From Octopus sinensis (lineage: Eukaryota), in contig NC_042998.1 in assembly GCF_006345805.1 (NCBI RefSeq), positions 195,610,001 through 195,674,000 on the forward strand: a stretch of DNA of 64,000 bases, in the 5' to 3' direction. Below the pieces are notes generated by a model, which was not told the origin of the DNA, made no database searches, and saw only the letters and a list, made by a program, of their open reading frames with translations. A program made the translations under genes and the position numbers. How positions within the stretch are numbered: the stretch's first letter is position 1; each line of letters begins with the position of its first letter. Positions 1 through 64,000 of the stretch are shown in pieces.

Positions 1-12143: not shown

Positions 12144-12203
<60 letters not shown>

Positions 12204-12860
12204 GTGTCTGCTTATCTATCCATCTACTTATTATCTCTGTGTCTCACTTTATTTCTCTCTCTCTCTCTCTCTTTCTGTCTATCTATCTATCTCTCTGTCT
12301 GACTGTCTCTCTCTCTCGTTTATTTCCCCCTCCTTTCAGATATTCTCCTCCAAGCAGTAAACAATAACTCCTTAAAATATAAAAAAAAAGCAAAACAAAA
12401 GAAGAAAAAAAAACGAAGAATGCTCTGACATCAGAAGATAATGAAATATGTCTTTACGTCAGTTAAGATACGAAGACTATGCGGAAGGCAAAACAACAAC
12501 CACATCACCATCCAAATCAACAACGACAACTGCTGAAAGAGTCTGCAAAGCAAAAACATTTAACACCTACGGGAAAAAAAAAGCAGAAAACAGGTTTTAT
12601 GATAAACATATTACGTATATCGGTCAACGAAGTGTCTCCGCACTTTACGTAGCGACGAAATAACATCAAAGGAGTGAAAATACATTCTTAAGCGGTGACG
12701 AACTAAAGAAAATACTGTTTCGTTTTATGAAGAGATATTTGTTTCTTGTGGCTTTGAAACAAATTAACACCTACGCCGAATATGACGTAGTTGCTACCGA
12801 ATTAAGTGCTATACCTGTGAATCTCCGTCGATTTCGATGATGTGTCGTATCCAGTTGTTC

Positions 12861-13245
12861 GATCACCTGGACAAATTGCTTTAAGATGCCACGGTTGTGA
12901 AGTTCACACCTTAACCCAGTGGTTTGATCACCTGAACAAATTGCTTAAGATGCCACGGTTGTGAAGTTCACACCTTAACCCAGTGGTTTGATCACCTGAA
13001 CAAATTGCTTAAGATGCCACGGTTGTGAAGTTCACACCTTAACCCAGTGGTTTGATCACCTGAACAAATTGCTTAAGATGCCACGGTTGTGAAGTTCACA
13101 CCTTAACCCAGTGGTTTGATCACCTGAACAAATTGCTTAAGATGCCACGGTTGTGAAGTTCACACCTTAACCCAGTGGTTTGATCACCTGAACAAATTGC
13201 TTAAGATGCCACGGTTGTGAAGTTCACACCTTAACCCAGTGGTTT
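12861..13245. repeat. Minisatellite, 6 x 64 bp
   Basis: Unit GATCACCTGAACAAATTGCTTAAGATGCCACGGTTGTGAAGTTCACACCTTAACCCAGTGGTTT starts at 12861 (65-bp variant), 12926, 12990, 13054, 13118 and 13182; the last five are identical. Confidence 0.97.
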
Positions 13246-13437
13246 TCAACCAGGGTTCCGCCAGTACAGTCCAGGGGTTCCGCAAGAAGTTACAAAACTG
13301 CTAAAATCGGCAGTAATTTTTAATTCTCCTGTGCAGATATGTGTGCATAAGACCATTAAATTATTGCACAGGGGTTCCTCGAGCCAGTGGAATGTTTCCT
13401 TGGGGTTCCGCTCCAGCAAAAAGTTTGAAAAGCACTG
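13237..13437. mobile_element. hAT MITE, 201 bp
   Basis: TIRs CAGTGGTTTTCAAC / GTTTGAAAAGCACTG; perfect 8-bp TSD CCTTAACC (13229-13236, 13438-13445). Confidence 0.88.
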
Positions 13438-13885
13438 CCTTAACCAATCGGTTACTACACTACGGTAAATTATATCACGTTACATCATAGAATGGCTGGC
13501 CACTGCCTCGGTTACGACGACGTGTGTTCCAGGTGATCTGGTCAGCAGAACAGCCTGCTCGTGAAATTAATGTACAAGTGGCTGAGTACTCCAAAGACAT
13601 GCTTAGCCTTAACGTAATTCTCACGGAAATTCAGCGTGACACACCGAATGTGACAAAGTTGGTTCATTGAACTGGAGCGATGTGAAATAAAGTATCTTCC
13701 TCAAGGTGATAAAGCGCCGCTAGGACTCGAACTCCCAACCTTACGAGCGTGGGATGCATGTACTAACCACTAAGCCACGCGCCTTCAACATCATACTGTA
13801 CATAATTACAATACATAAGTAGTCTACACTTATACTCTTCACGATTTCATACAGAATCTAAAGCCTCCGCTATATTTTATTAACG

Positions 13886-14190
13886 ACTAGCAGTATCGCC
13901 CGGCGTTGCCCGGGTTTGTAAGGGAAATAACTATATAAGCATTTTTAGAGAGTTACTTCCCTTATATAAACCGAGCAAAAATCATTAAAAATGCGGAAAA
14001 ATGATGGTAAATTTTTTTTAAATCGTAGACTCATCGTAGACGCACGCTAATACCCAGAAGGGCTCGATATGAATCACGACTATAAGATACCCGCTTTTGG
14101 TTAAACTGCACCGCAAAATGTGGGAGTAGTTAGGAATCTAAATCGGAGTAGACAAACACACACACAACTTTAGTTTTATATATAAAGATG
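13886..14190 (+). mobile_element. Helitron/Helentron-like non-autonomous element, copy 1
   Basis: 5' ACTAGCAGTATCGCCCGGCGTTGCCCGGG hairpin; 3' (CA)n..TTTTATATATAAAGATG. This architecture resembles Lep1/DINE-type elements. Confidence 0.65.
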
Positions 14191-14610
14191 AAGGCGGCGA
14201 GCTGGCAGAAACGTTAGCACGCCGGTTGAAATGCGCAGCCGTATTTCGTCTGCCGCTACGTTCTGAGTTCAAATTCCACCGAGGTCGACTTTGCCTTTCA
14301 TCCTTTCGGGGTCGGTTAAATAAGTACCAGTTACGCACTGGGATCGATATAATCGACTTAATCCGTTTGTCTGTCCTTGTTTGTCCCCTTCTGTGTTTAG
14401 CCCCTTGTGGGCAGTAAAGAAATAGGTATTTCGCCTGCCGCTACGTTCTGAGTTCAAATTCCGCCGAGGTCGACTTTGCCTTTCATCCTTTCGGGGTCGA
14501 TAAATTAAGTACCAGTTACGCACTGGGATCGATATAATCGACTTAATCCGTTTGTCTGTGCTTGTTTGTCCCCTCTGTGTTTAACCCTTTGTGGGTAGTA
14601 AAGAAATATA
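14191..14610 (+). mobile_element. SINE family B dimer
   Basis: Head + body + body joined at GAAATAGGTATTTCG. Confidence 0.85.
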
Positions 14611-14684
14611 TATATTTTATTAACGTTACTCATTAAGTCTAAGTTTCTTACTCACTTCAAAGGTTATTCCGTGTATACTACGCA

Positions 14685-15200
14685 CATCTATATATATAAA
14701 ACTGTAGTTGTGTGAGTGTCTGTCCCCTTCGATTTAGATTCCTAACTACTCCCACATTTTGCGGTGTAGTTTAACCAAATTCGGGTATCTTATAGTCGTG
14801 ATTCATATCCTGCCCGTCTGAGTATTAGCGCGCGTCTACGATGAGTCTACGATTTTAAAAATAATTTACCATCATTTTTTATTCCATTTTAATGCATAAT
14901 TTTTCGTGTGTCGATGGCGGCGGAGTTGGCGTCCATGGTCACACCTGCACCTGTTTGCTTCTCCCCCTTCTTCCCTCCCTCGTGAAGCTGTGGGGAAGGG
15001 AGTGTAAGGAAATCAACATCGTAATGCGTTGTCAAGGAGACCAGCGTTCTTTTAGAACAACGACTTCATGGCTTGAAGACACCAAAACAGAAATGGCTAA
15101 GAAAGCCCGAATTGGCATCTATAAGGGAAGTAACTCTCTAAAAATGCTTATATAGTTATTTCCCTTACAAACCCGAGCAACGCCGGGCGATACTGCTAGT
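14685..15200 (-). mobile_element. Helitron/Helentron-like element, copy 2 (inverted, longer internal segment)
   Basis: Reverse complement of 13886-14190 at both ends, with roughly 200 bp of extra internal sequence. Confidence 0.65.
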
Positions 15201-16886
15201 TTTTCATAAAATTCAAGATTAAAATCGGGAGCACATAAGATGTGTATTATGAGGTTAATCAATAAATATATATTACAAAGACAAGTCAATATAATGTTCT
15301 TTGTCATTATGTAGTGACAAAACAATGTCGACTGAAGAAAAAAAGTACTTAGGTGGTGATTAGTGGAAAATATAAAGGACACTGATAAGCTTATATTGCT
15401 TTTTGTGGCCTTGAAACATAATTTAGCACCCACTTCAAGTACAACAAAGCAATATTGCTATTAGGTTTTAAGTGCTATATTAAAGGACCTCCGTCGGTTT
15501 CGATGATTTGTCGTATTCAGTTGTTCGATCAACCGAACCATTTGCTCATTGAATTAACATCTGTGTGACTGAGTATTCCAGAAATACATTTACCCTTAAT
15601 GTGATTGCCATAGAGGAAGAGAGAGAGAGAGAGAGTCGATGTTCCACAATTATTGACGAAGCCGGGCCTTTGAATTACGAATGAAATCCATTCTATGGGC
15701 TTCCACACAGTTTCCGCCAAGCCAGTTTCATTCACAAGGATTGCGCCGAGGAGAGACTGCAATGGCTCAAGGCCAGCAATTTATTTTGAATCCCAGCTCT
15801 TGACTGGTACTTTATTTTATCGATCCATAAAGAAAGAAAGTGAAAGTTGATCTCGGCTGGATTTGAACTCAGGACATAGCGTCAGAATAAATACCATAAA
15901 GTATTTTTCTCGACGCTCTAACGATTCTACCAATAGTTTCTGATTTAGGCTCAAGTCCAGCAATTTAAGAGAGACGGTAATAAGTCGATTTATTCACCCA
16001 GCTTCTAGACTGGTGTTTAAATGATGCAGGTCGTTATGAGCCACCTAATATGACTCTCAAAAGGCTGTAATTTCGTTGGTAGTAAACCCAGATGAAAAAC
16101 ATATACAAGCGAGGCTGTAACTTAAATACATTTATTGTGGCCACACGTATATAGACATTGGAATGATAAAAGGAATGGTTGCTGTGTAAAGGCCATGGTC
16201 TTCTGTGCTATACTCCTGTCTGCTAGCTGGTGGGTGTTGAGAGAAGCTAGATCACATCTTTACAGTTCGAGGTCCCAGTGCAGAAAGAGATAAGGTCACG
16301 TTTCTGAACCTTAATGTTGTGTAACGCCCTCTATCTCTGTATAGCCAGCATGTTTACCGCTGTCAAGGGAGGTAATGCTCCTATAGGTACTTCATTTAGT
16401 TTATCGACCCCGAAAGGATGAAAGGCAAACCTCAATCGGAATTTGAACGCTGAATGTAAAAAGTTGGAAGAAATGCTGTCCGACACTCTAACGATTCTGC
16501 TGCTCGCCGCCCTTAAAATGGTTTCAAACTTTGGCACAAGGCCAGTAACTTCAGCGGGAGAATAAGTCGATTACATTGACTCCGGTGCTTAACTAGTACT
16601 TCGTTGATCGACTCCGAAAGGATGAATGGTAAATTGATCTCAGCAGCATTTGAACTCAGAACGTAAAGAGCTGGAAGAAATGCTGCTATGCATTTTATCC
16701 GGTAACATTTCTGCCAGCTCACCGCCTTTGATGAGAGGTTACGGTTATAAAAAAAAAAAAGTGTTCAAGCTGCGATGCAGAGGAATCGAAACCAGAATGT
16801 CATGAGTCTGAAGTGCACTCCTTAGCCATTCGGCCACAATTACCTCATCACACTACTGTTAATAACACAGCATTATGATACTGATT

Positions 16887-16962
16887 CACTTCACTGACTC
16901 TGACTCACTTCACTGACTCTGACTCACTTCACTGACTCTGACTCACTTCGCTGACTCTGATT
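16887..16962. repeat. Minisatellite, 4 x 19 bp
   Basis: Unit CACTTCACTGACTCTGACT. Confidence 0.9.
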
Positions 16963-18284
16963 CACTTTACTATACCTGTTTCTTTATTACCCACAAGGGG
17001 CTAAACATAGAGGGGACAAACAAGGACAGACAAACGGATTGAGTCGATTATATCGACCCCAGTGCGTAACTGGTACTTAATTTATCGACCCCGAAAGGAT
17101 GAAAGGCAAAGTCGACCTCGGCGGAATTTGAGCTCAGAACGTTGCGGCAGACGAAATACGGCTACGCGTTTCGCCCGGCGTGCTAACGATTCTGCCAGCT
17201 CGCTTTACTATGCCTCCACCAGATTTCTTTGGCAGTAGTAATGTCTGCAACTTTCTCACTGCCGACGTTTTTTAATCACTGGAATACTTAATGTATAATA
17301 CGCAGTTTTTCTTCAGTATTAAAATTAGGGATGCGTAAACCATAAGAGTAAATTATACCAAAACCGGGCACTTGAGATAACTTTCAGCTGGGCGAACGCT
17401 ACAGATCAGTTGAGCAGCCTATGAAAATGAACAGCTCAGTTTTGAATGAGAACGTTTCTGAAATCTCGCTTCATGAAAACAATTCAGGAGTAGTATGAGA
17501 TGTTTAAATTGTATATTAATGACATTTGAACGTACAAGTTTAAGTTGGACTAAAGTGGTACCATCTGGATAAAACTAGGTAGTGGTTTGCTCGTATGATT
17601 GCTAGAATGTTTGAAGTGCCTAAAGTGCTCGAAATGTGGCGAGTAGTTGAAATAAGTTAATGGTTGACGTCCCGAGAAATATCAAGGATGTAATGGATTG
17701 ACAAAGGATAGGTTTGAAGATGATAAAGATGTCAATGATGTTTAGAGTATCAAGGCGGCGAGTTGGCAGAAACGGTGGCATGCCGGGCGAAATGCTTAGC
17801 GGTATTTCTACGTTCTGAGTTCAAATTCCGCCGAGGTCGACTTTGCCTTTCATCCTTTCGGGGTCGATAAATTAAGTACCAGGTGCGTACTGGGGTCGAT
17901 CCAATCGACTGGCCCCTACCCTAAAAATTTGGGGCTTTGTGCCTAGAGTAGAAAAGAATGATGTTTAGAGTATCTGAGTATCCTTATTGGTTAGGGATGC
18001 ACGAAGAGAATAAAACTGCATCTTAATCTAACGCTCGAAATGCGGAGTAGATAAAACAGGGGACAACTGATGAAGGGATTGTTCTTTATGTTGCCTGTCT
18101 CGTTTCTCTATTTGTTTCTTTCGTTGTTCAAAAAAAATTCGTTTTCCATGTTTTTGTAATTCATGTTCTCATTTTTCATGTTGTTTACCTTTTTTGACGT
18201 CCTGTGCCCATATATGCATGTGTATATACATATATATGTAAGTATGTACATGTATGTATATATGCATATATATATTATATATAT

Positions 18285-18374
<90 letters not shown>

Positions 18375-18841
18375 AGTTAATACCTAACTGGACTCATATC
18401 TTTTTTCCTCATAAGGATAAATATGAATCTCTTAGATCCTATTCTGCTATTTCCTTTCTCAGGCCCTTTGTAAAAATTTTGTTTATACTTCTTGCACCGA
18501 AGAGTACAGTGATATATAATTAATTTAATTTAATTTAATTAATCTAATTATTTCTTTTCAACCATGAATTTGCATGATTTTTATATGGCTGTACGAAACG
18601 ATCGTTTGTATGAATTTAAACTATCTTATATATTTTAACACCTTCTCTCTCTCCAATTTTAATAAAATTGTTGAGTTTTATGGGATTTCTTTCCATAAAT
18701 TCTCATAACACACCATATACAAGCATGATTTTCATATTCGCAAATTTACGCCAGTAAGCTACCACCAAAATATGAAGAATCAATATTAGAAAGTTTTTGT
18801 TTTTGGAAGCCTCCAAATTGAAGGGCGAATCTAATTCAACC

Positions 18842-18877
<36 letters not shown>

Positions 18878-20647
18878 ACACACACACACACACATGTATG
18901 TATGTATGTATGTATGTATGTATGTATGTATGTATGTATGTATGTATGTATGTATGTATGTGTGTATATACGTACGTATGTATGTATATAATATATGCGC
19001 ACGCGCGCGCGTGTGTATGTATATATGTGTATATATATACATATATATATATCTGTGTGTGTGTGGTGTAAAACAGTACACCGCTTATGTTTGTTTATAA
19101 CCCTGTCAGTCCAGCGGCCTTGTTTCATTGTGCAAATTGAGTTCGTGCTTAGGTACATATTTACATTCTAATTAGTTGCTTTTAATTATTATCACCGACA
19201 GTTTGATGTTTGTGGAGGTGAGTGAATACTGATCAGTTGATAAATAACAAAAACACAGATAATTCGATTCTCATCCCAAACAGTTGCCCAAACATATGAG
19301 GACCTAAATGGCCAGCAACACTAAATATAAAACACTGCATATCTACTCATTTCTGACTATTAAGTTGTTTGCTGTCCTAATTTCATTTGAGATTATAAAA
19401 TATTAGTAATATATTGGTTTCAAATTTTGCCACAAGGCCAGCAATATCAGGGGAACAGGTAACTCAGTTACATCGACCCCAGTACTCAACTTCTACTTAT
19501 TTTAACGACCCCAAAAGGACAAAAACTAAAATCGACCTCGGCGGAATTTGAACTCAGAATGTAAAGACGGATAAAATGTCGCAAAGCATTTTGCCTGGCG
19601 TGCTAATGATTCTACCAACTAGCCGCTTTTAATATATATTTCTTTACTACCCACAAGGGACTAAACACATTGGGGACAAACAAGGAGAGACAAACGGATT
19701 AAGTCGATTACATCGACCCCAGTGCGTAACTGGTACTTAATTTATCGATCCCGAAAGGATGAAAGGCAAAGTCGACCTCGGTGGAAATTGAACTCGGAAC
19801 GTAACGACAGACGAAATACGGTTACGTATTTCGCCCGGCGTGCTAATGTTTCTGCCAGCTCGCCGCATTCTGGCCGCTTTTAATATATTAATGTCAGACA
19901 TACCCACTCCTGACTTTGTTTCCTCATAACTTCCAGAAAAACGGATATTTCTTAATGAAATTTTCTACAAATATGCTTCGTTGATGTAAATTTCGGTTAT
20001 ATCGCACTTTGTTGTGAAAACGTTTTTCCGAGGGCAGAAAGAGGAGCTTTGAAAAATCCACATGGGTCGTCTTTGTTTCCACATAACTTTTCGAAAGAAG
20101 GATAATTTCAATGAAATTTCCTATGAAACCTTTCTGACTAGGTGTATCACGATTATATCGGAATTTAACATGAGAAAAAAAAAGAAAATTGGTGGCCTCA
20201 CACTCATACAGACTGACACACATCACAAGATGAAACGTGAAATTTCGAAACAAAATTGTGATATGTATCAGTATGTATGTGTGCTAAACCACCTTTCCCC
20301 ACCCCACCCCACCTTTCTCACATTAAATTCCGATGTAATCATAATCTACACCATTTGAAAGATTTATGTAGGAAACTGCATTAAAAGATATCCATTTCTC
20401 TGAAAGTTGTCAGAAAACAAAGTTGACATTTATGACTTTTAGAATCTCCCCTCTCCGCACTCGGAAAAATCTTTTTTGTAGCAAATTCTGATATAATCAG
20501 AATTTGCATCAACTAAAGCATATTTGTAAAATAAATTTCATTAAAGAAACATCCATTTTTCTGAACATTATTAAGAAACAAAGTCGATTGGATATACTTG
20601 TGTAGGTAAGCCTAATGTGATAGATCCTATAGACGCTAAACCACACA

Positions 20648-20693
<46 letters not shown>

Positions 20694-21033
20694 GACTCCC
20701 GCCACGCACAAAAAAAAGGGATCCCCGTCACACACAAAAAGGACCCATATCATTAAACAAATCAGAGTCGGTGGGCGACGAACAATGGAAGAAGGGAGAT
20801 AACTGCAACGATACTGATGTATTCCGCTTCTGATCTGAAATGATGGAGGATACTGTATTGTGCTTCAGCCCCAAGTCGGCCCTGAACGAGGAGACGTATA
20901 ATAAATAAAAGGCTCCCCAGGCATGACTGTTCCGTCTTTCTACATACATATACTTACTTATTTCGCACGGAGTAAAATGGCATCACCTGAGTAAGAATAC
21001 ATAGTACCGTTCATGGTAAGTTACTATTGAATA

Positions 21034-21441
21034 AAGGCGGCGAGCTGGAAGAAGCGTTAGCACGCCGGGCGAAATGCTTAGCGGCATTTCGTCTGCTGCT
21101 ACGTTCTGAGTTCAAATTCCGCCGAGGTAGACTTTGCCTTTCATCCTTTTCGGGGTCGATTAGATAAGTACCAGTTACGCACTGGGGTCGATGTAATCGA
21201 CTTAATCCGTTTGTCTCTCCTTGTTTGTCCTCTCTGTGTTTAGCCCCTTGTGGGTAGTAAAGAAATAGGTATTTCGTCTGAGTTCAAATTCCGTCGTGAT
21301 CAATTTTGCTTTTCATCGTTTCAGGGTCAATAAATTAAGTACCAGTTACGCACTGGGGTCGATATAATCGACTTAATCCGTTTGTCTGTCCTTGTTTGTC
21401 CCCTCTGTGTTTAGCCCCTTGTGGGTAGTAAAGAAATAGGT
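21034..21441 (+). mobile_element. SINE family B dimer
   Basis: Same head + body + body structure and junction. Confidence 0.85.
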
Positions 21442-21880
21442 AAGTTACTATTAAATCAACAGTTGTGTAGCATTTGTCAAGATTACATTGTTGATCTTGA
21501 TATGGAACGAAGTGAGACTAACATATTGATTAATAAGTTTTATTAATCGATTATTTTTTTCCTTTGAGTGTTTGATACACCATACGTATGCTAGATAGAG
21601 TCTCAAGCCAGTAGAAAAGCCCACTTGAGAGAACAGGTGCTGGCAGAACAATTTTGAAGTAACGTAGCCAAAAGTGCCCGTTCCAGAGGACAATAAACTT
21701 CAGAGCACCATCAGGTGGAAATTTAGACTTTTTTCTCGTGAAGTGTGGAGACTAGCAGACCTTAACTACAATCTGCCATACGGCTATTAGGACATATGCT
21801 TTATGGATACATTTGAAAACAGTGCAGTACACACCGGGGCGAAGGCCGGGTGACCACTTGTATGTATGTATGTATGTATG

Positions 21881-21911
<31 letters not shown>

Positions 21912-22652
21912 GTATGTATGTATGTATGTATGTATGTATGTATGTATGTATGTATGTGCGTATTTGTATATATATATCAAAATAAGCAACAGGATATCAA
22001 GAAGTGATGCAGTACGACCGTTTCAAGCGACTCCATTTAATTGAACAATGCAATCATGACATCAATTTTAATGCCGTGCCATCATCAGCTGCAAAATAAA
22101 TAGTATTTTAACCAGTTGGACACATTAATAAAATTTTTCTCAAATACTGCAACAAAGCAAGAAGATGGAAAAAATTCATGTTGTCGCTATTGTAGCAAAG
22201 GATAGACTATTCTTCTACTAAAATGACAGAAACAAGTAAAAGAGTAAAACGATAGTAAAAGAATATATGTGTGTGTGTATGTATGTATGTATGCATGAAG
22301 GTATATATGTATATATGCATGTATGTATGTATGTATGTATGTATGTATGTATGTATGTATATATGTATATATGTATATATGCATGTATGTATGTATGTAT
22401 GTATGTATGTATGTATGTATGTATGTATGTATGTATGTATGTATGTATGTATCTATCTATCTATCTATCTATATGTATGTCTGTGTGTATGTATATGTAT
22501 ATGTGTGTGTGCGTGTGTATGTCTGTCTGTGTCTGTCTGTGTGTCCGTCTGTGTGTGCGCGTGTGTGTATGTATATATACATACATATATGTGTGTATAT
22601 ATATATATTATATATTATTTATTATACACACATACTCACACACATATATGTG

Positions 22653-22687
<35 letters not shown>

Positions 22688-23831
22688 ATCAGGTCAAGCG
22701 ACCATGTAGCGACCCTTTCCTTGTCTTGCTCTGGATGTGTTTTCGCTGTTATGTAATGGCTGAGTCCGTCATGATTAGTCGTGACCACTTCACCTTGTAT
22801 TTTGACGTAATATATCTATTATGTGTGTGTTTGCTGCTTGTGTGTGTGCGCACATGCGTGTGTGCGTGCAAAATCCAGTCAAGGTAATGTGTTCCCTGTC
22901 ATTATGTAGCGACGGAACGATATCGAATGAAGAAAAACAATTAAGGTCACTGATAAATATTAAGGTCACTGATAAACTAATACAGTTTCTTGCGGCCTTG
23001 AAATGTAAATCAGCACCCACCTGGAATATAACAAACAATATTGCCGGTTAAATTAAGGGCTGTAATGGATCTCCGTCGGTTTCAGTGATGTGTCGTATTC
23101 AATTGTTCAGTCAACTGAACTATTTTCCCATTGAATTAACATCTATTCTCTTTACTCTTTTACTTGTTTCAGTTATTTGACTGCGGCCATGCTGGAGCAC
23201 CGCCTTTAATCGAGCAATTCGATCCCGGGACTTATTCTTTTGTAAGCCCAGTACTTATTCTATCGGTCTCTTTTGCCGAACCGCTAAGTAACGGGGACAT
23301 AAACACACCAGCATCGGTTGTCAAGCAATGCTGGGGGGACAAACACATTTGATCATTATAAACAAATCATCTATGCAGATTGTTCAGCAAGAAATTTCGA
23401 AAGCCTGTGTATGTTATACTGTACTCTTTTACTTGTTCCAGTCATTTGACTGCGGCCATGCTGGAGCACCACCTTTAGTCGAGTAAATCGACCCAGGGAC
23501 TTATTCTTTTTGCCGAACCGCTAAGTTACGAGGACGTAAACACACCAGCATCGGTTGTCAAACGATGTTGGGGGGACAAACACAGACACACACACATACA
23601 TATATATATATATACATATATACGACGGGTTTCTTTCAGTTTCCGTCTACCAAATCCACTCACAAGGCTTTGGTCGGCCCGAGGCTATAGTAGAAGACAC
23701 TTGCCCAAGGTGCCACGCAGTGGGACTGAACCCAGAACCATGTGGTTGGTAAGCAAGCTTCTTACCACACAACCACTCCTGCGCCTATGTAAGGTATGAT
23801 GTAGTAACGTTTACTACATATTATGGCAGTG

Positions 23832-24156
23832 CAGTGGTTCCCAACCATTTTTTACCTATGGACCCCTTTGACTACTAATTCGGTAGGGTGGACCCTATTT
23901 AAAAACTAGTTTTATAGAAACTTCTTTCAAAATCCCTATTTTGTTTTTCTCACATTAACTTGTGTCGGTCGAAATATGTAAAATGTTAGAAAAAGAAACC
24001 TAGCTGTTTCAGGTAATGCATACCAATATATACATCTAAAGCAACATTTTTTTCAGGAGCCCTTAAAATACTATTGTGGATCCCTAATTTACTGTTGCCA
24101 CCAAAATCTTACATAGACCCTCAAGGGCCATATGGACCCCGGTTGAGAACCCCTTG
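23832..24156. mobile_element. Older hAT MITE
   Basis: Imperfect TIRs CAGTGGTTCCCAACC / GGTTGAGAACCCCTTG; TSD decayed. Confidence 0.6.
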
Positions 24157-25061
24157 TGTAGTGTATGACGTAATGTAATATATCGTATTTTTACGTGTAT
24201 AAGGACCCTTCTTTTTGTCAAAAATTAGGTTTAAAAATATGGCAGTTTCTTATACGTGGATGATATTACAATCCCTTACAAAACTTTTTTTTCCAAATTT
24301 TAAGCCACCACCCCCTCCCAAAAGAAATTAGGGGTTCCTTTGACACGTTAAAATAACATATTATAGTGTGATGTAAGATTTAATATTTGTAGCGACATGA
24401 ATCATTTTATTGACGGTTGTAAATGCATGACTGATTCTACTTTTTCTTCTTTTCTTTTCTTTTTTATAACATGTTGCTGCTGAAGATGACTTCATTCGAC
24501 ACGACGACAAGGATATTTTTCAATGTCTCTTGTCATGTGTGTGTCCGGGATGAGGTCGAATGTAGGACGTCAGTGTGTGGAATTTCAGGAGTGTGCGCTG
24601 CTGTCGGATATGAACCCAATAAATACAGAATTAAAAGTGTGGGAGAAAACGAGAGCTTAAAGTACATAGGTGAAAGAAAGCATTCAAACGGAACCCTGAC
24701 AGGAAATATTGATCTTTGCCATGAAAGTCTATGGAGTCCCCTGCGGTGATGTCGTAGTGGTAGTGGTTGTGGTGGTGGTGGTGGTGGTGATGGAGGTTAT
24801 TAATCTCCCAGTTAGTTATGGTAGTTGATAACCATCCGATAGACCTAGTGGCTACTGATAGTGATTGCTGACTTCTTCCAGCGAAATCAATTTCGTTTAC
24901 TTTTTGTTGTTAAGTTTCTTATGTGTAAAATAAGGTAACACAGGTGAAGTACAACTGATAACCTGACTCGGACTACGAACCTGTTTTTTATATTGGAACG
25001 TTTCATATCAATTCTCTTGCATAGGGTCGAGTCGTTCTTTTTAGTTGTGTCTTTGCAAATA

Positions 25062-25576
25062 CCGTAAATCCTCGAGTATAGTCCGCCCTTGAGTATAATA
25101 CACAGAGAATTTTTAGGGGGCTGTAACTCTGAAAAACCTAAACCTTGTGTATAATATGCACCCTTTCTCTAACTTGAGTCAAGGAGGTCTATATAACGTC
25201 CTTGGTGTAAAACTGTGTGTACGGTAAAGTCCTTTATTATTATTGTATATATAACATAATGCAAACGTGTAGCTTTTTTGTGCATTTTGTTTGCAGAAAA
25301 TAAAGAAATAACAGTAATAACGTTTAATAAATGTTGCTTACTGCAAGTTATGGATGATTCTTTTATGACTTCATTGCTTTCAGGCTTAGCTTAAGGTATT
25401 TTCGCGCCCGACATCACAAAATGTGTCTGAATAAACATTGCCGGACAACAAATAGAGACTCGGACATTGCTTAGAAAATATTTTTCATTTTTAACCTCGT
25501 ATATAGCACGCACTAGGGATTTTGACCTTTAAATTTTTAGGGGGAAAAAGTGCGGATCATACTCGAGGATTTACGG
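25062..25576. mobile_element. Tc1/mariner-superfamily (Tc2/pogo-like) MITE, 515 bp
   Basis: TIRs CCGTAAATCCTCGAGTAT / ATACTCGAGGATTTACGG with TA on both sides. Confidence 0.85.
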
Positions 25577-25769
25577 TACTAATTGCCTCTGTAATTTGTT
25601 TTTGTAATGTCCTCTCAACTGTCCCTCTCCATCATCATCATCTTCATCATCATCATCATCATCATCATTATTACCACCACCGCCATTATTCTTTTTAACT
25701 CAGGCTTTGTTGGAACTCCTGGAGTCTTGTATGCGTACAGAGCTTGCTACCTGCTGCCTACGGTACCAT

Positions 25770-26012
25770 ACTCTTTTACTCTTTTACTTGTTTCAATCAT
25801 TTGACTGCGGCCATGCTGGAGCACTGCCTTTTGTCGAGCACATCGACCCCAGGACTTATTCTTTGTAAGCCTAGTACTTATTCTATCGGTCTCTTTTGCC
25901 GAACCGCTAAGTTACGGGGACGTAAACACACCAGCATCGGTTGTCAAGCGATATTAGGGGACAAGCAGATATACAAACACATACACACACACACACGCAC
26001 ATATATATATAT

Positions 26013-26072
<60 letters not shown>

Positions 26073-26078
26073 TATATA

Positions 26079-26163
<85 letters not shown>

Positions 26164-26339
26164 TGTACATATATACGACGGGCTTCTTTCAGTTTCCGTG
26201 TACCAAATCCACCCACAAGGCTTTGGTCGGCCCAAGTCTACAGCAGAAGAACACTTGCCCAAGGTGCCACGCAATGGGACTGAACCCGGACCCATGTGGT
26301 TAGTCAGCAAGCTATTTGCCACACAGCCACTCCTGAGCC
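25770..26339 (-). mobile_element. SINE family C (CORE-like) with internal (TA)n
   Basis: Sense strand GTGGCTGTGTGG..GGGTTCAGTCCCA..GGCACCTTGGGCAAGTG (CORE-like motif), then an internal microsatellite, then a tail ending TGACTGAAACAAGTAAAAGAG. Other copies: 23147-23346, 23422-23787, 54517-54925, 55921-56216, 57375-57786, 58265-58720. Confidence 0.85.
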
Positions 26340-26698
26340 ATACTGTCTGTTTTTTTTTTTTTTGGTGGGGTGGGTCCAATTGTATAATACTTTCCTGGTT
26401 ATTTTGGCCAAGCCAAAGGGGAAAATCTTTGGTAACACCACTACTGGTCACTCTACTCGGATTTCCTTTATATTCCTCTTGATGCCTTCTAATACTCTCC
26501 CCAAGGATCCAACAATAATTGCCACTATCTTCATCTTCATTTCCCATAGCCGGGCTATTTCATACTTATAATAATTGTATACGTCCATTTTCTGCCTTCC
26601 TTCATTATTATTCATGGGTCAAAGTGGCACGCAGTATAGAGCACTTGTGGTACACCTTGTCCACCACCACTAGTTCCGGTTTGTTGATGTTGTTGCTG

Positions 26699-26798
<100 letters not shown>

Positions 26799-26822
26799 TA
26801 TTATTATTATATTATTATTATT

Positions 26823-27376
26823 GAGTGAGAGAGCAGTTCATGCCATCAAAGTGACACTGGGGTAAAATATACGAAGCCCAATATACCCATCATGACTACC
26901 CGTCTGATAAAGGTACACCAGGCACATGCATCACAACCATATGTGCGCGACATGGTGATCTCATATCAAGATAAACAGCACATGGCCTTGCAGGTGGGGC
27001 CCAGTTAGAATTTTCTTCAGGTTGAGTAGCCCATCCCGCTCAAACGGTCCCTGAATAAGGGTTGTTTAAGGATGTTGAAAGAACCACCCATGTTTCCAGA
27101 GGTGAATTATTCAAACCCCAAAGAATTCCTTTCAACACATGGCTATGATGCTCCCCCACTACTTCTGCTCGTGATCAGAGATGCACATATCGTCAGCCAC
27201 TAAGGGGCATGCTCAACTGGTTAAGGTCAAACAACTGACAAGCAAATCTGTGGTATTGAGCAGAATATTTGCTGTAGCCCATCTTTTATACCAAGACAAA
27301 ACAATGTACATGATAACACTTCCAATCAGTTAAGATCAGAAGCCATGAGAGCCACTGCCTGGTACTGCATCAGGGC

Positions 27377-27377
<1 letters not shown>
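26823..27377 (-). mobile_element. Element X copy 1: 555-bp non-coding repeat embedded in (TAA)n
   Basis: Plus strand GAGTGAGAGAGCAG...CTGCATCAGGGCA with (TTA)n on both sides; same ends and length as 29917-30471. Polarity is inferred from the truncated copy. Confidence 0.8.
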
Positions 27378-27418
<41 letters not shown>

Positions 27419-28377
27419 GTTTTTTCCTTTTTTTCTTCAAATTTTCTTCCGTTTCTCGCCGAGTGTTTTCCATACACATAGGACAGAGAAGCCCATTGTA
27501 TGCATTCCCAGATTACACACGCAGATTCACAGATAAAATATGTATTTAAAAATTAATAAATAAATAAATTCATGGATGAATGTTGTTTTCACAATGATAA
27601 TGCTCTTCTCAGTACATGAGCCGTTCCAGTTAACACGATTTTTTGCGCTTCCTGTAGGGATGGTAGGGATAGGTTTCAGTACCTTTTTTTATCATTCCTA
27701 GAGATCCTACAATCACTGGTACTGTAGTCGCCTTGAGATGCCACATTTTTTCAATTTCTATTAGCAGGTCTTTATATTTACTAATCTTGTCAAATTCTTT
27801 CGCCGCTATATTGTGATCGCAAGGGATACTCATGTCAATTAATAAACACATCTTTTTTTGTTTGATCTTTTATAATAATATCCGGTTTATTAGCTTTTAT
27901 AGTCTTGTCGGTCTGTACGGGGAAGTCCCATAGAATCGACACATTTTCTCCCTCAGTCACAGCTTCAGGGTGGTGTTTATACCATTTGTCAGCGGTTTTG
28001 ATTTTATAATACCGACATATTATCCAGTGTAAATACTGGCCGACTCTGTCATGTCTTGCTTTATATTCTGCAGGTGCTAAGATTCTACACCCTGAGATTA
28101 GGTGGTCTATTGTTTCAATCTCATCGTTACAGAATCGGCATTTGGGGTCAGCCCAATTTTTTATCACATTGGCTTGGTAGTTCCGGGTAAATAAGCTTTG
28201 GTCTTGAGCAGCTAATATGAAACCTTCACTCTCTGTTTTAAGCTCTGAGCTTCGTAACCATTGGTGTGTGTGTTTCTGGTCGACATCAGCTTGTTTGCTA
28301 CGGGCCACATACTTGCCATGGAGAGGTTTCTGTTCCCATCTGCTAGCTAAATTTAGCAAAATTTTCATGTACTTTTT
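27419..28377 (-). mobile_element. 5'-truncated R4/Dong-clade non-LTR retrotransposon (family A), RLE endonuclease C-terminus + 3'UTR
   Basis: RWEQKPLHGKY, CCHC knuckle CRFC..ETIDHLISGC, RHD, WDFPVQTD..NKPDIII, then after a frameshift CLLIDMSIP..KYKDL..MW..VIVGSLG, ending KIVLTGTAHVLRRALSL*. The 3'UTR runs directly into (TAA)n at 27418; (TAA)n also abuts the truncated 5' end. Confidence 0.88.
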
Positions 28378-28412
28378 ATTATTATTATCATTATTATTAT
28401 TATTATTATTAC

Positions 28413-28478
<66 letters not shown>

Positions 28479-28497
28479 CATTATTATTATTATTATT

Positions 28498-29520
28498 CAG
28501 TAGACTTATTTTTATCAAGTGCTTTCACTGCGCTATTGAGTGCAGCTCTGTGTGCCTTGGATATGTACAGTGGTTTGTTGTGGTGCTCTTATTTTCACTG
28601 TATTGAAAGTGTTTTGCGTAGGATGTGTGCAGTGCCTAGTAGTGTTATATATACTTGTAAGTCCTGGTGTTTTTGTTATGTATTTGTTTGAAAGTTTTTT
28701 TTTATCATGCCTAATGTGCCTACTATGATAGGAATTGTTTCTGCTTTTAGACTCCGCATTCGAGTAACCTCTTTTCCTAGATCTTTGTGTTTTGAACGTT
28801 TCTCCGTTTCTTTTAGAGAAACACTGTCATCTGTTGGTATCGATACATCGATTAGAAAGCATTGTTACCTTGGTGGTCTCTGACATCTATATCCGGCCTT
28901 TTGGCCTAAATTTCTCTGACTGTGTGTATTGCAGAGGTGGTTCTAGGTCATCAGCATCACTCGGACTCATCACAGATTTTGCATCAGACACATCTAGAGT
29001 CCAGTTAAGAATATTGTAGCTGTAACTTATAACTGGGACGGCTAGTGAGTTGATACCTATTATCTTGTTTTTCGCACTGAGCTCTGTTTTCAATATTAAT
29101 CTGACTCATCTATAGTATTCCTTTTTTATATCTTCTCTTTCAACTGTGTGTGTTGTATCGTATCTAGTTCATTGATTCCTAAGTATTTGTATATCTGGCT
29201 TTGGTCTAATTCTCTTCTTTCATTTGCTATTCTTTTTATCTACTGTTATGTTGCTACTAGTTTTCCTCTTTTCAGGTTGCTTTGGCGCATTTTTCTAAGC
29301 CAAATTTCATGTTTATTTCTTTGGTAAATCCATGTACTGTCTGTAGCAATGTTTCCATCTGTTTATTATTTGTAGCGTACAGTTCTAGGTCATCCAAATA
29401 CAAGAGATGGGCGATTTTTTTGCCGTAACAGTTGTATTCACACCCAGTTCTGTTTAGCATGTCGGATAAAGATGTCAGTGCCAAGCAGAAATAGAGTGGG
29501 GAGAGCATGTCTCCTCGGAA
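28498..29520 (-). mobile_element. 5'-truncated, internally deleted R4/Dong-clade LINE (family B): RT fragment fused to RLE C-terminus + 3'UTR
   Basis: RT motifs FRGDMLSPLYFCL, HLLYLDDLELY, MKFGLEKCA, YKYLGINE, NKIIGINSLAVPVISYS; jump near 28990 to the EI.A.RPDI.VRDH..FLIDVSIPTD..LLGTAHILRKTLSIQ* region. Flanked on both sides by (TAA)n. Confidence 0.82.
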
Positions 29521-29563
<43 letters not shown>

Positions 29564-29899
29564 GAGTGAGAGAGCAGTGCATGCCATCAAAGTGACACTG
29601 GGGTAAAATATACGAAGCCCAATATACCCATCATGACTACCCGTCTGATAAGGGTACACCAGGCACATGCATCACAACCATATGTGCGCGACATGGTGAT
29701 CTCATATCAAGATAAACAGCACATGACCTTGCAGGTGGGGCCCAGTTAGAATTTTCTTCAGGTTGAGTAGCCCATCCCGCTCAAAAGGTCCCTGATTAAG
29801 GGTTGTTTAAGGATGTTGAAAGAACCACCCATGTTTCCAGAGGTGAATTATTCAAACCCCAAAGAATCCCCCTCAACACATGGCTATGATGCTCCCCCA
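29564..29899 (-). mobile_element. Element X copy 2 (truncated, 336 bp)
   Basis: Keeps the GAGTGAGAG end, stops at GATGCTCCCCCA; (TTA)n on both sides. Confidence 0.8.
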
Positions 29900-29916
29900 T
29901 TATTATTATTATTATT

Positions 29917-30579
<663 letters not shown>

Positions 30580-30620
30580 GTTGTTGTTATTATTATTATT
30601 ATTATCATTCAGTAGTTTTA

Positions 30621-30663
<43 letters not shown>

Positions 30664-30741
30664 GTTATTATTATTATTATTATTATTATTAATATTATTA
30701 TTATTATTATTGTTGTTATTATTATTATTATTATTATCATT

Positions 30742-30951
30742 CAGTAGTTTTATTTTTATAACGTGCTTTCACTTCACTACAGAGCGCAGCTCTGTGTGCC
30801 TTGGGTATGTACTGTGATTTGTTGTGATGCTCTTATGGTTACTGTATTGAAAGTGTTTTTTGCGTATGCCCAGTAGTATAATTTTCTGTATGCTATATAT
30901 ATTTGTAAGTCCTGGTGTTTTTGGTATGTATTTGTCTGAATATTTGTCTGA
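30742..30951 (-). mobile_element. 3' end fragment of R4/Dong family B
   Basis: Clear similarity to 28498-28700 (CAGTAG..GTGCTTTCAC..GCAGCTCTGTGTGCCTTGG..GTAAGTCCTGGTGTTTTTG); abuts (TAA)n on its 3' side. Confidence 0.8.
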
Positions 30952-31239
30952 ATGTTTCCAGAGGTGAATTATTCAAACCCCAAAGAATCCTTCTCAACAC
31001 ATGGCTATGATGCTCCCCCACTACTTCTGCTCGTGATTAGAGATGCACATATCGTCAGCCACTAAGGGACATGCTCAACTGGTTAAGGTCAAACAACTGA
31101 CAAGCAAATCTGTGGTATTGAGCAGAATATTTGCTGTAGCCCATCTTTTATACCAAGACAAAACAATGTACATGATAACACTTCCAATCAGTTAAGATCA
31201 GAAGCCATGAGAGCCACTGCCTGGTACTGCATCAGGGCA
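30952..31239 (-). mobile_element. Element X copy 4 (CAGGGCA-end half, fused to the family B tail)
   Basis: Matches the right-hand half of X; joined without (TAA)n to 30742-30951. Confidence 0.75.
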
Positions 31240-31263
31240 TGCTCCCCCACTACTTCTGCTCGT

Positions 31264-31339
<76 letters not shown>

Positions 31340-31576
31340 CAAGGCAGCGAGCTGACAGAATCGTTAGCACGCTGGGAAAAATGCTTAGCGATATTTCGCC
31401 CGCCACTATGTTCTGAGTTCAAATTCCACCGCGGTCGACTTTGCCTTTCATTATTTCGGGGTCGATAAATCAAGTAAGAGGGAAATGCTGTAGTCGGTGT
31501 AATCGACTATTCTCCCTCCCGCAAAATATCAGGTCTTGTGCCTGTAGTAGAAAGGGTTATTATTATTATTACTATT

Positions 31577-32097
31577 GAGTACACGCCATCGAAGTGATGG
31601 TGGGTACAAATATACGAAACCCGGTATAAGCTTGATGACTACCCGTCTGATAAGGGTACATTAAGTACATGCAACACAACTATAGATGCGTGACATGGTG
31701 ACCACATATGAAGAAAAACAACGCATGACCTTGCAGGTGGGGGCCCAGTTAGAATTTTCTTCGGGTGGAGAATCTCATCCCGCTCAAAAGGTCCCCGAAT
31801 AAGGGTGATGAATGAAACACCCATGTTTCCAAGGGTGATTTTATTCAAACTCCAACAGAATCCCTCTCAACACATGGCTATGACACTTTCCTACTGCTCC
31901 TGCTCGTCATCCGAGATACACATATCGTGAGCCACTAAGGTCAAGCAACTGAAAAAGCAAATCTGTGGTACTGAGCAGAATGATGGGCTGTAGCCCAACT
32001 TTTACACCAAGGCAAAAAAATGTATATGTTAACACTTCCAATCAGTTAAGATCAAAAGCCAAGAAAGCCACCGTTTGTTTTTTTTTACATGAGGGCA
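31577..32097 (-). mobile_element. Element X copy 5 (old, diverged)
   Basis: Colinear similarity to X (GACTACCCGTCTGATAAGGGTAC, GACCTTGCAGGTGGGGGCCCAGTTAGAATTTTCTTC, AACACTTCCAATCAGTTAAGATCA) with many substitutions and indels; short TTA run on its left. Confidence 0.7.
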
Positions 32098-32466
32098 TTT
32101 GTTAGCGCTATTTTTCTGGCTCTTTAAATTTTGAGTGCAAATTCCGACGAGATCAACTTTAACTTTCTTCCTTCCGGATTCGGAAAAAGAAAGAACCAGT
32201 CAAGAACTGGGTTAAACCTCTTCCTCTACATAACTTCTGTAGCCTTATGCCTCTATGAAGAAGACAGCGAGTCCCGCAATCTTTTCTTTGTCGTGTCTCG
32301 TCCCATGTAGTGGGTGTTATTGGGGGACTTTGGGGCAAACCAAATACCCAATATGAGGAGTGCGGCAGGCGGGAAGAGAAGTGATGAATTCTAGCCCGAC
32401 GTAACCAATGCGTTCTTATCCGTGTGGGGTAGATTTTAGGGGTAGTCCTAAATGTTTCTGTATATA

Positions 32467-33865
32467 TCAGGTCATCCCATAAGTTCTGTCCGAATTTTGA
32501 ATAAGGAAAACAAGTGATCAAATGTTATATTTAATTGAAATTTAATCATCAATGTAATTTGCCTGCTTATCTGTGACTTCCTTCCATCTATTTACAAGCT
32601 TTTTAATCCCATCAATGTAAAACTCTTTTGGTTTCAAAGCGAAGATCTCTGAAATATCAGTTTCGACCTCCTCCTGGCTTGCGAAAGTTATGTCCCCTAA
32701 ATGATTCTGTAAACTACGAAACAAATGGTAGTCTGAAGGAGCAAGGACTGGAGAATAAGGTGGATGAGGAATTTTTTCCGCCGAGATCAACTTTAACTTT
32801 CTTCCTTCCGGATTCGGAAAAAGAAAGAACCAGTCAAGAACTGGGTCAAACCTCTTCCTCTACATAACTTCTGTAGCCTTATGCCTCTATGAAGAAGATC
32901 TTCTGTAATGTGATCTTTGCAGTGTGGGGTCGCGCATTGTCCTGATGAAACATCACTGCTTTTCGATTCACTAAAGCGGGTCTTTTTTTTTTCTTCAAAG
33001 CTTGGTTCAAACGCTCTAATTGCTGACAGTAGACTTGAGCATTGATTGTTGTATTAGGTGGTAACAATTCAAGGTGAATTACTCCTTTGCAATCCCACCA
33101 GATAGAGAGAAGAACTTTTTTTTTCCATGAAATTCCCTTCTCGGTTGTGGTTGAGCTTTTCCCCTTTTACCAAGCCACTTTTTACGACGTTTAACATTTC
33201 AATAGAAGATCCATCTTTCGTCATCAGTCACAAGTCTATCCAAAAAGGTTGAAATGAGTTCGCGAGAATGGAGAGAAGAGTAAATGCCAACTCGGGATTT
33301 GCGGTTGCTTTCAGACAATTCATGAGGCACACATTTTCCAAGTTTAGGAACCTTTCCAAGTTGTTGAAGATGATGTTGAACAGTTGTATGGTTTGAACTA
33401 AGCTTTATTGCCAATTCTTCAACTGATAATGCAGGATTTTCTTCAAGCAATGCCTCAAAGAGCTTATCATCAAACTCAAATGGACGTCCTGTTTGATCTT
33501 CATCTTCAAGGCTGAAATCTCCACTTCTGAATTTTGCAAACCATTTTCTGCAAGTTCTTTCATTCAAGCATTCTTTCTCATAAACTGAGTGTATATCTCA
33601 AGTCGCTTCGACTGTAGAGTTTCCTTTTTTGTACTCATAAAGCATTATGTGCCTTAAATGCTCTTTGGATACTTGCATGTTAGAAAGGGTTTTAATCAAA
33701 GAAATTTTAATTCTATTATTCTGTAAAATAATATCTAATTAGTTTAAATGTACACAAATGCATAAAAATAATTTTTAATTCCATTAGACATTCTAAAATA
33801 CTTTTAAATTTCATCCAATTTAAAAAAAAAAGGTAAAATCGGACAGAACTTATGGGATGACCTGA
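32467..33865 (-). mobile_element. Full-length, inactivated mariner (Tc1/mariner, D,D34D type) DNA transposon
   Basis: Perfect 27-bp TIRs TCAGGTCATCCCATAAGTTCTGTCCGA (32467-32493 and 33839-33865) flanked by TA on both sides; transposase motifs inside. Confidence 0.95.
32542..33678 (-). pseudogene. Mariner transposase pseudogene
   Basis: Begins MQVSKEHLRHIMLYEYKKG; HTH region WFAKFRSGDFSLEDEDQTGRP; CVPHEL (WVPHEL-like), VTDDERWIFY, HQDNARPH, PHPPYSPVLAPSDYHLF. Broken by TGA at 33598-33600 and 33199-33201, a frameshift in the A9 run near 33120, and an insertion at 32776-32898. Confidence 0.93.
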
Positions 33866-35046
33866 TACTTCTTAACCTTTTGCCTCTCCTGTGTATCACG
33901 TGACACACACGACGTCTTTCGCTGGTACCCATGTATCACATATACCACACACATTCCCAAATACTTTTTTTACATCCATCAGAGTATGAAACAAGAGCTT
34001 ACTACAAGTTTGAAAACATTTCTAACAAACTGAGTAAAGGGTTAAAAAACATATCTTGTTTCACTTGTGTTTATTTTATTTATTTAACATTTGCCTGTAT
34101 GTTTATGCAATTTTTAAAGAGTCTTCTCTGTCCCTCACGCACCCTTTCGTTTTCATATAAATTTATCTTATTCATCCTTGTATATTTTTATGACACCAGC
34201 ACCAAGCAGCCAGTTTTAAGCTTTCAAATTTTGAATGTACGTATGAATGAAGTTGAAAAATAATGGCATTCAATGGCTAAATAAAGAACAGACTGTTTAT
34301 ATATTCATTTATTTATTTATTTATTCATTTATTTACTTACTTATTTGGTGAAAAACGAGTAATAGAATTTAGTTAATAGATTTTCTACATATTACTCTGT
34401 ATTTCAACTCTGCCTAGCAAAAACAATGGTTGAAGTGTATGAAGTAAGAAAAAGACTTACTGTTAGAGACAACTGCCTCTTGGTACAGAGTGGAACTACA
34501 CACACACCACTGTCTCTCTTTATCTCTCTCTCTTTATTTATCTATCTATCTATTAGCTCTTTGTCTCTTTCTCTTTATTTATCTATCTATCTATTAGCTC
34601 TTTGTCTCTCTCTCTTTATTTATCTATCTATCTATCAGTTCTCTCTCTCTCTTCTTCCAAGGATGTTACTTAAAGCTGACACAGCTAGCAGCACGTAATC
34701 TGAGTTGATGCTTACATAGAGCATCGTTAAACTTGTCTCATGTACTCACATACACGAGCACTCCGCACAAAAACATACACTACACATTTTCCTCCCCCTC
34801 CCCCTCCTTCCCTTCTTCTCTCTTTCTTTCTTACTTTCTTCCTCTCTCTCTCTCTCTCTCTCTCTCTCACCGTCTGTCTTTCTGTCTGTCTCTTTCTACA
34901 CACGCGGCCGCAATCACACATGTATACAAAACACATTCACATACGTACGCGTGTACGAGCGTACAAATGCTATAAGATACAAGACATTACATTCCGGAAA
35001 CTACCAATACCATCCCCCCACAGCTCTCCCCTCAAAAGGCATTTCC

Positions 35047-35100
<54 letters not shown>

Positions 35101-35199
35101 TACATACATACATACATACATACAATAATACATATACATGGATGAAGAAACGGTATTTTTGAAGATTAAGTAGGAAAAGGAGAAAATGGCAGAAGTTAT

Positions 35200-35337
35200 T
35201 TGCGTACGAAGTTCAAAAAGTTCAGATGCGCGTGCGCAAACATAAACAGACGCGCGCACAGACACACGATAGTTAAGTAAATAATATTATTTGCGCGGGA
35301 ACTGCAAGCACATGCATTTTACTGGTATTGTGTAAAT
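35200..35337 (+). promoter_or_regulatory. Putative promoter/5'UTR of the CCP-SRCR gene
   Basis: Local CpG cluster with TGCGCGTGCGCA (35227-35238, NRF1-like palindrome) and a 7-codon uORF at 35312-35335 just upstream of the ATG. Position-based inference only. Confidence 0.3.
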
Positions 35338-37266
35338 ATGGCAGGAGAACTTCTGGTTTTGTTAATTGCCATTTCTGTAGACTTTAGCCAGGCTGGAATA
35401 ACAAATCATTCGTTTGGAAGACACAGTTTTGAAAATGATAAGAATTTCAATGATCCAACATTAAAAGAAAAGAGTACCGGGGGAGAAATATTGAACACCA
35501 TTGAGACTACGATTTATGGAGGGAATCACCCAGGAGGAGACATTGACGAGGAAAATATTCGTAGCAGCAATGAAGGAGAACAGAATAAAATGGAAATAGC
35601 ATCAGGCGAATCAGCAACAGTTCCAGAATATACCAAATATATGAACGAAGGCAGTGGAGATCAATACTCGAATCAGTCCTACACAGTTTTCCAAGATAAA
35701 TCTTTACAAATTAGTTTACAACCATTTCATGGATCGGTGAGCGTTAATTACACTTTTCTGAAAGAGAAACCAGAGCTTATTCAGTGCCATGTAATTAGCA
35801 GACGAAACGAGCGATTCATTGAAACTTTAATGAGTTTAATCAACTGCGGACATTTCCCGGAAATACCAAACGGAAAATTTGTTTTTGCACTCGGTCATTC
35901 TCCGGATGATATTATTTCAAGAGTTTTATGTGACCGCTATTATATTCGTGTAGGAGAGGCTAACGGTGATCTTCGCTGTCGGAAAGGAGTTTGGTACCAT
36001 AACGCCACATGTGAAATTGTGAAATGTTTAAGAAAACTCCAAGTGCCCTCCAATGGTCGGAAAGTATCGAAAACTGGGAATACAGTCAATTCTACAATAA
36101 CGTTTTCTTGTCAGTATGGTTACAAGTTGTTTGGAAACAAAACCTTGGTGTGTGGCGAAGATGGAAACTGGATGGGTACGTTCCCTTCTTGTCAATTAGT
36201 GAAATGTCCCAAACCTCAGCTGCCAGATCATGGATTTATTGAAAAAGATAAACAGGAAACCGTTTTCAATACGACACTTGTCTATCGATGTAGGGAAGGA
36301 TATAGTCTTGTTGGTTCATCGCATATCACGTGTCAAGCTGACGGAAAGTGGAACAGAGAGTTTCCTGTTTGTAAACAAGTTTGCTTGATTCCAGATATAA
36401 AAGGACTAACGAAGCCGTTGTGGTTATTACCAACCTTTAAAGCATTGAATACTTCAGCGGAGATATCTTATGGACAGCAAATAATTTACTCATGCAAAAA
36501 ACGTTTCAAAAATGCCTATGAAGGAGCTATTACATGCATTAATGGAATTTGGGTCCCAGCTATATTTTGCATCAGGTCTTCTGCATGTGTGGAACCGAAA
36601 ACACCAAAGCATGCAATAATTGTCTATCAAATTGGTAGGGCCTTTGTACAGTATGATTGCAAGAAAGGCTATCAGATATCGAACACAGATCTCCGAATTT
36701 GTTCTCGCAGACGCACATGGTCTCATCCAGTTCCAGAATGCGTGAAATCTTGTGAGCTTCCTAAAATCTTTGGAATGAAAGATGCAGAATTCGACTTCAA
36801 ATACAATAAGACTAAAACTAGGTCTTTATATGAAATTTTCCTGACGTATTCCTGTAAAAACGATTTCAGAAAACCAAAAGAAATTCAACCTAAATGTCTT
36901 AATGCAACTTGGAATCCATTGCCACGGTGTGTTCCGGCTAATGTTAGACTCAGCTATACGTTTGGTGAAACCATCGGAGTTGCAGAAATCTTCAGTGATG
37001 GCACTTGGGGAGGTGTCTGCGATCATTTTTACGTTGGTGTTGGCAGATGGGGTAAATCCGAATCAAAAGTATTTTGCCGAATGCTAGGTTTCAAAAACGG
37101 CCAAAAGTTAAGATCCTACAGTTCTTCAGGAGTTCGAGCCAAATTCATGGGTATTGCGTGTTCTGGCGATGAAGAAAGCATCCTACAGTGCCGAACTAAA
37201 CAAGCAAATGTGTTTTGTACAGACTTAGTGGTTGTTTCATGCCGGGGATATATTTTCCCTGAATAA
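35338..37266 (+). CDS. Intronless secreted protein: signal peptide + acidic N-terminal region + 6 CCP/sushi domains + C-terminal SRCR (group A, 6-Cys) domain, 642 aa
   Basis: Uninterrupted 1929-bp non-repetitive ORF. In-frame upstream stop TAA at 35278-35280; start context AAT-ATG-G. Hydrophobic N-terminus MAGELLVLLIAISVDFSQA. Six C..C..C..W..C modules at aa 170-225, 230-285, 290-345, 349-411, 417-468 and 472-531 (e.g. CPKPQLPDHG..YRCREGYSLVGSSHITCQADGKWNREFPVC). SRCR at aa 536-635 (VRL..G.AEIFSDGTWGGVCD..W..SESKVFCRMLGF..IACSGDEESILQC..C..VVVSC). Ten N-X-S/T sequons; no transmembrane segment. Confidence 0.92.
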   Translation: MAGELLVLLIAISVDFSQAGITNHSFGRHSFENDKNFNDPTLKEKSTGGEILNTIETTIYGGNHPGGDIDEENIRSSNEGEQNKMEIASGESATVPEYTKYMNEGSGDQYSNQSYTVFQDKSLQISLQPFHGSVSVNYTFLKEKPELIQCHVISRRNERFIETLMSLINCGHFPEIPNGKFVFALGHSPDDIISRVLCDRYYIRVGEANGDLRCRKGVWYHNATCEIVKCLRKLQVPSNGRKVSKTGNTVNSTITFSCQYGYKLFGNKTLVCGEDGNWMGTFPSCQLVKCPKPQLPDHGFIEKDKQETVFNTTLVYRCREGYSLVGSSHITCQADGKWNREFPVCKQVCLIPDIKGLTKPLWLLPTFKALNTSAEISYGQQIIYSCKKRFKNAYEGAITCINGIWVPAIFCIRSSACVEPKTPKHAIIVYQIGRAFVQYDCKKGYQISNTDLRICSRRRTWSHPVPECVKSCELPKIFGMKDAEFDFKYNKTKTRSLYEIFLTYSCKNDFRKPKEIQPKCLNATWNPLPRCVPANVRLSYTFGETIGVAEIFSDGTWGGVCDHFYVGVGRWGKSESKVFCRMLGFKNGQKLRSYSSSGVRAKFMGIACSGDEESILQCRTKQANVFCTDLVVVSCRGYIFPE

Positions 37267-37499
37267 CTTTTTAAAGAAACATTTAGTTCTGATGAAAAGT
37301 CTTAATTAATGTTCCACTTGCAGGAATGAAAATATTTCCTCCAAAATCTCTGTTTCGCTTTCATTACACAGGTATATCTTCTTTCATATTAAATTTTATT
37401 CTTATTTCTGAGTTACTGTTATTTCCATGATTAAAACGATCCCTTTGAGACTAAATGCAGACTGTTAGCTTCATTAAAGGTCCTATAACTTGTAAATGC

Positions 37500-37505
37500 A
37501 ATAAA
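37500..37505 (+). promoter_or_regulatory. Candidate polyadenylation signal for the CCP-SRCR gene
   Basis: AATAAA about 235 nt after the stop codon; ATTAAA variants also occur between 37385 and 37480. Such hexamers are frequent by chance in AT-rich DNA. Confidence 0.3.
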
Positions 37506-38494
37506 TCTAAAGCTTTCTTAACGGATCCTTACAACATAATGTGAATGTCTGCTAGAAATCGAAACCGAATTTCAGAATCAGCTTGCTAGGATTTTATATA
37601 TTTTTCTACACTTTGTCCAGTTACGTGTATTTACGATGTTTATTTATGAGTGACATTGATATAGCATCCGATTAAGATTCTTGCAGTATTTAGTTATGGT
37701 TCTCTAAGACATGTGTTCAGTCTCTGTCGGACCCCACATGGCCTTATACTCATTCCGGCTTCTATAAAGCATATGACAAGGATATACAATCATCTACACT
37801 AATTCCACACAAATGTTACACCGTATCGACGAAAGAAAATTATATCGATCACAGAAAGAGCGATGAGGTATTACCGAACTGTCGGACTTTCGACTTAATA
37901 TGCTAGCGTATGCTGAAGCTAAATGTATGATAGGAGTCGATACGAAATGCATTATAGAGTGGCAAGTCTGAATATTTGATATTGTGACGAAATTAATATG
38001 AATAATTCTGTTATCAGCTGACATAAATAAACGTATTATCACTTTTAGTTTCATTCTTCTAAGTTCGGATTCAAATTGCGTTAGAATCGTATTTGCCTTC
38101 CATTACCCATCTGTGTGATGTGTATAGGACCAGTACAACCATTGCTTTCAAAACAGATGACACTCCTTCGACGAATCTTATACAGGTGCTATGGAGCCAG
38201 TGGTGCCGTGGTGCCGTGGTGCAGGTGGTTAAATTCTTGAGCAATAGTATATACAGGGCCAGAAAGACACGAACAAGACTCGGTCTTCATTATCCTCTTC
38301 TATATATTCTGTGATTACGTTTAAATTGAAATTAAAATCAAAATCTAAGGGATCACTGTCAACTTGAACAACAACTGTATAAATTTATACAAAAGAGGTC
38401 CTCACTCAATTCTCCCTATTGGTATTTATTCATTCCCACCCTATCTGATCGGATAAAAGTCGGAGATGCTTTTGTTTATTTTCATGTCATTTTT

Positions 38495-39028
38495 ATAATA
38501 ATAATGAAATTATTGTATACAGTGCTCAGGTGCACCACAACTTGTCGAAAGTGCGTATAAAGCAGGGGTGGGCAAACTACGGCCCGCCATAGGTTTTCAT
38601 GCGGCCCGCCGAGAGGAATATTTCACAAAATTTCCTTTCAATCAATTGTGTGTTTATAGGTCTATAACCGCCTTTAAAAATATTTTCACTTGATTTTTAT
38701 AAATGAGGCCCGCCAAGGTTCCAAAGACGCACTGTGCGGCCCGCGATCAAAAAAGTTCGCCCACCCCTGGTATAAAGCATATGCAGTAATGTACAAATGT
38801 CTGGAAAGCGAACAGTGTATGAGTCAGATACATGCTTGCGTGTGTATGGAGAGGTGTAGTGTTGGCGAATCTCAGGAAGCATGGAAGTTTTGAAGGATGC
38901 AGTGCTCCGACAACTAACAACTGATGCCGGCAGTTTGTTCCATGCTTCAGCAACTCTTAGCGTGAAAAAATGTTTCTGAAAGTCATGGAAGCTGTGCTGT
39001 TTTCTGACTTTGTAAACATGTCCATGGG
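38495..39028 (-). mobile_element. CR1-type LINE 3' end, interrupted by a hAT MITE
   Basis: HGHVYKVRKQHSFHDFQKHFFTLRVAEAWNKLPASVVSCRSTASFKTSML matches the CR1 C-terminal RGH..K......RK.FFS.RV...WN.LP motif. Confidence 0.8.
38563..38769. mobile_element. hAT (Charlie-like) MITE, 207 bp
   Basis: TIRs CAGGGGTGGGCAAACT / AAGTTCGCCCACCCCTG; perfect 8-bp TSD GTATAAAG (38555-38562, 38770-38777). Confidence 0.9.
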
Positions 39029-39185
39029 AATATACAATTAATTTCATTATTATTAAAATGCCTTCTCTGAGATAATTATTGCAACAAAAGTCTTCCTGTG
39101 CTTCAGTGCACATGAGCATGTTAAATATAAATGTACATAACATTACACACACACACACACATGATGTGTTTGCTTCCATATAAAA

Positions 39186-39428
39186 AATAATAATGAAATT
39201 ATTGTATACAGTATTCAGGTGCACCACAACTTGTCAAAAGTGTGTACAAAGCGTATGCAGTAATGTACAAATGCCTGGAAAGTGAACAGTGTATGAGTCA
39301 GATACATGCTTGCGTGTGTATGGATGGGAGGAAATCAGGTGTAGTGTTGGCGAATCTCAGGAAGTATAGACGTTTTAAAGGATGCAGTGCTCCGACAACT
39401 GACAACTGATGCCGGCAGTTTGCTCCAT
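39186..39428 (-). mobile_element. Second, shorter CR1 3' end of the same family
   Basis: Direct repeat of 38495-38562 plus 38778-38945 without the MITE. Confidence 0.8.
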
Positions 39429-40108
39429 ACTACTTTTAATTGAGCAGATCTATAAACGAAAGGCGTTCCAACCATCTTTTTCTAGCTGGTCGAAATGACG
39501 TATGGATTTTCTGCATTTGCTCGTGATTTGAGGAAAATTTGGCTGCTACTTCAAGCAAATTCAAATTTACAGCGTTGTCTAAACACACACACACAGACAG
39601 ACACACACACACACTAGTAAGGGAGGTAACTGTGACCTTACTATTTCTGTCAATACATTACCCTTACTACGCTACAATAAGTTTGAAAGCAATCTTCTAG
39701 TGGTTGCGCATTCTACTTGAAATAGCAGCCAAATCCTTAAATTGCACACCATCGTCTTTCAAACAAACGAAAGCCACACAGGAAAAAGTACTCTTCGGAA
39801 AATATAACGGGAAAATCGTGTTTGGAACGTCTTCGATGAAATGTCTGCTTTATCGGAAGTGATTTGTAGCTAAACAGCAGCAATGGCAACAACAATAACA
39901 AACAACCAATAAACAAGCAAACAAACAAAGAACAACAACAACAACAACAATAACATGTGAAAGCTATTATCTTAGTTTATATCTGGTTGAGATATCTCCG
40001 AGACTCAAGATGTCTGAGGCAAGCGTCTCGTTTTGTCTCCAGTAATTCTGTGTTAAAACCCGTTCACACATTCTTAGTCGTTAACAACTGTTAATAATCT
40101 GGAGGGAG

Positions 40109-40670
40109 TATGTATGTATGTATGTATGTATGTATGTATGTATGTATTATGTATGTATGTATGTATTTATGTATGTATGTATTGTATGTATGTATGTATG
40201 TATGTTGTATGTATGTATGTATGTATGTATGTATGTATGTATGCATGTATTTATGCATGTATGTGTGTGTGTATGTATGTATGTTCGTATGTATGTATGT
40301 TCGTAATTATGTATGTATGTATGTATGTTGTATGTATGTATGTATGTATGTTTGTATGTAATGTATGTATGTATGTATGTATGTATGTTTGTATGTATGT
40401 ATGTATGTATGTATGTATGTATGTATGTATGTATGTGGTGTGTGTATGTATGTATGTATGTATGTATGTATGTATGTATGTATGTATGTATGTATGTATG
40501 TGTATGTATGTATGTATGTATGTATGTATGTATGTATGTATGTATGTATGTATGTATGCATGTATGTATGCATGTATGTGTGTGTGTATGTATGTATGTT
40601 CGTATGTATGTATGTTCGTATGTATGTATGTATGTGTGTGTGTATGTATGTATGTATGTATGTATGTATG

Positions 40671-40704
<34 letters not shown>

Positions 40705-41422
40705 TGTATATATGTATGTATGCATGTATGTGTTTGTGTGTGTATGTATGTATGTATGTATGTATGTATGTGTTTGTGTGTGTATGTATGTATGTATATA
40801 TGTATGTATGTATTGTTTGTGTGTGTATGTATGTATGTATGTATGTATTTATGTATGTATGCATGTATGTATGTATGTATGTATGTATGTATGAATGTAT
40901 GTATGTATTTATGTATGTATGTATGTATGTATGTATGTGTGTATGTATGTATGTATGTATGTATGTATGTATGTATGTATGTATGTATGTGTGTGTGTGT
41001 ATGTATGTATGTATGTATGTTTGTATGTGTGCATGCATGTATGTATGTATGTATGTATGTATGTATGTATGTAGTATGTGTATGTGTGTATGTATGTGTG
41101 CATGCATGTATGTATGAATGTATGTATGTGTGCATGCATGTATGTATGTATGTATGTATGTATGAATGTATGTGTGTATGTATGTATGAATGTATGTATG
41201 TATGAATGTATGTATGTATGTATGTATGTATGTATGTATGTATGTATGTTTGTATGTGTGTATGTATGTATGTATGCATGCATGTATGTATGTATGTATG
41301 TATGTGTGCATGCATGCATGTATGTGTGTATGTATGTGTGCATGCATGTATGTATGTATGTATGTATGTATGTATGTATGTATGTATGTATGTATGTATG
41401 TATGTATGTATGTATGTATGTA
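40109..41422. repeat. (ATGT)n microsatellite, about 1.3 kb
   Basis: Direct reading. Confidence 0.98.
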
Positions 41423-42219
41423 TTACGGACTCTCCTGGCATCAGACGACTTATGAGGGTTCGACAATTTCTTGCCGAACAACCTCACAGATGATTTGTTT
41501 ATAGCGATCAAATGTTTGTGTAGACATAAGTTCACTCCCTCCATCAAACCGACATTACCTGTACAGGTGCACCGTGTGCCACATGTTACATGACGAAATG
41601 ATCGCAGAAATGAAGCGCTTTGCTCAAGAACACAACGCAACGCTCGGTCTGGGAATCGAACCCACGATCTCGCAATCGTGAGTGCAACACCCTAACCACT
41701 AAGCCATGCACCTTAGTATATATGCATGCGCGCGCGCACGCGTGTGTGTGTGTGCATCCATCGAAATTGCAAAGTTAATCTGGAACTCGACTGAGGATAG
41801 AAAACTCCGAATGATCCGTCCTTGTTTTCCTTGTATCGTCTGTCTGGATATTTTGTTTTCCTTTTTTTTCTTTCACCTAACTGTCTGGATGTTTTTTGCG
41901 TTCTTTTCCCATTTTGTATTTTGAAACAGTATTTCATGATTTCGTTACGCTAGCGCCTGCCATACGAGCACCAACAATTTGATCTCTTTGAAAGTACGAT
42001 AGATCTGTCATTTTAATGAATTTTAATTACCTTTTTCTGATGATATCTGAAAAGAAACATCAATTTTAGCAAAACATATTAAGCAACACTAATAATAAAT
42101 AAAAAAACATAAAAATAAACAAGCTTTATACAGTGTTATAGATATTTCAAAATTATGATGATATGATAATATGATGCTAGGTGTTTCCAATATTTTGTCC
42201 GACCCCTTAATACACACAC

Positions 42220-42253
<34 letters not shown>

Positions 42254-42259
42254 GAGAGT

Positions 42260-42296
<37 letters not shown>

Positions 42297-42972
42297 CACC
42301 AAACACACACGCGCGCGCAGTGAGTCGATCAGGTAAACGAAAGGAGGTAACACACAATACAAAATTCTCATTTCTTTTTTAATCGAAGAACAGAAAAGTT
42401 CCTCAACTCTGTTATGGTTGACACATTTACATTTGTATTTCGTATTATATTTAAACACTATATGTCTATAATTTCAGTTTGTCTGTTACACATCATAAAA
42501 ATACAGTTTTATTTTTTGCTTTACTCTTAGCTATCTCATAAAACACATCATAATGTTAATGCGCACCGTTTGGGAGTGACTTATATTATTCTCTACACAC
42601 AGCGTCAATTTTCTACACGACTACTTATATTGTATGTCTACAAGCGTTTAATGGGAGATAATTCTTTTAAGATCTTACAAAGTAATCTCCCTTCGTTTTT
42701 GTTTTTAGATACTCCATTATAAAATTCTTATTTTTATTTTGATACAAAAATTTGTAGGTCCTCATGATTCGTTTTTGTGTTTTTCAGGTTAAATATTTCG
42801 ATTATATCTTTCATTTCATTCCAGAGATAAGTTTTTTTAGAATGGCATAATGGAACATATTGTGACAAGTAGAATGATTGTAGATTGGCAACTGACTTGA
42901 TTAAAGATCGCATGTTCCAACAAACTTAACAATCAGCGAAGCAAACGAGTGAGCGAAGAAACGAATTAGTAT

Positions 42973-44058
42973 ACACACACACATACATACATACATAAAT
43001 ACATACATACATACATACATACATACATACATACATACATACATGCATGCATGCATACATACATACATACATACATAAATACATACATACATACATACAT
43101 ACATACATACATACATACATACATACATACATGCATGCATGCATACATACATACATACATACATACATAAATACATACATACATACATACATACATACAT
43201 ACATACATACATACATACATACATGCATGCATGCATACATACATACATACATACATACATAATACATACATACATACATACATACATACATACATACATA
43301 CTACATACATACATGCATGCATACATACATACATACATACATACATAAATACATACATACATACATACATACATACACACATACATACATACATGCATAC
43401 ATACATACATACATACATACATAGATACGTACGTACGTACATACAAACATACATACATACATACATACATACATACATGCATACATACATACATACATAC
43501 ATACATACATAGATACGTACGTACGTACATACAAACATACATACATACATACATACATACATACATACATACATAAATACATACATACATACATACATAA
43601 ATACATACATACATACATACATACATACATACATTCATACATACATACATACATAAATACATACATATATACATACATACAATACAAACACACATACATA
43701 CATACAAACATACATACATACCATACATACATACATACATACATACATACATACATACATACATACATACATACATCCACACACACCACATACATACATA
43801 CTACATACATACTACACACACACATACATACATACTACATACATACATACATACATACATACATACATACATACATACAGACAGCCACACACACACACAC
43901 ATACATACATACATACATACATACATACATACATACATACATACATACATACATACATCCATACCACACACACACATACATACATAACTACATACATACA
44001 TACATATCATACATACATACATACATACGACATACATACATACATAATACAATACATA
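42973..44058. repeat. (ACAT)n microsatellite, about 1.1 kb (opposite orientation to 40109-41422)
   Basis: Direct reading. Confidence 0.98.
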
Positions 44059-44059
44059 C

Positions 44060-45547
44060 ATGGTCCACTAATATCGCTAGACTAAAAACCTTCACCTCAA
44101 GCTCCGACAAAGCAGCAGTAGAATGACTTTTCAAATTTATGGATAAATTTTTCCTGTCGCAACTCGTCCATGAAATAACCAAAATCAACCAAAGTGTATT
44201 GGACCCAGTGCTAAGCAATCATCCTAACACTATCCATAACAGCACAGTAGAAAGAACTCTCCAGTCCGTTCGCCACATAGTACTCTGCAACCTCAATCTG
44301 CAGCATCAAAAAATTTGGCATAAACAACTTTGACAGAGTCGACCACAAAATACTGTTAAGGAAACCATCTAACGCTGGAGTCGGTGGTAAGCTACTTCAA
44401 TGGATTAAATATTTCCTATTTCCTAACAAACAGGACCCAGCATGTTGTGGTTGATGATATCCACTCAAGACCAGCGAAAGTCATCAGCGGAGTCCCGCAG
44501 AGCACTGTGCTGGGTCCACTTTTTTTTTATTGTCTGTGTCAATGACATTGTAGATTCCATTGAACATAGCAACATTAAAATATTTGTAGATGACTCTAAG
44601 TTTCAGAAAGTCATTAAAGGAGCATATGATAGAGCGATGCTTCAATTGGACCTATGCGTAGTAACCCAGTGGATACGGAAAAGCAATCCGAGGCTGAATG
44701 AAGAAAAATTTAAGCTCATCCACTTTGAAAAAGACGGCACACTCAAACAACCATGTACACTGTCGTCGGTAGACCTACTTGAATATCAGAGACTTAGTTG
44801 TAACTGTCTACAGCAACCTTAGCTGGTGTGTACACATTAACAAAAAAGTTGATGTTGCCCGCAGAATGTGCTCATGGATACTCAGAACATTTCAAACTAG
44901 GAACCATGAAGCCATCATCCTTCTCTTCTCCACATTCGCTAGGCCCTACCTCCAATACTGCTGCCCTTTGTGGTCCCCCTACAAAAACCAAGACATAATG
45001 AGGATCGAAGCGCCACAAAGATCAATCACTACAAAAATAAATGGCATAGTGGGACTTAATTATTGAACTCGACTTAAACAGCTGAAACTCTATTCGCTGC
45101 AACGCCGTTGTGAACGATACATTATTTGCATCATGTGGGAAATATTCCACCAATATTATCCAAATGATATCGATATAATGTTTAAAATTTACCCAAGACT
45201 AGGCCCCCGTGCAATACGTCCCCTACAAAAGTCGAGATCACATCACGTAAGAGCATTCCGGCACAATTTCTTCACAGCAAATGGTCCTGCTCTTTTCAAT
45301 GTTGCCCCGAAAGAAATAAAAGTAGAATAAGACCCTCACAACTTTCAAACGGTACCTGAACAAAATCCTCCAGGAAATACCGGACAAGCCACCTACACCT
45401 CGATACGTCTCAGCCAACAACAACTCTCTGCTTGAGTGGTCCATGATGTTCCCAAATAATTAACTAAAAGACTTTTACAGGTGGTGCTATTGAGTTAGTC
45501 ATGGCCTGAGCCGAAATGGCCGAAACCAATCTAAGTTATCTAAGTTT

Positions 45548-45548
<1 letters not shown>
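44060..45548 (+). mobile_element. Degenerate CR1-type LINE (RT + C-terminus + 3' tail)
   Basis: FDRVDHKILL, LLQWIK, VISGVPQSTVLGPLFF, IKIFVDDSK, RDLVVTV..NLSW..HI, RPYLQYCCPLWSPY, RLKQLKLYSLQRR; multiple frameshifts; ends with a repeated TCTAAGTT. Confidence 0.85.
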
Positions 45549-45606
<58 letters not shown>

Positions 45607-45676
45607 AGAGAGAGAGAGAGTAGTTGTATACTGTCAACTTAATGTGAGAGTCCCACGAAGAGAATCACATCACTGC

Positions 45677-45876
45677 TATTTAGCCCTAGGGAGCATCAAC
45701 GCTTCCTGTCGGCCTTGACACATTTCCTGTGTCCTTATGTTTACAAGGGGGAGACAAACACCTCCACCCAGCTAAGCCTTACCTGAGTGGGAGTGCTTGT
45801 CTCCCCCTCGTAAACATAAGGACACGGAAAGTGGTCAAGGCCGACAGGAAGCGTTGATGCTTCCTAGGGCTAAATA
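45677..45876. repeat. Fold-back palindrome / MITE-like element, 200 bp
   Basis: TATTTAGCCCTAGG..CAAACAC versus GTGCTTG..CCTAGGGCTAAATA; arms of about 85-95 bp with few mismatches; TA at both ends. Confidence 0.88.
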
Positions 45877-47813
45877 TGTATTTATATAATATGTGTGTGT
45901 GTGTGTATACGTATGTACGTTTGTAAGTACGTATGTATGTATGTATGTAATGTATGTATGTATGTATGTATGTATGTAATGTATGTATGTATGTATGTAT
46001 GTATGTATGTATGTATGTATGTATCGTACACACAGTTCGTGGCAGGCTGCGGTTGTAGGTGTAAGAGAACATATTCTCAAGAATTCGCCTGGTGTTAAAA
46101 CACCTGGAAGTCATAGACAAGCGAGGTAACTCGCATTAAGTCCCCTTACAGGAACGATAGACGTTATTGTTTCTTCATCTTCATGACTTGTCCATATCGC
46201 GTACCCGAAACAAGGCCAGATGCAAGCTACATCGCCTTCTCATTTGAAAATATATATATACGAGCAAAATGGACGGTGCTGAGTTGTCAAACATTTAAGT
46301 CAAATTTTCTCAAAACAACTTGTCCGACCGTCCCACAGGCCTCGCCTTTGAGAAACACTGATTTAACCTAAATTTGAGACACCAGCAAAAGAAGAAATAA
46401 AGATAGACTTTTTTCTATTCCAAAGAAAAACGATTTTAATGCAAATATTGCACGATTAAGAAATAAGCAAATAGTCTTTTGTTTCTAAGATTTAAGTATT
46501 TTGACTAAATTCACCTTGAAATAAAGCTCAAACAATCTTGATTGAATACAATAATGATTTTCTTTCACTAAAAACATACTTTTGGGTTTAAAGCTGTAAG
46601 GTAATAAAAATCACTTATTAGCAAGAAAATAGTATTTTTTCCTTGAATAAAAAGCAATCAGTGTTTTCTTTCTATTAAAAAATAATTAAGCATGCCTTTA
46701 TTTCATAGAATTTTATGTTTTGTCAAACGAAGTTAAGGCAAAAAAAAAAAAAATTCTTGAGAAACCAAACAGTCGTTCCTTCCTTCATGCCAAGTTTGAA
46801 GAAAATATCTCTTTTGTATCTTACTTTTTTGGTCTCTTAAATATACTGCATTTTGTGGCATTATTTCAAGCCAGTCGGATTTTTTTTTTGCGCAAACTGC
46901 ACGTGCATTTTTCAATTACAAAGAGGTGTAATGTAAAGTGTCCATGTAACTGAAAACCCATATTATTCCGTGGGAATATGTAAACCATAAAGTCAGGAGG
47001 AATGAGAGGTAATATAGATTTATTTAAACATGCGACTTCCATAGGATTACAGCCATTTAGCAACCTTCTTCATGTAGTATTAATTTCAGTACGCAAGAAT
47101 TTATATGTACACATTTGCATTAATGTTTGTGTGCTCGGCATTTTACAACAAAATTGTATACTCATATACGGATGCAAGAGAAGAAAAGTAGCTCATTAAA
47201 TCACCAGAACATTATGGTTACATCAACTGTCCAACTCCAGCGAAACAACCATGATCCTATCGAAGTCATGTGGCTAAATAAATTCATATTCACCCCTCAT
47301 ACCTCCTGACATTATCGGTATATCGCCTACTTGCGCAATCAGTCATTGTACGATGACGGGAATAGAAGAAGAGACACCTCTCCCTGTCGTTAGCTGACAG
47401 CGTCTGCCTTTTCGGTTTCTGGTGCTGAGCAGGAGATAACCACTCCGAAATGTATGCATCCAGTAGTTTGGTCAGGGAGTTCTGCGAACTGACTCGATGT
47501 ATTTCCAACAGCGAGAAATTTTCTCCATGACAAAATACAACGAATGGCTTTCTTGCAGTTCGAGTTGCCATTGTTGAGTTGACTAGGGCAAAGTTAAATG
47601 AAGTGACTTGCTCAAGGACTCAAGGTAACAAACCCACGATCTTGCGAACATGAATCTAACATCCTATTCATTAGATCACATACCTTCACACATACACACA
47701 CACGAGCGTGTTTATGGGTGTATATGTGTACGCGTGTTGAGTGTGCGTCTTGTGTGTGTTTTATGTGTGTATGTTAGACAGACAGACAGACAAAAAAGAT
47801 AGATAGATAGATT

Positions 47814-47848
<35 letters not shown>

Positions 47849-47942
47849 GATTGTATGTATATTGTTCACATATGCATATATACATATATACATACATTCA
47901 TACATGTATATATGCATATATACATATGAGCGCGTGCACGTA

Positions 47943-48020
<78 letters not shown>

Positions 48021-48825
48021 GGTGTGTGTGTGTGTGATTTGTGAGTGTGTGTATGTTTGCGTGTCTAAGGTGTGTCCTGCAGTATAGCTATTTCCGTTTA
48101 GATAGCGTTAATCTAGACAGATTGCGAAACACATGAACAGAACATCACCCCTCCCCCTCTCTCCCTCGTTCAGAAAACTGAACCAATTTGAGCTTAACAA
48201 TGAAATTCAAGGAACAGTAGGGTTGCGCAGTTATTTACGATTGTCTAATTTCAACAAAGCCAAACCATCTAAATCGATGATAATTCGATGCATCTGTTAG
48301 GAGAATTTTAAGTTAGTGATAGGATATGAACCACCAAATTGTCAGACACCACAATCAATGTTTCAGTGATTCCTGACTTATAAAATATATCTAGAACTAT
48401 CTATCATAGAATGATAAGAAGATATATGTTACCCGTGGCCTCGTTGATCACTGATAAAGGATAACACGATATGCTCAGATGTGAACCATGTTATGCTTAT
48501 CACGGATTGATCTGTGATAACACGAGTCAGTGGCCAGTCGAAGATTCTGCTTGTACCATAGAAACGCCACTCAGCTACCAAGAATGTGCTAATTGTCACT
48601 TGTGTCTTCATGACCATTCTGAGAGGCTGCCTATTTTAATTTTCGGATTTAAGTACTCGTACCCATCACCATGGGAACAGTAAACAAATAAATAAGTAAA
48701 TAAATAAAATATGAGGACGCCTAATCCTAACAAATGACGCAGACGACAAGAGCAGATAGAGATAATAATAATAGTTTCAAATTTTGCCACAAGAGTAGCA
48801 ATTTTGGGAAAGTTCCGCTGGTCCT

Positions 48826-49906
48826 TAATTCATCGACCTCGAAAGGATGAAAGGCAAAGTCGACCTCGGCGGAATTTGAACTCAGAATGTAGTAGCAGAC
48901 GAAATACCTATTTCTTTATTACCCACAAGGGGCTAAACACAGAGCGGACAAACAAGGACAAACATAGGTATTAAGTCGATTACATCGACTCCAGTGCGTA
49001 ACTGTTACTTAATTTATCGACCCCGAAAGGATGAAAGGCAAAGTCGACCTCGGCGGAATTTGAACTCACAACGTAACGGCAGACGAAATACCGCTAAGCA
49101 TTTCGCCCGGCGTGCTAACGTTTCTGCCAGCTCGCCGCCCCGCAGACGAAATACCTATTTCTTTACTACCCACAAGGGGCTAAAAACAGAGAGGACAAAC
49201 AAGGACAGACAAACGGATTAAGTCGATTACATCGACCCCAGTGTGTAACTGGTACTTAATTCTTGACCCCGAAAGAACGAAAGGTAAAGTCGACCTCGGC
49301 AGAATTTGAACTCAAGAACATAGCGATGAAATTCCTATTACTTTATTGCCCACAGGGGCTAAACACAGAGGGGATAAACAAGGACAGACAAATGGATTAA
49401 GTCGATTATATCAATCCCAGTACGTAACTGGTACTTATTTAATCTACCCCGAAAGGATGAAAGGCAAAGTCGACCTCGGGGATATTTGAACTCAGAACGT
49501 AGTGGCAAATGAAATACCTATTTCTTTACTACCCACAAGGGGCTAAAAACAGAGAGGACAAAAAAAGGACAGACAAACGGATTAAGTCGATTACATCAAC
49601 CCAGTGTGTAACTGGTACTTAATTTATCAACCCCGAAAGGATGAAAGGTAAAGTCAACCTCGGTGGAATTTGAACTCACAACATAACGGCAGACGAAATG
49701 CCTATTTCTTTACTACTCACAAGGGGCTAAACACAGTGGGAACAAACAAGGACAGACAAACGGATTAAGTCGATTATATCGACTCCAGTACGTAACTGGT
49801 ACTTATTTGATCGACCCCGAAAGGATGAAAGGCAAAGTCGACCTCGGCGGAATTTGAACTCAGAACGTAGCGACGGGCAAAATACCGCTAAGCATTTCGC
49901 CCGGCG
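48826..49906 (-). mobile_element. SINE family B multimeric array (five full bodies + one partial)
   Basis: Repeating units of roughly 185 bp, each beginning (plus strand) GAAATACCTATTTCTTT or a variant; heads at 49081-49140 and 49880-49906. Confidence 0.85.
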
Positions 49907-50209
49907 CGAAATAATAACGGTAACTGGAGCTTCGCGACTGCGGGCAACGAGCTTGAATGCCAATCAATGACTCTTACCATTCGTTCCGTTTACAAAGCGT
50001 ACGGGGGTGATTCATTTTTCACTGATTTTTTTTAATCACCGTGATATTTTTTTAACCAAACCCTCACAATAAACGAGGATAAATGTAAAAGAAGATGAAA
50101 TAAAGTCGAGTATTTTTGACACAGGTGCATATTTCATTTTATCTGTCAAACAGATGTGTATTTGCTCTTTCCAGTAATATCCAGTAGGTACAAATATGTA
50201 CACGCTCTC

Positions 50210-50240
<31 letters not shown>

Positions 50241-50319
50241 TCCTCCCTCCTCTCTCTCTCTTAAAGAGAAATCTATTGCAAAATAATTTGAAACATTATT
50301 CTGCTTACGTTACGTGCTG

Positions 50320-50419
50320 NNNNNNNNNNNNNNNNNNNNNNNNNNNNNNNNNNNNNNNNNNNNNNNNNNNNNNNNNNNNNNNNNNNNNNNNNNNNNNNNN
50401 NNNNNNNNNNNNNNNNNNN
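50320..50419. other. Assembly gap (100 N)
   Basis: Exactly 100 N, a typical scaffolding placeholder; true gap size and adjacency are unknown. Confidence 0.99.
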
Positions 50420-51159
50420 TTGTTGGCAATGCCTCACTAGGGCAATGTAATACAATATTGCTAAACCGCTGTATTTTGCTACTCTCTCTCCCTTCTTTCT
50501 TTTAATTTCTTTATTACTCTCACTGCTTTCATTCTCTTAGTTTTACTTCTTTATGTGTTTTTCTTTTGCTTTTGTTTGTCCTTTTCTTCTATTTCTAGTA
50601 TTCTGGTTGACTTCGACATTACCATCATCATTGCTTCTTGTTTTTGTTTTTGTTTGTTTTTTCTCACTGTAGAAAAGATATGGTCTAAAACTTTTATGTT
50701 TTTTTTTTATAGCTCCATCTGACATGAAAATATACTCTAAGTAAGGAGAACAAGAAATAACCAAACATATCAACAAGAACCCTGAGAACGCGATGTTAAG
50801 TATGGAGGCCCCATGGTCTCAATGTTCTTTAAAATCTTTTCCCCAAAAAGCACAAGGCCTGAAATTTTGTGGGGGAGAGGGGCTAGTCGATATATCGACC
50901 CCAGAGCATAACTGGTACTTATTTCATCAAGCCCGAAAAGATGAAAGACAAAGTCGACCTCGGCGGATTTTGAACTCAGAACGTAAAGGCGGACGAAATG
51001 CCGCTGAGCATTTTGCCCGGCGTGCTAATGATTCGGCCAGCTTGCCGCCTTCTCAATGTACATAATAATCATTTCTACAATAGGGCACAAGGCCTGAAAT
51101 TTTAGGGGAGGGAGCTAGTCGAGATAATAGTTTCCACCATTAAAAGTGAAAGTATATAA

Positions 51160-51408
51160 TAATGAAAGTATTAAACTGAAAGTACCATTAGAATACTGTA
51201 ATACTGAAATAGTGTAAGAGATAAGAGATTGCTCCGGGCTCGCATTAGGCAATAAGTTGAGAATTTTTGGGGGCCTCGACACTGCATGGATCTTAAGTAA
51301 GGCATGTGTAAAATTTTAATGAAATCGGCTGAGTAGTTCTCGAGTTGTTGTGATGTACACGTATAGACACACAGACAGACAGACATTCTCAGTTTTATTT
51401 ATATAGAT
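51160..51408 (+). mobile_element. Partial Helitron-like element of another family
   Basis: Ends with CACACAGACAGACAGACATTCTCAGTTTTATTTATATAGAT, the same style of 3' terminus. Confidence 0.4.
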
Positions 51409-53679
51409 TAAAGAATTACTCGTGTAATCTATTTTAAATATTTTTCTGCCACTCTTTTTCTGCCCGCTTATCCACACTCGCTCACACACATTCGCGCGCG
51501 CGCGCTCACATACACGCACATTCTCGCCTTCTCTCTCTCTCTTTCTCTCTCCCTCTTCATGCACCATACATGTGTTTCTTTATTACCCACAAGGGGCTAA
51601 ACATAGAGGGGACAAACAAGGACAGACAAACGGATTAAGTTGATTACATCGATCCCAGTGCGAAACTGGTACTTATTTTATCGACCCCCTCCCCAAAGGA
51701 TGAAAGGCAAAGTCGACCTCGGTGGAATTTGAACTCAGAATGTAACAGCAGACGCAATACGGCTACGCATTTCGCCCGGCGTGCTAACGTTTCTGCCAGC
51801 TCGCCGCCTTCATGCACCATACATGTCTTACTGGAGTCGGTGGTCAATGACCTCGATACTACAGCCTGAAGATTCATGACTTTTCCTGCAGAGCTTTCTC
51901 GTTACCTTTTGCCAGTTTATTTACTGTTCATTTTGCTATTCTCCCGTTCTTTCGAGCTTACTCTTGAAGTACTGACTCCATTTAACCTTTGGGCTGTAGG
52001 ACTGGACGCGTCTACTCACTAGAGGACCGGCAAAACCAGAAATGGTCCAGTGGCTTTAACATTCTGGATTTTTTTCGAGTCCTGAATTCCTTAGTCACAT
52101 GACCATTTCTGCTATTTGATACAAGTTCTGGGGTCTTGAATAATCGTCCCCCTCTTATTAATTTTTTAGATATTTTCCACCACCCCCGCTTTTATTTCAA
52201 CCCCACCGCTTATTGATTCTTCAGATTTTCTGCACACACTCCCCCTTAAAATTCCACTTCTGCACACACTCTCCCTTTAAGGTTCCACACCCCAACACTT
52301 GTTTTATTCCAGCTCTCCCCGCTTATTAAATTTTGCTAATCTACTTCCGGTGGAGAATCTAATAATTATTTTATTTTACGTTAAAAACATTATATATATT
52401 TGACCCCCCCCCCCGAAAAAAAAAGAGCATTAGATAATAACATATGTTATAAATAAATAGGATGTTAACTAAATACTAATTTTTTATTTTTGTTTTTGTT
52501 TTAGAAAAAAAATCAAGGGTAACAGAAAATTTTAAATGATGATTTCTCATTTAGGTACAAGGCCAACAATTTATGGGGAGGCCTTAATTAAAGTGGATTA
52601 AAGCGGCTCAGTACATTAGAGGTGCTTTATTTTATCGACCCCGTAGGGATGAAAGGTAAAGCTAACTTCAGGGGGATTGGACTCAGAACTAAATCATGTT
52701 TTAGACCATAAATCTAAGCTGTAAGGAGCGTTGCTCGATCTGAGGCACAAGGCCAGCAATTTAAAGAGAAGGGGAAGTCGATTAAACTGATTCCTGTAAG
52801 TAGTACAAAACAACAAACTCTGGGGAATTCATTATTATTTTGACTGACACAAATTGTGAATCAGCATGAAAAAGAAAAAAAAGCAGACGACAGGAATGGG
52901 AAGAAAACCTGGATTGTTCTATTTGTTTTCATAACGCATGGAAGAAAAATATTTATCCACAGTATATGGTAGCCAACGTTCATGCGGGTGAGCCTTCAAC
53001 ATTTTAGGGCATTGGTAACCTTCACCCCTAAGAAGATCAATCATTTCGAGACACAACAGACCTGCTTAACCCTTTAGAATTTAAACAGGCCATATCCAGC
53101 TCAAATATGCTTCCTGTTTTATGCTCTCTAACTAGTCAGATCCAACCTATCACACCTACCCTTCAATGCCATTCTAGAAATATACAATCTCATCATCAGA
53201 ACTTTATAGCTACAAAATAAAGCATGATTATTATAAACAATGTCAATGAAAAAGCATAACATTTGACAAAATAATCTGAGTACGAAAGGGTTAAAGATAC
53301 ATAGAAATTGCTGTCAGAAAATATACTTTACAACAAACCAAAGTTTATAAAAACTTGAGGCTAGACAACTGCCCCACTCTGTTAGATATGCATGAGTCTA
53401 CTGCTACTCCACACTGCAGTCAACAAATCATCATTTTCAATTTCTCTACGATTTCTCTACTAATTACCAATACAAATTCCACGCAAATTAAGAACTTCAA
53501 TGACGAACTGTTTATTCTTACAGGACACGCTCTTTACGGAATAAGGATTTAACAATATCAACACGGCTCAAGTAATTTCTCTTTGAACTTTTTTTCATAA
53601 CTTCATGGCAGAGAAAAGAGTATTTCGTGGTGTGACGTATGGAAATTATTCTATAGAAGAAAAGTAAGCACTTGCTAAC

Positions 53680-54370
53680 GTGGGGAACAAATACAAAGAG
53701 GAGGATGATTCTGAATTAGAGCGAATGAAAGGGAAAACTCATTGGGATGCGAAAAGGAAACACCATGTCCCAGACACCCCGAAACAGGCATATCTCACCA
53801 AAGCAGTTCGTTTGTTTTACCCGAATTTGGATGGAGTCAAAAACTCTCATGGACTATTTGATTCTGCTGTTAAAGTAGTCAAGCCATGGAAAATATGTGA
53901 AAGGCGAACTTGACAGCACTGAAAAAAAATCCAAAGAAATGTTTCAGATTCGCTGGAGGAGGTCGTAAAACAAAAGCACGAAGCGTGAGAGACTCCTTGT
54001 TTGAATGGTTTGGGATGTTAGAACATCGTTGCATGCGAGATTACTTACCACAAGCTCTGTGTCTATTACAGGCTGAGAAATTTTATGAGGAGTGAATTTG
54101 CTAACACCCAGATACACCAACTGAGGAAAAGCTTTGTTTTTCAAAAAGCCAGATGAAAGGTTAGCAAAAAGAGTATGGGATATCACTGAAATTTCAAAAC
54201 AAACGCATTTCATTCTCCAAAGAGCATTCAGGATTATCATTCAAGAAATCACGATATGTTCGTCAAAGAAATTTACCATTTGTCTAGGGAACGTATCACA
54301 GGTTAACAATGATACCAAAATCAATCTTATCCCAGAGTTTGTATTTAAAGGAACTGGAAAAAAGGCCACC
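53680..54370 (+). pseudogene. pogo/Tigger-like transposase remnant
   Basis: RFAGGGRKTKARSVRDSLFEWF..LLQAEKFYEE (CENP-B-type HTH pattern) and INLIPEFVFKGTGK (DDE_1-like); frameshifted. Confidence 0.55.
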
Positions 54371-54395
54371 ACTACTGAATGCCCTGCCTACACAC

Positions 54396-54451
<56 letters not shown>

Positions 54452-55013
54452 AGATACACACTCAGACACGTACACACACAAACACATACACACACACAAA
54501 CACACATACACATAAGTGCAGGTGTGGGTGTGTGGTAAGAAGCTTGCTTCCTAACCACATGGTTCCGGGTTCAGTCCCACTACATGGCACTTTGGGCAAG
54601 TGTCTTTTATTATAGCCTTGGGGGCCGACGAAAGACTTGTGAGTGGATTTGGTAAACGGAAACTGAAAGAAGTCCGTCGTATATATATATATATATATTA
54701 TATATGTACATTTTTGTGTGTCTGTGTTTGTGCACCCCACCATCGCTTGACAACCGATGTTGGCATGTTCACGTCCCCGTAACTTAGCTGTTCAGCCAAA
54801 AAGTCCAATGGAATAAGTACTAGGCTTACAAAGAATAAGTCCTGGGATCGAATCGTTCGACTAAAGGCGGTGCTCCAGCATGCCACACAGTCAACTGACT
54901 GAAACAAGTAAAAGAATAAAAGAATGACACACAACACACACACCACATACCACACACACACCACACACACACACAACCACAACACACACACACCACACAA
55001 ACACATATATTAT

Positions 55014-55059
<46 letters not shown>

Positions 55060-55852
55060 GGCGGTGCCCCAGCATGGCCACAGCTCGTGAGCTGAAACTA
55101 GATAAGATAAGATTAACATATACATATACATACATACATACACACACACACATATATATTATATATATATATATATATGATATATATATATATATATATA
55201 TTGTATATGGTATATAGTATCGTATTTATCGTATCGGCTAAATGCTTGATTGCTGTAATCCAGCATGGCCGTAGGCTATGAGTGAAACAAGTAAAAGATA
55301 CAAGATATACAACACAAACGCGCACACGCATCTACTGCACATGTGTACCTCATTACTCGTTATACATAGACATCGCTCGTCTCTTCATCCCTTCTTCCCG
55401 TCTCCCTAATGTTCTTCCCTGTACTTTAGAGTAGGGTAAGGTGGGTTTAGAGTTATAACTATGTTATGAGGATTTTTTTTCAGAAGGGACGAATGTAACC
55501 TACTTTAGACTCATTCAGTTGGCCCCTGATAATTTACTACGTTCTGCTATTCTGGTTGGTTGGTACCAAAAGGTCAAATTTAGTTTACCGTACCATCTAT
55601 GAAATTAATAAGAGAGGAAAAGATCTTCCCTATTATGTGTTTTGCTACTTCCTCTCCTTTTCCTCCCCTTCTCTCTCTAATCTCTCTTACTCTTACTCTC
55701 TCTCTTTCTCTTTATCTTCTTCCCCTCTTTTACCTACTTTTTCGTTTCTTTCTCCTTTAGTCAATTTATTTCTATTTGTCTCAACATTCTTGGTTTAGCT
55801 GGAATGTGTAACATGACATTACTATGAAGTCTCAGCTTTATGTATATGTATG

Positions 55853-55893
<41 letters not shown>

Positions 55894-56705
55894 GAGCAAT
55901 ATATATATATAAATGTATATCTTTATTCTTTTACTTGTTTCAGTCATTTGACTGCAACCAAGCTGGAGCACCGCGTTGAAGGGTTTTGGTGAAATAAATC
56001 GAGGGATATAAACACACCAACACTGGTCATCAAGATACACACACACACATACTCACACACACACCTGTATATTTCCGTCAACCTAAATCTACTCACAAGG
56101 TTATGGCCGGCCCGAGGCTATAGTAGAAGACACTTTCCCAAGGTGCCACGCGGTGGGACTGAACCTGAAGCCATCTTGTTGGAAAGCAAGCTTCTTACCA
56201 CACAGCCACGCCTGCGTCTATATATTTAAGGTGGTGAGCTGGCAGAAGCGTTAGCACGCCGGGCGAAATGCTTAGCGGTATTTCGTCTGTCGTTACGTTC
56301 CGAGTTCAAATTCCGCCGAGGTCGACTTTGCCTTTCATCCTTTCGGGGTCGATTAAATAAAGTACCAGTTTCGCACTGGGTCGATGTAATCGACTTAATC
56401 CGTTTGTCTGTCCTTGTTTGTCCCTTCTATGTTTAGCCTCGTGGTTAGTAAAGAAATATATATATATATTTCTTTACACACACATACGCACACACACACA
56501 CACACAAGCATACACACACACACACAAACAAACACACACACACATACACACACACAAACATGTTGCTGCTTTTTCGTTCTATATATTTTCCTCTATTTCA
56601 TTATATGTTGCCATGCTGGGCTACCACTTATATTTTCTTCTTTCTTCCGTTTCGGGTGACCGATGTCTTATGAGGGAATGTTATAGACCGGAAATCTGTC
56701 GTGTG

Positions 56706-56775
<70 letters not shown>

Positions 56776-58384
56776 TGTAGAATTATAGATATGTGTATAT
56801 GCATGTTTGTATATATCTATGAAAATAATAATGGTAGAAAATTTAGACAGATTTTGTACCGGTGGCCAGCATGCGTAACAAAGTCAATAAACAAGATATT
56901 TTCATATAAAACTGTACGTATTTATACACAAAAGAGGTAAAATTTAATAGGATACCTTACATGCTAGAGAGGGCAGTTAAAGCTCAAACCACGAATCGGA
57001 GTAATTTCAAAGTGAATGAAAAATAAAAATATTTCTAATGTTACCTCTAGACTCGAGTTTCTTCATTAATGTGCAAATATATTAATTTACCATCCGTGCT
57101 TCTTCAGTAAAATGTTCGTAGTTTCGAAACCCTTTGGTACACAGTTTTAATTTTTTATTATTATTTGCTGCCGAATGTAACTGCGATTGCACGGTAGAGA
57201 TAAGAATTCTTATTTTCACACCATTATTTTATGACCAATGAAAGGGTTTGCTTCCTGATTTTGGACTTTCAATCTGTTCAGTAACAAAGCATTTTTTCTA
57301 CTTGAAAAATTGTTTCACTATCACTTTGTAGAAAATGAACAATTCTTCATTTATGTCTATATGTCTTCATTTATGGCGTAGGAGTGGCTGTGTGGTAAGT
57401 AGCTTGCTTACCAACCACATGGTTCCGGGTTCAGTCCCACTGCGTGGCACCTTGGGGCAAGTGTCTTCTACTATAGCCTCGGGCCGACCAAAGCCTTGTG
57501 AGTGGATTTGGTAGACGGAAACTGGAAGAAGCCCGTCGTATAGATGTATATATACATATGTGTGTGTTTGAGTGTCTGTGCTTCTCCCACCAGCATCGGT
57601 TGTCAAGCGATGTTGGTGTGTTTACGTCCCCGTAACTTAGCGGTTCAGCAAAAAGAGACCGATAGAATAAGTACTAGGCTTACAAAGAATAAGTCCCGGG
57701 GTCGATTTTTTCGACTAAAGGCGGTGCTCCAGCATGGCCGCAGTCAAATGACTGAAACAAGTAAAAGAGTAAAAAGAGAAAAGAGAGTATATTAAGTTGT
57801 GGATTCTTATCTTCATCGATTTATGTCTCACTGTGGCTAATGAAAATATTGCCCTAACTTTTTTTCACAGAGGTCAAGGCTCCAAGAGGAATAGCAATGT
57901 CTTCAAGAAAGTACTTAAGCGGATACCAGAAACGCTAACTCAAAGAAAAGCAATCTAAACGAAATTTCTAAATGTCAAAAACTATCAAACTGTTTTACAA
58001 TGTCAAGTAAGAGTTTGTCATCAGCTGCAACTGAAACAAACCGTGCAAGCAGCAGAGAGGTCAATGATAGAGCGCAAACAATGAGTGCTGTGTTTAGCAA
58101 TAATCAACCTACTGTTGACAACTTTTGGTGCAGAAAAGAGAGAGCAGAAAAAGGAAACAGGAAGCAAATTTAGTGATTTTAAAGAATACAGTGACTTGGC
58201 AAACTGGCAAACTGGCTCGTAACAATTGATAATGATTTCATACAAAACTGTTTAATGCAAGACACGAGTGGCTGTGTGGTAAGTAGCTTGCCTACCAACC
58301 ACACGGTTCCGGGTTCAGTCCCACTGCGTGGCACCTTAGCCATGTGAGTGGATTTGGTAGACGGAAACTGAAAGAAGCCTGTCG

Positions 58385-58415
<31 letters not shown>

Positions 58416-58844
58416 TTACATATTATATATATATATATATATATATATAGTATATATTAATATATAATATATATATATGTATATATATGTGTGTGTGTGT
58501 GTTTGTGTGTTTGTCTTTGTCCACCCAACATCGCTTGACAACCGATGCTGGTGTGTTTATGTCCCCGTCACTTAGCGGTTCGGCAAAAGAGGCCGATAGA
58601 ATAAGTACTGGGCTTACAAAAGAATAAGTCCTGGGGTCGATTTGCTCGACTAAAAGGCGGTGCTCCAGCATGGCCGCAGTCAAATGACTGAAACAAGTAA
58701 AAGAGTAAAGAGTAAAGAGTATAAAAAAAACAGATAATGTATATACTGAATCCAAAAAGATTTACAAACAGCAAAATCGAAGTTTCTCAAACAAGTACTT
58801 TGAAAAAAAGATTGAAAAATTGTCAGACTGTGATGAGATCCTTG

Positions 58845-59215
58845 AAGTGGGGAGGTCAGCTGAAAACAGTTTTGGCATAAACTTCGCAGACATACGTCTC
58901 ATACCCAAATCTTTAGTGATAATGGACTGACTGGACCGTAACTAATCTGTACATCCTCTGATAGCTCACGGATGGTGATCCGACGATTTGAACTCACAGC
59001 TGCCCGCATATCTGCGATGTTTTTCACAGTTTTGCTGCTTGCGACCATCTTAGAAACGTCTGAACCACTCGTACATTTGTGTGCGGCTCATACACCCCTC
59101 TCAATACACTTTGCGTAGGCCTCTGAGCAGGTATCACCATGACAACTTTCTCTGTCTTGGTCAATACGGTGCTCAAACGCAACACACCTTCCTTCCAAGC
59201 ATTGCTGTACACAGC
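58845..59215 (-). pseudogene. Mariner transposase N-terminal remnant
   Basis: Minus strand GDTCSEAYAK..TQMYEWFRRF*DGR..SSNRRITIRELSEDVQISYG..ITKDLGMRRMSAKFMPKL. Confidence 0.75.
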
Positions 59216-59929
59216 GGAAGTGAGCTACAACGTTAAAACTCAATGCGCCTGCACAGCAGAGTTTAATGTCTGTGCCAAGCGGCATTACTCTGCGTGCTTC
59301 AGCGTCGTTATTATGGCAACATTCCTGATAATTATTGATCAGACCTCGTGTATTAGAAAATATAAATTAACTGTAATGTGTATATTAAATTCACAAAGGT
59401 GTGGAGTTTAATTATTTTTCATTGATTTCTCCAATTTCCGACGAACATAGTGAAATATGGAAAAATGTTCAAAAACATTCGCTACGGAAACAATCGAAGG
59501 CGGAATTACATTTCTGGCACTGGTATCATAAAATGTCGTAGGTAATCAATGCATCGATTATTGTCACTGATATTGCATTTTTCATGAAATATATAGAAAA
59601 TTGTCACCAGTTCCTCTAAATTTCCGATACCGCACACACACACACACACAGACACACACACACACATATATATGAAAATATATGTGTGAATGTAGGTATA
59701 AATATATATACACACACATACATATATGCATGTATGTATACATATATATACATATATATATTATTCAAAGAAATTCCAACTCTGTTTTTTATGTTTTATT
59801 TACATTCTTTATAATATTAATGTAGAATATAGAATATATAGTATAAATAGTAATATGAAATGAAGTATTGATTATCTTATTGAATAGATGAAATATTGAA
59901 TATAAAATATTAAGGGACTAGTATACTTT

Positions 59930-60544
59930 CTCGCATTAAAGCAGTCTTCAAGGTCCCAGGTTGTGACAGGAGTGTTAGGGTTTTCTAATACAAAAAAAAT
60001 CTTTCACAAATCATCTCTTCGCATGATAATAAGTTGTTAAATACAAATCCACGTAATGAAAATAGTAACATTGATTTTGTTAACCCTAACCATTCTTTAA
60101 ATACTAATAGCAGCGGTGTTAGTGCTTCTGATGTTGATTCCAATCGCATTCGTTTCCTTAGCAATAATTCTAAGACTAGAAGCTCTATTTATCAATGTAA
60201 AATTACTTCTGGTTCTGACGTCTTTTTATATAGGTAGTTCTTCATCTCAGTTGTCCCAAAGAATATCTAATCATTACTCTACATTTAAACATATCAATAA
60301 ACATAACAATGCTGGGCTTAGTAAATTAATTTGGTATCTAGAGGATCATAATAAACAATTTGATTTGGAATGGAATATTCTATCTATATCTTTTCCGTAT
60401 GATAAAGGTAAATATTTTTGTCCGCTTTGTAACAATGAAATGTATTTCATCCTGTTCTCAGAGAATCCTCTTGTAAACACGTTTACAGAACGCGTTTATC
60501 GTTGCAAACATTGGCAAAAGCATAACTTTAGTTCCTGTAAGTGA
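59930..60544 (+). mobile_element. Penelope-like retroelement remnant, GIY-YIG endonuclease
   Basis: SQIISSHDNKLLN, then SSIYQCKIT..(frameshift)..YIGSSSSQLSQRISNHYSTFKH..LSKLIWYL..WNIL..YDKGKYFCPLCNNEMYFIL..CKH, the Penelope C-terminal pattern. Confidence 0.75.
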
Positions 60545-60994
60545 TTTCTACTATTCTATATAATTCGACCTTTGACTGATTCTTACATTTCACGTCCACT
60601 AAATATATCTACTTTCAAGCCTTTAAGCTTTATTCCTAGTCACCCATCGCTCTATATCTCTCCACTATTAGTTTTCTACTAATTTCTTTCTCCTCCTTCT
60701 CTATCTACAAACTACCTTTGACGTTATATCTGCTAACGGTTTAAAAAGAAAATCTTACTAGCGTTCCCTTCATCATATACGCAGTCATCACATTTTGTCA
60801 AAATGTGTTATTGATGTGCTTGGTTTCTTTCTTTCTCTGGTGAGAAGATTGCATTGTTTTACATCATTTTATTCCTTCTGGAATAATACCAATGTTTTCT
60901 TCGAAACATATGTCGGAAGTAAAAAGATTTGAATAACACCTGCGTTTAAATCAATCAATCAATCAATCTATCTATCTATCTATCTATCTATCTA

Positions 60995-61042
<48 letters not shown>

Positions 61043-61605
61043 ATAACAATTACACACGTGCTCTAACTACATACTTCTGTTAGAACAACGGTATTTCAAA
61101 TGCCACAGACAATATATCTGTCGACACTTTTTCGAAGAAAAGATAATTTCAATAAACTAATAATTCATCTTTTATGATATTTAACTATATATTTATTTGT
61201 CTTTGTTGTCCAAATTGTCACCACTGGCAACCCTGACTTAGTTATTGTAGCTTACATTGTTTTAATCATGCAAATTATTCTAGTCATAGATATTTTCTAT
61301 TGCTTTTATATCTCTAAGTTCTACGTCCGATGGAGTCAGGTTAGGACGAGCTGATGACGCATATTAAATAGAAACATAATACTTCGCTGCCCTCTTGTTT
61401 CCAGAAAAGAAAGACAAAACAGAATTTTGTTCATTTAGTGACGTCAGTTCTTCAGATCATCTCCCATTCTCTTTCGGAGCTGCTACTGGATTTTTGTTTA
61501 CTTTCTCTCGGAGCGAAGATGATTTCAATAAATCAATAATCTATCTTGTATGATATTTAATGTCTTTATTCGATTTTCACGTTATTTCTCTTAACTCATT
61601 TTTGC

Positions 61606-61670
<65 letters not shown>

Positions 61671-61807
61671 AAACACATATACTAATAGACATATATGTAT
61701 GTATGTATGAATGTATGTATGTATGTATGTATGTATGTATGTATGTATGTATGTATGTATGTATGTATGTATGCATGCATGCATTTATATATATATATTA
61801 TATATAT

Positions 61808-61863
<56 letters not shown>

Positions 61864-62487
61864 GTATATATATGTATATATATGTATATATATTATAAAT
61901 TTATATATATTATATATATATATATAATAACGACCTCGAACACACAAGTGCAAACAAGGGAGACAGAGAAAGGCAGAATGCCACTTATATTGAACACTAT
62001 ACAAATATTCCTTTAAAAAAACTTTTCTTTTAATTCTTCTAAATTTAATTATTTAATCGTTACAGTTGAAAAGGTCTCAAAATGACCGAAACCGGTACTG
62101 AAATGTTCTTTAAAAATTATTTTAGCATTTTCTATCTGACTTGTTTTTTCATATATATCAACTCGTGTGTTCCTTTTCACCATTATATATATATATAATA
62201 TATATATATATATATACATACATACAAACATATACACAGTGTTATGATGTACTCTACGCACGACAAATAGCCAATCAGATTAGCGCTCTCCATCGCTTAC
62301 TGCTTTACACTCCTAAAATCATATGTAAAATATATATTCTTATACGTTGTTGCACATACTACGGAGTTCTCCCCTTATACAGACATCCATCCACCAATAC
62401 TCATCAAACACACACACACACACACACATATGTTGACTGATGGATAGATCGATCGATAGATAGATAGATAGACAGATAGAAAGATAG

Positions 62488-62578
<91 letters not shown>

Positions 62579-63099
62579 TATATTACTTTGTTATGTATAA
62601 GGCAATATTACACAGTGCCAATGACTTTATTTTTATTATTAGGAAAAATAAAATAATAATTTGAAAGCAACCATAACCTAGTTTCCTTTCTCAGCTAGTG
62701 AATGTTAATGGCAGCTGTAGGTTTGCAGTAGTACCATATCCCCCATGGGATTTATTTTCTTTTTTCACTTAAAATCTTGACATACCGTACTTAACGGAAT
62801 CAGGTAGCGGAACCGACATGAAATCCATCTGCCTATCAGTTTGCCAAACCGAAAAATTGTTTGTTGTCATCTCAGTTTCTACTACCATGTTCATGTGTTC
62901 GTGTGTAGTTAGTGTACGCTATGATCGATTCAGCTTACATATATAGTAACTGGAGTGTAAAGAGATTTACTGTACATGGAATATTCCACTTAATGGTGAC
63001 GGCGGCATGTTTAACGGAATCGGTGTGGTATGTGAGAGTTAGTGAGACGAAGGAAAAACAGAGAAGGATAGTGTCTGTCTGTCTGTATGTATATATATG

Positions 63100-63133
<34 letters not shown>

Positions 63134-63170
63134 TGTATGTATGTAGTATGTATGTATGTATATATATATA

Positions 63171-63215
<45 letters not shown>

Positions 63216-63258
63216 GATAAATCTCAGAGCGAGTTATAAACAGTAGCAGCAACACATC

Positions 63259-63351
63259 GTGACGTATATTTGCCATTTGAATATGGCTAACCCCTAAACT
63301 ACAGTAGCATCCACCCTTAGGGGTTAGCCATATTCAAATGGCAAATATACG

Positions 63352-63355
<4 letters not shown>
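63259..63355. repeat. Perfect 39-bp inverted repeat with 19-nt spacer
   Basis: GTGACGTATATTTGCCATTTGAATATGGCTAACCCCTAA (63259-63297) and its exact reverse complement (63317-63355). Confidence 0.95.
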
Positions 63356-63397
<42 letters not shown>

Positions 63398-64000
63398 TAC
63401 ATACATGCATGCAAACATATACACAGTACTATGATGTACTCTATGCACGACAAATAACCAATCAGATTAGCGCTTTCTATCGTTTACGTGTGAATAAGAA
63501 AGGATATGTGAGTGCTTATGAGAGATTATGAGTGTGCTTGTGTATTATGTAGAAAGTAAGGAACGGGGTTGACATTGTATCCCCCTGTCTTTCGCTATCT
63601 CTTTTCCAGCATCTTACTATAAAAACCGTATTCACTATTTATTCTCTTCATTCTATTAATACTATTGGTTTCATCACCAAATACTGGATCTTTGGGTTAT
63701 GTTTGCATCGCATGTTTTGAAACAACTCTTTAATTCTCTAAAAAAACCTTCTCTTAACCCTAAGTATTTTAGGTGGGGGAAAAGTAGGTCTTTTTTTCTG
63801 TCAGAAAGTGAGTAAAATATTGCAAATAAGAGATGCCATCTTCCTGAACTAACTAGGAAACAATGAACTTGTGACGTCTGTACACAGTAAAAAAGATAGA
63901 GACGATTCAAGAAAACCACTGTTCACACTAAGTGATAGAATATATATATATATATGCACATTGGGACTCTTGAATGAATTTTAATTTTCAAACAACGCCA

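What the first reader, a model, noticed from the sequence alone, without database searches (positions are those of the whole stretch)
35338..37266. Intronless secreted 6xCCP + SRCR protein alone in a sea of repeats
Seen: seven disulfide-rich modules in a single open 1.9-kb frame, with all domain cysteines intact, no transmembrane anchor and no other recognisable host exon in the window. Established: animal CCP and SRCR modules are usually encoded by separate exons; CCP arrays typify complement regulators and SRCR domains typify pattern-recognition proteins. I do not recognise this exact architecture as a named gene. Inference: an old retrogene or lineage-specific gene kept under selection, a candidate soluble complement-control/pattern-recognition or extracellular-matrix protein of cephalopods.
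Basis: partly seen in the sequence, partly recalled or inferred. Interest (0 to 1): 0.7.

Follow-up and report, generated by a model that had tools for sequence, protein, structure and literature searches.

The report
Secreted CCP–SRCR gene of cephalopods
This is a real, selectively maintained octopus gene whose whole coding part sits in one exon and encodes a secreted protein of six complement-control-type modules plus one scavenger-receptor module; it is already in the databases under a misleading name, its function is untested, and it is a modestly interesting lineage-restricted member of a familiar kind of mosaic protein.

Summary
Window 35338-37266(+) (Octopus sinensis chr CM016860.1) is a 642-codon ORF. 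It encodes a signal peptide, a fast-evolving acidic region, a conserved ~55-aa segment with one unpaired invariant Cys, six CCP/Sushi modules (CCP1 divergent) and a C-terminal 6-Cys SRCR domain. There is no TM segment, and the rest of the window shows only transposon debris and simple repeats.

Full-length orthologues with an uninterrupted CDS exist in O. vulgaris, O. bimaculoides, a third Octopus, Argonauta (64% aa) and a distant unnamed clade (39% aa). Against Argonauta only the CDS still aligns. dN/dS is 0.1-0.35 on most branches, so the gene is functional.

"Intronless" is true only of the CDS. In the distant clade, RNA-type contigs splice from a GTAAGT donor 45 nt after the stop. No retrogene hallmark (parent gene, poly(A) remnant) was found.

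NCBI calls the gene "SVEP1(-like)", a misnomer, and an SRCR survey catalogues it as Obi004. Nobody has characterised it. The SRCR lacks the canonical cation-binding residues, which weakens a DMBT1/MARCO-type recognition model.

Best reading: a soluble, probably disulfide-linked, extracellular binding protein, most likely humoral. Function is inferred only. It is a new member of a known kind, of modest interest.

The parts
35130..35337 (+). Putative promoter / 5' UTR block directly upstream of the ATG
   Evidence: This block is 92.3% identical to O. bimaculoides and 99.5% to O. vulgaris. More distal upstream flank is 84-86% and 94%. It is conserved in three Octopus species. An in-frame stop lies at 35278-35280. 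TSS not determined.
35338..37266 (+). Complete CDS (642 codons + TAA) in a single exon
   Evidence: The gene range equals the CDS in four annotated genomes. Start and stop positions are conserved in all orthologues.
35338..35397 (+). Signal peptide (aa 1-20, MAGELLVLLIAISVDFSQA|G)
   Evidence: It is the only KD-19 window above 1.6. It is conserved in Argonauta, and the distant clade has its own signal peptide, MGRKFAFYLMLIFLMVQNG. The cleavage site is inferred from the -3/-1 rule.
35398..35679 (+). Variable acidic N-terminal region (aa 21-114), probably disordered and glycosylated
   Evidence: Residues 21-149 are S/E/N/G/T-rich with net charge -10. dN/dS for aa 21-114 is 0.4-1.7, and 7 of the 11 O. 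sinensis/O. vulgaris substitutions lie here. No Pfam or PDB match.
35680..35844 (+). Family-specific pre-CCP segment (aa 115-169) with the invariant unpaired Cys150 (codon 35785-35787) and an amphipathic stretch NERFIETLMSLIN
   Evidence: Conserved down to the 39%-identity clade. dN/dS is 0.09-0.28 on longer branches. A profile of it matches nothing outside the family.
35845..36021 (+). CCP1 (aa 170-228), divergent
   Evidence: 4 Cys + Trp219. No Pfam hit alone. In-register profile matches to CCP arrays exceed shuffled controls.
36022..36201 (+). CCP2 (aa 229-288)
   Evidence: Pfam Sushi 7.5e-12.
36202..36381 (+). CCP3 (aa 289-348)
   Evidence: Pfam Sushi 1e-16 over the full model. It gives the best matches to CR1/CR2/factor H modules.
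36382..36579 (+). CCP4 (aa 349-414), long first loop
   Evidence: Pfam Sushi 4.7e-4 at 21.0 bits. Its profile hits 131 of 203 CCP-array proteins.
36580..36750 (+). CCP5 (aa 415-471)
   Evidence: Pfam Sushi 3e-7.
36751..36939 (+). CCP6 (aa 472-534)
   Evidence: Pfam Sushi 2e-3 at 18.9 bits, just under the cut-off. Its profile hits 160 of 203 CCP-array proteins.
36940..37263 (+). C-terminal SRCR domain (aa 535-642), 6 Cys (group-A pattern), non-canonical ligand site (CDH, no DD, ED deleted)
   Evidence: Pfam SRCR 6e-12. PDB relatives are PIT54, CD163, MARCO and SCARA5. Residue mapping against PMC7043408.
37267..37510 (+). Putative 3' UTR with a candidate donor CAG|GTATAT (GT at 37372-37373) and AATAAA at 37500-37505
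   Evidence: This stretch is 94.3% identical to O. bimaculoides and 98.0% to O. vulgaris, above the distal flank. The motifs are conserved in three Octopus species. No A-run follows. Use of these signals is not shown.

Best explanation
This is a functional protein-coding gene restricted to cephalopod-type genomes, with its entire CDS in one exon.

The product enters the secretory pathway, loses a 20-aa signal peptide and is released, because it has no membrane anchor. The mature ~70-kDa glycoprotein has four parts:
- a fast-evolving acidic tail that is probably disordered;
- a conserved ~55-aa segment whose single unpaired cysteine (Cys150) most likely forms an inter-chain disulfide, giving a dimer or oligomer;
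- a semi-rigid rod of six CCP modules;
- a terminal SRCR head.

I think it acts as a soluble extracellular binding or bridging protein. Most probably it is a humoral factor of haemolymph or mucus that binds protein ligands through CCP2-3 and the SRCR, as an opsonin-like or regulator-like molecule. It probably does not work through the Ca2+-bridged polyanion mechanism of DMBT1/MARCO.

Shown: ORF, modules, secretion signals, conservation, selection, single-exon CDS, and transcription with a 3'-UTR intron in the distant clade.

Inferred: oligomerisation, soluble binding role, immune context.
For: - Architecture and cysteine registry.
- Signal peptide and no TM segment.
- Orthologues of 87%, 83%, 64% and 39% aa identity keep every module, Cys150 and the start and stop positions.
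- Against Argonauta only the CDS is still alignable within +-10 kb.
- dN/dS for the folded part is 0.09 (O. sinensis/O. vulgaris, p=1e-4), 0.35 (third Octopus, p=9e-9) and 0.18 (Argonauta, p=1e-32). The N-terminal region is far freer.
- RNA-type contigs in two species of the distant clade carry the whole ORF.
- The odd cysteine count (31, all invariant) implies a free or inter-chain Cys.
- 10-11 N-glycosylation sequons per orthologue.
- The moderate, not strong, constraint resembles humoral or recognition proteins more than core neural or matrix proteins (inference).
- Cephalopods have C3-like and other complement-pathway homologues: PMC4199593.
Against: - No expression or binding data exist for any octopus. 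No RNA-derived contig of the Octopus clade is in the 90% cluster; only gene models and WGS contigs are.
- The O. sinensis/O. bimaculoides pair gives omega 0.69 for the folded part, not significantly below 1 (p=0.1).
- The SRCR lacks five of the six canonical cation-site residues. This removes the best-understood SRCR recognition mechanism.
- CCP arrays also serve synaptic, matrix and gamete functions.
- The structure prediction failed (pLDDT 32), so disorder and oligomerisation are sequence-based guesses.
Confidence: 0.55

Rival explanations
1. Origin rival: the gene is an ancient processed retrogene. A spliced mRNA of a multi-exon CCP/SRCR gene was reverse-transcribed and inserted in a coleoid ancestor, then acquired a promoter and later a UTR intron.
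For: The CDS of seven modules is uninterrupted in every taxon seen. In vertebrates CCP modules are typically one per exon (established knowledge). The locus is isolated among LINE and mariner debris.
Against: - No parent or close paralogue in annotated octopus proteomes or in the exhaustive search.
- No poly(A) remnant or A-run after any poly(A) signal.
- No paralogous fragments nearby.
- A 3'-UTR intron exists in the distant clade, and there is an acceptor-like site before the Argonauta ATG.
- SRCR domains are single-exon in some invertebrate lineages anyway (PMC10855680).
- Target-site duplications were not searched for, and would in any case have decayed at this age.
Confidence: 0.25
2. It is a true complement regulator (RCA-like). 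It would bind the C3b-like fragment of cephalopod C3 and accelerate convertase decay or act as a cofactor, like factor H, C4BP or DAF.
For: Best sequence matches of CCP2-3 are to CR1, CR2, factor H, beta2-GPI, MCP, DAF and poxviral CCP proteins. It is soluble and consists mostly of CCPs. C3 homologues exist in squid and octopus. An oligomerising Cys segment recalls C4BP (my own knowledge).
Against: - The similarity is generic CCP similarity (23-33% identity). Equally good or better hits are CSMD/SVEP1-type non-complement proteins.
- No RCA protein carries an SRCR.
- No functional residues can be read from sequence.
- No data exist.
Confidence: 0.15
3. It is an extracellular-matrix or synaptic organiser, like the secreted CCP proteins LEV-9 (C. 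elegans), Hikaru genki (Drosophila) or SRPX2. It would cluster receptors or shape matrix in the large cephalopod nervous system.
For: Secreted CCP-array proteins of invertebrates have such roles (established knowledge). 'lev-9-like' and 'Hikaru genki' proteins appear among weak hits.
Against: It evolves much faster than typical synaptic organisers: 64% aa identity between Octopus and Argonauta, omega 0.2-0.4. It has no WAP or Ig module. The hits are generic CCP matches.
Confidence: 0.12
4. It is a reproductive or gamete-recognition protein of the egg coat, sperm or accessory glands. Mammalian ZP3R/sp56 (CCP) and the sea-urchin speract receptor (SRCR) are precedents.
For: - Evolution is relatively fast, with a very fast N-terminal region.
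- No Octopus RNA-derived contig appears in the 90% cluster, which contains only gene models and WGS contigs. This suggests restricted expression (weak evidence).
- The gene has a single coding exon.
- 'Zona pellucida sperm-binding protein 3 receptor-like' is among weak hits.
Against: No positive selection was detected (omega below 1 on all branches). No expression data exist. The hits are again generic CCP similarity.
Confidence: 0.12
5. It is not an independent functional gene. It would be either a decaying ORF or pseudogene, or one exon of a larger SVEP1-like gene as the NCBI name suggests.
For: The NCBI product name is 'SVEP1(-like)'. One pairwise omega is not significantly below 1.
Against: - The ORF is intact in at least 7 taxa, with saturated synonymous divergence.
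- Omega is well below 1 on most branches.
- The signal peptide sits at residue 1 and the stop position is conserved.
- Full ORFs with UTRs occur on RNA-type contigs.
- There are no VWA, EGF, HYR or pentraxin domains.
- There are no further CCP or SRCR exons within +-10 kb.
Confidence: 0.02

Closest known systems
SVEP1 / polydom (the name NCBI gives the octopus models)
   Same: Contains CCP modules. Secreted.
   Different: SVEP1 is ~3,500 aa with VWA, HYR, EGF, pentraxin and ~34 CCP modules and no SRCR (my own knowledge). This protein has 642 aa, 6 CCPs and 1 SRCR, and none of the other domains. The name is a best-hit artefact.
Regulators of complement activation: factor H, CR1/CR2, C4BP, DAF, MCP; also beta2-glycoprotein I
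   Same: Strings of CCP modules. Soluble members exist. They are the best PDB sequence matches for CCP2-3. A Cys-containing oligomerisation segment is conceivable, as in C4BP.
   Different: Identity is only 23-33%. None has an SRCR. They are vertebrate families. C3b/C4b binding is untested here.
Sponge (Geodia cydonium) putative aggregation receptor: SRCR domains + short consensus repeats (Blumbach et al. 1998, cited in PMC4557014)
   Same: Combines SRCR and CCP/SCR modules in one extracellular protein. An adhesion or recognition role is proposed.
   Different: The sponge protein is membrane-inserted and, from memory, has many SRCR domains. It is not orthologous. Here there is a single SRCR and the protein is soluble.
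Echinoderm SRCR-superfamily mosaics with Sushi repeats
   Same: SRCR + Sushi is a frequent combination. There are 38 such genes in S. purpuratus, and Sushi is the top partner domain in A. planci (PMC10855680). SRCR domains there are single-exon.
   Different: Those are large, tandemly expanded families. This is a single-copy gene with a fixed 6+1 layout and family-specific N-terminal segments.
Group-A SRCR proteins (MARCO, SCARA5, Mac-2BP, LOXL2) and DMBT1/SALSA
   Same: The SRCR fold signature, the 6-Cys pattern and the beta1 motif 'AEIFxxxxW' resemble VEVLxxxxW (motif from my own knowledge).
   Different: The cation-binding cluster needed for SALSA/MARCO ligand binding (D1019, D1020, E1086, D1058, D1059, N1081; PMC7043408) is reduced to the first Asp. 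The motif is an invariant CDH, DD is replaced, and ED is deleted.
Secreted invertebrate CCP proteins LEV-9 and Hikaru genki; poxviral complement-control proteins
   Same: Short soluble CCP arrays. The viral ones are intron-free.
   Different: They have no SRCR and no shared N-terminal segment. The locus shows no viral context, composition like its flanks (GC 0.39 against 0.36) and a conserved position between Octopus species.

Membership tests
CCP/Sushi-module proteins (Pfam PF00084) | ~60-aa module with 4 Cys (1-3, 2-4) and an invariant Trp between Cys3 and Cys4 | tested here: met
   Six modules have this registry, and all Cys and Trp are invariant in six sequences. Pfam is significant for CCP2-5, marginal for CCP6 and absent for CCP1. 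Family profiles of CCP1, CCP4 and CCP6 hit CCP arrays above shuffled controls.
SRCR superfamily, group A | ~100-110-aa SRCR domain with six conserved cysteines | tested here: met
   Pfam SRCR 6e-12. Six invariant Cys. The group definition is from PMC10855680.
SRCR proteins that bind ligands by the SALSA/MARCO mechanism | Acidic cation-binding sites 2 and 3 (equivalents of D1019, D1020, E1086, D1058, D1059, N1081) | tested here: not met
   Only the D1019 equivalent (D562) is kept. D1020 is replaced by an invariant His563. The DD of 'WLDD' is replaced by M/T/Q-G/S. The 'ED' is deleted, and the loop is 2 residues shorter. This rests on the HMMER alignment to PIT54 SRCRs, the six-sequence alignment and the site definition. 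The mapping is by sequence alignment only.
SVEP1 / polydom | VWA, HYR, EGF/EGF-Ca and pentraxin domains with ~34 CCPs | tested here: not met
   Pfam finds only Sushi and SRCR. Length is 642 aa.
Regulators of complement activation (RCA) | Protein built of CCP modules only (with or without an anchor or oligomerisation tail) | tested here: not met
   A C-terminal SRCR and a 150-aa non-CCP N-terminus are present.
Regulators of complement activation (RCA) | Binds C3b/C4b; decay-accelerating or factor-I cofactor activity | not testable with these tools
   Needs biochemistry. Only generic CCP similarity is seen.
Processed retrogene | Intron-containing parent gene elsewhere in the genome or in outgroups | tested here: inconclusive
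   No close paralogue in the word-indexed or exhaustive searches. Remote homologues below ~350 bits would be hidden under multi-CCP giants. Genome-wide tblastn of cephalopod assemblies was not possible.
Processed retrogene | Poly(A) tract remnant and no introns at all | tested here: not met
   No A-run of 8 or more within 1 kb downstream, and no A-rich stretch after any poly(A) signal. A 3'-UTR intron is present in distant orthologues. Old age could have erased or added these features. Target-site duplications were not searched for.
Secreted (non-membrane) protein | N-terminal signal peptide, no TM segment, no GPI-type hydrophobic tail | tested here: met
   The Kyte-Doolittle scan shows a single hydrophobic window at residues 1-20. 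The C-terminus ...SCRGYIFPE is hydrophilic. No dedicated predictor (SignalP) was available.

The most novel reading that the evidence does not exclude
The gene encodes a coleoid-specific humoral immune factor: a disulfide-linked dimer whose CCP rod binds or regulates the cephalopod C3/TEP system. Its atypical SRCR head carries an invariant Cys-Asp-His motif in place of the Ca2+ site and would recognise a ligand by a new, non-canonical (possibly transition-metal- or protein-dependent) mode. That would make it a lineage-specific invention of a factor-H/C4BP-like regulator or opsonin, born as a single-exon gene.
Probability: 0.2. Interest if true: 0.55.

Novelty: new member of a known kind. Interest (0 to 1): 0.3.

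Why it matters
Cephalopod innate immunity and extracellular biology are poorly charted. A single-copy, conserved, secreted CCP-SRCR protein found only in this lineage is a tractable candidate for a haemolymph or mucus recognition or regulatory factor. Three further points have practical value:
- The database name (SVEP1) is misleading and will propagate.
- 'Intronless' ORFs should be checked for UTR introns before being called retrogenes.
- This SRCR domain has systematically lost the cation site that is claimed to be universal for the fold, which makes it a useful natural test case for that claim.

None of this overturns current ideas. The architecture class is familiar.

Tried and rejected
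1. AlphaFold2 on the three-sequence alignment gave mean pLDDT 32. The model is unusable, so no fold search was run.
2. A word-indexed search with the CCP6+SRCR alignment returned nothing, not even the family itself. It is uninformative.
3. A profile of the pre-CCP segment plus CCP1 against PDB gave only chance-level hits (E of 0.28 or more). I did not pursue them.
4. The Logan contigs L005-L007 and L004 first looked like transcripts. Their ends lie in microsatellites or SINEs, so they are WGS contigs.
5. I tried to name the species and tissues behind runs ERR3431203, ERR12408771, ERR12370320/1, ERR12921337, ERR12374249, SRR9970004, SRR7369732 and SRR11869384/90/91. Literature searches failed. 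The only lead is that the neighbouring accession ERR3431204 is Mytilus coruscus from a Ningbo University group. 'Decapodiform, perhaps cuttlefish' remains a guess.
6. No expression values for Obi004 are held in the supplements of PMC10855680.
7. No paper cites the protein accessions.
8. Viral or horizontal origin is rejected. The locus is collinear with O. bimaculoides over ~24 kb, has composition like its flanks, and shows only TE fragments nearby.
9. Tandem paralogues or a pseudogene copy nearby are rejected by tblastn.
Full report
WHERE WE ARE. The window is Octopus sinensis assembly GCA_006345805.1, chromosome CM016860.1, bases 195,600,001-195,664,000. The exact protein of the ORF is recorded there at 195,635,338-195,637,266. 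The window is AT-rich (GC 0.29-0.47). It is packed with microsatellites, SINE-like ~185-nt units and tandem duplications.

THE OBSERVATION. The ORF at 35338-37266(+) is real: 642 codons from ATG to TAA. With the window's base composition the chance of 642 stop-free codons is about 3e-19.

Pfam reports Sushi (E=8e-40, five stretches) and SRCR (E=4e-10) and nothing else significant. Taken one at a time:
- CCP2-CCP5 are significant (7.5e-12, 1e-16, 4.7e-4, 3e-7).
- CCP6 is marginal (18.9 bits against a cut-off of 20.7).
- CCP1 is not detected.
- The SRCR scores 6e-12.

CCP1 aligns in register (Cys1-Cys4 and the Trp) and gives 8 hits at E<1e-3. CCP4 gives 131 and CCP6 gives 160. Column-shuffled profiles give 0 in 15 trials. 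So there are six CCPs, the first of them divergent.

The protein has 31 cysteines: 24 in the CCPs, 6 in the SRCR (the group-A pattern) and one extra at position 150. All 31 are invariant in six sequences. The only hydrophobic segment is the N-terminal MAGELLVLLIAISVDFSQA, and the C-terminus is hydrophilic. There are 10-11 N-glycosylation sequons per orthologue.

NOTHING ELSE IN THE WINDOW. Ninety non-low-complexity stop-to-stop segments from the rest of the window matched only transposon domains:
- RVT_1 at 29278-29514(-)
- zf-RVT at 28081-28284(-)
- mariner Transposase_1 at 32981-33166(-)
- HTH_48 at 33517-33597(-)

No Rfam family reaches threshold. tblastn with the protein finds no second copy or fragment in the window or in +-10 kb of the O. 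bimaculoides and Argonauta loci. The deposited gene calls show no other gene within +-10 kb in four genomes. For a genome as gene-poor and repeat-rich as an octopus's this isolation is ordinary (my own knowledge).

RELATIVES. The word-indexed search found O. bimaculoides XP_014773468.1 (86-87% aa) and an Argonauta protein (64%). Everything else was a generic CCP array at 23-33% identity. The cluster look-up added O. vulgaris CAI9716996.1 (11 differences from O. sinensis) and a third Octopus species from WGS runs (83%).

The exhaustive HMMER search of 1.84 billion representatives returned 8,419 hits, but only two were single-stretch, full-length matches. One was the octopod cluster. The other was P0076 (544 bits, query 119-639).

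P0076 represents 14 sequences from unannotated run assemblies. It is 39% identical to all octopod proteins. It still keeps the signal peptide (after correcting the start by 10 codons), the pre-CCP segment with its Cys, all six CCPs and the SRCR. I could not name the taxon. By distance and flanking (TA)n repeats I guess a decapodiform cephalopod, and there are three congeneric species ~95-97% identical in DNA.

None of the ~200 CCP-array proteins retrieved carries this SRCR, the pre-CCP segment or the N-terminal region. Remote orthologues scoring below ~350 bits would be hidden under multi-CCP giants. 'Cephalopod-restricted' therefore means 'nothing else seen', not 'proven absent'.

IS IT A LIVING GENE? 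Yes.

The window and the O. bimaculoides locus are collinear for ~24 kb with 84-92% non-coding identity. Against Argonauta only the CDS (35332-37241) is still alignable.

Nei-Gojobori counts, with a binomial test of omega<1, give for the folded part (aa 115-642):

| Comparison | omega | p |
|---|---|---|
| O. sinensis / O. vulgaris (3 nonsynonymous, 9 synonymous changes) | 0.09 | 1e-4 |
| vs the third Octopus | 0.35 | 9e-9 |
| vs Argonauta | 0.18 | 1e-32 |
| vs O. bimaculoides | 0.69 | 0.1 (not significant) |

Against the distant clade, synonymous sites are saturated. The N-terminal region (aa 21-114) evolves much faster (omega 0.4-1.7), and 7 of the 11 O. sinensis/O. vulgaris substitutions lie there. 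The 208 nt before the ATG and the 244 nt after the stop are more conserved between Octopus species than distal flanks are, as expected of promoter or UTR sequence.

INTRONLESS? Only the CDS.

In every genome or WGS contig the ORF is uninterrupted. The signal peptide at residue 1 and the conserved stop leave no room for further coding exons.

In the distant clade I found contigs that do not end in repeats and behave as mRNAs: L008, L009 and L015. L009 is 99.8% identical to the same-species genomic contig L014, and L015 is 99.8% identical to L010. In both pairs the match ends at the same base, 45 nt after the stop. There the genome reads TGA|GTAAGTAA, a consensus 5' splice site, and the RNA continues with unrelated sequence. 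So the family is transcribed and has a 3'-UTR intron. The downstream exons differ between the two species. The 5' UTR is collinear with the genome for at least 245 nt.

For Octopus itself I have no RNA evidence. A CAG|GTATAT site 105 nt after the stop and an AATAAA at 37500 are conserved in three Octopus species. Argonauta has a polypyrimidine tract plus CAG 4 nt before its ATG. These are leads, not findings.

RETROGENE? Unproven. I found no parent or close paralogue. No poly(A) remnant or A-run follows any poly(A) signal. No fragments lie nearby. A UTR intron exists in the distant clade. I did not search for target-site duplications. Age could have erased or added all of these features, so I give retroposition about 0.25. 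Single-exon SRCR domains are normal in some invertebrates, and the 'one module, one exon' rule is mainly a vertebrate one.

WHAT DOES IT DO? Nothing is known experimentally. The gene is listed as Obi004 among 20 O. bimaculoides SRCR-superfamily genes, but no expression value is held and no paper cites its accessions. I reason from anatomy.

1. It is secreted and glycosylated.
2. The odd, invariant Cys150 lies in a conserved segment next to an amphipathic stretch (NERFIETLMSLIN). This predicts an inter-chain disulfide, that is a covalent dimer or oligomer (inference).
3. Six CCPs make an elongated protein-binding rod. CCP2-3 are the most canonical and best conserved.
4. The SRCR is a normal fold by sequence; its best PDB relatives are PIT54, CD163, MARCO and SCARA5. 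It lacks the cation-binding cluster that mediates ligand binding in SALSA/DMBT1 and MARCO and is said to be conserved across the superfamily (PMC7043408).
   - The D-D after the first Cys is an invariant D-H.
   - The 'DD' of WLDD is M/T/Q-G/S.
   - The 'ED' before the last Cys is deleted.
   - All three changes hold across the whole family. A Ca2+-bridged polyanion or microbe-binding mechanism is therefore unlikely, and the head probably binds a specific protein or uses another chemistry.
5. The rate of evolution (omega 0.2-0.4, with a hyper-variable tail) fits humoral or recognition or reproductive proteins better than synaptic organisers.
6. Cephalopods have C3-like and other complement-pathway homologues, so a complement-related role is possible but not indicated by anything specific.

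My best reading is a soluble, probably disulfide-linked binding or bridging protein of haemolymph or mucus (confidence 0.55 for the whole statement). The structural and evolutionary parts are solid. The physiological context is a guess. Rivals are a strict complement regulator (0.15), a matrix or synaptic organiser (0.12) and a reproductive protein (0.12). A pseudogene or an exon of a larger gene is essentially excluded (0.02).

COMPARISON WITH THE KNOWN. It is not SVEP1, since it has no VWA, EGF, HYR or pentraxin domain and only 6 CCPs rather than ~34. It fails the 'CCP-only' definition of RCA proteins. It meets the CCP and group-A SRCR definitions. It does not meet the canonical SRCR cation-site definition.

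SRCR+CCP mosaics are known from sponges (the aggregation receptor) and are common in echinoderms. The kind is therefore familiar. This particular single-copy 6+1 layout, with its own N-terminal segments, is an undescribed family.

VERDICT. The finding is a new member of a known kind, already present in databases as an uncharacterised and mis-named model. Interest is 0.3.

Noticed in passing
L001:10001-10024 (O. bimaculoides) vs window 35314-35337: The O. bimaculoides RefSeq model starts at a species-specific upstream ATG (MHFTALCN-), adding 8 codons. The ATG conserved in the other Octopus species and Argonauta is the MAGELL/MAVGFL one. In O. sinensis the upstream frame is closed by a stop at 35278-35280.
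   Followed up: yes
L004:679-705 and cluster members P0076/P0163/P0167-P0174: Automatic gene calls of the distant clade start 10-15 codons too late and lose the signal peptide. The in-frame upstream ATG gives MGRKFAFYLMLIFLMVQNG.
   Followed up: yes
L009:2340-2568, L008:2201-2408 vs L015:2241-2571: The 3'-UTR exons spliced to the common GTAAGT donor are unrelated in sequence between two species that are ~96% identical in exon 1. This could be alternative terminal exons, rapid UTR turnover or assembly chimeras.
   Followed up: partly
L002 ~9975-9996 (Argonauta): A run of T's followed by ATTCCTCAG lies 4 nt before the start codon. It is a textbook 3' splice-acceptor look-alike, hinting at a 5'-UTR intron in Argonauta. 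The Octopus species have no equivalent there.
   Followed up: no
cluster members P0164 (412 aa) and P0165 (261 aa), contigs of 2,864 nt: In some runs of the distant clade the ORF is called as two pieces on a full-length contig. This is a frameshift or nonsense allele, or a sequencing error, in that sample.
   Followed up: no
window 32545-33597 (-): A degenerate mariner/Mos1-type transposase (HTH_48 + Transposase_1 DDE) is split over three reading-frame fragments 1.7-2.8 kb upstream of the gene. The surrounding DNA is shared with O. bimaculoides, so it is an old insertion.
   Followed up: partly
window 27838-29586 (-): Fragments of a non-LTR retrotransposon ORF2 (RVT_1, zf-RVT) are interrupted by (TTA)n/(AAT)n runs. 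A 353-nt unit is tandemly duplicated at 29546-30252.
   Followed up: no
window 40108-41423 and 42971-44061: Two ~1.1-1.3-kb tetranucleotide arrays, (GTAT)n and its complement (ATAC)n, face each other as an inverted pair around a 1.5-kb spacer 3-7 kb downstream of the gene. They produce strong opposite GC and AT skews.
   Followed up: no
window 7197-7632, 14241-14608, 21105-21442, 49142-49870 and about 15 further sites: A ~170-230-nt SINE-like element (core ...GGTCGATAAAATAAGTACCAGTTACGCACTGGGGTCGAT...) is scattered on both strands, sometimes as tandem dimers or tetramers. All copies hit one element at L001:20045-20246. No tRNA or Rfam family reaches threshold.
   Followed up: partly
window 12851-13245: A 64-nt unit is repeated 6.2 times at 98% identity. 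It is a young minisatellite of unknown origin.
   Followed up: no
window 36940-37263 (SRCR), residues 562-563: Cys-Asp-His is invariant across about 39%-identity divergence at the place where SRCR domains normally have Cys-Asp-Asp, a Ca2+ ligand pair. A conserved His at a former metal site might indicate a different metal or a protein contact.
   Followed up: partly
search tool behaviour: The word-indexed protein search with a 5-sequence CCP6+SRCR alignment returned no hit at all, not even the family's own database entries. A negative from that tool with short alignments should not be read as absence.
   Followed up: no
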